IMG/VR virus record: IMGVR_UViG_2654587686_000016
Strand: one strand, 5' to 3'
DNA length: 13,445 nt
DNA from: a virus
Taxonomy: Duplodnaviria; Heunggongvirae; Uroviricota; Caudoviricetes
Shown: positions 1 through 13,445 of the stretch, piece after piece
Layout of the letters: the number at the start of each line of letters is the position of its first letter
How positions within the stretch are numbered: the stretch's first letter is position 1
Position numbers and translations under genes: made by a program
Notes under the pieces: generated by a model
Databases searched by the model: none
What the model was told of the DNA's origin: nothing
What the model saw: the letters and a program-made list of their open reading frames with translations, nothing else

Positions 1-282
1 CAGCAGGATCCCCGCGTTATTCGGGATATACGGAAGCAGTTTTTTGGCAATATGTAAGCCCTGGCCGACACAGCCGTACTGCCCTTTGCTCAGGTCTGCC
101 TTCGGATGATTCAGCGTACTCATATCCTGCACATCATGCAGGCAGTGGTCGGCCGGAATAATATCGTTATATCTGCAGGCAGCCCCACCCGGCGTCACTG
201 TACTGCGGCGCGCCAGCTGTTTAATGCGCGGATCCGGAGCATCGTATGAATCCGGCAGCGGAAGCCCTTCACCGTAAGCCAT
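1..282 (-). CDS. Partial phage gene (N-terminal ~94 codons; continues beyond the window start), function unknown
   Basis: ATG at 282-280 on the - strand opens a frame (MAYGEGLPLPDSYDAPDPRIKQLARR...) that runs to position 1 without a stop. Its start overlaps the stop of the upstream DUF968-like gene by 14 nt, and codon usage is E. coli-like. No clear SD, so translation may be coupled. Confidence 0.4.
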   Translation of the reverse strand, partial: MAYGEGLPLPDSYDAPDPRIKQLARRSTVTPGGAACRYNDIIPADHCLHDVQDMSTLNHPKADLSKGQYGCVGQGLHIAKKLLPYIPNNAGILL

Positions 283-1306
283 GGCATTGGACTGCCCGGC
301 CATTACGGCACAGCGGAATAACAAACAAATCATCAGCCTTTGTTCCCATCCCTCCCAGTCCATGACCAATGATGTGATGCGGATCATCTGCCTGATTACC
401 ACACGTCATGCATTTCTGCGTTTTTACCCAACGCGTGTATACAGGCATCTCTTCCCGTCGTGGTTTCTGGCGCTGGAGATACTGAGCCGGTGACTCCGGA
501 TCAACGGCAATGCTTACCACCGTCTTTTCCTGTGGCGGGTTTTGCTGGTGGGCGTGAGGCAGTAGCGCAATATTTTTTGTGCGCTGCTTCAGCATGCTGG
601 TGGCGGTCTGCTCTCCCGGCACGATGTCGCTCTCGCGGTATACTGAGCGAATTTTTTCCGCGCGTAATCCCAGTGAACGACGTAACACCGTCTCCGGTAG
701 TGCGTCCGCTACGTTATTTATGGTTGCCCACCAGGATAATTCAGCCAGCGATAATTCCCGCTCCTGCGTGCCATTCATTGCGTGGCGGATGACATCAATC
801 ATCCATGCTGACAGGTTTTGGTGAGCAAGCTGCCCGAGTGATTCGGAAGTCTGGTTACGCAGCTGGTTGTCGCAGTGCCAGCACAACACCATCGCGCCGG
901 TACCGTAACGATGTATGACGGTTTCACTGTGATGGTAGTCACCATGAGGCCACTGGCAGGATTTAATGTGGCGTAACAGCCAGTCAGACAATGCACCAGC
1001 ACCACCAGCAGCACGAATCACCCGCTCATCGCTGAAAAATGGCAGTAATGATTTATCCTCCGCCAGCGGCTGGCGAACAGCAGGAACGACTCCGGACGGC
1101 AGACCGCGCATGCTTTTCGGTTCCGGCTCCACCAGAACTCGAGGGTTATGAAATACCTGCATGGATTCACGGCCCGGTTTTAGCACCACCAGCCCAAGTT
1201 CCGGTACCGGAACAGGTCGAAGTAATACCCGCACGTTACCTCCAGATGCGTTGCTGGAATGTGCGGGACGGACGCGGTGGGCGTTCGGAATAAGGGAGCC
1301 TGACAT
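269..1306 (-). CDS. DUF968/YdfU-like lambdoid prophage protein with a C-terminal Cys/His cluster
   Basis: 345-aa ORF, similar in length to K-12 Qin YdfU (349 aa, from memory). C-terminus CMTCGNQADDPHHIIGHG...CRNGRAVQCH looks like a metal-binding motif. An alternative GTG start at 1234 has a strong SD (GGAGGT 4-5 nt upstream) and would remove the 71-nt overlap with the upstream ORF, giving 321 aa. Confidence 0.7.
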   Translation of the reverse strand: MSGSLIPNAHRVRPAHSSNASGGNVRVLLRPVPVPELGLVVLKPGRESMQVFHNPRVLVEPEPKSMRGLPSGVVPAVRQPLAEDKSLLPFFSDERVIRAAGGAGALSDWLLRHIKSCQWPHGDYHHSETVIHRYGTGAMVLCWHCDNQLRNQTSESLGQLAHQNLSAWMIDVIRHAMNGTQERELSLAELSWWATINNVADALPETVLRRSLGLRAEKIRSVYRESDIVPGEQTATSMLKQRTKNIALLPHAHQQNPPQEKTVVSIAVDPESPAQYLQRQKPRREEMPVYTRWVKTQKCMTCGNQADDPHHIIGHGLGGMGTKADDLFVIPLCRNGRAVQCHGLR

Positions 1307-1508
1307 AGATTATCCAGTGACGATAATCGAGGCTGAGGGCTTTCTTAATCTCGTATCCGCGTCTGCGGTAGTTATGAATTAGCCATTCGGCCTGTTCTTC
1401 AGTACATGGTGGGTGTTGGTACCAGTCGGTTTTAAATGCGTGTGAACGCCGCCCATGCCGGATGGCAAGGTCGGTATCAGAATTGTGAAATTTGGTTTTG
1501 TGCACCAT
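1236..1508 (-). CDS. Small phage protein (90 aa), function unknown
   Basis: ORF in the same orientation as the hok/DUF968 string; stop TAA at 1238-1236 lies immediately before the candidate GTG start of the DUF968 gene. Basic, Trp/Tyr-rich sequence. Confidence 0.5.
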   Translation of the reverse strand: MVHKTKFHNSDTDLAIRHGRRSHAFKTDWYQHPPCTEEQAEWLIHNYRRRGYEIKKALSLDYRHWIIYVRLPYSERPPRPSRTFQQRIWR

Positions 1509-1577
1509 CTGTTTTCTCTGCTGGCGCAGCAGGTGTCAGGTGTTCAGGCTGACGTGCGAATTGTAAACCAGAATGCC

Positions 1578-1607
1578 AGGAAAAAACAAAACCCGCCGAA
1601 GCGGGTT
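1578..1607 (-). terminator. Rho-independent terminator at the 3' end of the hok transcript
   Basis: On the - strand: stem ACCCGC / GCGGGT with loop (1591-1606), followed by UUUUGUUUUUUCC. A second hairpin, GGCGAGGGA...TCCCTCGCC at about 1640-1665, matches the fold-back 3' element expected of hok mRNAs. Confidence 0.7.
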
Positions 1608-1675
1608 AAGTGCGGGTGCGTTGAGGATGCCTGACTCATCAGAGGTGGCGAGGGATTTCTCCCTCGCCTGGTCTC

Positions 1676-1831
1676 TTACTCCTCAGGTTCGTAAGCTGTG
1701 AAGACAGCGACCTCCGTCTGGCCGGTTCGGATTCGTACCTCGCAGAGGTCTTTCCTCGTTACCAGTGCCGTCACTATGACGGTTAAACAGATGACGATCA
1801 GGGCGATTAACATCGCCTTTTGCTGCTTCAT
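1676..1831 (-). CDS. hok: Hok-family type I toxin (51 aa, HokD/RelF-like)
   Basis: Translation MKQQKAMLIALIVICLTVIVTALVTRKDLCEVRIRTGQTEVAVFTAYEPEE matches the Hok/RelF sequence as I remember it: a single TM helix and conserved Cys. SD AAGGAG lies 8 nt upstream of the ATG. The 70-aa ORF in the track is an in-frame over-extension. Confidence 0.85.
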   Translation of the reverse strand: MKQQKAMLIALIVICLTVIVTALVTRKDLCEVRIRTGQTEVAVFTAYEPEE

Positions 1832-2010
1832 AGCCTGCTTCTCCTTGCCTTTCGGCACGTAAGAGGCTAACCTACATGTGCAAAGCATGAAATTGGCCTC
1901 AGATTAATGTTAAGCGTCTTGCCGGACGCGTAATGTTAACTGGGGCTTTTCTCTATCTGCCTTTTGGTGTTCATGCCTGAGGCAGATAGCCTCAAGCACC
2001 CGCAGCAATT
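1832..2010 (-). promoter_or_regulatory. hok mRNA 5' leader with hok-like structural elements; expected location of the overlapping mok frame and the antisense sok RNA (+ strand)
   Basis: The - strand leader contains CTTGAGGCTATCTGCCTCAGG (a tac-like stem) and TAGCCTCTTAC...CAAGGAGAAG just upstream of the hok ATG, resembling canonical hok leaders from memory. The sok promoter and exact RNA ends are not mapped. Confidence 0.45.
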
Positions 2011-2388
2011 CTAACTATCCAATAGATCAATGCCAACCTCTTTTCCTGCAACATCTCTCATCAGAAGTGACCCAAATTCATCCAATCAGCACAAAAGAAA
2101 CATTTAAAGCGTGAATGCTACCGAACGTTCATTTCAATTACATCGTTTTGATTTTTAACAGTTTTCACCTCAACAAATCAAATGGCATTAGCATTCATCA
2201 TGGAAGAAAGACTGATAAAAATGATCATTTTCAATGACTTATGATCACATCGGGTATTGCCAAGTCATTCCTTTTACGCCAGGATACCCACAAGTGAGTA
2301 GTCGAGGAGAGTTTGCCAATTTTTGCGATATAAATTTCAATGTCCGAAGAACCATTAATTGTTAATTGATTCTGTATAAGGTATTAAC

Positions 2389-3486
2389 ATGACAATTTCA
2401 TATATTCCTATTCTGAAAGCGAAACGTTCTGAGTTATCAGCTTTATCGCAGCTATCCATTGAAAAGAAATCAAAAATTTTGCCATTACTCGAAATTGAAC
2501 CAGTGCCAATTGACCCTGATTCAGGTATTGCCTTAAAGAGTTATAACGAGACTCTTATAGAGTTCGGAAAGAAAGTCTCAAAATCTTGCTCAGATATGCA
2601 AGGTGTTTATATTGATGGATTATTAATTGAAGAGCATTTTATTTCTCCTGAAGATCATTACCCTATAATAAATGCGGTTAATCAAGTTAGAGATATGGAG
2701 ATAAGAGTTATTCCTGTCAGTTCACCAACTCGCCCATCTAACTATAAAAGAGCGATTGATGAATTAATGCAGAATGAAATATGCTTGAGATTAACCACGT
2801 TAGATCTGGTTAACCCACAATTAATAACGCATTACATTAATCATCTGGGAATTCCTTTATCAAATATTGATATAATTATTGACTTAAGAGATGAGTTAAC
2901 CGAGGATAAAATTAATTCCGGCGAACTATATACTTTGGCAATGGGATTGATAAACAATCTGGCGCACCTCAATGAATACAGAAAAGTGATTCTTTCTGGG
3001 GGTTCATTTCCTACAGATCTCAGTGATATTTCTGTTGGTCTATATTCTCAACCTCGAATCGAGTGGATTTTATGGCAGAGTTTAATGAATAGAAAAGAAC
3101 TTGCCAGAAATGTGATTTATAGTGATTATGGAGTACAGCACCCCGACTTTAATAGGCTTTCGACGCGATTCCCTAGCGTATCTGCCAGCGTCAGATACTC
3201 TGGAGATAATGACTTTTGGGTATTTCGAGGAAGAGTAGCTAATCGCTTTGGTTATGAACAATATGGTAAACATAGTGAGGATATTCTTGCTCATCGAGAA
3301 TATTCAGGGCCTACATTCTGTGCGGGAGATAGAGACATAGAATATTATGCAAACGAGTATCAAGCCTACAAAGCCAATCCCTCTGGTAACTATAAATTTG
3401 GTAGCCCAGAGGTATGGCGTAGGATTGGGCAAAACCATCACATAACTAAGGTTGTTGAGCAACTCGCCACTCTTTACGGGCTTTAA
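2389..3486 (+). CDS. Uncharacterised 365-aa protein, gene A of an AT-rich accessory cassette
   Basis: Long uninterrupted ORF at about 33-35% GC (counted on two 60-nt samples), with a weak SD (AAGG) 9 nt upstream. Hydrophilic, with no TM segment and no catalytic motif I can name. Preceded by a ~500-bp AT-rich ORF-free region. Confidence 0.8.
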   Translation: MTISYIPILKAKRSELSALSQLSIEKKSKILPLLEIEPVPIDPDSGIALKSYNETLIEFGKKVSKSCSDMQGVYIDGLLIEEHFISPEDHYPIINAVNQVRDMEIRVIPVSSPTRPSNYKRAIDELMQNEICLRLTTLDLVNPQLITHYINHLGIPLSNIDIIIDLRDELTEDKINSGELYTLAMGLINNLAHLNEYRKVILSGGSFPTDLSDISVGLYSQPRIEWILWQSLMNRKELARNVIYSDYGVQHPDFNRLSTRFPSVSASVRYSGDNDFWVFRGRVANRFGYEQYGKHSEDILAHREYSGPTFCAGDRDIEYYANEYQAYKANPSGNYKFGSPEVWRRIGQNHHITKVVEQLATLYGL

Positions 3487-4024
3487 GTTTAACTCGAACA
3501 GCTTCACGAAGCTCGCCAACATCCATACTATTGGCGAGTTTTGACCATAAGACGCGTTTAGGTTTATTTTTCAAATTCTGTAGCTCCCCTACATCACTTA
3601 ATAGGGAAAGCAATTCATCTTTCCAAAGAAGCATTGTTAAGGAAAGTTTGTCCACTTGTGGATTCAACTTGCTAGTTCGAATTGTTTTTAAATGGATACC
3701 TTGCCGTGCACCTTGCGTAACTTGCTTTATCCCCCACCATGATGGAACTATGCTTAAAGCATCATAAAGATGGCAATCAGAGACAACCAAAGTTACTTTA
3801 TCCATCACTGATGAGTAATGTTGCACCTGCGCTGGTAATCTGAGCAAGTTATCACTCTTGCTCTTCAACTCATAACCATGTATAAGCCCATTGATCACTG
3901 CTATATCAGCTCTGCTAGCCCCTAGATTCATCGTAAACTCATCAATGATTAGGGTGTCAGGATCTTTATGATGATCTCTCAGAATCTTGGCATGCACAGC
4001 CTTTCTTACATCAATGTCTCTCAT
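3446..4024 (-). CDS. Uncharacterised 192-aa protein with a PD-(D/E)xK-like nuclease signature, gene B of the AT-rich cassette
   Basis: ORF convergent with gene A, overlapping it by 41 nt at the 3' ends. Motif E29 ... RA-D40-IAVI ... GY-E52-L-K54 fits the D-x(n)-(D/E)xK pattern of a hydrophobic beta-strand followed by ExK. GC roughly 37-40% on two 60-nt samples. Confidence 0.75.
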   Translation of the reverse strand: MRDIDVRKAVHAKILRDHHKDPDTLIIDEFTMNLGASRADIAVINGLIHGYELKSKSDNLLRLPAQVQHYSSVMDKVTLVVSDCHLYDALSIVPSWWGIKQVTQGARQGIHLKTIRTSKLNPQVDKLSLTMLLWKDELLSLLSDVGELQNLKNKPKRVLWSKLANSMDVGELREAVRVKLKARKEWRVAQQP

Positions 4025-4329
4025 ACCATAGTTGCGCTTTCATCGACTCTCTCAAGCCATGATTCTATATCATGGTTCGCATGAATGCCATTTGATATGA
4101 CCAGTGGTTAAACATTGCACAGAAAAGTGGATGTGTATTTTAACAAAAGCAATGACGGCTAACCATGTTGGTATGTCGATAAAATGTTTCAACGTAAGCA
4201 TTATCTGTTCCGCCCTTTCAGACGGCCTCCTGATGTTCTGAGGGTGCAGAATCCCTCCGGTTAAGGGTTTAATAAAAATCGTTTCTGATTTAAATCTTCA
4301 GTATTTAGTTGTTAGTCGGTTTATAGCCT

Positions 4330-4641
4330 TTATGCTTCGGCCTTATTTCTCAGCCATACACAAACCGGGCCATCTTCGGTGTCATGTATTGAACCAATAA
4401 ACCATCCATTGCCCTCTGGTCGTTCCGGTTCCCATGCAGAAATATCAGCATCACACGCATCAAGGTCAGCACATCCTTCATCTCTGAAGCAGAGGACGTA
4501 TTGAAGATTATTTTCCTCCATCCAGGCGTTAAACTCTTCCGTTGAAATATATTCCCGACCGTCACAGAATTTTTCATATTCAGGATGCGTCCAGCAGCCA
4601 TATTCATCACGTACTACTGGTATTTCTTTAATTTCATTCAT
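4330..4641 (-). CDS. Hypothetical phage protein (103 aa), acidic and Cys-containing
   Basis: ORF in the leftward early operon; its start overlaps the stop of the upstream 84-aa ORF by 8 nt, consistent with operon packing. Confidence 0.6.
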   Translation of the reverse strand: MNEIKEIPVVRDEYGCWTHPEYEKFCDGREYISTEEFNAWMEENNLQYVLCFRDEGCADLDACDADISAWEPERPEGNGWFIGSIHDTEDGPVCVWLRNKAEA

Positions 4642-4888
4642 TTCTGTTCTCCCACGTTTTCAGACTTTCACCACAGAACGGACAAAATGAAACCCGAACT
4701 GGTAATTTAGAAAATTCACCGGAACGCAACATCACAAAATCAGGACCGCGAGTTAAACTCTCATTCCAGATTTTGTATATCAGCAGACCTTTTCGCATCG
4801 TGTATTCAGCATCATGCTCAAGGGACTTTGCCAGTGCTGCACATGGTTCTATCTTGTTGCCATTAACCTGGCATTTTGATTCACTCAC
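4634..4888 (-). CDS. Hypothetical phage protein (84 aa) with a C-terminal CPFCG zinc-ribbon-like motif
   Basis: ORF with a 4-nt overlap (ATGA on the - strand) with the upstream 140-aa gene; contains Cys pairs C6/C16 and C69/C72. Confidence 0.55.
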   Translation of the reverse strand: MSESKCQVNGNKIEPCAALAKSLEHDAEYTMRKGLLIYKIWNESLTRGPDFVMLRSGEFSKLPVRVSFCPFCGESLKTWENRNE

Positions 4889-5307
4889 CGCACCACCTCC
4901 TCAAAATTCCCCTGATAAAACGCCAGTACGCGCTGCATAACTTCGCTCTTCCGGCACTCGAGACAGATTATGTTCAGACGCCTGTCGTAGCGACGTATTT
5001 CTCCGTCAGGTAATGACCAGATAAGGTCCGGATCAACCGCAGATGGTTTCTTCAGCTTTGCCCTTGAGAGCTTTTTACGGGCATTTTGCCAGTCCTTACG
5101 CGCCTGTTCAGACGGGAATAACCCGTAACCAGAGTTGTATACATCGCCACTGGCAACCAGCTCTCTGGCCAGAACGCTCATCAGATATCTTGTTGCCCCA
5201 GTTTTAGTTTCCAGTTGTCGTAACGTCTCGCGCCCACTCTGGCGTACGAGTTCAACAACCTGCCCTTTAATTTTCTCCTGCTCTTCTTGTGTAAAAACTT
5301 TTGCCAC
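4885..5307 (-). CDS. Hypothetical phage protein (140 aa), possible HTH-containing replication-associated protein
   Basis: ORF immediately downstream of the replication initiator-like gene in the same operon. The N-terminal segment ETLRQLETKTGATRYLMSVLARELV looks helix-turn-helix-like. Confidence 0.55.
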   Translation of the reverse strand: MAKVFTQEEQEKIKGQVVELVRQSGRETLRQLETKTGATRYLMSVLARELVASGDVYNSGYGLFPSEQARKDWQNARKKLSRAKLKKPSAVDPDLIWSLPDGEIRRYDRRLNIICLECRKSEVMQRVLAFYQGNFEEVVR

Positions 5308-5347
5308 AAGCCCTCCTGAAAATTACCTCATGACCAGAAATTAACAC

Positions 5348-6325
5348 TTACCCCCTGAAGCCCGGCGGAATTTCAGTGTCCGGTTCAGAAATGTGATTCA
5401 CGCAACGCTGCGCAGGCGAACGCCCCAGGCGGATAACCAGTTCATCCCATTTTTCCCGGAGTTTTGCCGGACTCATGATGTTTTTTACCCAGAACGAATC
5501 CCGCTGGAGACGCCCAAACATTTCACAAATTTGTCTGTGAGTTCTGCCATCCAGCATCCGCATTGTGCGAACGTCATTGGCCCATGCTGTCCAGTTGGGT
5601 TCTTTCGGTCTAGTGATCTCGCCATCATCGCTGGCCGCCTGCTCGTAAAGACTCACGATTCGTCCCCAGATCCACTGTGCGCACACCAAATCTTCCTGAC
5701 TTCCCCACTGGCGTTTTTTCGCACTGAACACAACCGCGTCAGGGTGTCGGGTTAAAAAATCCTGTTCAGCCGTCTGCGGGTCCGGTTGCGAAGCGTCCGG
5801 ACAAGAAGATCTTTTATCTGACGGATCAGGTTTTAATACTGACGGATCGGGGTCAATCATCGCCCCCCTAATCGGCAGTTTTTTATCAACAGTTGATCCA
5901 TCAAAATTTGACGGGTCAACCGTTGAGGGGTCAATATTTGACGGGTCAACTGTTAACGGGTCATTTTTTGCCGGGCTAATTTTTCTTTTTGGTTTATATG
6001 ACTCACGCGCCGCCGCCGCAGCTGCTTCGAGTTTTTCCACATTAAGCCGATAGATATTGCTTACATTACGCCCACCGACCTTACGCTCTTCCTTCGTCAG
6101 CCAGCCCTCTTTCGCCAGTTCTGCAATAGCCGATTTCACTGTGGATTCACTTCTTGCACCGATCTGACGCCGGATAGTTTCAATGGCAGGCCATGACACG
6201 CCCTCGTCATTGCTGTAGTCTGCAAGACGGGCCATAACCGCCACCCTGGATAAGATCATGCCGGTGAAGGCGCACCCTTCCCAGACAAGACCATGAAGCT
6301 TGCTGCTCATAAAACCCCCGAACAC
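5348..6325 (-). CDS. Replication initiator-like protein (lambda O analogue): N-terminal winged-HTH, central 5-aa repeats encoded by the iterons
   Basis: Occupies the position after the cro-like and ydaT-like genes. N-terminus is HTH-like (SRVAVMARLADYSNDEG...TVKSAIAELAKEGWL). The internal repeat DPSNIDPSTVDPSNFDGSTVD corresponds to 15-bp tandem DNA repeats. The ORF starts at a GTG; an ATG at 6310 with a GGGGG SD 5 nt upstream is the more likely start. Confidence 0.75.
   Translation of the reverse strand: MFGGFMSSKLHGLVWEGCAFTGMILSRVAVMARLADYSNDEGVSWPAIETIRRQIGARSESTVKSAIAELAKEGWLTKEERKVGGRNVSNIYRLNVEKLEAAAAAARESYKPKRKISPAKNDPLTVDPSNIDPSTVDPSNFDGSTVDKKLPIRGAMIDPDPSVLKPDPSDKRSSCPDASQPDPQTAEQDFLTRHPDAVVFSAKKRQWGSQEDLVCAQWIWGRIVSLYEQAASDDGEITRPKEPNWTAWANDVRTMRMLDGRTHRQICEMFGRLQRDSFWVKNIMSPAKLREKWDELVIRLGRSPAQRCVNHISEPDTEIPPGFRG
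5820..5965. repeat. Iteron array (candidate phage replication origin) inside the replication initiator gene
   Basis: Four 15-bp tandem repeats start at 5910, 5925, 5940 and 5955 (GACGGGTCAAC / GAGGGGTCAAT / GACGGGTCAAC / AACGGGTCATT), with two degenerate copies at 5820 and 5841. An AT-rich tract follows at 5961-6000 (TCATTTTTTGCCGGGCTAATTTTTCTTTTTGGTTTATATG). Confidence 0.6.
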
Positions 6326-6332
6326 CGTGCTT

Positions 6333-6758
6333 TTAGTGCATCACCACAGCATTCCCTGCCGGGCCGCCGCGATTCATCTGGTCATACAAAACAACCGCTG
6401 ACGCAACAAAATCATCGACATCCTTCACCAGCCGATCCCTCCGTTCGACGATCTCACGGTAATATTCAGAACTGTGGCTGCGCATACGGGCCACCAGCAA
6501 AGGCGGCATCGCCTTTTCGATCGCCGGTAACAGAGCCTGCATTTTTTCAACAGCATCAGGGGTGTCTTTATCCAGCCAACGGAAAATTTTCTGGGTATTA
6601 CGGGCCAGGGCTTCCGGATGGCTGTCGTCGTACAGTTCAGGGAACGTCATCCCCAGTTCGAAATAAGTCCGGGCTATTTCAGCTGCAGGAACTTTCTCAC
6701 CATCAGGGTATGCCCAGGCATTCATCGCCATGCGGATGTGCTCATGTTTGATTTTCAT
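6333..6758 (-). CDS. ydaT: YdaT-like protein (141 aa)
   Basis: Second gene of the operon divergent from the repressor, overlapping the upstream cro-like gene by 17 nt. Length matches K-12 Rac YdaT (about 140 aa, from memory), with SD GAGG upstream. Confidence 0.7.
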   Translation of the reverse strand: MKIKHEHIRMAMNAWAYPDGEKVPAAEIARTYFELGMTFPELYDDSHPEALARNTQKIFRWLDKDTPDAVEKMQALLPAIEKAMPPLLVARMRSHSSEYYREIVERRDRLVKDVDDFVASAVVLYDQMNRGGPAGNAVVMH

Positions 6759-7065
6759 GAATCATTTGCCTCTTGATGCTTCGGGTATGATCGTTTTCGT
6801 CATTTGGTTGCTTCATCGACATATTCTGCGAATAACATGACGAGCGTCGTAAGTATGTCCAATCAACATCAGGACGAAGTTCTTCACACAGGACACCACC
6901 TTTTGTTGCTCGTTCAATCGCAGGACATCTCTCAGCAGGTAACTGACGTACACCTTTGATCCATTGATTTACGCTTGGAGGAGATACACCTAAAAGCCTA
7001 GCCATTGCTGATTGCCCACCGACAACAGCACAAGCTCGTTTGAATGAATAGTTATCTTTTTTCAT
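6742..7065 (-). CDS. ydaS: Cro/CI-type HTH DNA-binding protein, YdaS-like (first gene of the rightward-equivalent early operon)
   Basis: MKKDNYSFKRACAVVGGQSAMARLLGVSPPSVNQWIKGVRQLPAERCPAIERA closely resembles Rac YdaS as I remember it. The ATG at 7065 has GGAG 9 nt upstream; the upstream in-frame ATG in the ORF track lies within the RBS. Divergent from the repressor gene. Confidence 0.75.
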   Translation of the reverse strand: MKKDNYSFKRACAVVGGQSAMARLLGVSPPSVNQWIKGVRQLPAERCPAIERATKGGVLCEELRPDVDWTYLRRSSCYSQNMSMKQPNDENDHTRSIKRQMIHENQT

Positions 7066-7089
7066 CGAATGAACTCCAAAAAACACGCA

Positions 7090-7140
7090 ACAATATTAGG
7101 CATAGCCTAATGAAATTGTCAATAGGCTATGCCTAATACA
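7090..7140. promoter_or_regulatory. OR-like control region: two 17-bp palindromic operators overlapping a sigma70-like promoter for the ydaS-like operon
   Basis: Operator ATTAGGCATAGCCTAAT at 7094-7110 is a perfect palindrome (arms ATTAGGC / GCCTAAT); a second copy (reverse complement ATTAGGCATAGCCTATT) is at 7120-7136. On the - strand, TTGACA (7121-7116), an 18-nt spacer and TAATAT (7097-7092) form a promoter pointing at the ydaS-like gene. Confidence 0.65.
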
Positions 7141-7189
7141 TCGAGAGTAGGGATTGCCTAACGCGATGCGCATAGGAGACTATTAAGCA

Positions 7190-7666
7190 ATGCTTAGTGG
7201 TAAAGACTTAGGCCGAGCGATAGAGCAGGCCATTAACAAAAAAATTGCATCAGGAGCCGTCAAATCAAAGGCGGAAATCGCACGTCATTTCAAAGTCCAA
7301 CCACCATCAATCCATGACTGGATTAAGAAAGGTTCGATAAGTAAAGACAAACTTCCAGAACTATGGCGTTTCTTTTCTGATGTGGTTGGTCCAGAGCATT
7401 GGGGGCTTAACGAATACCCCATACCAACCCCATCCGCTTCAGATACAAAAAGTGAACTTTTAGACATAAACAGCCTTTATCAAGCCGCCTCTGATGAAAA
7501 AAGAGCAATTGTGGCTTTCATCTTATCTGGAAATGCTACGGAGCCTAGTTGGGTTGATCATGACGTTCGCGCCTACATTGCCGCAATGGAAATGAAGGTA
7601 GCTAACTATCTGAAAAATCAAGAATCAAAACGGAAAAGCCAGAACATCACCAAGACAGGAACTTAA
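7190..7666 (+). CDS. racR: RacR-like prophage repressor (158 aa)
   Basis: 158-aa ORF, the same length as K-12 RacR from memory, divergent from the cro-like gene and flanked on both sides by the same operator sequence. N-terminal HTH-like segment; AGGAG 12 nt upstream of the ATG. Confidence 0.8.
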   Translation: MLSGKDLGRAIEQAINKKIASGAVKSKAEIARHFKVQPPSIHDWIKKGSISKDKLPELWRFFSDVVGPEHWGLNEYPIPTPSASDTKSELLDINSLYQAASDEKRAIVAFILSGNATEPSWVDHDVRAYIAAMEMKVANYLKNQESKRKSQNITKTGT

Positions 7667-7680
7667 ACTTATATGGTCCG

Positions 7681-7702
7681 ACGGGAAATTCCTAGTTCCC
7701 GT
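7681..7702 (+). terminator. Candidate weak terminator/hairpin downstream of the repressor gene
   Basis: Stem ACGGGAA / TTCCCGT (7 bp) with an 8-nt loop, 15 nt after the racR-like stop, followed by a weak T-rich stretch (TAGTTAAC). Confidence 0.3.
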
Positions 7703-7759
7703 TAGTTAACTCCTACTACCTCTTCCACAAACCATCACCTATTAGGTTGCGCCCAAATT

Positions 7760-7803
7760 ATTAGGCATAGCCTATTGACAAGTAATTAGGCATTTCCTAT
7801 AGT
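7760..7803 (+). promoter_or_regulatory. OL/PL-like promoter with overlapping operator, driving the ydaF-like through exonuclease, xis and int genes
   Basis: Operator copy ATTAGGCATAGCCTATT at 7760-7776. TTGACA at 7775-7780, an exactly 17-nt spacer containing an operator half-site (ATTAGGCAT), then TATAGT at 7798-7803. Mirrors the OR promoter. Confidence 0.6.
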
Positions 7804-7984
7804 TTTCCCATACCAACCCATCCCGTCCCACACAATACAGGGCAATACCTCGAGTTACCAGGCAGTGGTCAGGGGTTAAGTAGCCAGCCCGAGGCGTAAG
7901 AACATGACGGCAGGGTTCAACTTTAATAACTATGCAGCAGGTTTTTGTTCCGCTACCCCGGCGTTAAGGGGAAATGAGGTCAGC

Positions 7985-8140
7985 ATGGATACTATCGATC
8001 TTGGCAACAGCGAATCTCTGGTATGTGGCGTGTTCCCCAACCAGGACGGTACGTTCACCGCAATGACGTATACCAAAAGCAAAACGTTTAAAACCGAATC
8101 TGGAGCGCGTCGCTGGCTGGAAAGAAATTCAGGTGGGTGA
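7985..8140 (+). CDS. Small early protein (51 aa), YdaF-like
   Basis: Internal ATG of the 78-aa ORF with GAGG 7 nt upstream (MDTIDLGNSESLVCGVFPNQDGTFTAMTYTKSKTFKTESGARRWLERNSGG). Size and position, first gene after the PL-like promoter, match the small Rac gene next to racR. Confidence 0.5.
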   Translation: MDTIDLGNSESLVCGVFPNQDGTFTAMTYTKSKTFKTESGARRWLERNSGG

Positions 8141-8141
8141 T

Positions 8142-8270
8142 ATGGATTTCGACACAATCATGGAAAAGGCTTACGAAGAATACTTCGAAGGCCTTGCCGA
8201 AGGCGAAGAAGCTCACAGCTTCAACGAATTTAAACAGGTGCTTTCCAGTTCGGCAAAATCTAATGGCTGA
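8142..8270 (+). CDS. Small early protein (42 aa), YdaG-like, translationally coupled to the previous gene
   Basis: Not in the ORF track because it is below the size cutoff. ATG at 8142 lies 1 nt after the upstream TGA (8138-8140) with AGGTGGGTGA as RBS. Translation MDFDTIMEKAYEEYFEGLAEGEEAHSFNEFKQVLSSSAKSNG. Confidence 0.45.
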   Translation: MDFDTIMEKAYEEYFEGLAEGEEAHSFNEFKQVLSSSAKSNG

Positions 8271-8299
8271 TAAGCGAAACAGCACCGCGAGGAATCAGT

Positions 8300-8518
8300 A
8301 TGCAGAAACGAGAACCCGTCATCATCGCGCCAGACTATACCAATGATGAACTTTATGAGTGGATGCACCAGAAAATTAATGCAGCGCAGGATCTGAAATG
8401 GGCTAATGAAGTCAGGGCTAAGCAGGCTGAAAATCTGTCCTCTCTGGAGCAGGATATCACCAATCTGGAAAAAGCAGCGGCATTAACCATTGCCAGAATG
8501 ATTACATACCCGCGTTAA
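8300..8518 (+). CDS. Small early protein (72 aa), in the position of Rac kilR; function unverified
   Basis: ORF with GAGGA 6 nt upstream of the ATG, in the same orientation as the early operon. K-12 KilR is of similar size (about 73 aa, from memory), but no sequence identity can be asserted. Confidence 0.5.
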   Translation: MQKREPVIIAPDYTNDELYEWMHQKINAAQDLKWANEVRAKQAENLSSLEQDITNLEKAAALTIARMITYPR

Positions 8519-9086
8519 TAGCTAACCAACGAAGCTAAGGTTGGTAATTAAGGAGTTCTCCACGGGTGAGGTGGAGTGCTTGCGCCGGACACGGGTGAGC
8601 ATCCGGCACTGACAGTTTACTGAAAGGATATTTCCCTGAAAAGTCAGACCATAACGCGAAAGCGCACGGCGAGGTAGCTGGTTCATAGATAGCCTGTCGT
8701 TAAATTTTTGTCGACCGTGCGCTTCCGGTTGTGGCAATCCGCGAAATGGCGCGGCGGTAAGTATGGCGGGGTTATTCCTTCCCCCGTTGCGGACACCGGG
8801 TTGTCAGGTTGACCATACGCTTAAGTGACAACCCCGCTGCAACGCCCTCTGTTATCAATTTTCTGGTGACGTTTGGCGGTATCAGTTTTACTCCGTGACT
8901 GCTCTGCCGCCCTTTTTAAAGTGAATTTTGTGATGTGGTGAATGCGGCTGAGCGCACGCGGAACAGTTAAAACCAAAAACAGTGTTATGGGTGGATTCTC
9001 TGTATCCGGCGTTAATTGTTAACTGGTTAACGTCACCTGGAGGCACCAGGCACCGCATCACAAAATTCATTGTTGAGGACGCGATA

Positions 9087-9275
9087 ATGGAAACGTTATT
9101 ACCAAACGTTAATACGTCTGAAGGTTGTTTTGAAATTGGTGTCACTATCAGTAACCCTGTATTTACTGAAGATGCCATTAACAAGAGAAAACACGAACGG
9201 GAGTTATTAAATAAAATATGCATTCTTTCAATGCTGGCCCGTTTACGTCCGATACAAAAAGGATGCTGGCAATGA
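9087..9275 (+). CDS. Small hypothetical protein (62 aa)
   Basis: Internal ATG of the 97-aa ORF with GAGGA 7 nt upstream (METLLPNVNTSEGCFEIGVT...). Its stop overlaps the next ATG as ATGA. Confidence 0.5.
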   Translation: METLLPNVNTSEGCFEIGVTISNPVFTEDAINKRKHERELLNKICILSMLARLRPIQKGCWQ

Positions 9276-9463
9276 ATACAGCATTTGCACTTGTTCTGAC
9301 AGTTTTTCTTGTTTCCGGAGAGCCAGTTGATATTGCAGTCAGTGTTCACAGGACAATGCAGGAGTGTGTGACTGCAGCAACCGAACAGAAAATTCCCGGT
9401 AACTGTTACCCGGTCGATAAAGTTATTCACCAGGATAATAACGAAATCCCGGCAGGTCTTTAA
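9272..9463 (+). CDS. Small hypothetical protein (63 aa) with an N-terminal hydrophobic, signal-peptide/TM-like segment
   Basis: ATG at 9272 overlaps the upstream stop (ATGA), with AAGGA about 9 nt upstream. N-terminus MNTAFALVLTVFLVSGEPV is hydrophobic; the mature part contains 3 Cys. Confidence 0.5.
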   Translation: MNTAFALVLTVFLVSGEPVDIAVSVHRTMQECVTAATEQKIPGNCYPVDKVIHQDNNEIPAGL

Positions 9464-9555
9464 AACAGTTCCGTAATAAACATCCGATTTCATTCTTATA
9501 TGCCAGCAATGGCAGGGATTTGTTCACCCTTAAATCTGTAATGAGGTAAAACAAA

Positions 9556-12027
9556 ATGAGTAAAGTCTTTATTTGCGCCGCCATTCCGGACGAACAGGCA
9601 ATAAAGGAAGAAGGTGCAGTCGCTGTAGCCACTGCCATTGAAGCCGGTGATGAATGTCGCGCCCGCGCAAAATTTCACTGGCAATTCCTGGAACATTATC
9701 CGGCTGCTCAGGACTGCGCTTATAAATTTATTGTCTGCGAGGATAAACCTGGCATACCCCGCCCTGCCCTCGATTCATGGGATGCTGAATATATGCAGGA
9801 AAACCGCTGGGATGAGGAGTCTGCTTCTTTTGTCCCGGTTGAGACTGAATCCTATCCGATGAACGTCACTTTTGACAAGCTGGCCCCTGAAGTACAGAAC
9901 GCTGTCATGGTTAAGTTCGACACATGTGAAAACATCACCGTTGATATGGTTATTAGCGCACAGGAATTGTTGCAGGAAGACATGGCAACATTCGACGGAC
10001 ATATCGTTGAAGCGTTGATGAAAATGCCAGAAGTTAACGCCATGTATCCGGAGCTTAAGTTGCACGCCATTGGGTGGGTTAAGCATAAATGTATTCCTGG
10101 TGCTAAATGGCCCGAAATTCAGGCAGAGATGCGCATCTGGAAAAAACGTCGCGAAGGTGAACGCAAGGAAACCGGAAAATACACGTCTGTTGTTGATCTC
10201 GCCCGCGCCAGAGCCAATCAACAGTACACTGAAAATTCAACAGGAAAAATCAGCCCGGTCATTGCTGCCATTCATCGCGAATACAAGCAGACATGGAAAA
10301 CACTGGATGACGAACTGGCCTACGCTCTCTGGCCTGGTGATGTGGATGCCGGAAACATTGACGGCAGCATCCATCGCTGGGCAAAAAATGAAGTTATCGA
10401 CAACGGCCGCGAAGACTGGAAGCGTATCTCGGCATCAATGCGCAAACAGCCTGATGCCCTTCGCTACGACCGCCAGACTATTTTTGGCCTTGTCCGTGAA
10501 CGTCCGATCGACATTCACAAAGATCCCGTAGCACTGAACAAATATATCTGCGAATACCTGACGACAAAGGGCGTGTTTGAGAATGAAGAAACAGACCTGG
10601 GCACTGTTGATGTTCTCCAGTCATCAGAAACACAAACTGATGCAGTGGAAACTGAGGTATCTGATATCCCAAAAAATGAAACCGCGCCGGAAGCTGAACC
10701 ATCTGTAGAGCGTGAGGGGCCGTTCTACTTCCTCTTCACCGACAAGGATGGCGAAAAATACGGTCGCGCAAACAAACTTTCTGGTCTGGATAAGGCGCTG
10801 TCTGCTGGGGCTACTGAAATCACGAAAGAAGAATATTTCGCCCGCAAAAACGGTACATACTCAGGTTCACAACAAAATACTGGTGCATCTGACACGACCG
10901 CACAACCAGGGTCAGTAAAAGTTACCGCTGACGAAGTAAACAAAATTATGCAGGCAGCCAATATCAGCCAGCCTGACGCCGATGAACTGCTTGCAGTATC
11001 ACGTGGTGAATTTGTTGAAGGGATTAGCGACCCGAATGATCCGAAATGGGTTAAGGGGATCCAGACCCGCGATTCTGTGAACCAGAACCAGCAAGAAACG
11101 GAACAGAACGACCAGAAAGCGGAACAAAACAGCCCAAATACGCAACAAAACGAGCCAGAAACGAAACAACCTGAACCAGTAGTGCAACAGGAACCGGAAA
11201 AGATCTGCACCGCCTGCGGTCAGAGCGGTGGCGGCAACTGCCCTGATTGTGGTGCGGTGATGGGTGACGCAACATACCAGGAAATATTCGATGGAGAGAA
11301 TCAGCCTGAAGTTCAGGAAAATGATCCGGAGGAAATGGAAGGCACTGCGCATCAGCACAAGGAGAACACTGGCGGCAATCAGCATCATGCCAGCGATATT
11401 GAAACTGGCGAGGCGTCAGATCCCTTAATTAAGGCGAACGGTCATCATAATCTCACATCCACCAGCAGAGCGGGGATTCATCTGATGATCGACCTTGAAA
11501 CCATGGGAAAAAATCCCGATGCCCCGATTATCTCAATAGGTGCAATATTTTTCGATCCGCAAACCGGAGATATGGGACCGGAATTTAGTAAGACTATCGA
11601 TCTGGAAACTGCTGGCGGAGTCATTGATCGGGACACCATTAAATGGTGGCTTAAGCAATCACGCGAAGCGCAATCTGCCATTATGACCGATGAAATCCCG
11701 TTAGATGATGCACTGTTACAATTGCGGGAATTTATCGACGAAAACTCCGGTGAATTTTTTGTTCAGGTCTGGGGAAATGGAGCCAACTTCGACAACACGA
11801 TTTTGCGCCGTTCATACGAACGGCAGGGGATCCCCTGCCCGTGGCGTTACTACAACGATCGCGATGTACGCACAATCGTTGAGCTGGGGAAAGCCATAGA
11901 CTTCGATGCCAGAACGGCTATTCCATTCGAAGGTGAGCGCCATAATGCACTTGATGACGCCCGTTACCAGGCAAAATACGTTTCAGTTATCTGGCAAAAA
12001 CTGATCCCGAGTCAGGCTGATTTTTAA
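9556..12027 (+). CDS. Large exonuclease (823 aa) in the RecE position: C-terminal DnaQ-like DEDDh 3'-5' exonuclease domain, central Q/E/N-rich linker and a CxxC...CxxC zinc ribbon
   Basis: Long ORF with GAGG 9 nt upstream. C-terminal motifs MIDLETMG (Exo I, D-x-E), VWGNGANFDNTIL (Exo II) and HNALDDARYQA (Exo III, H-x4-D) are seen directly. Zinc ribbon CTACGQSGGGNCPDCG at nt 11207-11257. The low-complexity linker has a T-poor DNA repeat at about 11090-11200. Confidence 0.8.
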   Translation: MSKVFICAAIPDEQAIKEEGAVAVATAIEAGDECRARAKFHWQFLEHYPAAQDCAYKFIVCEDKPGIPRPALDSWDAEYMQENRWDEESASFVPVETESYPMNVTFDKLAPEVQNAVMVKFDTCENITVDMVISAQELLQEDMATFDGHIVEALMKMPEVNAMYPELKLHAIGWVKHKCIPGAKWPEIQAEMRIWKKRREGERKETGKYTSVVDLARARANQQYTENSTGKISPVIAAIHREYKQTWKTLDDELAYALWPGDVDAGNIDGSIHRWAKNEVIDNGREDWKRISASMRKQPDALRYDRQTIFGLVRERPIDIHKDPVALNKYICEYLTTKGVFENEETDLGTVDVLQSSETQTDAVETEVSDIPKNETAPEAEPSVEREGPFYFLFTDKDGEKYGRANKLSGLDKALSAGATEITKEEYFARKNGTYSGSQQNTGASDTTAQPGSVKVTADEVNKIMQAANISQPDADELLAVSRGEFVEGISDPNDPKWVKGIQTRDSVNQNQQETEQNDQKAEQNSPNTQQNEPETKQPEPVVQQEPEKICTACGQSGGGNCPDCGAVMGDATYQEIFDGENQPEVQENDPEEMEGTAHQHKENTGGNQHHASDIETGEASDPLIKANGHHNLTSTSRAGIHLMIDLETMGKNPDAPIISIGAIFFDPQTGDMGPEFSKTIDLETAGGVIDRDTIKWWLKQSREAQSAIMTDEIPLDDALLQLREFIDENSGEFFVQVWGNGANFDNTILRRSYERQGIPCPWRYYNDRDVRTIVELGKAIDFDARTAIPFEGERHNALDDARYQAKYVSVIWQKLIPSQADF

Positions 12028-12038
12028 TGTTCAACCGT

Positions 12039-12070
12039 CGCCAGTTGTCGTTGATATTCTGCAACTGGCG
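12039..12070 (+). promoter_or_regulatory. Inverted repeat/hairpin between the exonuclease and xis
   Basis: CGCCAGTTG (12039-12047) and CAACTGGCG (12062-12070) form a 9-bp perfect stem with a 14-nt loop. No T-run follows, so it is unlikely to be a simple intrinsic terminator. Confidence 0.35.
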
Positions 12071-12088
12071 CGTTCCGGAGTGATAGCC

Positions 12089-12358
12089 ATGAGCGAACAG
12101 TACCTGATAACGCTCGACGAGTGGAAACCAAAACGGTTCAGTCTCCCAATAACAAACACTACCCTGGTGAAATACGGAAAACTAGGATACATCGTTCCAA
12201 GGCCACAAAAAATTCGTGGGCGTTGGCTGATAGATCGCCGAGCAGTATTTGTTGGGCCTGGTGAAACGGGAATTGCGCCGGAAATTCATACTGGCGATGA
12301 TGATGCACTGAAGGAGATTTTAACTCATGTCACCGAGGCCACGAAAAAACAGCACTGA
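12089..12358 (+). CDS. xis: Excisionase (Xis-like)
   Basis: The N-terminus MSEQYLITLDEW... resembles the lambda Xis N-terminus (MYLTLQEW...) from memory. GGAG 9 nt upstream of the ATG at 12089 (the track uses a GTG at 12080). The 3' end overlaps the int start by 32 nt, the typical xis-int arrangement. Confidence 0.7.
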   Translation: MSEQYLITLDEWKPKRFSLPITNTTLVKYGKLGYIVPRPQKIRGRWLIDRRAVFVGPGETGIAPEIHTGDDDALKEILTHVTEATKKQH

Positions 12359-13445
12359 CGTAGCCGGTCTTTACGAAAAGTTTGATCGCAGAACTGGCAG
12401 AGTTTACTACCAGTATAAAAATCCTGTGACTGGAAAATTTCACGGACTCGGAACAGACAAAGGTAAGGCAGAAAAAATCGCTTCCACAGCCAATCAGCGA
12501 ATAGCTGCAGCAGAAGCTGAATATTTCATGCGCAAAATTGATGAAAGTCCGTCAGCAACAAAACGTCGGGGTATCAGATTAAAGGCATGGGTTGATCGAT
12601 ATCTGAAAATACAGGACACGCGACTGAAAAATGGAGATATTGCAGCTACAACTCACAAAGAAAAAACTCGAATGGCTGCATACCTGGTTTCCCGTCTGGG
12701 AAACCACCCATTGAAAGAACTGGAAGTAAGAGACTTTGCATTAATACTGGATGAGTGGCTGGATAAAGACATGGTCAGCACAGCGAGAGTAAATCGTGGA
12801 TTATGGGTTGATATTTATAAAGAAGCACAGCATGCAGGGGAAGTTCCTCCTGGATGGAATCCTCCGGAGGCTACCCGTAAACCGATCCCTAAAGTAACCA
12901 GAGCCAGGCTCACCATGGAAGACTGGCAAAAAATTTACAATGCAACGCCTGAAAAACACTTTATCCGTAACGCAATGCTTCTTGCGATTGTTACTGGTCA
13001 GCGCCGTGATGACATTTGCCACATGCGTTTTTCAGATGTGTGGAACGAACACTTGCATATCACCCAGGGAAAAACCGGAATGCGTCTGGCGTTACCGCTT
13101 ACACTACGCTGTGATGCCATTGGGATAACGTTAAAAGAAGTTATTGATGGGTGCCGAGACAGAATATTAAGTCCATATCTAATCCATAGTCGGCACCAGA
13201 AACAACCGAAGCCGATGAGTAAAGACAACCTGAGCGACTACTTTGCCAAAGCACGGGATCTGGCTGGGATAATTCCACCAGCAGGAAAAACTCCGCCAAC
13301 ATTTCATGAACAACGCTCTCTATCAGAACGGCTGTACCGTGCACAGGGTATCGATACAAAAACATTACTAGGACATAAAGTCCAGGCAACCACCGATCGC
13401 TATAACGATACTCGAGGTCAGGAATGGGTTAAGTTGGTTATTTAA
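12327..13445 (+). CDS. int: Tyrosine site-specific integrase (lambda Int family)
   Basis: 372-aa ORF with AGGAG 11 nt upstream. The C-terminal catalytic region has H-x-x-R (HEQRS) and the terminal tyrosine context (TTDRYNDTRG). It sits directly after xis, and its stop is the last codon of the window. Confidence 0.9.
   Translation: MSPRPRKNSTDVAGLYEKFDRRTGRVYYQYKNPVTGKFHGLGTDKGKAEKIASTANQRIAAAEAEYFMRKIDESPSATKRRGIRLKAWVDRYLKIQDTRLKNGDIAATTHKEKTRMAAYLVSRLGNHPLKELEVRDFALILDEWLDKDMVSTARVNRGLWVDIYKEAQHAGEVPPGWNPPEATRKPIPKVTRARLTMEDWQKIYNATPEKHFIRNAMLLAIVTGQRRDDICHMRFSDVWNEHLHITQGKTGMRLALPLTLRCDAIGITLKEVIDGCRDRILSPYLIHSRHQKQPKPMSKDNLSDYFAKARDLAGIIPPAGKTPPTFHEQRSLSERLYRAQGIDTKTLLGHKVQATTDRYNDTRGQEWVKLVI

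Follow-up and report, generated by a model that had tools for sequence, protein, structure and literature searches.

A predicted complete hok/mok/sok module in the early-right region of a Rac/Qin-like Escherichia coli prophage

Introduction

A hok toxin gene whose immediate upstream neighbour lies on the opposite strand, next to AT-rich DNA, raises the question of whether it still forms a self-contained toxin-antitoxin unit or whether its control has been changed by what lies beside it. Such a gene is present in a 13,445-nucleotide stretch of DNA recorded as a virus of the Caudoviricetes (IMG/VR record IMGVR_UViG_2654587686_000016), which we refer to in full as the window and to which all coordinates below apply. 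An initial annotation, made from the letters alone, had proposed that this hok gene retains an autonomous leader and a 3' fold-back in spite of the orientation of its neighbour, that an intact antisense sok RNA or a silent promoter should be expected, and that the AT-rich insertion could have altered this control. Here, we follow up these proposals by family-model matching, RNA folding, promoter scanning and comparison with other hok loci.

Results

A hok leader and toxin gene in a lambdoid prophage

The hok/mok/sok unit spans window positions 1580-2036 on the minus strand. The Rfam family RF01794, whose gathering score is 59, matched 2001..1826 (-) with 119.8 bits (E = 2.2e-27) over model positions 1-157/157, and the Pfam family HOK_GEF (PF01848, with a cut-off of 22 bits) matched the 70-aa open reading frame at 1888..1676 (-) with 81.7 bits (E = 2.7e-23). 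These matches lie far above chance, and chance resemblance is ruled out for the hok features described here. The Rfam match carries the name 'sok' but lies on the hok sense strand, and it could therefore be mistaken for the antitoxin gene. We rejected its reading as a minus-strand Sok gene, because the consensus of RF01794 starts at the 5' end of the hok mRNA and ends at the hok AUG, so that the match is to the hok leader in the sense orientation; the structure drawn for this family is the open conformation of the leader. The hok toxin gene itself (51 aa, Pfam HOK_GEF) occupies 1676..1831 (-), and the mok frame of 70 codons, which is in frame with hok, extends over 1676..1888 (-) in the list of open reading frames, with its AUG at 1888.

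The window corresponds to the early half of a Rac/Qin-like lambdoid E. coli prophage, and its best whole-window matches are chromosomes of STEC and porcine E. coli (~98% identity). On the plus strand it carries an integrase, a RecE-type exonuclease and DicF. The minus strand holds an early-right operon of YdaS-/YdaT-like genes, a replication gene, DUF977, small ORFs and a sce7726-family gene, after which hok, a 90-aa ORF and DUF968 follow on the same strand, heading towards Q. The opposite-strand neighbour of hok ('gene A' of the initial annotation) belongs to the Beta_protein family (2389-3486, plus strand; Pfam 7e-52, PADLOC PD-Lambda-2_C 1e-40). It converges with the sce7726-family gene (3446-4024, minus strand; PADLOC 'cll' 2e-28), the two overlapping by 41 nt, and together they form a beta/cII-like cargo pair beside hok. 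The AT-rich region of this pair, 2389-4024, has a GC content of 32-43% and showed no gop-like ORF. PD-Lambda-2_C, the PADLOC family matched by the beta gene, is related to the P4 beta antitoxin.

Other features of the window were recorded alongside. A full-length match to RF00039 (76.7 bits) marks the DicF sRNA at 8861-8912 (+), so that the window includes a dicBF-type division-inhibition operon. The Rac immunity region is represented at 6333-7086 (-) by genes of the YdaS-like (Cro/HTH) and YdaT-like types (Pfam 4.6e-30 and 2.8e-10); in a related genome, the opposite side of this region carries a RelB/RelE-ParE pair in addition. In related genomes, RefSeq lists a 59-aa 'hypothetical protein' (WP_001112732) at 1455-1634 (+), covering both the hok terminator and the beginning of the following gene; this is probably a spurious call.

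Folding of the predicted hok mRNA

The full-length hok (mok-hok) mRNA, taken as the span from promoter to terminator, would measure ~418 nt (1584..2001, minus strand; mRNA positions are numbered from +1 = 2001). Its fold reached -173.2 kcal/mol, compared to -126.5 +/- 5.7 for shuffled sequences (z = -8.1). In the minimum-energy fold of this RNA, its 5' and 3' ends are paired with each other. Specifically, the tac element GGGUGCUUGAGG at the mRNA 5' end (nt 1-12; 1990..2001, minus strand) pairs with the fold-back inhibition element fbi, CCUCAACGCACCC (nt 376-388; 1614..1626, minus strand), through 12 bp and one bulge, while ucb pairs with the region of SDmok, the mok Shine-Dalgarno sequence GAGG, which is located 9 nt before the mok AUG (1897..1900, minus strand). 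This ucb, the mok anti-Shine-Dalgarno box AAAGCCCC, lies at 1942..1949 (-) and pairs in the folds with SDmok (closed form) or with tac (open form). In plasmid R1, ucb (the mok anti-SD) is situated at ~nt 70-74, which corresponds here to AAAGCCCC (PMC9841398). The placement of ucb in a TAGCCTC box, as given in the initial annotation, had to be corrected accordingly to 1949-1942. Likewise, TAGCCUCUUAC and CAAGGAG proved not to be ucb and dcb, the GCCUC box being dcb.

The open form was recovered from shorter stretches of the leader. Both the fold of nt 1-60 and the Rfam consensus structure contain a stem between tac and ucb, the pairing for which folding of the leader had been suggested as a check. 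In the open form as given by the Rfam consensus structure, dcb (GCCUC, 1863..1867, minus strand) pairs with GAGGC at SDmok. The hok Shine-Dalgarno sequence, SDhok (AAGGAG), follows at 1841..1846 (-). The leader elements TAGCCTCTTAC...CAAGGAGAAG, which the initial annotation had quoted as hok-like, are indeed present at 1869-1838 (-) and include both dcb and the hok Shine-Dalgarno sequence. The other element that it had quoted, CTTGAGGCTATCTGCCTCAGG (~1996-1976, minus strand), is the 5' hairpin, which folds with -19.6 kcal/mol when nt 1-35 are considered alone. This corresponds to GUGCUUGAGGC-UAUCU-GCCUCAGGCAU (1973..1999, minus strand), the metastable hairpin expected at the 5' end of the transcript while it is nascent, and the role that we assign to it below comes from the R1 literature, to the extent that it is summarised in PMC9841398.

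The 3' end had been described as holding two hairpins and a U-tract, and this was found to be the case. The first is the 3'-UTR hairpin GGCGAGGGA-GAAA-UCCCUCGCC (1647..1668, minus strand), which forms in the full-length fold; fbi (1626-1614) comes next, followed by an intrinsic terminator, AACCCGC-UUCG-GCGGGUU plus a U run, identified by a terminator scan at 1580..1607 (-), with its hairpin at 1607-1590 and its U run reaching to ~1580. When the 3'-trimmed mRNA was folded, its 5' end paired in the minimum-energy structure with UCAGGCAUC, a stretch immediately 5' of fbi, and formed the 5' hairpin in the centroid; a clean tac-ucb structure was absent from the minimum-energy fold of this trimmed RNA.

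Conservation of the two conformations across hok loci

A pattern scan of species-representative genomes yielded 120 loci, and the alignment comprised 47 distinct hok mRNAs that encode a Hok with the R[KR][DN]LC motif (HokD/HokW type). The genera represented among these 47 loci include Escherichia, Kluyvera, Pantoea, Erwinia and Photorhabdus. The closed fold of the window was 82.2% paired over the alignment, as opposed to 39-45% when the pairing partners were slid by 1-3 columns, and neither the observed pairing nor the observed covariation score was reached by any of 500 shuffles (0/500). Within the closed fold, the two tac-fbi helices were 91% and 85% paired among the 47 loci and contained compensatory changes, namely U-A replaced by C-G (10 loci) and G-C by A-U (7 loci). 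The tac-ucb stem of the open form was paired in all of the 44-45 loci that have letters there; it is almost invariant, and covariation was not seen in it. The sole tac position of helix 1 with a compensated U-A to C-G change is the position that is left unpaired (bulged) in the tac-ucb stem, as would be expected if the sequence had to satisfy two structures at once. The helix between SDmok and dcb was 87% paired over the 47 loci, with the dcb box being partly fixed by the search pattern, and the helix of the 3'-UTR hairpin was 97.9% paired, with changes on both sides in 4 of its 9 pairs.

Several E. coli copies of the prophage type (loci L003-L006, L035, L095 and L119) have the same terminator. 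The hairpin of this terminator was not found in 933W, Rac-SA53 or most loci of other genera and is therefore no feature of the family.

Two further observations concern the loci of the scan. The Photorhabdus loci L010, L013, L023 and L067 form tandem arrays of 2-4 hok loci that are ~0.5-1 kb apart, and some of their Hok ORFs are truncated. Moreover, UACG, the TadA editing motif, occurs at 1690-1693 (-) at the Tyr47 codon of hok; TAC is kept at this codon in most of the 47 loci, with TGC or TGT (Cys) in a minority. In K-12, A-to-I editing of the hokD mRNA, which changes Tyr to Cys, is reported at 6% (PMC12214031).

A putative promoter of its own at the edge of the cargo

As a rule, a hok locus is served by its own promoter, the exception being the truncated K-12 hokD behind relBE. 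Given that this arrangement is normal for hok, an opposite-strand neighbour poses no paradox, contrary to what had been implied. In the window, a consensus scan of 1450-2450 returned a sole sigma-70-like site, at 2036-2008 (-), with 10/12 consensus matches; it consists of the -35 hexamer TTGGCA (2036-2031), a 17-nt spacer and the -10 hexamer TAGAAT (2013-2008). A -10 hexamer that ends 6 nt before GGG(T/C)GC recurs in nearly all of the hok loci compared, in several genera, and the Rfam model match begins at 2001. We infer that the hok mRNA starts at about G2001.

The presence of a consensus-like promoter exactly where the conserved 5' end begins bears on the possibility that hok is expressed mainly through read-through early-right transcripts upon induction, with its own promoter being secondary. 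This reading is compatible with control by the module's own elements. All other genes of the early-right operon lie on the hok strand, so that read-through from further upstream is possible, and in each of the other contexts retrieved, from six E. coli loci and from phage 933W, the gene directly upstream points the same way as hok. Such transcripts would also meet the Sok promoter head-on, and in the related hokW-sokW locus RecA-dependent induction was followed by a decrease of SokW and an increase of HokW (PMC8621323). In the window, however, the plus-strand beta gene intervenes, and a hypothetical 5'-extended RNA would still hold tac and fbi. We consider it rather unlikely that read-through is the main route, and favor transcription from the promoter at 2036-2008.

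This promoter coincides with the junction to the cargo. Indeed, megablast similarity to most copies ends at 2013, which is the upstream edge of the hok -10, and the -35 of the window, TTGGCA, matches the consensus at 5/6 positions, whereas hokW of 933W and the common type have TTTGCG (3/6); promoters of this common type fail the same consensus scan. The junction might thus have led to stronger hok transcription and a shifted balance between toxin and antitoxin, which would set this copy apart from hokW. Hexamer matches are, however, no measure of promoter strength, and hok control is mostly post-transcriptional. Furthermore, a TTG/GC-type hexamer at 17 nt is kept in several upstream classes, so it looks like a natural promoter allele and not like damage. 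The arrangement is also maintained: the DNA between hok and beta (2014-2388) is present in 93 E. coli genomes, and the window-type upstream region always adjoined hok in the 5 places inspected, which include phage Rac-SA53 and the window itself; in the cases inspected, the beta/cII-like pair was likewise next to hok. An altered balance of this kind is therefore improbable in our view, and destruction of the hok promoter by the AT-rich cargo was rejected, as the -35 is still there. Of the earlier suggestion that the AT-rich neighbour could have changed the control of hok, what stands is a weak version, in that similarity stops at 2013 and the -35 allele differs; the -35 as such is kept and Sok is unaffected. 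On the sequences compared, the cargo junction appears to change the -35 allele only.

The predicted Sok antisense RNA

The position of Sok was derived from the sokW annotation of phage 933W (AF125520, 58664..58734), which places a 71-nt RNA at 1880..1950 (+), in which a long hairpin is flanked by a single-stranded 5' tail and by a U tail. The predicted Sok is complementary to nt 52-122 of the hok mRNA, which contain ucb, SDmok and the mok start, and it folds with -28.6 to -30.2 kcal/mol (z = -4.9). Its putative promoter, at 1845..1873 (+), has the -35 hexamer TTGCCT (1845-1850), a spacer of 17 nt and the -10 hexamer TAACCT (1868-1873). In the consensus scan this pair of hexamers remained under the threshold, and the assignment therefore rests on identity with sokW: over the 41 nt that contain the promoter, the sequence does not differ from the tested sokW of 933W, in which a mutation of the -10 abolished antitoxin activity (PMC8621323). 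The layout also matches that of an R1-type locus (TTGCGC-17-TATCCT). The Sok promoter sits within the conserved core of the locus, untouched by the cargo junction. The expectation of an antisense RNA was thus upheld as far as an intact predicted promoter and body are concerned, by identity with sokW, but its position had to be moved from around 1890-1990 to 1880-1950 (+).

Compared to SokW, the Sok of the window has 7 differences, all of which lie within Sok nt 2-16, whereas nt 17-71 are identical. Among 115 distinct hokD-type loci, we observed that the most variable stretch of the hok unit is window 1880-1900 (the Sok 5' tail and mok start). Mean entropy there was 1.08 bits at 1890-1881, compared to 0.0-0.6 in the neighbouring leader and coding blocks, and the Sok 5' tail occurred in ~8 major alleles.

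Relatives of the locus

Matches to the locus were found in 4739 of 5426 complete E. coli genomes, with 2 such places in the median genome and 11 at most. An enrichment of hok in prophages has been documented, and the HokD coding sequence is toxic (bioRxiv 10.1101/2025.08.07.668861). The Hok of the window is 100% identical to K-12 HokD and 42% identical to R1 Hok.

The mokW/hokW/sokW locus of 933W/Sp5 (VT2-Sakai) is 93.9% identical at the DNA level, in an alignment that covers 85% of the query (window 1604-2013). It has the same 70-aa Mok (93% identical to MokW), a 51-aa Hok, a prophage setting and an identical Sok promoter. The two copies differ in 4 C-terminal residues of Hok, in the -35 hexamer of hok (TTTGCG in 933W), in the neighbours of hok and in the canonical terminator, which follows fbi in the window and is lacking in 933W. 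This relative is a tested, working toxin-antitoxin pair that speeds lysis on induction, with growth arrest occurring ~40 min earlier and phage release being doubled (PMC8621323).

Two other prophage copies illustrate how the surroundings of the module vary. In Rac-SA53 (KU052037), mok/hok is found in the same order of hok, divergent beta gene and cII-like/sce7726 gene and shares the upstream region of hok (96.2% identity over window 1613-2060), while the downstream flank differs, with rem and irsA-type genes, and IS1 lies beyond the cargo. The hokD (relF) locus of the K-12 Qin prophage encodes an identical Hok, has the same downstream DNA and terminator, resides in a lambdoid prophage and adjoins DUF968 and rem-type genes. 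Its similarity is cut at window 1845, with relBE directly upstream, and it is without hok promoter, tac, ucb, mok start and Sok. This K-12-type arrangement, with relBE upstream and the leader lost, was not found in the window, which keeps the leader to 2001 and the promoter; hence, the RefSeq name 'hokD' describes the protein and not the arrangement.

The hok/sok (parB) locus of plasmid R1, which we compared through the R1-type locus in L124, shares the order of elements, namely tac, metastable hairpin, ucb, SDmok, dcb, SDhok, 3' hairpin, fbi and terminator hairpin, as well as the logic of tac-fbi and tac-ucb pairing. It differs in that its Hok is only 42% identical, its Sok hairpin is shorter than that of the window, and it resides on a plasmid and not in a prophage.

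Discussion

Taken together, the locus very probably represents a type I toxin-antitoxin module of the hok/mok/sok kind that is complete and self-contained, located in the early-right part (nin side) of a lambdoid E. coli prophage of the Rac/Qin-like type. Both reading frames and every regulatory element are intact and conserved. The autonomous hok unit with its own leader and 3' fold-back, as initially proposed, is borne out by the Rfam and Pfam matches, the promoter, the terminator and the significance of the fold (z = -8.1).

How such a unit might work can be outlined from the R1 paradigm (PMC9841398), for which each element can be pointed to in the window and, for the closed form, covariation can be added. 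The hok promoter (2036-2008) would yield an mRNA of ~418 nt, the 5' end of which would be trapped in the local hairpin as long as the RNA is nascent. In the finished RNA, tac would pair with fbi and ucb would cover the mok ribosome-binding site. These two pairings would render the full-length RNA stable, untranslatable and not bound by Sok. Slow trimming of the 3' end would then strip the terminator and fbi, upon which tac would pair with ucb and SDmok would be exposed in a hairpin with dcb. This open form might meet one of two fates. Binding of the short-lived 71-nt Sok would lead to its destruction by RNase III; otherwise it would be translated, with translation of mok being coupled to that of hok. 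Hok, a 51-aa membrane toxin, would collapse the membrane potential. It would be made when the supply of Sok fails, as upon loss of the element, shut-off of transcription or prophage induction, the last of which was shown for hokW-sokW.

By analogy with hokW-sokW, the module likely helps lysis on induction and/or stabilises the prophage. A contrasting view would be that the locus, even though it looks intact, is physiologically silent, being carried along with the prophage without ever releasing Hok and without any benefit. Precedents exist, as intact chromosomal hokA, hokB and hokC were reported to show neither post-segregational killing nor a rifampicin response, according to the passage of bioRxiv 10.1101/2025.08.07.668861 that cites this work, and deletion of hokW-sokW had no growth effect in the absence of induction (PMC8621323). 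Yet the regulatory elements and both frames are not only intact but conserved with compensatory changes, unlike in decayed copies such as the K-12 hokD, and the 93.9%-identical hokW-sokW does make Hok on induction and alters the timing of lysis and the phage yield. We therefore consider a silent locus improbable and retain a role in lysis and/or prophage stabilisation as the likely one.

The module is a textbook one that is widespread, already characterised and found in its usual genomic niche, and the window holds an ordinary copy and not a new one. Its discovery value is small, since most E. coli genomes have the module and the closest relative, hokW-sokW, has already been tested. It is of use for annotation, as RefSeq gives the gene name hokD without annotating mok or Sok. 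In addition, the window shows what the truncated K-12 hokD looked like in its complete, ancestral state.

The variable Sok tail and the promoter alleles at the cargo junction are leads only. They suggest, as an unlikely scenario, that the hok/sok copies of prophages might be individually tuned and mutually insulated via the Sok tail, and that a cargo swap might reset the strength of the hok promoter and tie the module to its cargo; the position of the junction just upstream of the hok -10 would allow for such a reset. If this were true, the variable target-recognition tail of Sok (its first ~16 nt) would prevent cross-talk among co-resident copies, and exchange of the cargo, which is here the beta/cII-like defence pair, would link an addiction module to the cargo that it accompanies.

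Follow-up and report, generated by a model that had tools for sequence, protein, structure and literature searches.

The gop-beta-cII system of P4, listed as Rst_gop_beta_cll in DefenseFinder and PADLOC, is a set of three genes giving protection from lambda and P1 (Rousset et al. 2022, PMC9122126, where Ghisotti et al. 1990 is cited). In PD-lambda-2, component C is a Beta family protein that is required for defense (Vassallo et al. 2022, PMC9519451); the published three-gene definition of this system omits a cII-like gene. The locus described here lies in a 13,445-nt stretch of viral DNA (Caudoviricetes), which is called the window below. Next to a hok gene it carries a two-gene cassette, A and B, that is a minimal, gop-less form of the beta-cII core common to both systems.

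Gene A (2389-3486, plus strand) encodes a 365-aa member of the Beta_protein family (PF14350, E 7e-52) with a predicted TIM-barrel fold. Its best matches are to the PD-Lambda-2_C models (PDLC03983, E 1.4e-40, residues 4-362); it also matches the PADLOC 'beta' model (E 1.5e-4) and aligns with P4 beta over its full length at 23% identity (BLASTP, E 1e-8). Gene B (3446-4024, minus strand) encodes a 192-aa member of the sce7726/Phage_P4_cII family, for which a PD-(D/E)XK nuclease fold is predicted, together with a helical domain at the C-terminus. It matches NF033832 (sce7726) at 191.1 bits, for a cutoff of 70, over residues 1-184 of the 184-position model, as well as the PADLOC 'cll' model (E 2.4e-28) and P4 cII (BLASTP, 28% identity, E 2e-17), and precomputed PF26915 (Phage_P4_cII) assignments exist for its homologues. 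The predicted fold is restriction-endonuclease-like, and the invariant residues E29, D40, E52 and K54 form the E...D...ExK motif of the PD-(D/E)XK superfamily, which makes B a predicted nuclease. B is a clear sce7726 member, and a Sorangium locus (L128) likewise has a convergent Beta and cII-like pair. The partner family of sce7726 is sce7725; since gene A had no NCBIfam match at E<=0.01, its membership in the sce7725 model is unconfirmed. No described function for the sce7725/sce7726 pair was found in the literature.

The two genes converge, and their 3' ends overlap by 41 nt (3446-3486). This arrangement is by no means peculiar to the window: a convergent cII-like gene with a 3' overlap of 8-140 nt accompanies the Beta_protein gene in 80 of 82 loci from many phyla, and the pair ranges over Enterobacterales, Firmicutes, Myxococcota and CPR bacteria. 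As in P4, beta is followed by a convergent cII, and both sets of genes are carried as cargo of mobile-element hotspots. On the other hand, the window cassette resides in a lambdoid prophage and lacks gop (the sole tblastn match to gop spans 15 aa and is attributable to chance, E 4.8), its proteins are just 23-28% identical to those of P4, B is without the C-terminal extension of about 70 aa found in the 264-aa P4 cII, and in P4 the beta and cII genes do not overlap, being separated by a terminator. A hidden gop was also sought and was absent both from the window and from the 82 Beta loci. From PD-lambda-2, of which A matches component C, the cassette differs in lacking both component A (HigB-like) and component B (Xre-peptidase); no HigB-like or Xre HTH plus M78 peptidase ORF lies within or adjacent to 2014-4209. 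Among distant loci, 31 do have an Xre-M78 gene upstream of Beta, and all of these also have the cII-like gene. The gop gene, the HigB-like plus Xre-M78 genes and a protein of about 200 aa may be interchangeable add-ons to a beta-cII core. The extra components of the two published relatives may, however, carry the toxic or sensing activity, which would count against defense by the two-gene form. Both systems can be reframed accordingly, with beta plus a convergent, predicted cII-like nuclease as the invariant unit. Annotation tools define three-gene sets, and so would miss a two-gene cassette of this kind.

How far does the cassette extend, and what surrounds it? The segment 2014-4209 (2196 bp) has a GC content of 0.378, against values of 0.541 (1-1587), 0.523 (hok module) and 0.494 (4330-6758) in the surrounding sequence. 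In comparisons with AVS0786, the flank of which is 98.3% identical, and with many viral loci, homology stops at 2013 and restarts at 4210, with breakpoints at 2013|2014 and 4209|4210; the exchanged segment is therefore 2014-4209, which is narrower than 1889-4329 and than 1676-4329, the range given in an earlier note made on the sequence without comparisons. The same note expected short conserved boundaries at about 1890-2388 and 4025-4329, and these are indeed found, at 2008-2013 and 4210-4266. Gene A is preceded by an AT-rich non-coding leader (2014-2388) with just 40-43-aa ORFs, which includes the -35 box of hok. Upstream of B, the minus strand of 4025-4209 contains a 43-aa ORF (4070-4201) and a promoter-like ATGGCA-18-TAGAAT (4091 to 4062), identified by consensus match. 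The 13-nt ATCAAATGGCATT occurs upstream of both genes and was matched in none of 200 shuffles; as a shared A/B operator it was rejected, as no equivalent is common to 11 homologous cassettes from other species.

On the left, the segment abuts a complete hok/mok/sok type I toxin-antitoxin module (1588-2013, minus strand; PF01848, Rfam RF01794), in which all the expected parts are present: the hok coding sequence (1676-1831; PF01848, E 2.7e-23), the overlapping 70-aa mok frame (1676-1888), the sok/leader RNA element (1826-2001; RF01794, 119.8 bits for a gathering score of 59), a terminator-like hairpin (1590-1607) and a promoter-like site (2036 to 2008). The last of these spans the junction, with its -10 box (TAGAAT, 2008-2013) in the module and its -35 box (TTGGCA, 2031-2036) in the cargo. 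In most cargo types examined, a box reading TTGGCx or TTTGCG stands 17 nt from TAGAAT; the Kiwa-type junction shows none. The 426-bp module is 94-98% identical in nearly all of 80 viral loci, and at a coverage of at least 80% it is found at 11040 places in 4020 of 5426 E. coli genomes, with a median of 2 and a maximum of 10 copies per genome. In many loci, a small ORF ('c12') lies between cargo and hok; its translation looks non-genic, and it is treated as conserved non-coding or small-peptide sequence. On the right, the boundary is a 57-nt linker (4210-4266, minus strand) recognized by comparison of 83 related loci, 42 of which contain it as a single copy in one orientation with differing sequence to either side; its usual position is immediately 5' of the gene that comes first in the slot, be it DUF7167 or another one. 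It does not appear to be a structured RNA (the fold z of -0.96 is not significant) or a member of an Rfam family; the Rfam matches in the window are sok and DicF only.

The genes beyond these boundaries, all on the minus strand, belong to a conserved prophage backbone. Downstream of hok are a 90-aa conserved hypothetical ORF (1236-1508), also annotated by RefSeq in O111 11128, AVS0786 and K-12, and a DUF968 gene (269-1306; PF06147, E 3e-50) homologous to K-12 ydfU. The replication side has two small phage ORFs of 103 and 84 aa (4330-4888), which are 100% identical in loci with other cargo (L011, L028, L043, L046, L049, L063, L066 and L070), followed by a DUF977 gene (4885-5307; PF06163, E 9.8e-29), which served as the tblastn anchor in 59 loci, and by a gene for a replication-initiator-like HTH protein (5348-6325; PF13730 and RefSeq context). 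This last gene places the slot in the replication-to-Q (nin-like) region.

What else occupies the slot was surveyed in 80 hok-anchored viral contigs, chosen for a 100%-identical Hok and possibly including redundant isolates, and in several complete E. coli genomes. In the 59 loci with both hok and DUF977, the slot ranges from 917 to 4108 bp and shows about 44 ORF architectures. Directly 5' of hok were found Kiwa (KwaA 1e-101, KwaB 1.5e-159 with PADLOC models), Septu (PtuA 2e-165, PtuB 1e-83), Rst_3HP (Hp1-3 matches), and matches to PDC-S15 (7e-99) and PDC-S39 (3e-102); at this position there are also a PD-T4-6/Stk2-like kinase paired with a PP2C phosphatase, a SMEK protein accompanied by a methyltransferase, and a KAP NTPase. 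Known defense systems appear in roughly 15 of the 80 loci, where assignment of defense and other cargo means single-protein PADLOC and Pfam HMM matches rather than full system calls. The remaining slots have insertion sequences, gene sets of no assigned kind, or small phage genes only, and ordinary small phage genes (DUF7167, DUF551, Ead/Ea22, QueH) fill much of the slot in many loci. In RefSeq genomes with the same backbone, the slot holds a DUF4209 gene, an alpha/beta hydrolase gene, or only DUF7167/DUF4014/DUF551 genes. The 365-aa protein of the L046-type trio was considered as a divergent Beta protein and dismissed for lack of any Pfam or PADLOC match. The region should accordingly be regarded as a mosaic of accessory genes in general and not exclusively as a defense island. 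Its content nevertheless varies within a conserved framework on each side and includes known defense systems. In some of these loci, the flanks enclosing different cargo are 98-100% identical to those of the window, and the r1/O flanks are 100% identical around differing cargo; the reading of the slot 5' of hok as a hotspot of cargo exchange is therefore well supported by these alignments. The suggestion in the earlier note that the position is a swappable site for toxin-antitoxin or defense cargo was thus strongly supported, and the outcome that the note named as its refutation, A/B as a conserved core with an unvarying site, was contradicted by the genome counts (the cassette in 93 and the hok module in 4020 of 5426 E. 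coli genomes); its choice of relBE as another occupant of the same slot did not hold.

That choice came from the Qin prophage of K-12 (L001), in which the gene order is ydfU (DUF968), a 92-aa ORF, rem, hokD, relE, relB, ydfV and flxA. The order given in the note, relB-relE-hokD with DUF968 beyond, is correct, except that rem and the small ORF separate hokD from ydfU, and the window follows it from DUF968 through the 90-aa ORF to hok/mok/sok (ORF list, Pfam). It is also the case, from GC content and from tblastn with K-12 RelB and RelE (no match in the window at E<=1e-5), that the 5' neighbor of hok here is an AT-rich two-gene cassette and not relBE. As would be expected of alternative alleles of one slot, relBE and A/B are both found just 5' of hok, toward the replication genes. 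However, K-12 homology to the hok module ends at the window equivalent of 1845, 14 nt 5' of the hok ATG; this 1845/1846 breakpoint falls inside the hok leader, 168 bp from that of the cassette at 2013/2014. RelB/RelE matches at E<=1e-5 were limited to L001, L034 and L038, and in L038 a block of DDE transposase, flxA, ydfV, relB and relE, 99.7% identical to K-12, interrupts an otherwise complete hok module, with GGAGAAGCAGGCTAT at each side. The 5' half of the module remains upstream of the inserted relBE, as does the ordinary slot with its own small genes. The displaced breakpoint and the arrangement in L038 together indicate that relBE is an insertion event distinct from the cassette, which makes the allelic reading highly improbable: by these comparisons, the difference between K-12 and the window is not an allelic swap, the relBE block having entered the hok leader separately. 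The backbone of hok, (rem), small ORF, DUF968 and Q is common to both. The relBE block of K-12 either takes the place of the hok leader or splits it, and leaves hokD without its own promoter, sok and part of mok; in the window, relBE is absent and the module is intact. An oddity of K-12 is accounted for in this way, in that the relBE-hokD (relF) operon of Qin appears to be the product of an insertion into the hok leader. Could the cassette, too, have arrived by transposition or by site-specific integration of a discrete mobile element? Insertion sequences do occur in the neighborhood (IS1203 in O111 11128, IS1 in Rac-SA53, IS66 in L037), and the L038 block, with its 15-nt duplication and DDE transposase, resembles just such an event. 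Against this, the ORF list for 2014-4209 includes no transposase, integrase or other recombinase, and no direct or inverted repeats or target-site duplication flank the cassette, the repeat pairs present being short, of low identity and of the kind usual in AT-rich DNA. Both junctions fall on sequences conserved among many mosaics, and several nested alternative junction types exist among the loci. Arrival as a mobile element is thus quite improbable, if slightly less so than the allelic reading. The most likely route of cargo exchange is homologous recombination between lambdoid phages that reside in, or infect, the same cell, the flanks used being the near-ubiquitous hok module and, opposite it, the 57-nt linker or neighboring small phage genes, apparently with no dedicated recombinase involved.

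Why would a prophage carry such a cassette? Its most likely role is that of a prophage-expressed, abortive-infection-type anti-phage module. B would be the nuclease effector, and A a partner that restrains or licenses it through binding, sensing of a phage product or an enzymatic step, both presumably being expressed in the lysogen. The TIM-barrel partner might act enzymatically, by modifying nucleic acid or by making or removing a small molecule; an enzymatic A with a nuclease B would then amount to a pair of the restriction-modification or sensor-effector type, possibly regulated by convergent transcription. That A/B is instead a stable core of this phage lineage, for instance a lysogeny regulator, at an invariant site is scarcely credible. 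The name of the P4 cII gene, the annotation of some B homologues as 'regulatory protein' and the 99.9% identity of cassette copies in STEC genomes fit such a role, but the site is clearly not invariant, given that at 80% coverage or more the cassette is found in 93 of the 5426 genomes, compared to 184 for the right flank of the slot and 4020 for the hok module, and that loci with identical flanks hold other cargo. Furthermore, the nuclease motif is invariant in B, and the pair also exists outside lambdoid phages, in Paenibacillus, in CPR bacteria and in a P2-like prophage hotspot. An addiction pair that serves prophage maintenance rather than defense, B being the toxin (a nuclease) and A the antitoxin, is unlikely as well, though it deserves more consideration: gop/beta and PD-lambda-2 act in a toxin-antitoxin-like manner (PMC9122126, PMC9519451), A and B are tightly linked, and another toxin-antitoxin module adjoins them. 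Nevertheless, the same published relatives protect against phages (PMC9122126, PMC9519451), and bona fide defense systems populate the slot. The two roles are in any case compatible, since many abortive-infection systems are themselves toxin-antitoxin-like. Taken as a whole, the best explanation is that 2014-4209 represents a horizontally acquired beta-cII cargo, likely anti-phage, in a hotspot at which Rac/Qin-type lambdoid prophages recombine and which lies directly 5' of hok/mok/sok, in the stretch from the replication genes to the Q antiterminator; we consider this combination quite probable.

A hotspot of this kind is easily located, since about three in four complete E. coli genomes contain the hok module, often more than once, and the anchors are simple: the 426-bp module at one end and, at the other, either DUF977 or the 57-nt linker. 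The 80-locus sample alone already gives matches to about ten known or candidate defense systems, and candidate cargo for new ones includes the 365+142+234-aa trio, a DUF5677 protein, a 484-aa protein and a 310+184-aa pair. No description of the present hotspot was found in the literature on hokD, lambdoid and nin-region defense hotspots; an earlier account may exist. More tentatively, hok/mok/sok might be a portable docking site and beta-cII an ancient, autonomous two-gene immune core. These linked ideas are possible, if doubtful, when taken jointly; because the hok promoter straddles the junction, a docking site would mean that hok addiction and defense cargo are inherited as a unit.

The closest counterparts of the hok-side slot are the P2 and P4 hotspots (Rousset et al. 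2022; Vassallo et al. 2022), which yielded new anti-phage systems; the present one is comparable and belongs to the commonest class of E. coli prophage. In all of these, framework genes surround a short, variable segment that bears defense genes, and some of the cargo is the same: Kiwa, Rst_3HP and the beta/cII pair are common to the P2/P4 hotspots and the hok-side slot, the pair in Dickeya being located between gpA and portal, in the hotspot published for P2. The hok-side slot differs in its framework, which, in the replication-to-Q region of Rac/Qin-like lambdoid prophages, is formed by hok/mok/sok together with either the 57-nt linker or DUF977, and in containing ordinary small phage genes as well. 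It differs, too, in that one of its boundaries is a type I toxin-antitoxin module, the promoter of which obtains its -35 box from the cargo side.

The window, 13.4 kb long, comes from a lambdoid prophage of the Rac/Qin type; the chromosomes of STEC O111 and O26 carry nearly identical DNA. With the minus strand read as the early-right operon, the gene order is a cro-like gene (6742-7086), a YdaT-like gene (6333-6758), a replication-initiator-like HTH protein (5348-6325), DUF977 (4885-5307), two small ORFs (4634-4888 and 4330-4641), hok/mok (1676-1888), a 90-aa ORF (1236-1508) and DUF968 (269-1306). The region under study lies between the small ORFs (4330-4888) and hok/mok. On the opposite side are a cI-like gene, DicF, exonuclease, xis and int. 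The DicF small RNA (8861-8912, plus strand; Rfam RF00039, 76.7 bits) is consistent with a Qin/Rac-like dicB region.

What occupies the slot directly 5' of hok? The earlier note had proposed a swappable hotspot for toxin-antitoxin or defence cargo, and this main conclusion stands: the content of the slot varies and includes matches to defence models. In the 59 viral loci having both DUF977 and hok (picked by identical Hok, and possibly redundant), the interval between the two spans 917-4108 bp, with about 44 ORF architectures. Part of the content consists of ordinary lambdoid accessory genes (DUF7167, DUF4406, Ead/Ea22, DUF551 and QueH), and larger cargo, frequently on the opposite strand, recurs at the position adjoining the 5' end of the hok module. 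By single-protein HMM matches, on which the defence assignments rest, the cargo includes Kiwa KwaA/KwaB (viral loci L013 and L074), Rst_3HP Hp1-3 (L003), Septu PtuA/PtuB (L054), a PD-T4-6/Stk2-like Ser/Thr kinase with a PP2C phosphatase (L008), the FRG-domain protein PDC-S15 (L052) and the DUF7380/DUF4209 protein PDC-S39 (L062). Other loci carry a SMEK protein with a methyltransferase (L022, L025, L035, L072), a KAP/STAND-like NTPase (L029), a DUF5677 protein (L018), NUDIX and HAD hydrolases (L042), IS66 (L037, 5510-7839) or one of several gene sets without matches. Complete RefSeq genomes display the same pattern, with a DUF4209 protein in GN02270 and an alpha/beta hydrolase in O145:H28 strain 16003.

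Could genes A and B instead be an invariant core of this phage lineage? Among 5426 complete E. coli genomes, 93 have the cassette, 184 the right flank and 4020 the hok module; this reading clearly fails. Eight loci (L011, L028, L043, L046, L049, L063, L066, L070) have other cargo despite r1, the flank on the replication side, and replication flanks that are 100% identical to the window. Conversely, phage Rac-SA53 has the cassette, hok and r1 on a different backbone; its authors had already named the cassette genes "beta" and "CII phage-like".

The short conserved boundaries predicted for such a site are the edge of the hok module, at 2013, and a 57-nt element at 4210-4266. On the hok side, similarity to other prophages breaks off at 2013 in every case, which delimits a discrete 426-bp hok/mok/sok module (1588-2013) comprising a terminator-like hairpin (1590-1607), the hok CDS (1676-1831), sok (1826-2001, by Rfam match) and the -10 box of the hok promoter, TAGAAT (2008-2013). 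Across nearly all of the 80 Hok-anchored viral contigs the module shows 94-98% identity, and in Stx phages it is also found alone at other positions, as hokW. At 80% coverage or more, the 4020 E. coli genomes that have it contain it at 11040 places; copies per E. coli genome number 2 at the median and at most 10. The cargo junction falls within the hok promoter, whose -10 box is in the conserved module and whose -35 box, TTGGCA (2031-2036), lies within cargo-specific DNA. Most cargo types examined (junctions L003-L082) provide a TTGGCx or TTTGCG box, spaced 17 nt away; no such box is seen at the Kiwa-type junction. At the same cassette edge, positions 2034-2061 share 71% identity with the opening 28 nt of gene B (3997-4024, ATGAGAGA...), which may be a relic of another cII-like gene start or may be due to chance.

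On the far side, homology restarts at 4210. Strain AVS0786 aligns with the window at 306-2013 and at 4210-6766 (98.3% identity), and its aligned blocks are separated by 2438 bp made up of small, unrelated phage genes. Of 83 loci, 42 have a single copy of the 57-nt element, always in one orientation and with varying sequence on either side, usually just 5' of the opening gene of the slot, often DUF7167; neither a significant RNA fold nor an Rfam match was obtained for it. Around the cassette, neither repeats nor a target duplication nor a recombinase was found. Since the junctions fall at conserved sequences, several nested junction types exist and identity is mosaic between flanks and cargo, with no recombinase, the evidence points to movement of cargo by homologous recombination between lambdoid prophages, of which STEC genomes often contain several.

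The comparison with K-12 Qin requires one revision. There, the order is ydfU(DUF968), a 92-aa ORF, rem, hokD, relE, relB, ydfV and flxA, in agreement with the earlier note; the window shares this relative order of hok and DUF968, lacks relBE and has genes A and B instead. The claim that relBE is an alternative occupant of 2014-4209 does not hold, however. K-12 homology to the hok module ends at window-equivalent position 1845, 14 nt ahead of the hok ATG. In the viral contig L038 (5504-9244), the 5' half of the hok module, including promoter and sok, is followed by a 3.3-kb block and then by hokD. The block encodes a 446-aa DDE transposase, flxA, ydfV, relB and relE, is 99.7% identical to K-12 (L001, 7471-9805) and has GGAGAAGCAGGCTAT at both junctions. 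The transposase (HTH and rve_3) is the full-length form of which K-12 "ydfW/intK" is the remnant. Because the hok module is split and the ordinary slot upstream keeps its own small genes, the relBE block is an insertion in the hok leader.

The neighbourhood is struck repeatedly by IS elements (O111:H- 11128, Rac-SA53, L037). IS1203 interrupts the hok leader in O111:H- 11128 (L002, 4653-5866), and in Rac-SA53 (L089, 5076-5841) the cassette is separated from the 57-nt linker by an IS1, with 8 bp (window 4182-4189) duplicated. A second variable site is found across hok, between its terminator and the small ORF/DUF968: it holds rem in K-12 and Rac-SA53, a 204-aa protein and a 381-aa Xre-M78 protein in phage Tritos (L088, 2638-4394 and 5518-6852), and is empty in the window. 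In five loci (L046, L049, L063, L066, L077) the slot, about 2.5 kb directly 5' of hok, holds a trio of opposite-strand genes (365, 142 and 234 aa) and an additional antiterminator that is Q-like (177 aa, PF06530); the flanks are identical to the window in all but L077. The trio has no Pfam or PADLOC match and is a candidate new system.

The cassette DNA has a GC content of 0.38, against 0.49-0.54 in the flanks. Gene A (2389-3486, plus strand, 365 aa) is a member of the Beta_protein family (PF14350, E 7e-52), with PD-Lambda-2_C as its best PADLOC model (E 1.4e-40), and gene B (3446-4024, minus strand, 192 aa) belongs to the sce7726/Phage_P4_cII family (NF033832, 191 bits; PADLOC "cll", E 2.4e-28). 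A 13-nt sequence, ATCAAATGGCATT, lies in sense orientation upstream of both genes, at 2177-2189 (-212 to A) and 4084-4096 (-72 to B, overlapping a promoter-like -35 box). No match of that length arose in 200 shuffles, and homologous cassettes of 11 other species have no equivalent shared motif.

The Beta family comprises 4332 clusters (50% identity, E<=1e-3) among 1.84 billion representative proteins. Loci were drawn from Enterobacterales, Aeromonas, Bacillota, Bacteroidota, Myxococcota (Sorangium), Nitrospirota, Planctomycetota, Acidobacteriota, Patescibacteria and others (L083-L167). In 80 of 82, a cII-like/sce7726 gene is convergent to Beta with overlapping 3' ends; in the remaining two the locus reaches the contig end. 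The genes overlap by 8-140 nt, most commonly by 50, 44, 41 or 32 nt, and in the window the overlap is at 3446-3486. This is an unusual and strictly conserved two-gene architecture. The upstream partner varies: the window's own subfamily has none, 31 distant loci (including L104 and L113) have a co-directional, PD-lambda-2B-like Xre-HTH and Peptidase_M78 protein of ~410 aa, and 10 (including L085 and L134) have an unannotated protein of about 200-240 aa. This suggests that PD-lambda-2-type systems normally contain a cII-like nuclease that falls outside their published definition.

Gop-beta-cII protects against lambda and P1 (PMC9122126), its killing is triggered by a phage accessory gene (bioRxiv 10.1101/2023.04.06.535777), and PD-lambda-2 defence requires its Beta component (PMC9519451). 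Because these published relatives protect against phages, we infer that the cassette most likely serves as an anti-phage module, probably an abortive-infection one, expressed from the prophage. In this scheme B would act as the nuclease effector, with A as a partner restraining or licensing it, and their expression may be coupled by convergent overlapping transcription.

Prophage defence hotspots are an established kind, known for P2 and P4; in Dickeya zeae, the Beta/cII pair lies within the published P2 hotspot (gpA to portal), adjoining hicAB. No description of a hok-adjacent lambdoid hotspot was found in the searchable literature, of which coverage is incomplete. Genes A and B are 23% and 28% identical to P4 beta and cII, respectively. 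P4 has gop as the upstream partner, which the window lacks; the beta/cII topology of P4 gop(+), beta(+), cII(-) is common to both. The three-gene definitions now used for gop-beta-cII and PD-lambda-2 would miss this two-gene cassette.

Follow-up and report, generated by a model that had tools for sequence, protein, structure and literature searches.

Two anti-phage systems validated in Escherichia coli, gop-beta-cII and PD-lambda-2, both contain a protein of the beta family. The gop-beta-cII locus of P4 confers protection from both lambda and P1 when cloned under its own promoter (PMC9122126), and earlier work cited there reports that Gop is toxic without beta and that beta neutralizes Gop, not cII (Ghisotti 1990, via PMC9122126). 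An accessory gene of phages, orf184, sets off cell death by way of gop-beta-cII (bioRxiv 10.1101/2023.04.06.535777). PD-lambda-2 is composed of a HigB-like protein (A), an Xre-IrrE peptidase (B), and a beta-like protein (C); toxicity resides in the Xre-peptidase and is neutralized by the HigB-like protein, and the beta-like C is needed for defense and dispensable for toxin neutralization (PMC9519451). The validated PD-lambda-2 insert (ECOR42 QOYB01000002, 228989-232396) extends approximately 390 nt past the three genes on either side, and any cII-like gene next to PD-lambda-2C would have been truncated in that clone, from which it follows that beta is able to act without cII. Our searches of the literature found no publications that treat beta or cII biochemically, and the papers mentioning sce7726 appear to be genome or omics descriptions. 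Here, we examine a locus that holds a beta-family gene (gene A) and a cII-like gene (gene B) and compare it with these systems.

A cargo island in an Escherichia coli prophage

The window, the whole stretch of 13,445 nt that was analyzed (IMG/VR record IMGVR_UViG_2654587686_000016), comes from EHEC-type E. coli and is a lambdoid prophage of the Rac/Qin-like kind. Inserted in this prophage, with hok/sok on one side and the Ren-like/DUF977 block on the other, is a low-GC cargo island (2002..4329), recognized from its GC and from comparison with other genomes, whose only genes are gene A (2389..3486, + strand) and gene B (3446..4024, - strand). The GC content of gene A is 37%, matching the low value remarked upon in the first-pass annotation of this DNA, that of gene B is 41%, and that of the island as a whole (1889-4329) is 38.5%; outside of the island, the left flank stands at 54% and the remainder of the window to the right at 47.5%. 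Directly to the left of the island are the hok/mok toxin gene (1676-1888, - strand) and the sok antisense RNA (1826-2001, - strand; Rfam RF01794, 119.8 bits), and to the right are phage genes without known function and the Ren-like/DUF977 gene.

The island is variable prophage cargo. Among 5426 complete E. coli genomes, only 93 contain it in whole, and short matches to its flanks are found in more than 4000; elsewhere in the species, other cargo fills the position flanked by hokD and the DUF977/Ren-like gene, for example a RelA/SpoT-domain protein, an ImmA/IrrE protein with an HTH regulator, a SAM methyltransferase, QueH, a KilA-N protein, or an alpha/beta hydrolase. Copies of the island in O111, O26, and other EHEC-type genomes are 99.9% identical, and in these genomes PGAP names A a 'beta family protein' and B a 'sce7726 family protein'. 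The pair is also present in phage Rac-SA53, where the annotators labeled the two genes 'beta' and 'CII phage-like protein'.

Several other features of the prophage and its relatives were recorded. The DUF977 protein near the island (4885-5307, - strand) matches phrog_142, 'Ren-like exclusion protein', at 5.5e-46, and is possibly another candidate superinfection-exclusion gene. An IS1203 element separates hok from gene A in E. coli O111 strain 11128, and an IS1 element lies to the right of gene B in Rac-SA53. The window also carries the DicF antisense RNA (8861-8912, + strand; Rfam RF00039, 76.7 bits), and in a related O111 prophage the region corresponding to it contains dicB and ydfC.

The leader and promoter region of gene A (2002..2388, + strand) is non-coding, its longest ORF not exceeding 43 aa, and holds no co-directional partner for A, gop-like or other; a + strand ORF above 43 aa is likewise absent from 1889-2388. 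Upstream of gene B (4025..4329, - strand) are a promoter-like site (4091..4062; -35 ATGGCA, -10 TAGAAT) and the right arm of an inverted repeat, although promoter and terminator scans of the locus returned matches at the level of chance. The inverted repeat, of 16 nt with 15 of 16 positions complementary, brackets the A/B pair with arms at 2174-2189 and 4084-4099, such that ATCAAATGGCATT stands upstream of each gene in the same orientation relative to that gene, and its right arm overlaps the promoter-like -35 of B. The repeat was considered as a shared operator or as the cassette ends and is kept as an observation only. Flank-spanning repeats of a different sequence occur at two related loci (L002 and L003), a weaker candidate occurs at L008, and none occurs at L004-L007.

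Gene families, predicted folds, and conserved residues

Gene A begins with an ATG preceded, 9 nt upstream, by a Shine-Dalgarno-like AAGG, and encodes 365 aa with the N-terminus MTISYIPILKAKRSELSALS, in agreement with the ORF called at 2389-3486 in the first-pass annotation. We consider it to be a real gene because of its homologues, which form 47 clusters at 90% identity and, in a profile search, 4368 clusters at 50% identity with E ≤ 1e-3 (2041 of them at E ≤ 1e-30); the best 150 of the 4368 have lengths of 345-421 aa, nearly all within 345-385 aa, and match essentially the whole profile. The first-pass annotation had tentatively placed the protein in a Beta_protein-like family, and a Pfam HMM search upheld this guess, with a match to Beta_protein (PF14350) at an E-value of 7e-52 and 177.4 bits against a cut-off of 27, in which residues 5-356 align to positions 1-341 of the 342-position model. 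By this sequence match, A is assigned to the P4 beta family. A BLASTP alignment of A with P4 beta has 22.7% identity over 383 columns (E 3e-8 in a three-sequence database). In PHROGs, A falls in phrog_9159, function unknown, and among the PADLOC models it matches those for PD-Lambda-2_C at 1.4e-40 and 7.8e-38 and the 'beta' model, derived from sequences of the P4 type, at only 1.5e-4.

Membership in sce7725 was considered for A and rejected. Its score against this family is 12.3 bits, with a cut-off of 60, the resemblance being confined to the N-terminal ~35 residues; the beta proteins of Sorangium, Corallococcus, P4, and a Gordonia phage do not match sce7725 either. The 'beta family protein' of the PanDA preprint refers to 2TM-beta effectors, which are unrelated to A. 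Nothing was found that would give A a housekeeping function or a structural role in phage.

An AlphaFold model of A, computed from a 20-sequence alignment, has a pLDDT of 91.3 and a pTM of 0.91. Strands and helices alternate along the model and are followed by a helical C-terminal region; the fold is a high-confidence prediction of a TIM barrel of the (beta/alpha)8 type. The model contains no HTH, and the sequence contains neither a Walker A motif nor a TM segment (maximum Kyte-Doolittle mean over 19 residues, 0.94), as had been noted from the letters at first reading. A profile search of PDB sequences yielded no usable homologue of A among solved structures, and the structural matches included no close or specific relative, consisting instead of dozens of unrelated TIM barrels at 7-15% identity; likewise, a published HHpred search with PD-lambda-2C returned Beta_protein alone and nothing further.

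Among 77 sequences, the residues of A that are at least 90% conserved are Y5, P7, E15, P32, E35, D76, P109, R134, D161, D165, P208, R223, R240, D246, R269, Y270, W343, R344, H350, and H351. Of these, P4 beta retains E15, D76, R134, D165, D246, and H351. When mapped onto the model, E35, D76, R134, D165, and D246 fall at the C-terminal ends of the strands predicted at 33-35, 73-76, 131-135, 160-165, and 243-246, respectively; R223 comes immediately after the strand at 217-222, and the strand at 265-271 has R269/Y270 close to its end. TIM-barrel enzymes have their active sites at the C-terminal ends of the strands, and because the invariant polar residues of A sit at barrel strand ends as they do in these enzymes, we describe A as enzyme-like. 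The term draws on residue placement read from a predicted model of a protein without a relative of known activity; under it, the acidic residues may bind metal and the arginines may bind phosphate.

Gene B encodes a 192-aa protein of the P4 cII-like/sce7726 family with a PD-(D/E)xK domain. It matches NCBIfam sce7726_fam at 1.7e-56 and 191.1 bits (cut-off 70) and the PADLOC 'cll' model at 2.4e-28, and its homologues carry the precomputed family PF26915 (Phage_P4_cII). Its identity to P4 cII, which itself scores as sce7726, is 28%. The residues E29, D40, E52, K54, D58, R62, L63, and Q66 are invariant in 43 diverse sequences of the B family, and E29...D40...E52-x-K54 supply an intact PD-(D/E)xK nuclease pattern (E...D...ExK). 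The structure predicted from an alignment of database homologues has the alpha-beta-beta-beta-alpha-beta core that, together with the D...(D/E)xK motif, distinguishes the PD-(D/E)xK superfamily, with a helical C-terminal domain next to the nuclease domain. This distinct C-terminal domain sets B apart from the MmcB-like and restriction-endonuclease-like PD-(D/E)xK nucleases, and a profile search of PDB sequences returned no sequence-level match for B among solved structures. From its fold and motif, B is predicted to be a catalytically competent PD-(D/E)xK nuclease, which sharpens the nuclease-like label it had been given previously.

Pairing, overlap, and variable partners

The convergent arrangement of A and B had been recognized in the first-pass annotation; to this we add that the two genes share a tail-to-tail, dual-coding overlap of 41 nt (3446..3486), in which residues 352-365 of A (ITKVVEQLATLYGL) are encoded antisense to residues 180-192 of B (LKARKEWRVAQQP). 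Both of these stretches contain conserved positions.

Relatives of A were surveyed by scanning one genome per species with two peptide patterns, which yielded 79 loci; given this choice of patterns, the sample is biased toward the subfamily closest to A. The loci are distributed among Proteobacteria, Bacillota, Acidobacteriota, Chloroflexota, Actinomycetota, Nitrospirota, Gemmatimonadota, Spirochaetota, Myxococcota, and other phyla. In 78 of them, the A relative is directly followed by a homologue of B (phmmer E-values of 1e-19 to 1e-93) that is invariably encoded on the other strand; the sole locus without a detectable B homologue beside its beta-like gene is L079. The coding regions overlap in 76 of the 78 A-B loci, by 8-140 nt, and one of the exceptions is L045, where the beta-like and B-like genes are 1256 nt apart. 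The length of every one of the 76 overlaps is congruent to 2 mod 3, an outcome with a chance of one in three per locus, and the frames of A and B are thus in constant relative phase. From the H351 codon of A to the R183 codon of B, 57 loci have a spacing of 34 nt and another 12 have one of 37 nt, a regularity that extends over genomes of 30-72% GC.

Searches from the side of B recovered the A/B pair in every context examined. These included a second E. coli variant in which the pair lies between the lysis genes and Nu1, another short contig, a Cronobacter chromosomal island, a P4-like primase element, and gp33/gp32 of Gordonia phage Powerball, which overlap by 89 nt near an integrase and HicAB. 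Plasmids also carry a beta-cII pair, and in different phages the pair occupies different slots. The partnership of A and B is near-obligate, and tighter than when it was first proposed; the contrary pattern, in which A would occur independently of B-like genes in most genomes, is not what the survey found. The convergent, overlapping layout of the two genes is unusually rigid and may have a regulatory purpose.

The genes accompanying this pair are variable. Searches with P4 Gop (phmmer, E ≤ 1) found no homologue among the window's ORFs of at least 40 aa, nor among the ORFs of at least 50 aa in the 79 related loci. The loci of Enterobacterales and of several Bacillales are bare A/B pairs, as in the window, and in other phyla a gene often stands just 5' of the A homologue and is tightly coupled to it, the distance between the two ranging from -31 to +20 nt. 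In 12 loci, most of which belong to Acidobacteriota, this gene encodes an FRG-domain protein (PF08867; PADLOC candidate PDC-S15) and is translationally coupled to beta (loci of this type include L013, L021-L023, L026, L027, L029, L032, L045, and L053). Elsewhere, the upstream protein contains an HTH and Peptidase_M78 and matches PD-Lambda-2_B at 1e-84 to 1e-93, with a DUF6932/PDC-M63A-like gene preceding it. Three loci (L016, 4267-7636; L049, 4216-7609; L096, 1574-4934) contain PD-lambda-2-like operons that are followed by a convergent, overlapping cII-like gene, in the order DUF6932 or hypothetical gene, Xre-IrrE peptidase, beta, and cII-like gene. The last of these is Agrobacterium pAt, in which the hypothetical gene, XRE-peptidase, beta, and convergent sce7726 gene are annotated and adjoin a reverse transcriptase and a helicase; Sinorhizobium and Marinibacterium plasmids also have peptidase and sce7726 matches close together.

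In approximately 17 further loci (among them L046, L051, L056, L064, L066, L067, L074, L077, and L080), the start of beta is overlapped by the gene for a protein of ~200 aa. A representative of this group has an HExxH motif, and neither Pfam, with which three of the proteins were scanned, nor PADLOC, with which one was scanned, gave a match; the group may be a divergent metallopeptidase partner of beta. Given that the upstream genes vary while beta and cII stay, the invariant unit is beta and cII.

A putative defense cassette and its relation to known systems

Our preferred reading, to which we give a probability of roughly 0.55, is that A and B form a two-gene anti-phage cassette in which A is the sensor or regulator and B the nuclease effector. 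A role for the cassette in defense or conflict is fairly probable; the division of labor, with B as the nuclease effector and A as a TIM-barrel sensor or regulator, is held at somewhat less than even odds. The cassette would be self-contained cargo of a lambdoid prophage that provides an abortive-infection or restriction-like defense, and this defense would favor retention of the prophage. A would use a pocket lined by E15, D76, R134, D165, R223, D246, R269/Y270, R344, and H350/H351 to bind or process an anionic ligand, probably derived from a nucleotide or nucleic acid, by which infection would be sensed and the effector controlled. A would then license or restrain B, the putative toxic partner and the nuclease effector of the minimal form. 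In other lineages, modules would have been added 5' of A, such as Gop, the Xre-IrrE peptidase and its partner, or the FRG protein, and A would couple to these as well, neutralizing Gop in P4 and enabling the peptidase system in PD-lambda-2. The proposal that A might be a sensor, antitoxin, or regulator for B, made at first reading, is plausible, although a simple, labile antitoxin would not be expected to have the large size of A or its enzyme-like invariant residues.

The convergent overlap would keep recombination from splitting A and B. There is no room for a terminator between the genes and none is predicted nearby, so their transcripts would be complementary at the 3' ends, and these complementary ends could couple or balance the expression of the two. 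Mutual control of this kind through the overlap, by antisense or transcriptional interference, is a tentative suggestion and on balance doubtful. A broader scenario, which we regard as speculative and unlikely in its entirety, would have beta-cII as an ancient, phylum-spanning core to which Gop, PD-lambda-2 A and B, and FRG proteins are add-ons, PD-lambda-2 in its published form as a system lacking its fourth component, beta as a new family of TIM-barrel enzymes by which, during infection, a nucleotide-derived signal or a nucleic-acid feature is made, destroyed, or sensed, and the overlap as an RNA-level switch that fixes how much regulator there is relative to nuclease.

Three other explanations were weighed against the cassette reading. 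If the pair were a plain toxin-antitoxin addiction module, B would be a toxin and A a non-catalytic, sequestering antitoxin, and together they would stabilize a prophage, plasmid, or island. The pairing of an acidic A (pI 5.7) with a basic B (pI 9.6), the presence of the cassette on prophages, satellites, plasmids, and islands, its position adjoining hok/sok, and the description of P4 beta as antitoxin-like (PMC9122126) all favor such a module. It is nonetheless improbable, as A is a protein of 365 aa with approximately 15 polar residues at strand ends that are invariant across phyla, unlike labile antitoxins; as toxin-antitoxin pairs are normally co-transcribed, whereas A and B are convergent and hence do not form the operon of a type II toxin-antitoxin system; and as beta-containing systems have measured anti-phage activity. 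In a restriction-modification-like division, A would be a TIM-barrel enzyme that marks self DNA or RNA, for example by a DpdA/TGT-like base exchange, and B would cut what is unmarked. Against this, PD-lambda-2C serves defense rather than self-protection (PMC9519451), and the known activity of P4 beta is to neutralize Gop, a membrane protein (PMC9122126). The structural matches of A to DpdA/TGT are no better than those to dozens of unrelated TIM barrels (7-15% identity), genes for a cofactor or for precursor synthesis were not found beside the pair, and we therefore hold this explanation to be decidedly improbable.

The historical name cII, source labels such as 'regulatory protein', and the position of the cassette in a nin-like region beside replication genes would suit a function internal to the phage, whether lysogeny control or nin-region recombination. 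Against this stand the restriction of the island to 93 of 5426 E. coli genomes when its flanks occur in more than 4000, the differing slots that the pair occupies among phages, its occurrence outside of phages in chromosomal islands and plasmids, and a GC content foreign to the prophage, which leave a phage-internal role extremely improbable.

PADLOC v2 contains no two-gene system like A/B, and matches the locus through single-protein HMMs only. The sce7725 and sce7726 families occur as a pair; B is a clear member of sce7726, and A is not a member of sce7725. The locus shares with P4 gop-beta-cII the beta and cII homologues, their convergent tail-to-tail orientation, and their status as cargo of a mobile-element hotspot. 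It differs in that P4 has gop upstream of beta whereas the window has no gop, in that P4 beta and cII are separated by a 27-nt gap with a terminator whereas A and B overlap by 41 nt, and in that P4 cII extends ~75 aa further at its C-terminus than B does. The three-gene definition of gop-beta-cII used by PADLOC and DefenseFinder is thereby matched in its beta and convergent cII and not in its gop, and because gop is absent, the locus is not gop-beta-cII by definition. Gene A corresponds to the C component of PD-lambda-2, but the window has no HigB-like or Xre-IrrE peptidase ORF upstream of A, and since the A and B components of that system are absent, the locus is not PD-lambda-2. PD-lambda-2 as published, for its part, has no cII-like member, and the operons in which a convergent cII-like gene follows beta suggest, at the level of gene order, that relatives of PD-lambda-2 have a fourth, unlisted gene.

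As far as can be told, three points appear to be unstated in the literature that we found: the cross-phylum beta-cII core, the fixed convergent overlap, and the presence of a cII-like nuclease gene with PD-lambda-2-type operons. Both families are already named by PGAP and Pfam and the type of system is already catalogued, so the practical impact of these points is modest. They lead nonetheless to the prediction that an unrecognized nuclease partner accompanies PD-lambda-2-type systems, and the survey indicates that it is beta and cII together that are conserved as a unit, rather than gop or the genes for HigB and the Xre-peptidase. The window presents the simplest setting of beta, in which a cII-like nuclease is its sole partner, and this bare pair offers a minimal, two-gene model for the function of beta proteins. 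Having neither gop nor the A and B genes of PD-lambda-2, the locus is the bare beta-cII core of both systems and, as judged from its gene content, a minimal variant of gop-beta-cII and PD-lambda-2.

Follow-up and report, generated by a model that had tools for sequence, protein, structure and literature searches.

A minimal two-gene variant of the Gop-beta-cII/PD-lambda-2 defense family with a deeply conserved convergent gene overlap in an Escherichia coli prophage

The gop-beta-cII system of satellite phage P4 (Gop_beta_cll in PADLOC and DefenseFinder) protects against lambda and P1 and shows abortive-infection, toxin-antitoxin-like behavior (PMC9122126), and it is triggered by phage orf184 (bioRxiv 10.1101/2023.04.06.535777). 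The beta and cII genes of P4 are convergent and are separated by a 27-nt gap that holds an intrinsic terminator, visible at the junction as a perfect hairpin with T6 after it on the cII strand; statements on P4 transcription made here are based on the GenBank annotation and the citations in PMC9122126. A second described system, PD-lambda-2 (Vassallo et al. 2022), consists of three genes, encoding a HigB-like protein, a HigA-peptidase, and a 'P4 antitoxin-like' component C that is required for defense, and its published account does not mention a cII-like fourth gene (PMC9519451). Conserved convergent pairs in which two real coding genes share their 3' ends, as reported here, have also been described (Rogozin 2002; Palleja 2008). 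Convergent overlaps make up approximately 7% of gene overlaps, and long ones are mostly artifacts or are conserved only among close species (PMC2478687).

The window, i.e., the whole 13,445-nt stretch analyzed here (IMG/VR record IMGVR_UViG_2654587686_000016), corresponds to a Rac-like lambdoid prophage of Shiga-toxigenic E. coli (STEC). Two convergent genes, A and B, are the only genes of a low-GC island of approximately 2.2 kb (Table 1), which lies between the replication genes and hok/DUF968/rusA. The island occupies a variable cargo slot, and its flanks (1830-2013 and 4176-4273) are common to phage PhiR42_1, which has different cargo between them. The whole island was found in 93 of 5426 complete E. 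coli genomes, and more than 90 complete E. coli genomes match the locus sequence at 99.9% identity. According to the annotation of E. coli O111 11128, B is oriented like the phage early-right operon, and A lies antisense to that operon.

Gene A is homologous to P4 beta, and gene B is homologous to P4 cII. Residues 5 to 356 of A match the Pfam family Beta_protein (PF14350; 7e-52), and no NCBIfam model was found for A and its homologues. Among the PADLOC models, A is a clear homologue of PD-Lambda-2_C (1.4e-40 and 7.8e-38), whereas it scores only 1.5e-4 against the P4-type beta. Residues 1 to 184 of B match the NCBIfam family sce7726 (NF033832; 1.7e-56), and B also matches the PADLOC model 'cll', which stands for P4 cII (2.4e-28), and P4 cII itself by tblastn (1e-5). 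Two components of Gop-beta-cII are present, namely, a beta-family protein and a cII protein (PADLOC cll/PF26915 Phage_P4_cII/NF033832). The AlphaFold2 (AF2)-predicted structures of A and B are both confident, and the invariant residues of B include D40, E52, and K54. The window module would be counted among the anti-phage modules, the activity being experimentally known only for the P4 Gop-beta-cII system (PMC9122126).

Table 1. Coordinates of the features of the beta/cII locus in the window
Feature	Position	Strand	Basis
Low-GC (35-41%) cargo island carrying A and B only	2014..4175	both	composition, flanks, annotation, genome counts
Weak promoter-like site of A, TTGCCA-17-TTCAAT	2313..2341	+	read from sequence; fails strict scan
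Gene A, beta-family protein (P4 beta/PD-Lambda-2_C type), 365 aa	2389..3486	+	profiles; predicted TIM barrel
Convergent A/B overlap, 41 nt	3446..3486	both	sequence, ORF list, family statistics
Gene B, sce7726/Phage_P4_cII family protein, 192 aa	3446..4024	-	profiles; predicted PD-(D/E)xK nuclease fold
Core doubly constrained stretch	3461..3484	both	stacked two-frame translations; per-column information
Hairpin CTCGCCAA-N11-TTGGCGAG then TTTT	3512..3542	+	fold; relaxed terminator scan, dG -10.1; strict scan misses
Promoter-like site of B, ATGGCA-18-TAGAAT	4062..4091	-	promoter scan; upstream alignment

The window module differs from both described systems in gene content. P4 carries gop, whereas the window does not: no gop was found upstream of beta, there is no ORF of ≥60 aa in 1900-2389, and the small island ORFs have no PADLOC match. 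By comparison, P4 gop scores 5e-70 against its own PADLOC model. Similarly, the island has no ORF corresponding to component A (HigB-like) or component B (HigA-HTH fused to a peptidase) of PD-lambda-2, and true PD-lambda-2 loci, by comparison, score 1e-40 and 2e-150 for these components. A third gene was sought in the island, and none was found. The window module is a gop-less and HigBA-less two-gene form. In addition, P4 cII has 264 aa and no WR tail, unlike the shorter B of the window.

Several toxin-antitoxin-like modules occur within 6 kb of the A/B island. A Hok/Gef-family toxin gene (1676-1831, minus strand) adjoins the island; the promoter-like site upstream of it, TTGGCA-17-TAGAAT (10/12; 2036->2008, minus strand), is strong. 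O111 11128 carries an IS1203 insertion between hok and gene A that is absent from the window. A YdaT-family toxin homologue and a RelB/RelE-ParE pair are located near the immunity region, at approximately 6300-8020 of the window (L001 annotation).

The first-pass annotation had claimed that A and B overlap by 41 bp at their 3' ends, which agrees with the sequence, the ORF list, and the RefSeq annotation. The A stop is TAA at 3484-3486, and the B stop is TAG at 3448-3446 on the minus strand (cta on the plus strand). RefSeq gives two identical CDS with the identical 41-nt overlap in E. coli O111:H- 11128, i.e., WP_000156210.1, 'beta family protein', and WP_001204666.1, 'sce7726 family protein'. 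Since the overlap is set by the two stop codons only, the choice of start codons cannot abolish it, and a start or stop reassignment that removes the overlap is ruled out. Codon position 1 lies opposite position 1, and positions 2 and 3 lie opposite each other, a phase that is reported to be the commonest one in longer natural convergent overlaps (bioRxiv 10.1101/2025.11.07.687268). The A stop is built from the invariant L180(CTT)-K181(AAA) of B, and the B stop is built from T353(ACT)-K354(AAG) of A. The family profiles extend to within 8 to 9 residues of the stops of both A and B, and both ORFs are real genes reaching their annotated stops.

It had also been noted that full-length transcripts of the two genes would be antisense to each other. 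This holds, because each mRNA must include its own stop codon; the A and B mRNAs are complementary over at least 41 nt, and convergent polymerases must meet. The case in which both mRNAs terminate before the overlap is impossible, since a functional mRNA cannot stop short of its own stop codon. By the same logic, the complementarity rises to approximately 100 nt if the A transcript ends at the hairpin downstream of the A stop.

The conservation of this arrangement was analyzed in three independently collected samples. Sample 1 was an alignment of B homologues, with one genome per species, together with P4, a Gordonia phage, a Myxococcus phage, the O111 11128 reference locus, and the window, and it covered Pseudomonadota, Myxococcota, Desulfobacterota, Acidobacteriota, Bacillota, Actinomycetota, Chloroflexota, Patescibacteria, Melainabacteria, Gemmatimonadota, and Armatimonadota. 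Its 85 loci contained 81 pairs, all 81 convergent and 78 overlapping by 11 to 167 nt; of the four loci lacking beta, two were cut off by a contig end. Sample 2 was retrieved via A homologues on viral contigs, and its 59 loci contained 54 pairs, all of which were convergent and overlapping (20 to 86 nt), with the five exceptions being truncated A copies or contig ends. Sample 3, retrieved via PD-lambda-2_B homologues, comprised three loci with three convergent pairs, overlapping by 155, 155, and 158 nt. In total, all 135 pairs of samples 1 and 2 were convergent, and 132 of them overlapped by 11 to 167 nt. The overlap length was 2 mod 3 in every overlapping pair of the three samples, which corresponds to a single relative frame. 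An overlap in 132 of 135 homologous pairs, in one frame, is far beyond chance, and the overlap is real, ancestral, and doubly coding.

The overlap is long and variable in the family, with a median of approximately 50 nt, a maximum of 167 nt, and a 15-fold variation. Only three pairs had no overlap, those of P4, Xenorhabdus vietnamensis (39-nt gap), and Photobacterium galatheae (14-nt gap), and the convergent orientation was kept in all three. In locus L015, both C-terminal motifs are present on separate DNA, which indicates that the overlap can be resolved. The architecture had been called unusual for a co-functioning pair. This is so for gene pairs in general, but not here, where the overlap is the rule of the family. 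Its family-wide occurrence indicates that the overlap was inherited and is not a local regulatory invention. The A/B overlap also differs from the reported long convergent overlaps in that it spans more than 10 phyla and contains conserved motifs of both proteins, and no mention of it was found in the literature examined.

Homologous pairs were also found in other mobile contexts. An E. coli prophage (L144, 3134-4763) carries a two-gene beta/cII module with a 59-nt overlap between Rz and Nu1, its B being 53% identical to that of the window, and an E. coli integrase island (L147, 4001-5639) carries one with a 41-nt overlap, its A being 66% identical to that of the window. The beta/cII cassette travels as a unit, as these two loci lie in other cargo slots of E. 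coli mobile elements. Gordonia phage Powerball has the same pair in gp32/gp33 (L003, 2872-4684), annotated as 'exonuclease' and 'hypothetical', respectively, with an 89-nt overlap, beside a HicAB toxin-antitoxin pair and near the integrase. Rare cII/sce7726 homologues without an adjacent beta occur in Myxococcus phage Mx4 (p30; L004, 2992-3561), where p30 lies within a co-directional gene block, and in L013; these are possibly solo or repurposed copies.

The conserved C-terminal motifs of the two proteins, ...QL(A/S)xL in A and ...LKxRxxWR in B, meet inside the overlap. The invariant B residues K181, R183, and W186 and the nearly invariant A residue L359 all fall within it. In the AF2 models, the terminal helix of A (residues 340 to 363) enters the overlap, with the overlapped residues 353 to 363 being confidently helical, and W186 of B is positioned directly past its last helix (residues 169 to 182). 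When the loci were stacked without gaps on the invariant Trp codon of B, the C-terminal helix of A, ...N-H-H-(I/L)-T-x-V-V-x-Q-L-(A/S)-x-L-x-G, and the B motif L-K-x-R-x-x-W-R were found to share the same DNA. In the window, Q358-L359-A360-x-L362-x-G364 of A faces K181-x-R183-x-x-W186-R187 of B on the opposite strand. The shared motif stretch is approximately 24 nt, and its register is fixed across the family. The W-R codons of B (TGG CGA or TGG AGA) are the reverse complement of L-A (cTC GCC a) or L-S (cTC TCC a) of A, with TGG CGA lying antisense to cTC GCC a in the window, so that a synonymous change of the B Arg codon between CGA and AGA produces the alternation of Ala and Ser in A.

The information content of the alignment columns shows the same double constraint. 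Third codon positions carry 0.14 bit where the sequence codes for B alone and 0.09 bit where it codes for A alone, whereas all three positions carry approximately 0.65 to 0.75 bit within approximately 21 nt on either side of the Trp codon, the anchoring codon being excluded. It is precisely at the W-R codons that A takes over from B as the source of the dominant constraint, and the wobble positions of each gene are held by its partner. These patterns point to purifying selection in both frames inside the overlap, and protein-coding constraint on both strands fully explains the conservation of the overlap. Since the register is fixed, an overlap of at least approximately 20 nt is unavoidable, and the remaining length depends on the position of the first stop in each tail. 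In three near-identical E. coli prophages (L101, L102, and L106), a G-to-A change at the equivalent of window position 3454 is both Q191stop in B and V356I in A; B is two residues shorter and the overlap is 35 nt, i.e., one mutation is scored in two genes.

Convergent units whose RNAs pair at their 3' ends are known from type I toxin-antitoxin systems, such as txpA/RatA and bsrG/SR4, and from lambda oop/cII. Such 3'-overlap antisense pairs usually include one non-coding RNA, and their duplexes are known to trigger decay by RNase III. The RNAs of the convergent E. coli units arfA and mscL also pair at their 3' ends (PMC10070815). Unlike in the type I toxin-antitoxin and oop-like pairs, both A and B encode conserved proteins. 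If the A/B pair is regulatory, it would act by such pairing of 3' ends.

Neither strict nor relaxed scans detected an intrinsic terminator in or at the overlap, nor did they find a bidirectional terminator (a GC-rich hairpin with flanking T/A tracts) at the junction; since the stops overlap, there is no spacer and no room for an intergenic terminator. With RNAalifold, 58 unique gapless sequences yielded no consensus structure for either strand, and the window overlap folds unremarkably (z-scores of -1.8 and -1.2). A conserved RNA structure or a non-coding antisense partner was not found at the junction, where both partners are protein coding. A conserved RNA element or terminator in the overlap was rejected based on the negative RNAalifold and strict-scan results and on the presence of relaxed-scan hairpins in only a minority of loci.

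The hairpin downstream of the A stop begins 26 nt past it, lies within the coding sequence of B, and is local, not conserved in the family; it is possibly a weak intrinsic terminator for the A transcript. Terminator-like hairpins within 150 nt after the A stop occurred in 18 of 66 loci, compared with 6 of 66 controls (p = 0.012), which suggests that read-through into B matters to the cell. After the B stop, the difference from the controls (5/66 versus 1/66) was not significant. The heptamer CTCGCCA of the dual-coded core (3463-3469) recurs as the 5' arm of the hairpin (3512-3518), and its complement forms the 3' arm (3532-3538); the 3' arm may pair with either copy of CTCGCCA, which may also be a coincidence.

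The promoter-like site of B contains an extended -10 element, TGaTATAGA, at 4072-4064, and the upstream alignment showed that enterobacterial relatives with different genomic surroundings have kept TGnTATA upstream of B. The same analysis found no conserved promoter upstream of A in the relatives. For transcription of both strands across the junction, the promoter-like sites of the two genes and the lack of a terminator between them are indirect evidence. The ATG of A at 2389 is preceded by an AAGG ribosome-binding site. A 10-codon mini-ORF, ATGAAAGCGCAACTATGGTATGAGAGACATTGA, at 4024-4044 (minus strand) starts 18 nt upstream of the B ATG in another frame and overlaps the B start; it could encode a leader peptide or be due to chance.

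The distribution of upstream partners relates the window module to both known systems. HigBA-peptidase genes were found upstream of beta in at least 16 loci and in all three loci retrieved via PD-lambda-2_B, with the convergent cII/sce7726 gene still present, and an upstream partner was missing from at least 32 of 81 loci, among them every close relative of the window. Beta and cII are the invariant core, and gop and HigBA-peptidase are variable upstream additions. Loci of the PD-lambda-2 type from genomes and metagenomes have the same convergent, overlapping cII/sce7726 gene beside C; the overlaps in this subgroup (155 to 167 nt) are longer than that of the window. In L022 (3416-6140), L148 (3501-6272), L149 (3199-6354), and L150 (3501-6328), cII/sce7726 overlaps C by 155 to 158 nt, so that each of these PD-lambda-2-type loci comprises four genes. 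The published ECOR42 clone (QOYB01000002, 228989-232396), in which C ends at 229385, extends 396 nt beyond C, which would truncate any such cII/sce7726 gene. The HigA-peptidase component of PD-lambda-2-type loci is highly abundant (4540 matches at E ≤ 1e-20) and unusually well conserved, with 60 to 90% identity in soil and other metagenomes.

Other explanations of the overlap were compared with the one favored here. Since many annotated convergent overlaps of more than 60 bp are 3'-extension artifacts (Palleja 2008, PMC2478687), one ORF might have been extended by a frameshift or a lost stop, with no true overlap. This is refuted by the near identity of the locus in complete E. coli genomes, the coverage of both C-termini by the family profiles, the conserved residues of A and B inside the overlap, and the recurrence of the overlap in 132 independent loci, and an artifact is exceedingly improbable. 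Another explanation is that the overlap is a selected antisense or transcriptional-interference switch, in which convergent promoters and a 3' RNA duplex set the B:A ratio in a toxin-antitoxin-like manner and phage infection or prophage induction tips the balance. Because B is oriented with the early-right operon and A against it, induction under this explanation would raise B and depress A. A switch is consistent with the convergence of every pair, including the three that lost the overlap, with a junction that has neither a terminator nor room for one, with the conserved extended -10 promoter-like element that B has of its own, and with the hairpin enrichment after the A stop, which implies a biological effect of read-through. 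The relatives are toxin-antitoxin-like abortive-infection systems (PMC9122126, PMC9519451, bioRxiv 10.1101/2023.04.06.535777), and precedents exist in the type I toxin-antitoxin 3' overlaps, lambda oop/cII, and arfA/mscL (PMC10070815). However, P4 functions with a gap and a terminator (PMC9122126), the two protein frames account for all of the overlap conservation with no conserved RNA structure, and the 15-fold length variation fits a tuned duplex poorly. Such a switch is a tenable but rather unlikely explanation.

A more far-reaching proposal is that the overlap is a selected control device in which the coding mRNAs act as mutual antisense regulators, as in a coding type I toxin-antitoxin system, and cII/sce7726 is set free only once transcription of beta (or of the HigBA-beta operon) breaks down in phage-infected cells. 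It would follow that PD-lambda-2-type systems have a fourth component missed so far, cII/sce7726, which is possibly the effector. This proposal is speculative, and we consider it doubtful. The overlap might also act as a linkage or safety device, whereby damage to the junction hits both genes and a lone nuclease or a lone regulator is prevented in a mobile cassette. The pair is indeed obligate: A was present beside B in all but two of the 83 informative loci (81), and every intact A had its B. It occurs in many mobile settings that are unrelated to each other (the nin region, the Rz-Nu1 slot, integrase islands, and actinophages), and the conserved motifs of both proteins sit in shared nucleotides. 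However, only the last few residues are shared, and the rest of each gene can be lost independently, as truncated A copies exist (L116 and L118); in addition, the upstream partners gop and HigBA vary freely. A linkage device is hard to distinguish from a frozen accident and appears improbable.

The favored explanation, to which we assign a probability of roughly 0.6, is that the overlap is a frozen ancestral dual-coding junction, kept mainly by protein-level constraint and compaction and not by essential antisense control. An obligate two-gene module would pair beta, a predicted TIM-barrel protein, with cII/sce7726, a protein with a predicted PD-(D/E)xK nuclease fold. This module would form the invariant core of anti-phage systems of the Gop-beta-cII and PD-lambda-2 types, of which the window would hold the minimal two-gene form as prophage cargo. 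Purifying selection on both proteins has frozen the register across phyla; uncoupling the C-termini would need a duplication, and compaction and tight linkage would be by-products. Separate convergent promoters would give 3'-complementary mRNAs and converging polymerases, so that some antagonistic coupling of expression is probably built in, and separating or truncating either gene at the junction would probably damage both. Since P4, with its gap and terminator, still defends (PMC9122126), the overlap itself is not required for function. The overlap can be lost, as in P4 and L015, with defense kept at least in P4. Some features speak against this explanation. Convergence kept without overlap in three pairs could reflect selection on convergent transcription itself, and the overlaps are often far above the minimum of approximately 20 nt, which is not required by a pure frozen-core model. 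The hairpin enrichment after the A stop likewise suggests that read-through into B has an effect.

The two-gene form is a minimal variant of a known defense family with an unusually deeply conserved convergent overlap, and it is common in prophages of pathogenic E. coli. The separately named P4 Gop-beta-cII and PD-lambda-2 systems both rest on one invariant beta/cII core, and PD-lambda-2-type loci appear to hold an unrecognized fourth gene. The architecture forces antisense coupling of the A and B mRNAs, and the overlap may, as the first-pass annotation had proposed, mediate mutual regulation of the two genes. Real convergent overlaps that are long and conserved beyond close species are rare (PMC2478687), and the A/B pair is a clean, deeply conserved case, whose co-encoded conserved termini are useful for studying dual-coding constraint and provide a natural template for engineered overlapping genes.

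Follow-up and report, generated by a model that had tools for sequence, protein, structure and literature searches.

A short P4 cII-like protein with a predicted PD-(D/E)xK fold and its convergent beta partner in a Rac-like prophage

Among the validated anti-phage systems are Gop-beta-cII and PD-lambda-2. Common to both is a beta gene, usually accompanied by a convergent gene for a cII-like protein, a nuclease by its fold, that overlaps the 3' end of beta. Cells carrying the three-gene clone of P4 gop-beta-cII are protected from lambda and P1, and Gop becomes toxic when beta is missing (PMC9122126); cell death through this system is triggered by phage orf184 (bioRxiv 10.1101/2023.04.06.535777). 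PD-lambda-2 consists of a HigB-like component A, a component B with an Xre-HTH and an M78-peptidase domain, and a beta-like component C (Vassallo et al., 2022), of which the Xre-peptidase is toxic, the HigB-like protein neutralizes it and the beta-like protein is needed for defence (PMC9519451). The published three-gene definition excludes cII, and the validated clone, from ECOR42, reaches just 396 bp beyond the stop codon of beta. This leaves no room for a complete cII gene in convergent orientation together with its promoter, so that PD-lambda-2 presumably defended without cII. In the literature searched, we found neither a published knockout showing that cII is necessary for defence nor experiments showing nuclease activity or toxicity of any member of its family, which is catalogued as sce7726, a name that we encountered only in genome annotations.

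The pair of beta and cII also occurs naked in prophages, as in the DNA described here, a stretch of 13,445 nucleotides from a tailed phage (IMG/VR record IMGVR_UViG_2654587686_000016), which we refer to as the window. Its two genes of interest, A and B in the following, encode a beta protein and a cII-like protein, respectively (Table 1). They resemble the P4 locus, with its layout gop(+), beta(+), cII(-), in that B belongs to the cII family, in that beta and cII are convergent and in that the carrier is mobile and phage-related. However, P4 cII has 264 residues and B just 192, as B does not possess the C-terminal extension of about 80 residues found in P4; P4 encodes Gop, a 133-residue toxin with two transmembrane segments, immediately upstream of beta, whereas the window has no gop; the two P4 genes lie 27 bp apart, with a terminator annotated in between, whereas those in the window overlap by 41 bp; and the pair resides in a lambdoid prophage rather than in the P4 hotspot. 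With PD-lambda-2, the locus shares a protein that matches the beta-like component C, and in many loci of the PD-lambda-2 type, a B-like gene is convergent with beta and overlaps it. By contrast, the HigB and Xre-peptidase genes, which in PD-lambda-2 lie upstream of beta and are co-directional with it, are missing from the window.

These absences were confirmed by targeted searches. A phmmer search with P4 Gop against all open reading frames of the window and of 82 loci returned P4 only, and neither a phmmer search with HigB nor a profile HMM of PD-lambda-2B homologs found anything in the window. Between the hok/sok locus and A (1900-2389), the plus strand has no open reading frame longer than 43 codons.

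Table 1. Features of the window and related loci. Residue n of B occupies positions 4024-3(n-1) down to 4024-3n+1, which puts the start of E29 at 3940 and the end of K54 at 3863.
Feature	Position	Strand	Remarks
Gene A, 365-aa Beta_protein (P4 beta / PD-lambda-2C family)	2389..3486	+	conserved partner of B
Gene B, 192 aa (sce7726 / Phage_P4_cII family)	3446..4024	-	ORF call
41-bp stretch shared by A and B at their 3' ends (antisense)	3446..3486		dual-coding: B residues 180-192, A residues 353-365
C-terminal helical region of B, residues ~125-188	3461..3652	-	conserved W134, E137, R177, K181, R183, W186
Q66-V-Q-H-Y70 of B (QxxxY)	3815..3829	-	helix 63-73, after the ExK strand
Segment with residues 29-54 of B, EFTMNLGASRADIAVINGLIHGYELK	3863..3940	-	coordinates verified by translation
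Candidate sigma-70 promoter for B, ATGGCA-18-TAGAAT	4062..4091	-	consensus scan; ~37 nt upstream of the ATG
hok/mok-type ORF	1676..1888	-	
sok RNA match, RF01794	1826..2001		119.8 bits
Type I toxin-antitoxin locus (hok/sok)	1676..2001	-	
823-aa prophage early-region 'exonuclease'	9556..12027	+	
PD-lambda-2-type loci with convergent cII			L020, L037, L041, L043, L045, L047, L057, L058, L073, L075, L076, L079, L081, L082; L089-L091

Family membership, fold and conserved residues

B is a member of the P4 cII-like family, which is already catalogued. It matches the NCBIfam model NF033832 (sce7726 family protein) at 1.7e-56 with 191.1 bits, well above the cutoff of 70, and covers positions 1-183 of its 184; P4 cII scores 151 bits on the same model. 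The PADLOC model 'cll' matches B at 2.4e-28, and the Pfam family PF26915 (Phage_P4_cII) is assigned, in precomputed annotation, to 120/120 homologs of B among the matches listed. In a direct BLASTP comparison (E = 2e-17), B and P4 cII show 28% identity across 162 positions, and the E, D, ExK and Q residues of the two proteins line up; tblastn searches with B recover satellite phage P4. The family is large, with 5,456 clusters at 50% identity (E<=1e-3) or 1,290 at E<=1e-30, and B is a new, shorter member of it; its longest members (up to 395 residues) show no fused domains recognizable by Pfam.

A is a beta protein: Pfam Beta_protein matches it at 7.2e-52. Its best PADLOC match is PD-Lambda-2_C (1.4e-40, residues 4-362), while the P4-type 'beta' model matches weakly (1.5e-4), and its identity to P4 beta is 23%. 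It is predicted to fold as a TIM barrel. NCBIfam names sce7725 as the neighbor family of sce7726, but we dropped the idea that sce7725 is beta, as its model gives just a weak N-terminal match to beta proteins.

The relationship of B to known nucleases is more distant. A direct HMM search of B against a Pfam set that did not include PF26915 returned no family at E<=1, MmcB-like PF06319 included, and PDB searches at the sequence and profile level, started from B and from its alignment, gave insignificant matches only (CNOT6L and the TAF1 bromodomain, E ~1). Fold comparison alone was informative. An AlphaFold2 model built from 64 homologs has a mean pLDDT of 94.3 and a pTM of 0.89, and displays the helix, three strands, helix and strand of the PD-(D/E)xK core (H3-14, H16-20, E25-32, E37-44, E48-54, H63-73, E76-82, H83-92, E98-104, E110-116), followed by four helices (126-130, 135-144, 156-166, 169-182). 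E29 lies on the first strand, D40 on the second (E37-44), E52-L-K54 on the third (E48-54) and the QxxxY motif on the helix thereafter; the acidic residue and the ExK pair are thus located on the strands where the superfamily has them. In a fold comparison, the top structural matches of this model are exclusively PD-(D/E)xK proteins, the nearest being the MmcB-like protein SPO1766 (PDB 3dnx, PF06319). Can2, NucS, PaqCI, YaeQ, SfsA and SdaI are also among the matches, at identities to B of <=16%.

Relative to MmcB-like proteins such as SPO1766, B is distinguished by an extra helical region at its C-terminus and by its obligate beta partner, and unlike Can2/Card1, NucS/EndoMS, type II/IIS restriction enzymes, SfsA and YaeQ, it carries no CARF, SAVED or other sensor domain. 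The C-terminal region may possibly serve as a DNA-binding module. A published HHpred analysis of P4 cII found MmcB-like PF06319 at 99.76%, along with AHJR-like, NucS and DpnII-MboI proteins (Rousset, 2022, Table S3), and through this supplementary entry the nuclease fold of the P4 cII family has been on record since 2022. As the kinship of B with MmcB is seen only by structure and in that analysis, it reflects a shared fold between related families rather than membership.

A first-pass annotation of the window had proposed a PD-(D/E)xK signature in B on the basis of E29, D40, E52 and K54. Mapping the translation back onto the DNA shows these residues and the span given for them to be exact, and the model bears out the restriction-endonuclease-like core that had been expected. 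In its details, the structure refines or departs from this description: E29 is part of a strand (residues 25-32) and not of a helix, the strand with D40 (37-44) has this residue at its center rather than at its start, and, since the core takes up residues ~1-120, an extra domain is left with about 70 C-terminal residues (~125-188, four helices) instead of ~130. The signature had furthermore omitted Q66-x-x-x-Y70 on the helix after strand 3.

We traced the conservation of these residues in 121 sequences with identities as low as 47% and, subsequently, in 188 distinct sequences from many phyla, P4 cII included. D40, E52 and K54, whose loss in homologs would have spoken against the assignment, are invariant in 188/188, as are N45, S55, D58, R62 and Q66; E29 is invariant in all homologs whose N-terminus is present. 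Position 70 is occupied by tyrosine in 184 sequences, by phenylalanine in three and by asparagine in one. The resulting Q66-x-x-x-Y70 resembles the QxxxY motif typical of RecB/Cas4-type PD-(D/E)xK nucleases.

By itself, the motif carries little information. Of 5000 shuffled versions of B, 50% contain the pattern E-x(5-20)-D-x(8-25)-[DE]-x-K and 80% its reduced form D..[DE]xK, and the full pattern is also found in 4/15 other open reading frames of the window of >=100 residues, which makes the bare motif no better than chance. It is the conservation and the fold that mark it as real. While the shuffles would allow for a chance match in a protein without the nuclease fold, this explanation is effectively refuted by the high-confidence model, the exclusive PD-(D/E)xK affiliation of its top structural matches, the invariant residues and the independent HHpred result. 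We therefore regard the nuclease fold of B as highly probable; catalytic competence is probable as well.

The convergent pair across genomes

To place the pair in a broader context, we inspected 80 loci that encode B homologs in species-representative genomes of many phyla. Of these, 77 possess a convergent beta gene (70/73 when identical copies are collapsed), and two of the three loci without it lie at contig ends. Among 78 beta-cII pairs, 75 overlap at their 3' ends, with a median of 53 bp and a range of 11-158 bp. All overlap lengths are 2 mod 3, such that codon position 1 lies opposite position 1, and the relative reading frame of the two genes is therefore fixed. In the window, the shared 41 bp encode conserved residues of both proteins (K181, R183 and W186 of B; T353, V355, L359 and L362 of A), and no significant RNA structure or terminator was detected in the overlap region. 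Upstream of B, the number of promoter-like sites equals the shuffle expectation, which makes for weak evidence in favor of the candidate promoter.

What lies upstream of beta is far more variable. At 14/77 loci, we found a PD-lambda-2B-type Xre-HTH/M78 peptidase, accompanied by HigB in nine cases and by DUF6932 in others, and some loci have unrelated genes of ~400 codons in this place; in the closest enterobacterial relatives of the window, nothing co-directional precedes beta. Starting from PD-lambda-2B homologs instead, three of four sampled loci possess a convergent Phage_P4_cII gene that overlaps beta, in a sample biased towards relatives of a cII-linked locus. Locus L092 combines HigB, Xre-peptidase and beta without cII. 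Rare solo cII-like genes without beta are found in Myxococcus phage Mx4 (p30; L087, 3492-4061) and in Xenorhabdus koppenhoeferi (L011). Given these exceptions, the linkage of beta and cII is strong, but not absolute.

Further searches of plasmids and phages for PD-lambda-2 relatives returned HigB/Xre-peptidase pairs without beta, or HTH-only matches. Plasmids of Acinetobacter, Paraburkholderia and Limnohabitans (L093-L096), for instance, carry pairs of HigB and an Xre/ImmA-peptidase with neither beta nor cII, which suggests that PD-lambda-2 is a fusion of two separate modules, one a toxin-antitoxin pair and the other beta(+cII). The locus architecture is modular, with different toxin modules joined to a beta(+cII) core. 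The gop-less and HigB-less pair as a conserved core appears to be undescribed in the literature searched, and the same seems to hold for the frame-locked antisense 3' overlap and for the association of cII with PD-lambda-2 loci, which has likely been overlooked.

The sites that the pair occupies vary too. In another E. coli prophage, a related pair lies at a second lambdoid site, between the lysis genes (Rz) and the terminase gene Nu1. In Gordonia phage Powerball, the pair is found near the integrase gene, where the cII homolog is named 'exonuclease' and the convergent gp33 is the beta homolog.

Possible roles of the pair

On balance, we lean towards a reading in which B is a metal-dependent PD-(D/E)xK nuclease and forms, together with A, a two-gene phage-exclusion module. 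Temperate phages and satellites would carry this beta-cII module as an accessory cassette (a 'moron'). The N-terminal ~120 residues of B would constitute an MmcB-like PD-(D/E)xK nuclease domain, with an intact active site composed of E29, D40, E52, K54 and Q66xxxY70, that acts on DNA in a metal-dependent manner, while A would control or license B, or sense for it. The pair might exclude phages via abortive infection or by direct attack, and in P4 (Gop) and in PD-lambda-2 (HigB and Xre-peptidase), the beta(+cII) core would be coupled to added toxins. Taken separately, a defence role of the A-B pair has roughly an even chance of being correct, and the more specific notion that B is the effector under the control of A is put forward only tentatively. 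B is the sole recognizable effector in the window, since Gop, HigB and the Xre-peptidase are absent; on the other hand, the known toxic components in P4 and PD-lambda-2 are Gop and the Xre-peptidase, not cII.

This last point would equally suit a B that is not a killer, but a sensor or regulator. It might bind or nick DNA in a structure- or end-specific manner, and thereby detect phage DNA or control the expression of beta and its neighbors, while the damage is done by A or by a further toxin (Gop or HigB, for example). The historical name 'cII', which refers to clear plaques in P4, agrees with such a role, as does the validation of PD-lambda-2 from a clone unable to hold an intact cII gene, in a system whose defence requires beta. 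Moreover, numerous charged residues at the strand ends of A are invariant, as is typical of enzymes, and transcription of B could modulate A by way of the antisense 3' overlap. Nevertheless, we consider this reading unlikely: conservation of the full catalytic set, QxxxY included, as invariant in 188 sequences is unusual for pure binding, and the window holds no other effector that could do the killing.

A different view of the nuclease is that it serves the DNA metabolism of the phage itself, with B acting as an exonuclease of the MmcB type in repair or recombination and supporting, in concert with A, the replication, recombination or lysogeny of the prophage. MmcB has been described as a chromosomal DNA-damage repair gene. 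Its relative SPO1766 provides the nearest structure to B, phage annotators have labeled homologs of B as 'exonuclease' or 'DNA repair protein MmcB-like', and in the window the pair lies beside genes of the replication region. Yet it is non-essential in P4, its position varies between a site after the replication genes (as here), the lysis-terminase region and the P4 defence hotspot, it is also found in non-phage contexts and beside toxin-antitoxin modules, and its GC content is atypical, all of which makes a housekeeping role in the phage quite improbable. Less probable still is an arrangement akin to restriction-modification, in which the TIM-barrel protein A marks self DNA, in the manner of the DNA transglycosylase DpdA, and B cuts unmarked DNA. 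In contrast to type II restriction-modification systems, B has no cognate methyltransferase gene beside it: no methyltransferase open reading frame was found in 1900-4330, and its sole partner is the TIM-barrel Beta_protein.

Returning to the phage-exclusion module, a bolder version may be proposed, although we deem it rather unlikely as a whole. Beta-cII would then be an ancient, self-sufficient two-gene immune module, made up of a PD-(D/E)xK effector and a TIM-barrel sensor or licensing enzyme, with the expression of the two genes coupled by an overlap whose frame is fixed across phyla. Gop-beta-cII and PD-lambda-2 would represent elaborations of it through added toxin modules, cII would be an overlooked fourth gene of many PD-lambda-2 loci, and the gop-less pair, present in 93 complete E. 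coli genomes, would constitute an unrecognized stand-alone defence system. If the minimal pair indeed defends alone, it offers the simplest handle on beta-family systems, with one nuclease and one TIM-barrel enzyme, and detection rules that require Gop or HigB and the Xre-peptidase miss a widespread system. If it does not, the result is a correct fold assignment within an already named family.

Prophage setting

The segment is 100% identical in 93 of 5,426 complete E. coli genomes and in phage Rac-SA53, whose depositors labeled the two proteins 'CII phage-like protein' and 'beta'. According to the annotation, the setting is a Rac-like lambdoid prophage integrated beside potC/potD; the initial guess of a P4-like satellite, based on the integrase and a large replication-like gene, was accordingly abandoned. 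The surrounding genes encode an integrase, an excisionase, an exonuclease, dicB, repressors, ydaT/U/V-like replication proteins, hok/sok, DUF968 and RusA, and the A-B pair is placed between accessory genes of the replication region and hok/sok. Across the pair and its flanks (2001..4500), the GC content is 0.34-0.42, compared with 0.52-0.55 on the left, DUF968/hok side, which is in keeping with an accessory insert acquired by horizontal transfer. The defence or toxin role that the first-pass annotation had envisaged for a nuclease in an accessory island fits this low-GC insert in a Rac-like prophage, and also the occurrence of homologs in or next to gop-beta-cII and PD-lambda-2.

Some features of the surroundings deserve mention in their own right. 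Gene A is directly adjoined by a type I toxin-antitoxin locus, composed of a hok/mok-type open reading frame and a match to sok RNA. While no insertion sequences surround the pair in the window, two IS1203 copies bracket it in E. coli RM9131 (L001, 10242-11455 and 14240-15453), and an IS1 element lies just upstream of B in phage Rac-SA53 (L088, 5070-5835). Lastly, the large 'exonuclease' of the prophage early region looks, from its sequence, like a DnaQ/DEDDh-type 3'-5' exonuclease at its C-terminal end (MIDLETMG...HNALDDARY).

Follow-up and report, generated by a model that had tools for sequence, protein, structure and literature searches.

Our analysis indicates that a lambdoid (Rac/Qin-like) E. 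coli prophage probably has its origin of replication in the segment at approximately 5786-6000, which is embedded in the codons for the disordered linker of the prophage's own replication initiator. The segment belongs to a window of 13,445 nucleotides (13.4 kb), i.e., the whole stretch of DNA that was analyzed. The first-pass annotation had proposed that the initiator gene contains a probable phage origin with iterons to which the initiator binds. As far as sequence comparisons can tell, this proposal is supported by the O-like identity of the gene product, by selection acting on nucleotides of the repeats, by the co-inheritance of the repeats with the N-terminal domain of the initiator, and by the uniqueness of the site cluster in the genome of phage SfIV. 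In the mechanism that we propose, dimers of the N-terminal domain would bind the 12-bp sites, forming a nucleoprotein complex that resembles the O-some, the origin region would be crossed by transcription that starts at the pR-like promoter upstream, and an AT-rich tract adjoining the sites would melt. The lambda-O-type C-terminal domain together with a DnaT-like tail would then recruit the helicase machinery of the host directly, as phage genes similar to P, DnaC or DnaB are missing here. In a survey of the searchable literature, no member of the family turned up with experimental evidence of binding, of unwinding or of activity as an origin. The features are compiled in Table 1.

Table 1. 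Coordinates of the initiator gene, the elements of the candidate origin and neighbouring features in the window (a dot marks features without strand).
Feature	Position	Strand	Details and basis
Replication initiator gene	5348..6310	(-)	320 aa; RefSeq start is the ATG at 6310; ORF and translation
Coding region of the N-terminal winged-helix DNA-binding domain (aa 1-105)	5996..6310	(-)	Pfam HTH_36 at aa 25-71
Coding region of the predicted disordered linker (aa 108-174)	5789..5989	(-)	pLDDT 31-41
Coding region of the lambda-O-type C-terminal domain (aa 178-295)	5426..5779	(-)	BLASTP, tblastn, AF2
C-terminal tail, aa 300-320 (RCVNHISEPDTEIPPGFRG), copy of the 21 residues at the end of host DnaT	5351..5413	(-)	phmmer, NCBIfam
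Core iteron array, five 12-bp near-palindromes (TTGACGGGTCAA type)	5893..5964	.	Starts 5893, 5908, 5923, 5938, 5953
Degenerate sixth copy TTGCCGGGCTAA	5968..5979	.	Same register, 9/12; sequence; within the period-15 array 5907-5984 of Tandem Repeats Finder
Outlying site CTGACGGATCGG, overlaps GGGGTCAA half-site	5839..5856	.	Repeat families and conservation in relatives
Outlying site CTGACGGATCAG (DPSD codons)	5818..5829	.	Repeat search; GATCCGTCAG motif conserved family-wide
AT-rich tract 1 (tract of the first-pass annotation), T-rich on the + strand, encodes ...SYKPKRKISPAKN	5965..5999	.	Allele-specific
AT-rich segment surrounding the outlying sites, conserved in the family; candidate DNA-unwinding element	5797..5842	.	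Stability and conservation
pR-like sigma-70 promoter	7093..7122	(-)	TTGACA-18-TAATAT, 10/12 match
Ren-like (DUF977) gene	4885..5307	(-)	Pfam DUF977; phrog_142 'Ren-like exclusion protein'

Domain structure of the initiator

The product of the gene at 5348-6310 matches phrog_391, 'replication initiation O-like', with an E-value of 2e-115. It is a predicted two-domain protein composed of an HTH_36 N-terminal domain, a disordered linker, a lambda-O-type C-terminal domain and a DnaT-like tail, and it belongs to a poorly studied family without phage-encoded helicase loader. In Pfam, HTH_36 alone was found in the initiator, without Phage_rep_O. The AF2 model of the N-terminal domain has the order H-H-H-H-E-E plus a helix (pLDDT 70-85), and its Foldseek matches are winged-helix dimers of the MarR/PadR/ArsR type. 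No detectable relationship to the N-terminal domain of lambda O emerged from a profile comparison (hhalign, probability 0.1%), and the NCBIfam model TIGR01610 (phage_O_Nterm) matched lambda O at E 5e-39 and left the window protein unmatched. The C-terminal part is of lambda type: residues 182-300 are 39% identical to residues 171-277 of lambda O (BLASTP, E 5e-26), tblastn found matches in the O genes of lambda, 933W and phi80, and its AF2 model is confident. Between these folded domains, the linker codons enclose the iterons and both AT-rich tracts, i.e., all elements of the putative origin.

A plasmid iteron Rep initiator of the RepA, RepE or pi type was considered as an alternative identity and rejected, since a Rep_3 double winged-helix match is missing in Pfam and NCBIfam, the protein has one winged helix with generic MarR/PadR fold matches, and its sites are situated inside the gene.

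The iteron array and the adjoining AT-rich DNA

The four 15-bp repeats that had been reported at 5910 (GACGGGTCAAC), 5925 (GAGGGGTCAAT), 5940 (GACGGGTCAAC) and 5955 (AACGGGTCATT) are all present with a spacing of 15 bp. A more fitting description of their conserved core is a 12-bp near-palindrome, TTGAC-GG-GTCAA (5908, 5923, 5938 and 5953), to which a compensated variant, TTGAT-CC-ATCAA, is added at 5893. The period of the resulting array is exactly 15 bp (start-to-start spacings 15, 15, 15, 15) and alternating spacers generate a 30-bp super-period; Tandem Repeats Finder reports 5.2 copies of period 15 and 2.5 copies of period 30 (5886-5984). The 15-bp centre-to-centre spacing of 12-bp sites is far tighter than in lambda (20-24 bp), might not allow simultaneous occupancy of every site, and has to be counted against the origin reading. 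When up to two mismatches are allowed, the 12-mer gives 7 matches at 5 positions, all of them within the array, whereas 1.26 are expected and none of 200 shuffles reached 7; no further cluster was found elsewhere in the window.

Two degenerate copies had also been claimed upstream of the four repeats. Additional copies do exist: the variant at 5893, a 9/12 copy at 5968, and the outlying copies CTGACGGATCAGG and CTGACGGATCGGG at 5818 and 5839, which are 21 bp apart. The coding-strand TTGACCCCGATCCGTCAG of the site at 5839-5856 is kept in relatives from Erwinia, Mixta, Edwardsiella and Morganella. Altogether, the region comprises five to six 12-bp TTGAC-SS-GTCAA sites, followed by two to three outlying sites 40-90 bp beyond. 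Each site has dyad symmetry, which is retained in the compensated variant as well as in some relatives that alter both arms to TGAA..TTCA. Translation of the minus-strand gene bears out that the repeats are in frame and encode pentapeptide repeats of the initiator (...DPLTV DPSNI DPSTV DPSNF DGSTV...). Since one 15-bp unit corresponds to five codons, the number of sites can rise or fall with the reading frame intact, and alleles in E. coli vary by whole 5-aa units.

The AT-rich stretch next to the array, which had been regarded as part of a lambda-like layout, is real in terms of composition, with a GC content of 0.30 at 5960-5999 and 0.23 in the 30-bp window at 5976. Within the gene, 30-bp stability reaches its minimum in this tract, which ranks only approximately 10th among the non-overlapping 30-bp windows of the 13.4 kb. 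However, the tract is not conserved: it falls within the least stable 5% of its own gene in 2 of 8 close and 28 of 75 distant relatives, and its nucleotide identity across genera is 0.50-0.53 in an alignment-based profile, hence it was ruled out as a conserved unwinding element. The segment at 5797-5842 is the better candidate for melting. It represents the least stable 40-bp window of the gene, interrupted by sites, and the conserved element around it (5786-5875) belongs to the least stable 5% of the own gene in 80 of 83 genes and shows the highest cross-genus nucleotide identity of the gene in the same profile (0.77-0.87). Both AT-rich tracts are short and only moderately unstable, which weakens the case for an origin. 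GATC sites occur at 5808 and 5824 in the conserved segment and at 5845 just outside of it. Moreover, GATCTTTTATCTG (5808-5820) within this segment agrees at 9 of 11 specified positions with GATCTnTTnTTTT, the 13-mer consensus of oriC, a likeness that serves as a lead only. Regarding the supposed lambda layout, the iterons are indeed located inside the initiator gene, but the order of iterons and AT-rich tract is not that of lambda. Because the initiator gene is on the minus strand, this order is reversed and the tract is found upstream of the array in gene orientation, i.e., on the N-terminal side.

Transcription, gene order and helicase loading

The genes are arranged in the order cI-like, cro-like, cII-like, initiator and ren-like. 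The pR-like promoter reads through the cro-like, cII-like and initiator genes, hence through the predicted origin. No terminator-like site was found between this promoter and the initiator gene, and a search for internal promoters or terminators in the initiator gene found none, which leaves the pR-like promoter at 7122-7093 alone. Plasmid iterons serve both initiation and control. As the sites are transcribed along with the gene and the sole promoter found is upstream of them, they might bind the initiator mainly for autoregulation or copy-number control via roadblock or handcuffing, while replication starts elsewhere in the prophage. We consider this unlikely, because the motif forms no other cluster in the window or in the complete SfIV genome (39.8 kb), where it is absent outside this gene, and because the sites are adjoined by the conserved AT-rich element and match the position of ori-lambda inside gene O.

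The Ren-like gene starts 40 bp after the initiator gene, at the slot of gene P in the lambda order O-P-ren. Lacking a helicase loader, the module of this prophage might in theory not function; however, the viable phages SfIV, mEp460, PhiR49_1 and Eeyore share the loader-less arrangement. The tail of the initiator matches the PDB chains 2ru8, 6aep and 9zbt_D (phmmer, E 2.5e-4) with approximately two-thirds of the positions identical, and in the NCBIfam DnaT model the profile positions 159-179 alone are matched (16.8 bits versus a cutoff of 201). The label DnaT (primosomal protein I) in the records of some relatives was rejected as identity of the protein, since the last 21 residues alone match, whereas the N-domain and the three-helix C-domain of DnaT do not. 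A preprimosome structure paper from 2026 contained nothing usable on these 21 residues of DnaT.

A lambda-like tail is encoded by each of the 9 genes that stand next to a P-like gene (lambda among them), whereas none of the approximately 51 genes with GFRG-type tails has a P-like gene downstream. Furthermore, the DnaT-like tail occurs on two unrelated types of C-terminal domains and with two unrelated N-terminal domains. Based on this distribution it is conceivable, albeit quite tentative, that O-only lambdoid modules mimic the host restart primosome, and that the DnaT-copied tail (...SEPDxxIPPGFRG) docks the loading machinery of the host, either PriA/DnaT-dependent or DnaB-DnaC, at the origin after melting, thereby replacing P. 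In such a scenario, the densely packed, frame-neutral iterons would be the platform on which the initiator assembles before the portable DnaT-like peptide docks the host machinery, and the hairpin-prone array might act as a primosome-assembly-like structure.

As single-stranded DNA, the region 5888-5954 is predicted to form an extended, imperfect hairpin (-18.4 kcal/mol, z = -4.5, 0/200 shuffles). Together with the DnaT-like end of the initiator and a mosaic junction with mEp460-type genes at ~5816-5848, this fold would be in line with an array that functions as a single-stranded, primosome-assembly-site-like hairpin recognized by PriA, or as a recombination hotspot at a module junction, instead of providing duplex binding sites. 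That the array does so is very unlikely, because the sites persist among relatives whereas their copy number and spacers differ, so that a specific hairpin would be altered, and because evenly spaced palindromic sites automatically result in a hairpin. Nevertheless, hairpin formation is compatible with an origin at this place as an added step, not as a replacement.

Inheritance of the array with the N-terminal domain

Among the relatives, the same N-terminal domain is found with the same repeats and with three or more types of C-terminal domains. Phage mEp460 represents a natural domain-swap control: it has the same C-terminal domain, an unrelated N-terminal half and, at the same position, its own five-copy array with 23-24 bp spacing, from which it follows that the array goes with the N-terminal domain. 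These comparisons indicate that the repeats are inherited with the N-terminal domain while the C-terminal domain is swapped. The mosaic junction mentioned above is located just past the repeats. Since the N-terminal domain differs from that of lambda O, we infer its binding to the sites only from their co-inheritance and symmetry.

In relatives with the same repeats, the upstream genes vary (YmfL/YmfM, Rha and others) and so do the downstream genes (YfdN, methylase/PAPS reductase, ren-like), so that the N-terminal domain is the sole constant partner of the repeats. This variation speaks against sites that are bound by another protein, such as a cro-like, cII-like/YdaT or ren-like regulator or the host proteins DnaA, IHF or SeqA, for which we see an even smaller chance than for a mere hairpin. 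Such proteins might be suggested by the four GATC sites over 5808-5898 (no other 120 bp of the window are as rich in them) and by weak DnaA-box-like 9-mers at 5883 and 6033. However, the DnaA-box matches are at chance level (5 versus 3.5 expected) and not conserved in 84 relatives, and the TCAA-N3-TTGA spacing of the array, judged by eye, does not fit the IHF consensus WATCAANNNNTTR.

Selection on the DNA of the linker

Codon usage was analyzed in 84 relatives picked by the N-terminal domain alone, as the close relatives on viral contigs are all 99-100% identical and thus uninformative on variation. Since a position-by-position logo anchored on TGA....TCA is circular for those six positions, a peptide-anchored codon test was used instead. 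The motif TGAN4TCA reaches a density of 11.5/kb in the linker versus 0.43/kb in the remainder of the genes, a 27-fold enrichment. The Ser codon of the linker motif [DE]xS is TCA in 471 of 552 cases (85%) compared to 18.7% for other Ser codons, and a Ser preceding [DE]xS is encoded by TCT in 212 of 255 cases (83%), counts that overstate the statistical weight because related sequences are non-independent samples. At conserved 4-fold-degenerate residues of the N-terminal domain, the top-codon fraction is 0.49, implying that synonymous sites are otherwise largely randomised. The central 2 bp of the sites vary, giving P, A, T or G in the peptide, while the TGA and TCA arms are fixed. The site is found in both orientations, as DPS (TGAC-CC-CTCA) and EGS (TGAG-GG-GTCA), and in Stx2_KH16-043 one copy is in another reading frame. 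The flanking bases are split by sub-clade, with T in 14 of 15 units versus C in 257 of 309 units. Collectively, the motif enrichment in the linker, the TCA bias, the two orientations, the out-of-frame copy and the uniqueness in SfIV argue that selection acts on the DNA, not on the peptide, and the codon data place the iteron sites under nucleotide-level selection.

Least probable of all is hence the reading of the repeats as a protein feature alone, a low-complexity D-P-S-x-x linker that arose by in-frame duplication and has no function as DNA: the exact five-codon frame, the predicted disorder of the linker and the allele differences in steps of complete 5-aa units, the pattern that slippage within a repeated coding sequence should produce, would agree with it, but codons are fixed without need of the peptide, conservation of the peptide is poor (DPS, DAS, DTS, DGS, EGS, EPS, NPP...) around retained arms, the same site occurs in both orientations and another frame, a dyad is meaningless for a peptide, and the most conserved nucleotides of the gene reside in the linker.

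Significance

The gene is widespread: of 5426 complete E. coli genomes, 3265 match at least part of it and 1514 have a near-full-length copy, and its annotation in E. coli is only 'helix-turn-helix domain-containing protein', as in the 99.9% identical counterpart from E. coli O104:H4. An origin within an initiator gene is an ordinary, known kind of element; here, it would belong to a poorly studied initiator family. The proposed origin provides a concrete, testable fragment for lambdoid and Stx-related phages whose replication is 'not yet understood' (PMC12315714) or undescribed (PMC8951638). It also offers a clean natural case of a DNA code laid over a protein code, in which the arms fix third codon positions while the peptide drifts. 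The DnaT-like tail in combination with the missing P gene is a more novel lead than the origin itself, and the correlation between the two makes helicase loading by O-only phages directly approachable by experiment.

Comparison with known systems

The closest parallel is phage lambda. Its ori is likewise placed in the middle of the initiator gene, between the origin-binding N-terminal domain and the C-terminal domain, and it shares several dyad-symmetric iterons beside AT-rich DNA, read-through from pR and a homologous C-terminal domain (39% identity). As a control, the same tools were applied to lambda and displayed, inside gene O, four iterons followed by the AT-rich region and then by an inverted repeat, in agreement with the published layout of ori-lambda (PMC7466680). 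The differences concern the N-terminal domain (phage_O_Nterm in lambda versus HTH_36 here), the sites (~19 bp at 20-24 bp and out of frame versus 12 bp at strict 15 bp and in frame), the extra outlying sites inside the AT-rich segment, and the allele-specific AT tract on the opposite side of the array. Moreover, lambda possesses gene P and an O protein ending with ...DWIYGVDL, whereas P is missing here and the DnaT-like tail is present. The six-iteron origins of the Stx phages 933W and P27 are grouped with ori-lambda inside gene O.

Plasmid iteron origins and unwinding elements of the P1 oriR or oriC type also combine clustered initiator sites with a GATC-containing AT-rich region; they differ from the present case, which has no Rep_3/WH1-WH2 initiator, unconserved DnaA boxes and sites inside the rep gene. 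The Rac origin oriJ with YdaU was rejected as a model: the K-12 Rac prophage has the DUF1376 protein YdaU and the DnaC-like YdaV at the same place, and because this replication gene pair differs, the oriJ literature is not applicable.

'O-only' replication modules have been described for phage LLS and 33 others, and according to that study their replication 'is not yet understood' (Genome Res 2025, PMC12315714). This arrangement is seen in the window as well as in SfIV, mEp460, PhiR49_1 and Eeyore. The accessible part of the O-only account leaves iterons, origin and DnaT-like tail unmentioned (PMC12315714). In the Eru5/6/8/11/13 regions of Stx phages, the repressor/cro region is followed by genes for an HTH_36 protein and an adjacent YdaT-like protein, as it is here, and these HTH_36 proteins are described only as HTH proteins without mention of an origin (PMC8951638). 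Stx2_KH16-043 carries a related N-terminal domain and array. Finally, the O-like gene of mEp460 has 86.6% DNA identity in its C-terminal half including the DnaT-like tail and is followed by a ren-like gene, whereas its N-terminal half is unrelated and its array consists of five copies of ATCGGGTCAAAATG at 23-24 bp that are not in frame.

The initiator gene and its neighbourhood

The sites under study lie within an open reading frame on the minus strand (5348-6325), a point on which the first-pass annotation needs correction; the RefSeq start, an ATG at 6310, gives a protein of 320 amino acids, which matches phrog_391, 'replication initiation O-like', with an E value of 2e-115. Residues 182-300 share 39% identity with residues 171-277 of lambda O (E 5e-26), and residues 25-71 match Pfam HTH_36. 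The model of the lambda O N-terminal domain, TIGR01610, gave no match to the initiator, and a profile comparison of the two N-domains detected no relationship. In an AlphaFold2 model based on 50 homologues, two confidently predicted domains are separated by a disordered linker, the codons of which hold exactly the iterons and both AT-rich tracts when coordinates are compared with the model. The N-domain was related by Foldseek to winged-helix proteins of the MarR/PadR/ArsR type with an E value of about 5e-3, hence this likeness is at the level of the fold only. Proteins of this type act as dimers on dyad sites.

In E. coli O104:H4, as in many other strains, a prophage matches the window at 99.9% identity. 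Its genes are ordered repressor, cro-like (YdaS), cII-like (YdaT), initiator and ren-like (DUF977). Since DUF977 is Ren-like and YdaT is CII-like, the gene order of lambda is retained in the module as cI-cro-cII-O-[P missing]-ren, the only difference being the absence of the helicase-loader gene P. No terminator was detected downstream of the pR-like promoter through these genes. Elsewhere, an AT-rich island at about 2100-4300 encloses two ORFs, which, judged from their database matches, could be anti-phage defence cargo; in the O104:H4 prophage, QueH and hokD occupy this position instead.

Features of the window and, in the last row, of phage Stx2_KH16-043; amino acid positions refer to the initiator
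Feature	Position	Strand	Remark
365-aa ORF	2389-3486	+	Pfam Beta_protein; PADLOC PD-Lambda-2_C, E 1.4e-40
192-aa ORF	3446-4024	-	PADLOC model 'cll'
ren-like gene, DUF977	4885-5307	-	phrog_142, 'Ren-like exclusion protein'
DnaT-like tail	5351-5413 (aa 300-320)	-	...SEPDTEIPPGFRG
Disordered tail	aa 297-320		AlphaFold2
C-domain	aa 178-295		AlphaFold2, confident
Disordered linker	aa 108-174		AlphaFold2, pLDDT 31-41
Winged-helix domain	aa 1-105		AlphaFold2, confident
Outlying copies	5818 and 5839		CTGACGGATCAGG and CTGACGGATCGGG
Doubly altered 12-mer	5893		TTGAT-CC-ATCAA
Core 12-mer copies	5908, 5923, 5938, 5953		TTGAC-GG-GTCAA
9/12 copy of 12-mer	5968		
DnaA-box-like 9-mers	5883-5891 and 6033-6041		TTATCAACA, TTTTCCACA; flank the array
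YdaT-family gene	6333-6758	-	phrog_163, 'CII-like'
pR-like promoter	7122-7093	-	predicted to read through cro-like, cII-like, initiator and ren-like genes
21-bp tandem repeat	11079-11169		GAAACAAAACGAGCCAGAAAC, 4.3 copies; inside 823-aa RecE-like exonuclease gene (9556-12027)
Out-of-frame motif copy	L088 about 2457-2485 (gene nt 457-485)		initiator gene of Stx2_KH16-043

Near-palindromic sites with a frame-neutral period

Over 5886-5984 Tandem Repeats Finder reported arrays of period 15 (5.2 copies) and, more strongly, of period 30 (2.5 copies), the repeat search gave start-to-start distances of 15/15/15/15, and the coding strand translates as ...V DPSNI DPSTV DPSNF DGSTV D..., all of which bears out the in-frame 15-bp repeats encoding pentapeptides that had been described before. 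What is conserved in the repeats is a core of 12 bp, nearly palindromic. Allowing up to two mismatches, the window holds seven strand matches to this 12-mer against 1.26 expected, a number equalled in none of 200 shuffles, and the matches are confined to the array. Comparison of 5893-5979 with the E. coli alleles P0002, P0005, P0013, P0015 and P0016 revealed initiators of 320, 315, 310 and 305 amino acids, the length steps being whole pentapeptide (15-bp) units; some alleles also lack one 7-aa (21-bp) PDPSVLK unit, which corresponds to one outlying site. Site number changes without frameshift among these alleles, and 12-bp sites at a strict, frame-neutral period of 15 bp are a distinguishing trait of the element. 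As a single strand, 5888-5954 forms one long hairpin with imperfect pairing (-18.4 kcal/mol, z = -4.5); this is probably a by-product of the evenly spaced palindromes, but of note in view of the initiator's DnaT-like tail.

Selection on DNA or on peptide

The repeats could alternatively reflect selection on the encoded peptide. Relatives were collected with the N-domain only (aa 1-100) as bait, giving 80 loci from various enterobacterial species, to which the gene of the window and five from phages were added, six in all. Among 84 genes the linker sequences are all distinct, and TGAN4TCA occurs 11.5 times per kb in linker codons versus 0.43 in the rest of the genes, a 27-fold enrichment. For the codon count, repeats were defined by the peptide [DE]-x-S, avoiding circularity. 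The linker serine is encoded by TCA in 471 of 552 cases (85%), compared with 18.7% of the other serine codons and 17% in [DE]xS elsewhere, and the serine preceding D/E by TCT in 212 of 255; the sequences are related and the counts are not independent events, kinship being controlled by the contrast with N-domain codons. At conserved residues of the folded N-domain the commonest codon averages only 49%, and conserved serine is TCA in 7 of 80 cases; synonymous sites are hence largely randomised at this divergence, and the site arms are nonetheless fixed. The residue encoded by the site centre is freely variable (P/A/T/G...), which fits a dyad whose centre is not contacted. Both orientations occur, DPS (TGAC-CC-CTCA) or EGS (TGAG-GG-GTCA), in some relatives both arms are altered to TGAA..TTCA, and in Stx2_KH16-043 one motif copy, TTTGACCCTTCAGAATCTGAC, is out of frame with the others and encodes RLTLQNL. 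Peptide-level selection does not readily account for these patterns of codon, orientation, frame and arms, and the comparison argues strongly for nucleotide-level selection on symmetrical sites.

The N-domain and its repeats are joined to at least three types of C-terminal domain, with varied upstream and downstream neighbours. Phage mEp460 shares the C-terminal half of the window gene (86.6% DNA identity) with an unrelated N-half, and where the window gene has its iterons mEp460 has another array, ATCGGGTCAAAATG x 5, spaced by 23/23/23/24 bp; A-rich repeats come after this array (locus L084, 2714-2820). The base before TGA is T in 14 of 15 units of the window-like sub-clade and C in 257 of 309 units of the larger clade. 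The complete 39.8-kb genome of SfIV has four occurrences of the clade's motif (0.42 expected), every one within the initiator gene. It is by such behaviour that lambdoid O proteins have classically had their iterons assigned to the N-terminal domain, and the compared genes firmly support a linkage of sites to N-domain and their uniqueness in the genome.

Candidate unwinding element

The AT-rich tract first proposed, 5965-5999, does exist and is the gene's least stable 30-bp stretch (only about tenth in the window), but it is not conserved: it falls within the least-stable 5% of the gene in 2 of 8 close and 28 of 75 other relatives, and its cross-genus nucleotide identity is 0.50-0.53. Neither does it follow the lambda order claimed for it, as it lies on the N-terminal side, whereas the AT-rich region of lambda, read along the gene, follows the iterons. 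Beyond the other end of the array, the DNA that surrounds the outlying sites (TTGACCCCGATCCGTCAGTATTAAAACCTGATCCGTCAGATAAAAGATCTTCT on the coding strand) is within the least-stable 5% in 80 of 83 genes (median rank 0.1%). The stretch 5786-5875, with GATC sites at 5808, 5824 and 5845, is the gene's most conserved DNA between genera (0.77-0.87 versus a gene mean of 0.62), despite coding for disordered linker. Outlying sites within an AT-rich segment are a further distinguishing trait. The alignments point clearly to a conserved AT-rich neighbour of the sites, which appears to be a better candidate for the unwinding element than 5965-5999.

Including 5895, four GATC sites within 5808-5898 form the window's densest 120 bp, those inside GATCCGTCAG are kept in relatives, and the cluster suggests possible Dam/SeqA control. 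The sequence GATCTTTTATCTG (5808-5820) bears a resemblance to the oriC 13-mer, agreeing with it at 9 of 11 specified positions. The two DnaA-box-like 9-mers were discarded, being at chance-level frequency and not conserved in relatives.

A DnaT-like tail in the absence of P

The initiator ends in 21 residues, RCVNHISEPDTEIPPGFRG, that resemble the very end of host DnaT, RDVNTVSEPDSQIPPGFRG, and are identical to it at about two-thirds of positions; the protein is not a DnaT homologue, the likeness being confined to these residues. Among 86 genes (84 relatives, lambda and two further phages), all nine with a lambda-P-like gene next, lambda included, end in the lambda-like tail W..G..L, and none of about 51 with ...GFRG-type tails has such a neighbour. 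The DnaT-like tail occurs on two unrelated C-domain types and with the unrelated N-half of mEp460. In the closest cross-genus relatives of the window gene, from Erwinia, Mixta, Edwardsiella and Morganella, the N-domain and iterons are shared, but the tail is lambda-like and a P gene is present. The complete SfIV genome lacks any annotated helicase, loader or primase.

On the lambda model, the winged-helix domain would occupy the array as dimers, the resulting complex would distort the DNA, and an adjacent AT tract would open. With no P gene, the lambda route of helicase delivery is closed, and the DnaT-like tail might supply the connection to the loading machinery of the host; the structural paper on the preprimosome does not state the binding partner of the DnaT tail. 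A survey of 2025 (PMC12315714) counts 34 of 314 lambdoid phages with an O homologue only, the replication of which 'is not yet understood'. The tail may explain how these phages recruit helicase, and its correlation with the lack of P could matter more than the origin itself.

Comparison with known systems

A plasmid Rep was rejected as identity of the initiator. The papers on 'Eru' Stx phages (including PMC8951638) list HTH_36 and YdaT-like proteins but do not mention an origin, and in the searchable literature we found no origin described for the HTH_36-type initiator family. The layout of the lambda origin is confirmed in PMC7466680. The initiator shares the C-domain of lambda O, but stands outside that family by its N-domain, which the lambda model does not match, and by the lack of a P partner; by analogy, the element would work like ori-lambda.

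Follow-up and report, generated by a model that had tools for sequence, protein, structure and literature searches.

The repeated 17-bp sites that flank the repressor gene in the window (the whole 13,445-nt stretch of DNA that was analysed) are very probably operators for RacR in a lambdoid prophage of the Rac type, and they form two sets, each lying over a strong sigma-70 promoter directed away from racR. The layout is the canonical lambdoid one of OR/PR and OL/PL; its right half has been proven in Escherichia coli K-12, and its left half is apparently undescribed for Rac, though expected. Positions 6300 to 8200 are 99.7-99.8% identical to many E. coli chromosomes, in which the central gene is annotated racR, and the encoded repressor is 91% identical to RacR of K-12 (cluster P0009, named RacR). 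The window represents an immunity region of the Rac type from E. coli, and the initial annotation, which had placed a RacR-like gene between the operators, was right in this respect. Few cryptic prophages have been studied as closely as Rac, and few transcription factors of E. coli K-12 are, like RacR, essential.

Seven matches to ATTAGGCNNNGCCTAAT (ATTAGGC-N3-GCCTAAT) with up to 3 mismatches are present in the 13.4-kb window, where 0.53 would be expected, and none of 200 shuffled sequences reached this number. All seven are confined to two clusters flanking racR (Table 1), four on the OR side (start-to-start spacings of 26, 25 and 36 bp) and three on the OL side (19 and 25 bp). The exact hexamer TTAGGC also occurs seven times in the whole window, always inside 7096-7213 or 7761-7791. 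These counts bear out the initial proposal that the same 17-bp operator stands on both flanks of racR. Of the coordinates proposed for it, those of the third copy (7760-7776) were exact, and those of the first two (7094-7110 and 7120-7136) were one base low, the true limits being 7095-7111 and 7121-7137. The operator is built of two complementary 7-nt arms around a non-symmetric 3-nt centre and is, strictly taken, not the palindrome it had been called, and the supposed degenerate half-sites at 7741 and 7785 are in fact full-length sites with 3 mismatches (7741-7757 and 7785-7801). Two OR-side sites, at 7146-7162 and 7182-7198, had been absent from that description. The site at 7741 is the least certain one: because it is restricted to Escherichia-type loci, two OL sites are better secured than a graded set of three.

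Table 1. Features of the Rac-type immunity region and its surroundings (positions of the window)
Feature	Position	Strand	Basis and remarks
ydaT-like gene (functional analogue of lambda cII), second in the PR-like rightward operon	6333..6758	-	Pfam YdaT_toxin, E 2.8e-10
ydaS-like cro analogue, 107 aa from ATG 7065..7063	6742..7065	-	Pfam YdaS_toxin 4.6e-30, P22_Cro 1.2e-08; limits from the annotated twin record L002
YdaT box TTGATTTTCATGAATCAT, across the ydaT start codon	6748..6765	.	read from the sequence
PR-like promoter (PydaS), TTGACA-N18-TAATAT	7093..7122 (TTGACA 7122..7117)	-	promoter scan, 10/12
OR-side operator ATTAGGCATAGCCTAAT	7095..7111	.	0 mismatches; in PR spacer and -10
OR-side operator AATAGGCTATGCCTAAT	7121..7137	.	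1 mismatch; inverted near-copy of ATTAGGCATAGCCTAAT; 2-nt overlap with PR -35
OR-side weak operator AGTAGGGATTGCCTAAC	7146..7162	.	3 mismatches; racR promoter region
OR-side weak operator ATTAAGCAATGCTTAGT	7182..7198	.	3 mismatches; across racR ATG
racR, CI-like repressor, 158 aa	7190..7666	+	conserved N-terminal HTH domain; C-terminal domain without peptidase signature
Isolated TTAGGC half-site within racR	7208..7213	+	about 25 bp past the ATG site
Hairpin, 8 bp, directly past racR stop; weak candidate terminator	7680..7703	+	fold -13.2 kcal/mol, z -1.9; without clear T-run
OL-side weak site ATTAGGTTGCGCCCAAA	7741..7757	.	3 mismatches; 19 bp to next site
OL-side operator A ATTAGGCATAGCCTATT	7760..7776	.	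1 mismatch; final 2 nt shared with the start of PL -35
PL-like promoter, TTGACA-N17-TATAGT	7775..7803	+	promoter scan, 11/12; predicted start near 7810
OL-side operator B ATTAGGCATTTCCTATA	7785..7801	.	3 mismatches; in PL spacer and -10
Predicted untranslated leader of the left operon	7810..7984	+	C-rich, G-poor at 5' end
First left-operon gene (DUF1391, YdaF-like)	7985..8140	+	Pfam DUF1391 1.7e-27; limits from L002

A consensus scan of positions 6600-8200 returned two promoter-like matches only, the PR-like and the PL-like site; over the whole window the latter was the single best match (11/12) and the former one of three matches at 10/12. The two promoters flank racR, divergent and facing outward, and each has one operator at the -35, overlapping it by 2 bases, and a second one filling the spacer and overlapping the -10. 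On both sides, the -35 hexamer and its operator make up a perfect 23-nt inverted repeat (TTGTCAATAGGCTATGCCTAATA at 7116-7138 and TATTAGGCATAGCCTATTGACAA at 7759-7781), the identity of which includes the unconstrained 3-nt centre of the operator. As this repeat joins the two sides, the earlier description of the promoters as mirror images is accurate; both TTGACA promoters, one on each strand, were confirmed, and it is only the degenerate formula offered for their -10 hexamers that fails, as it does not accommodate TAATAT.

The OR half of the layout is already experimental fact in K-12. RacR binds the 123-bp racR-ydaS intergenic region in EMSA and ChIP, with GCCTAA/TTAGGC repeats highlighted (Krishnamurthi 2017, PMC5700373), and its DNase I footprint yielded the monomer motif ATTAGGC and operators of the form (T/A)TAGGC-n3-GCCTA(T/A) (Mruk laboratory, NAR 2022, PMC9638921). 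The latter study also mapped three racR promoters and, by primer extension and -10 mutagenesis, a single ydaS start to TTGACA/TAATAT with an 18-nt spacer, and it found the ydaS promoter protected at the lowest RacR concentration and the region preceding the racR ATG at higher ones (PMC9638921). In K-12, the counterpart of 7095-7111 is the operator coinciding with the ydaST promoter, an operator that the lowest RacR concentration is enough to protect, and the K-12 racR coding sequence has a single downstream TTAGGC too (PMC9638921); operator O3 of K-12, which overlaps the racR start codon, corresponds to 7182-7198. Four inverted repeats and an octameric RacR in solution have been reported for K-12 by the same laboratory (PMC11014345). 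The window resembles K-12 Rac in its repressor, its motif, its PydaS hexamers with their 18-nt spacer and its four-site layout, the sites sitting at -87, -61, -36 and 0 relative to the racR ATG in both. It differs from K-12 in that its first site is perfect, in the central triplets, and in the -10 boxes of racR, where GAGAAT has become GAGACT and AGTAAG is not kept. RacR-type operators over the cro-side promoter, as initially proposed, are thus backed by EMSA, ChIP and footprints on these very repeats in K-12 and by the mapped ydaS start, and the suggested grading of the operators holds on the OR side, where the gradient of 0 and 1 against 3 and 3 mismatches matches the graded protection in K-12.

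We then compared 27 genome loci encoding RacR relatives from gamma- and beta-proteobacteria. Sites at about -60, -35 and 0 from the repressor ATG are present in nearly all 27 loci; the one at -35 (AATAGGAATTGCCTAA) is homologous to the window's site at 7146-7162, and the ATG-centred one, counterpart of 7182-7198, was likewise found in nearly all relatives. Escherichia-type loci have four OR sites and most relatives three, the difference being one extra promoter-proximal unit. Two sites with a spacing of exactly 25 bp follow the repressor gene in 14 of the 27 loci, namely four of Escherichia type (one filed under a Nanosynbacter MAG), Mixta, Morganella, Proteus, Erwinia, a Pseudomonadota MAG, three Achromobacter, Pigmentiphaga and Burkholderia, and the same downstream pair was found in the isolated phages vB_EcoS-683R6 and Klebsiella KpF5. 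Within the 2.5 kb that were fetched, the pair was not found in the other 13 loci; most of these belong to distant relatives that have an S24 domain, and one is a Klebsiella locus whose OR sites have decayed. The chance expectation of a site with at most 1 mismatch is 0.0008 per 5 kb. The pair lies 68-141 bp past the repressor stop in most Enterobacterales and at 0.8-1.9 kb where genes intervene; a PADLOC search assigned the cargo gene between repressor and OL to no known defence family.

The form of the pair is constant, ATTAGGC-N3-GCCTATTGACA-N4-ATTAGGC-N3-GCCTAATAT, so that the conserved module reads site, TTGACA overlapping the end of the site, N4, site, TAATAT. Operator A is conserved as ATTAGGC-N3-GCCTATTGACA in 12 lineages, and the counterparts of operator B in other genera show 0-3 mismatches, mostly 0-1, the right half of this site being degraded in Escherichia (3 mismatches). 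Across lineages the two PL hexamers are retained, the -10 reading TAATAT in genera other than Escherichia; sites and hexamers have a high information content and the flanks a low one, the DNA around the module not being conserved. Because the same module forms PR on the cro strand in 18 lineages, PR and PL are paralogous units. The contrast between a conserved module and diverged flanks was used in place of repressor-operator covariation, from which no signal was obtainable, the DNA-binding domain being nearly invariant across the homologues found; the N-terminal region of RacR has 32 invariant positions across 18 homologues. In the reverse direction, at least 120 viral contigs matched the exact module, and among the 120 listed, 117 encode a RacR N-terminal domain and 116 have the module downstream of it on the same strand, the distance to the ATG being 548-583 nt for 94 contigs and 1176-2182 nt for 22; this set was chosen by the module itself and therefore tests linkage and orientation, not the frequency of the module.

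These data bear on a reading that sees in the 23-nt inverted repeats not selected protein-binding sites but the termini of a cassette able to move or invert, or the remains of a duplication or gene-conversion event. The repeat is perfect over 23 nt, unconstrained centre included, lambdoid phages exchange immunity regions as modules, and near 7965 there is a mosaic junction. Against this, the repeats coincide exactly with the footprinted repressor site plus the -35 hexamer, no transposase or invertase is found alongside them, and other genera keep only the motif and the hexamer positions, at distances of 68 bp to 1.9 kb past the repressor stop. In view of this motif-only conservation and of the variable distances to the repressor gene, the mobile-element reading was rejected, and we consider an origin of this kind extremely improbable.

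With the sites read as RacR operators, each promoter would be controlled through a common module, in which the distal 17-bp site runs into the -35 TTGACA and the proximal site covers the spacer and the -10. RacR dimers at both sites would occlude the -35 and -10 and thereby exclude RNA polymerase, silencing ydaS (cro-like) and ydaT (cII-like) on the - strand and, on the + strand, an early-left operon consisting of DUF1391, ydfC, DicF, dicB, the exonuclease, the DUF4224 protein and int. The weaker OR sites at 7146 and 7182, which cover the racR promoters and start codon, would confer negative autoregulation at high RacR. Cooperative bridging of OR and OL by RacR across about 640 bp may be added to this; the octamer published in solution (PMC11014345) and the presence of two operator sets about 640 bp apart are circumstantial evidence for it. 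Helical phasing of OR and OL showed no consistent phase between genera, where the -35-overlapping sites are 591-641 bp apart.

Published expression data speak to the left side. When racR was lowered by an off-target regulator, ydaF, ydaG, ydaE and racC rose about 40-fold and kilR, ydaC and ralA more than 70-fold, racR being the only Rac gene to fall (PMC6765115), and xisR and intR rose about 100-fold on a decrease of RacR (PMC11014345). In published CRISPRi data, blocks at racR +3, +58 and +208 derepressed ydaG, kilR, ydaE, racC, recET, ralR, xisR and intR. In the published data, those under a CRISPRi block inside racR included, racR mRNA went down 20-100-fold while left-arm genes rose. Because a block inside racR should cut read-through, such data ask for a promoter that lies downstream of racR and is repressed by RacR, and this is the position of PL. 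They also weigh on the view that the left sites are auxiliary operators which loop to OR for repression of PR and for racR autoregulation, the left arm being transcribed by read-through from the racR promoters that is limited by Rho. A Rho study indeed models kil silencing as termination, inside racR, of transcripts from the racR promoter and not as a repressed PL (PMC4150792), and an octamer in solution would suit the bridging of two operator sets. However, no promoter match in the window is better than the + strand hexamers, TTGACA and TAATAT are conserved in distant lineages when the flanks are not, and the rise of the left arm as racR mRNA falls, even with CRISPRi inside racR, is the opposite of what read-through predicts. 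We therefore regard purely auxiliary left operators as quite unlikely.

As a separate observation, and a counterpoint to a RacR-repressed PL, K-12 remains viable when racR, ydaS and the region between them are all missing (PMC5700373), so that an unrepressed PL alone is not lethal.

Support on the OL side is indirect but strong, and comes from the conservation of the module, its linkage to the RacR domain and the published derepression of the left arm. From the identity of the motif, its conservation and its linkage to the DNA-binding domain we infer that RacR binds at OL. The OL set of three sites and its promoter is also present in K-12 and in E. ruysiae. No description of a left operator set of Rac was found in the searchable literature, although subscription journals, EcoCyc or RegulonDB could hold one; the K-12 RacR papers treat the intergenic region only and do not mention ydaG, ydaF, kilR or sites downstream of racR in connection with binding, and nothing relevant was found on RacR together with DNA looping, ChIP-exo, ChIP-seq or SELEX, or KilS. 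The RacR regulon has been described as not characterised in detail, xisR and intR have been called far from RacR, and the octamer has been assigned to the four intergenic repeats (PMC11014345). A RacR-repressed PL next to racR would be a simple explanation for all three, that is the uncharacterised regulon, the 'far away' xisR and intR, and the octamer.

Taken further, the left operator set of Rac may have been overlooked in a way that matters: the octamer would bridge two OR and two OL dimers over a loop of about 640 bp, and not the four intergenic sites, PL and not read-through from the racR promoter would drive kilR, recET and xis-int in K-12 and DicF and DicB here, and Rho acting at the C-rich leader would provide a second layer of silencing. 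We put this forward tentatively, as a proposal that is quite conceivable and yet somewhat short of probable; if true, it changes the reading of published RacR results.

Another possibility is that the left sites are used mainly by the Cro-like YdaS, and not by RacR, for shutting off the early-left genes after induction. Lambda Cro and CI have common operators. A closer precedent is prophage CP-933P of E. coli O157:H7 (PaaR2/YdaS; PR933P, PRM933P, and PL933P with OL1-3), which has a ydaS-ydaT rightward operon of the same type, and in which the -35 and -10 of PL resemble those of PR, PL has its own operator set, the repressor is octameric, and PaaR2 and YdaS have both been shown to repress PL933P and to protect overlapping DNA (PMC8630535). 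CP-933P differs from the window in its unrelated repressor and operator (consensus GTTTAGTAA) and in toxin-antitoxin genes co-transcribed with the repressor (PMC8630535). For the window, predominant use by YdaS is very unlikely, as the OL sites fit the motif footprinted by RacR no less well than those at OR, the module goes together with the N-terminal domain of RacR, and depletion of RacR derepresses left-arm genes; any use of OL by YdaS would add to RacR binding, not replace it.

In lambda, cI is flanked by OR with PR-PRM and by OL with PL, the repressor is octameric, and int lies at the far end of the left operon. The window shares with lambda (i) the repressor gene set between outward early promoters, each overlapped by 17-bp pseudo-symmetric sites about 25 bp apart, (ii) weaker sites over the repressor's own promoter, (iii) divergent cro-like and cII-like genes, (iv) int ending the left operon, and (v) the octamer, as reported for K-12 RacR. 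It departs from lambda in a repressor without an S24 autocleavage domain, in an OR of four sites, one of them across the start codon, and in an OL that lies 75 bp past the racR stop without rexAB-like genes, so that OR and OL are about 640 bp apart compared with about 2.3 kb in lambda. No N/nut antitermination element was identified in the window. The principle is textbook lambda biology, and the gain is one of completeness, not of concept. In practical terms, the conserved module can be used to locate quickly, in phages of the Rac type from many proteobacteria, both the promoter of the early-left genes and the slot for cargo that separates the repressor from OL.

Beyond PL, the left arm carries on the + strand DUF1391, ydfC, DicF RNA, dicB, DUF1482, an exonuclease, DUF4224 and the integrase; the genes annotated from 7985 onwards as far as int are all on this strand with one exception, a small hypothetical ORF at about 8522-8686, and a terminator scan found no strong intrinsic terminator on it. 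The left operon is co-oriented from PL to int, and its continuous transcription is predicted from this arrangement. The hairpin directly past the racR stop, which K-12 keeps at the equivalent position, may separate racR transcripts from the left operon or limit read-through. Transcripts from PL would begin with the predicted leader, and the C-rich sequence there (7807-7850) could conceivably serve as a Rho loading site. No stable fold is predicted for the leader (z +1.1), on which ground a structured leader RNA was dropped as a candidate; Rfam matched only sok and DicF, neither of them in the PL leader.

Homology with K-12 Rac extends from racR across the left-hand sites into the leader, of which it takes in about 165 nt before ending near 7965, and the prophage is a mosaic of a Rac-type immunity region and a Qin-like left arm. 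The left operon is like that of the Qin prophage (DicA/DicC; dicBp reading into ydfABC-dicF-dicB) in having ydfC, DicF RNA and dicB, and in Qin this operon is driven by a PL analogue with three operators (PMC10448788); in the window, however, it lies under RacR-type operators instead of DicA operators.

The repressor of the window has no match in Pfam, and thus no S24 autocleavage domain was detected; among solved structures, none resembles RacR by sequence, and for its fold models have been published. Its beta-proteobacterial relatives (including P0101 and P0102), whose N-terminal domains are 50-78% identical and whose operators are the same, end in a Peptidase_S24 domain at the C-terminus. 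Because these S24-bearing relatives have the same N-terminal domain and operators, the DNA-binding domain of RacR belongs to a classical CI-like lineage, in which the enterobacterial version has swapped the SOS-cleavable domain for a different oligomerisation domain.

On the rightward side, the divergent cro-like gene recognised in the initial annotation encodes a YdaS/P22-Cro-type HTH protein with Pfam matches to both families, and the gene after it is annotated, in a record of 99.8% identity, as a 'toxin YdaT family protein'. An HTH_36/DnaD_N-like protein is encoded beyond the latter, so that the cro-like, cII-like and HTH_36/DnaD_N-like genes follow one another in the order of a lambdoid immunity region, with replication genes after cII. 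The box lying across the ydaT start codon, TTGATTTTCATGAATCAT, is the reverse complement of the K-12 YdaT box ATGATTCATGAAAATCAA, which has been footprinted (PMC11879457).

The prophage is a mosaic in which a Rac-type immunity module is fused to a Qin-like left arm. Comparison of window positions 7640-8010 placed the junction near 7965; the Rac-type module consists of ydaT, ydaS, racR and OL/PL together with about 165 nt of leader, and the Qin-like arm carries ydfC, the DicF RNA and dicB (see Table). As a consequence of this joining, DicF and DicB would come under RacR-type instead of DicA-type control. The YdaT box TTGATTTTCATGAATCAT, which lies across the ydaT start codon (6748-6765), is identical to the footprinted box of E. 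coli K-12, an identity suggesting that cII-like activation of a reverse racR promoter has probably been retained in this prophage.

The operator set on the ydaS side of racR was compared between the window (7095-7162) and the upstream regions of loci L007-L029, which encode RacR relatives. The Escherichia-type OR contains four operators, at -87, -61, -36 and 0 from the racR ATG, whereas most relatives have three, at -60, -35 and 0. The -35 element of PR in Escherichia is located one operator unit farther from racR than in the relatives, and the site formerly linked to it (7146-7162) has lost its TTGACA. The operator over the ATG (7182-7198), described in the literature as the off-target site for the regulator C.Csp231I, is altered symmetrically in its two arms in Escherichia (TTAAGC...GCTTAG); in other genera, TTAGGC is retained on its non-coding side. 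Between the window (7133-7185) and K-12, the mapped -10 boxes of racR also differ, GAGAAT of PracR3 being replaced by GAGACT and AGTAAG of PracR2 not being kept, and Rac variants may for this reason differ in racR promoter strength.

Downstream of racR, the predicted PL leader (7810-7965) is highly conserved with respect to K-12 Rac and includes the nearly invariant block GGGCAATAC.TCGAGTTACCAGGCAGTGGT.AGGGGTTAAGTAGCCAGCCCGAGGCGTA. No stable fold was predicted for this leader (z +1.1), and an Rfam search with it returned no match. An exact 13-nt direct repeat, CCCATACCAACCC, of which roughly 0.01 would be expected per 1.1 kb, occurs within the linker region of racR (7418-7430) and directly after the PL -10 box (7807-7819). 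The second copy, only partially conserved in K-12, begins a C-rich, G-poor stretch (7807-7850) that looks like a Rho loading site.

Prophages of Achromobacter, Pigmentiphaga, Bordetella, Herbaspirillum, Aeromonas and Pectobacterium encode repressors in which the N-terminal DNA-binding domain of RacR is joined to a C-terminal Peptidase_S24 domain of the LexA/CI type. RacR-type operators are found upstream of the repressor gene in most of these loci, and were not clearly present upstream in the Aeromonas locus. Elsewhere, the repressor gene and OL are separated by an inserted gene that runs in the same direction as the repressor gene and encodes a product of 384-389 aa containing an HSDR_N nuclease domain; besides the two loci tabulated, about 15 other IMG/VR loci share this insertion. 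Because rexAB occupies the same position in lambda, the gene may, by analogy, be lysogen-expressed cargo or a defence gene; PADLOC gave no match for its product.

Location of features in the window and in related loci
Feature	Location	Strand	Remarks
sok antitoxin RNA	1826-2001	-	Rfam, 119.8 bits
365-aa ORF	2389-3486	+	Pfam Beta_protein (PF14350)
DicF RNA	8861-8912		left arm
dicB	about 9087-9275		left arm
HSDR_N-domain gene	L031 3649-4803		Klebsiella phage KpF5
HSDR_N-domain gene	L035 7500-8669
RacR-N/Peptidase_S24 repressor genes	L013, L015, L018, L021, L022, L024, L026, L029		proteins P0101, P0102, P0117

The sok RNA marks a hok/sok module. In the closest annotated E. coli record, an IS481 transposase stands at the place of the Beta_protein ORF.

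Follow-up and report, generated by a model that had tools for sequence, protein, structure and literature searches.

What occupies the stretch without a convincing gene in the early operon of the Caudoviricetes record IMGVR_UViG_2654587686_000016? In the analysed window, the whole 13,445-nucleotide stretch of DNA, the interval in question measures exactly 568 bp (8519-9086) and extends from the stop codon of ydfC (8516-8518) to the ATG of dicB (9087). An initial annotation made from the sequence alone had pointed to the lack of a credible ORF and to several inverted repeats, had drawn an analogy to the Rac prophage, where sieB occupies this place on the opposite strand, and had proposed either a structured non-coding RNA or a decayed gene. 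We conclude that the interval is, with high probability, the ydfC-dicB intercistronic region of a Qin-type dicBF operon encoding the small RNA DicF, located in a lambdoid prophage with Rac-type immunity. DicF was among the first bacterial regulatory RNAs ever described and represents a prophage means of halting host cell division and rewiring sugar metabolism.

Coding potential and identity of the ydfC-dicB spacer

The view that the spacer lacks a credible ORF held up on both strands. On the plus strand, the longest ORF within the spacer encodes at most 34 amino acids, while a 97-aa ORF starting with GTG (8982-9275) only prolongs the dicB frame in the upstream direction. On the minus strand, Pfam searches with the ORFs of 71, 51 and 201 aa returned no match. 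A small minus-strand protein, encoded either by a 54-aa ORF (8522-8686) or by the 51-aa ORF antisense to DicF, would agree with the annotation of a hypothetical protein (WP_001358071.1) by PGAP at the position of the 54-aa ORF in some genomes, with two minus-strand hypothetical proteins called in phage records and with the unbroken state of the ORFs in near-identical copies. However, intact ORFs in near-identical DNA carry no information on selection, and PGAP leaves the ORF uncalled in equally similar genomes, including the 99.8% match described below and K-12. Wherever the DNA diverges, the C-terminus is altered or broken by stops and frameshifts. None of the candidates has a Pfam match, and all are antisense to a transcript whose hairpins account for the conservation. 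We therefore regard a minus-strand protein as very unlikely.

The idea that the spacer is what remains of a decayed gene, for instance sieB, is based on positional analogy, as sieB is located on the opposite strand in Rac, flanked by ydaF and kilR. Alignment to Rac sieB had been suggested as a check, and a tblastn search of the whole window with K-12 SieB detected no remnant in the spacer, the best hit (E 3.2, 12 residues) being located elsewhere. On the strength of this result and the Pfam searches of all minus-strand ORFs, a sieB pseudogene is rejected at the sequence level. Further, the homology to Rac covers only the non-coding RNA KilS and the spacer that follows it, and, in contrast to a pseudogene in decay, the interval is well structured and highly conserved. 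The decayed-gene proposal is thus left with practically no probability.

The covariance-model search that had been recommended at the outset identified the RNA. Scanning the window against Rfam at curated thresholds yielded two matches, one of them DicF (RF00039), which aligns to 8861-8912 on the plus strand over the entire model (positions 1-52 of 52) with 76.7 bits compared with a gathering score of 48 (E 7.6e-16). The same stretch is annotated as 'DicF antisense sRNA' in the record of phage Tritos. In the minimum free energy (MFE) structure, the 5' part of DicF (8860-8874) is unpaired and is followed by the terminator hairpin (8875-8911), consisting of stems 8875-8881/8905-8911 and 8883-8887/8897-8901, and then by TTTTT at 8913-8917. 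The hairpin and T-run that had been noticed near 8875-8918 correspond to this terminator. It was not reported by a simple terminator scan because the hairpin contains an internal loop and its loop exceeds the limit of the scan. The locus displays features of the family, namely the covariance score, a single-stranded 5' region followed by terminator and U-tract, and a position between ydfC and dicB in a lambdoid prophage early operon, with the same layout as in K-12 and phage Tritos. Nothing contradicts the identification as DicF, in which we have very high confidence. The proposal of a structured non-coding RNA was thus right in kind, but the RNA is not new: it is the classical DicF (RF00039), an sRNA already characterized by experiment, and 100% identical to that of K-12. 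The feature as a whole is an already known one, a real and functional DicF locus together with its processing helices, and reading the sequence alone had singled out this functional non-coding locus, terminator included.

The surrounding genes support this assignment. Their order, ydfA (DUF1391)-ydfB-ydfC-dicF-dicB (PF05358)-ydfD (DUF1482), is that of Qin and not that of Rac. Pfam searches confirmed DicB, DUF1482 and DUF1391 among the neighbors. A 99.8% identical chromosomal locus carries ydfC and dicB as annotated genes, with a DUF1391 gene and a 42-aa gene ahead of them and a DUF1482 gene behind. Upstream, positions 6735-7972 are 86.7% identical to racR-ydaS and encode YdaS and YdaT domains. 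Judged by sequence, the immunity of the window is of the Rac type and the cargo between promoter and exonuclease of the Qin type. The promoter candidate is found outside the spacer, between a RacR-like repressor ORF (7190-7666) and ydfA (7985-8140), and is the likely source of the DicF precursor transcript. The Rac analogy was half right: the immunity is of the Rac type and Rac contains a homologous interval, but the gene order is not that of Rac. The sieB-kilR interval of Rac, when read on the kilR strand, is homologous to the spacer through its non-coding part and not through sieB.

Table 1 Features of the ydfC-dicB spacer and its surroundings, in coordinates of the window.
Feature	Positions	Strand	Evidence
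PL-like sigma-70 promoter candidate for ydfABC-dicF-dicB	7775-7803	+	TTGACA-17-TATAGT, 11/12 consensus positions
ydfC (72 aa), left boundary	8300-8518	+	RefSeq 'protein YdfC' in 99.8% identical locus and in K-12
Four consecutive hairpins directly after the ydfC stop (8521-8545, 8553-8581, 8584-8607, 8609-8647)	8521-8647	+	Predicted fold
86-nt hairpin with upper stem GCGCACGG/CCGTGCGC; putative RNase III site	8649-8734	+	Fold z -3.20
Leader of the 190-nt precursor	8735-8859	+	Repeat 8798-8806/8826-8834; alternative GCGGGGTT 8767-8774/AACCCCGC 8830-8837
DicF sRNA, 53 nt	8860-8912	+	Rfam RF00039; K-12 dicF (b1574) mapped with 0 mismatches; fold z -2.32
Intrinsic DicF terminator, U-tract; in read-through RNA also the base of the long duplex	8913-8917	+	Sequence; predicted fold
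5' arm of the 21-bp long-range duplex; putative RNase III site and 3' end of 72-nt DicF	8920-8940	+	19-nt repeat
Inner part of the DicF-dicB spacer; hairpins at 8944-8959, 9008-9034 and 9036-9050	8941-9050	+	Predicted fold
3' arm of the long duplex (9051-9071), then dicB Shine-Dalgarno GAGGA (9075-9079)	9051-9079	+	Predicted fold
dicB (62 aa, cell-division inhibitor), right boundary	9087-9275	+	Pfam PF05358, full length, E 1.7e-37; RefSeq dicB

RNA structure and predicted processing of the DicF precursor

The RNA structure of the spacer is above chance. Folded as plus-strand RNA, the whole spacer reaches -216.5 kcal/mol compared with -185.8 +/- 7.1 kcal/mol for dinucleotide shuffles (z -4.34, none of 100 as stable), while three 569-nt stretches of coding DNA from the same window, used as controls, gave z-scores of -1.16, +0.99 and +0.23. 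The three inverted repeats described initially all exist, shifted by 1-2 nt: CCAAC at 8526-8530 pairs with GTTGG at 8540-8544, CGAAAGCGCACGG at 8657-8669 with CCGTGCGCTTCCG at 8715-8727 (13 nt, 92% complementary), and a segment beginning with GCGGGGTT at 8766-8780 with one ending in AACCCCGC at 8823-8837 (15 nt, 80% complementary). The last of these competes with a perfect 9-nt repeat (8798-8806/8826-8834) for one 3' arm. The longest repeat had gone unnoticed; it joins 8922-8940 with 9051-9069 over 19 nt at 95% complementarity and a distance of 110 nt, and two matches to its pattern were found in none of 200 shuffles of the window. This repeat falls within the most structured segment of all, 8913-9092 (z -5.01, 0 of 200 shuffles as stable).

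Following the ydfC stop codon, the RNA is predicted to fold into four small hairpins, the first of which contains the CCAAC/GTTGG repeat. As a group they are more stable than expected (z -2.19, 3 of 200 shuffles as stable) and they coincide with the variable part of the spacer, with 27% to 100% identity to other DicF loci. Next is an 86-nt hairpin (8649-8734) formed by stems 8649-8655/8728-8734, 8657-8658/8726-8727, 8660-8669/8715-8724 and 8670-8672/8711-8713. Its 22 predicted pairs in four stacked stems correspond to the helix of about 20 bp, or two turns, expected of an RNase III site. All 36 distinct variants of this hairpin, those from Rac and Salmonella included, fold alike with energies of -23 to -38 kcal/mol, although the apical loop is very variable. 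The upper stem shows double changes, such as the replacement of A-U by G-C at 8661/8723 in the Rac variant.

The leader between this hairpin and DicF is not significantly structured when folded alone (z -1.33). Its identity is 97% or more in most of the 96 other distinct DicF loci compared, also when the flanks have diverged; it drops to 85% in five loci and to 92% in one, where a 30-nt block is replaced. In the MFE structure of the whole precursor, leader segments 8751-8763 and 8786-8793 engage in alternative long-range pairings with the 3' half of DicF, which partly depend on C8790, an A in most relatives. Speculatively, this near-invariant 125-nt leader of the 190-nt form may have a role of its own besides processing. 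The junction between leader and DicF (8859/8860), where RNase E cleavage frees DicF (PMC10448788), is A/U-rich and, in the precursor fold, forms the loop of a weak hairpin (8850-8857/8864-8871).

Downstream of DicF, 21 pairs between 8920-8940 and 9051-9071 build a long-range duplex, likewise with the roughly 20 bp (two turns) of an RNase III site. In the predicted fold, this duplex is extended by 7 bp, three of them G-U pairs, between 8913-8919 and 9073-9079, which takes in the dicB Shine-Dalgarno sequence located 7 nt upstream of the start codon. The extended duplex is thus predicted to occlude the Shine-Dalgarno sequence of dicB.

These helices can be related to published DicF species. DicF has no promoter of its own but is processed from a polycistronic transcript that starts upstream of ydfA, and primer extension did not find an internal promoter (PMC10448788). 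Formation of a 190-nt species depends on RNase III, that of the 53-nt species on RNase E (PMC10448788). Two routes lead to the 3' end of DicF: Rho-independent termination, which leaves 53 nt, and cleavage of the full-length mRNA by RNase III, which leaves 72 nt (PMC5069750). Counted back from 8912, a length of 190 nt puts the 5' end near 8723, within the 3' arm of the 86-nt hairpin; counted forward from 8860, a length of 72 nt puts the 3' end near 8931, halfway along the 5' arm of the 21-bp duplex. We have good confidence in matching the two RNase III events with hairpin 8649-8734 and duplex 8920-8940/9051-9071, but this match is an inference from published RNA lengths. Processing as in K-12 is assumed for the present locus on the basis of 100% DicF sequence identity.

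We propose the following sequence of events. A polycistronic early-left transcript starting upstream of ydfA would carry the spacer. RNase III would cut hairpin 8649-8734 and free the precursor from the ydfABC message, giving rise to the 190-nt species, and RNase E would then cut at the A/U-rich junction 8859/8860 to generate the mature 5' end of DicF. Transcripts stopping at the DicF hairpin and U-tract by intrinsic termination would result in the 53-nt form, while read-through transcripts would be cut by RNase III in duplex 8920-8940/9051-9071 and yield the 72-nt form. DicF itself is an Hfq-dependent sRNA that pairs with the ftsZ, xylR, pykA and manX mRNAs and prevents their translation. The remainder of the spacer would serve mainly as processing and expression scaffolding, with the duplex and the pairing of U-tract and Shine-Dalgarno sequence probably keeping translation of the toxic dicB low until they are cleaved or melted.

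Conservation of DicF loci and resemblance of the DicF-dicB spacer to STnc100

Most E. coli genomes contain the DicF cassette, frequently more than once. By megablast, 4719 of the 5426 complete E. coli genomes gave matches to the 568-bp spacer, at a median of 2 copies and a maximum of ten per genome; 60 phage records matched as well, and DicF is annotated in one of them. Scanning one genome per species for the DicF core turned up only 8 loci, from Escherichia, Shigella, a single Salmonella and a few MAG contigs. Among viral contigs, the same core was located 120 times; these loci, together with three annotated ones, resulted in 96 distinct full-length segments. Conservation across these segments is mosaic. 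Positions 8741-9086 reach 97% identity or more in most segments; 8651-8740 combine conserved stems with a hypervariable apical loop; and 8519-8650 range from 100% identity to unrelated, this part being swapped out in other prophage contexts. About a dozen DicF loci show 82-93% identity in the DicF-dicB spacer, compared with at least 97% in most.

Covariation was assessed for 107 pairs in 92 distinct E. coli-type loci. Within the proposed structure, 98.4% of the alignment cells are paired, but shuffles score equally and a single pair shows a double change, the sequences being too alike to give the test statistical power. The more diverged Rac and Salmonella variants gave a clearer picture. Substitutions in the long duplex keep the pairing on the plus strand only: position 8936/9055 is CG in 54, UG in 35 and UA in 2 cases, and position 8937/9054 is GC in 55 and GU in 37.

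The only less charted aspect of the locus is a resemblance of the DicF-dicB spacer to STnc100, a prophage RNA with no known function that has recently been linked to PasD sRNAs. At permissive thresholds, the STnc100 model (RF02076) aligns to 8910-9119 over all 206 positions, with agreement in the closing helix as well as in the motifs GGUGAAU and UCACC.GGAGGCACC.GGCACC. The score of 38.7 bits (E 3e-7 to 9e-7) lies below the threshold of 47, and the spacer is thus not filed as a member of the family; the Rac copy of the spacer scores 28 bits. The resemblance probably reflects real homology. Similar to the DicF-dicB spacer, STnc100/PasD RNAs are structured, about 200 nt long, held together by a long-range closing helix and located in prophages, and they share the motifs named above. 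More than 120 viral contigs contain STnc100-type cores, a single contig having as many as three, and the cores often occur just downstream of promoter-like sequences and before a terminator. Typical copies occupy other parts of phage genomes, for example downstream of stx2, and are often promoter-proximal with a terminator of their own, whereas the element described here forms the dicB 5' UTR directly after the DicF terminator.

This raises the question of whether 8913-9086 could be an autonomous RNA of the STnc100/PasD kind, acting as a stable sRNA or a cis-regulator, instead of mere processing and 5'-UTR scaffold. The segment has the strongest structure of the region (z -5.01, 0/200) and aligns to the full STnc100 model at E ~3e-7, closing helix and motifs included. 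It is conserved at 97% or more in most DicF loci and at 82-93% in about a dozen, also precedes kilR in Rac with 80% identity, and belongs with a type of core that is plentiful in viral contigs. However, 38.7 bits fall short of the curated 47 and the Rac copy reaches only 28, a gene follows directly at the place where canonical STnc100 copies have their own terminator, and the Salmonella DicF-like locus lacks the element entirely. STnc100 itself is without known function, and no transcript evidence for a separate RNA was found. An autonomous RNA is thus considered unlikely, and a scaffold for processing and dicB expression remains the preferred interpretation. With comparable reserve, we put forward the speculative possibility that the 174-nt DicF-dicB stretch is a diverged STnc100/PasD member recruited as a toxin 5' UTR, for dicB here and kilR in Rac, whose closing helix would couple read-through, RNase III cleavage and translation. 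If so, one strand of this helix would be contributed by the DicF terminator U-tract and its flank, the other by the Shine-Dalgarno region, and toxin would be made only from read-through transcripts that have been cleaved.

The element 3' of DicF could also be conceived as a put-like cis-acting antiterminator RNA, as found in HK022, serving an early operon without N. The operon indeed contains no recognizable N gene, its exonuclease, xis and int genes have to be transcribed past terminators, and some STnc100-type copies are placed between a promoter, which they directly follow, and a terminator. The DicF terminator itself precedes the element and could not be a target of its action. Indirectly tested by searching HK022 positions 20000-40751, early and late regions that should hold putL and putR, against Rfam, the idea received no support: no match was obtained at E <= 0.1, and STnc100, the one model that matches the spacer, therefore does not recognize put RNA. 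A put-like antiterminator is extremely unlikely and was dropped as unsupported.

Comparison with known processed RNA systems

The closest relative of the locus is that of the K-12 Qin prophage, which has the same layout of 340-341 nt between ydfC and DicF, a 53-nt DicF and 174 nt between DicF and dicB. DicF is 100% and the spacer about 98% identical, with about a dozen substitutions and one 1-nt indel, and both RNase III-type helices are common to the two loci. The surroundings differ. The operon follows DicA/DicC in K-12 Qin and a Rac-type repressor region (RacR, YdaS, YdaT) in the window, while the IS2-disrupted ydfE and intQ found downstream in K-12 contrast with an intact 823-aa exonuclease, xis and int here.

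In Rac, KilS (K-12 b4833) takes the position of DicF in the early-left operon, and there too a small gene for a cell-division inhibitor follows. DicF-like sequences in Rac have reportedly already been described by Faubladier and Bouche in 1994. KilS is preceded by an RNase III-type hairpin as in the present locus, its upper-stem bases changed but complementary, and ends in a related terminator hairpin, which gives 39.1 bits with the DicF model, below threshold. Between KilS and kilR, a spacer with 80% identity to 8907-9071 retains the long duplex. In contrast, the sequence 5' of the terminator is unrelated, with an RprA-like stretch replacing the DicF seed, and the leader is about 30 nt long compared with 125 nt here. 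The flanking genes differ as well, with sieB on the opposite strand upstream instead of ydfB-ydfC and kilR downstream instead of dicB. The Salmonella DicF-like locus likewise shares the hairpin and a DicF-like terminator but has a different 5' part and lacks both the long leader and the downstream spacer. As judged from these comparisons, the picture is that of a cassette in which a conserved RNase III hairpin and a terminator would enclose an exchangeable targeting segment.

RNase III is known to cut the early leaders of other phages, such as the lambda N leader and the T7 early mRNAs, thereby separating cistrons and, in some cases, changing downstream translation. These leaders resemble the present locus in that a long duplex is part of a polycistronic early transcript. 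They differ in that the cuts proposed here would also release a trans-acting sRNA, and may affect dicB translation. What the analysis adds to the established account of DicF is small: a coordinate-level map that ties each inverted repeat to a published processing event, the sub-threshold link of the DicF-dicB spacer to STnc100, and the observation that the upstream hairpin is common to the DicF, KilS and Salmonella variants, in which the targeting part is swapped, with the downstream duplex shared as well.

Predicted control and folding of DicF

Judged by sequence, the prophage is a mosaic of Rac and Qin (6735-8124). Its repressor region, which encodes RacR-, YdaS- and YdaT-like proteins, is 86.7% identical to Rac, while the ydfB-ydfC-dicF-dicB-ydfD cargo located downstream is of the Qin type. 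DicF would therefore be controlled here by a RacR-type repressor instead of DicA.

At 8751-8763 the leader, the 5' part of the DicF precursor, carries GGCGGTAAGTA, which nearly repeats the sequence GGCGGTATCAG that forms the 5' arm of DicF's terminator (8875-8885). In the MFE structure of the long precursor, GGCGGTAAGTA pairs with the 3' arm of the terminator, thus replacing the local hairpin. This predicted pairing could represent an alternative fold with an effect on termination or on processing, or it could be a fold-prediction artefact.

Other genes of the prophage

An Rfam scan of the window identified the sok antitoxin RNA (RF01794) at 1826-2001 on the minus strand, where it scores 119.8 bits (threshold 59). 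Based on this match, the region is a toxin-antitoxin locus of the hok/sok type and the overlapping ORF is likely the mok/hok frame. Two convergent genes located between hok/sok and the replication genes, encoding proteins of 365 and 192 amino acids, look like an anti-phage defence moron based on their profile matches. Downstream of ydfD, the 'exonuclease' gene shares only two short stretches with Rac recE (82-90% identity), and its product is thus not a simple RecE orthologue.

Coordinates of features in the window and, where named, at related loci
Feature	Location	Strand	Remarks
Likely mok/hok frame	ORF 1676-1888	-	Overlaps sok match
365-aa protein	2389-3483	+	Pfam Beta_protein, E 7e-52; PADLOC PD-Lambda-2_C, E 1.4e-40
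192-aa protein	3449-4024	-	Convergent to 365-aa gene; PADLOC model 'cll', E 2.4e-28
YdaT-like ORF	6336-6758		Repressor region
YdaS-like ORF	6745-7086		Repressor region
RacR-like 158-aa ORF	7190-7666		Repressor region
823-aa 'exonuclease'	9556-12024	+	C-terminal Rv2179c-like 3'-5' exoribonuclease domain, E 5.5e-67
KilS sRNA	E. coli K-12 Rac locus, 7406-7503	-	DicF positional homologue
DicF-like terminator locus	Salmonella enterica, 3639-3800	-	Terminator 47 nt, 93.6% identical

Related RNA elements in other prophages and viruses

The core TCACCGGGAGGCACCCGGCACC, of the type found in the structured prophage RNA STnc100, is very frequent among IMG/VR viral contigs (at least 120 matches). Among the matches listed, contigs carry up to three copies, a promoter-like TTGAC.-17-TAA.TT sequence often directly precedes the core and a strong terminator often follows about 80 nt after it.

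KilS of Rac occupies the same position as DicF and has a related terminator. AUUGCUGUGUGUAGUC in its 5' part exactly matches the consensus of RprA (28.1 bits with the Rfam RprA model, E 0.41), which suggests that this prophage sRNA has copied a segment of a core-genome sRNA. The Salmonella enterica locus shares the upstream RNase III-type hairpin with the DicF locus. Its 5' segment differs from that of DicF, both the long leader and the STnc100-like spacer are absent, and the DicF-like terminator is directly followed by an ORF that has an RBS of its own.
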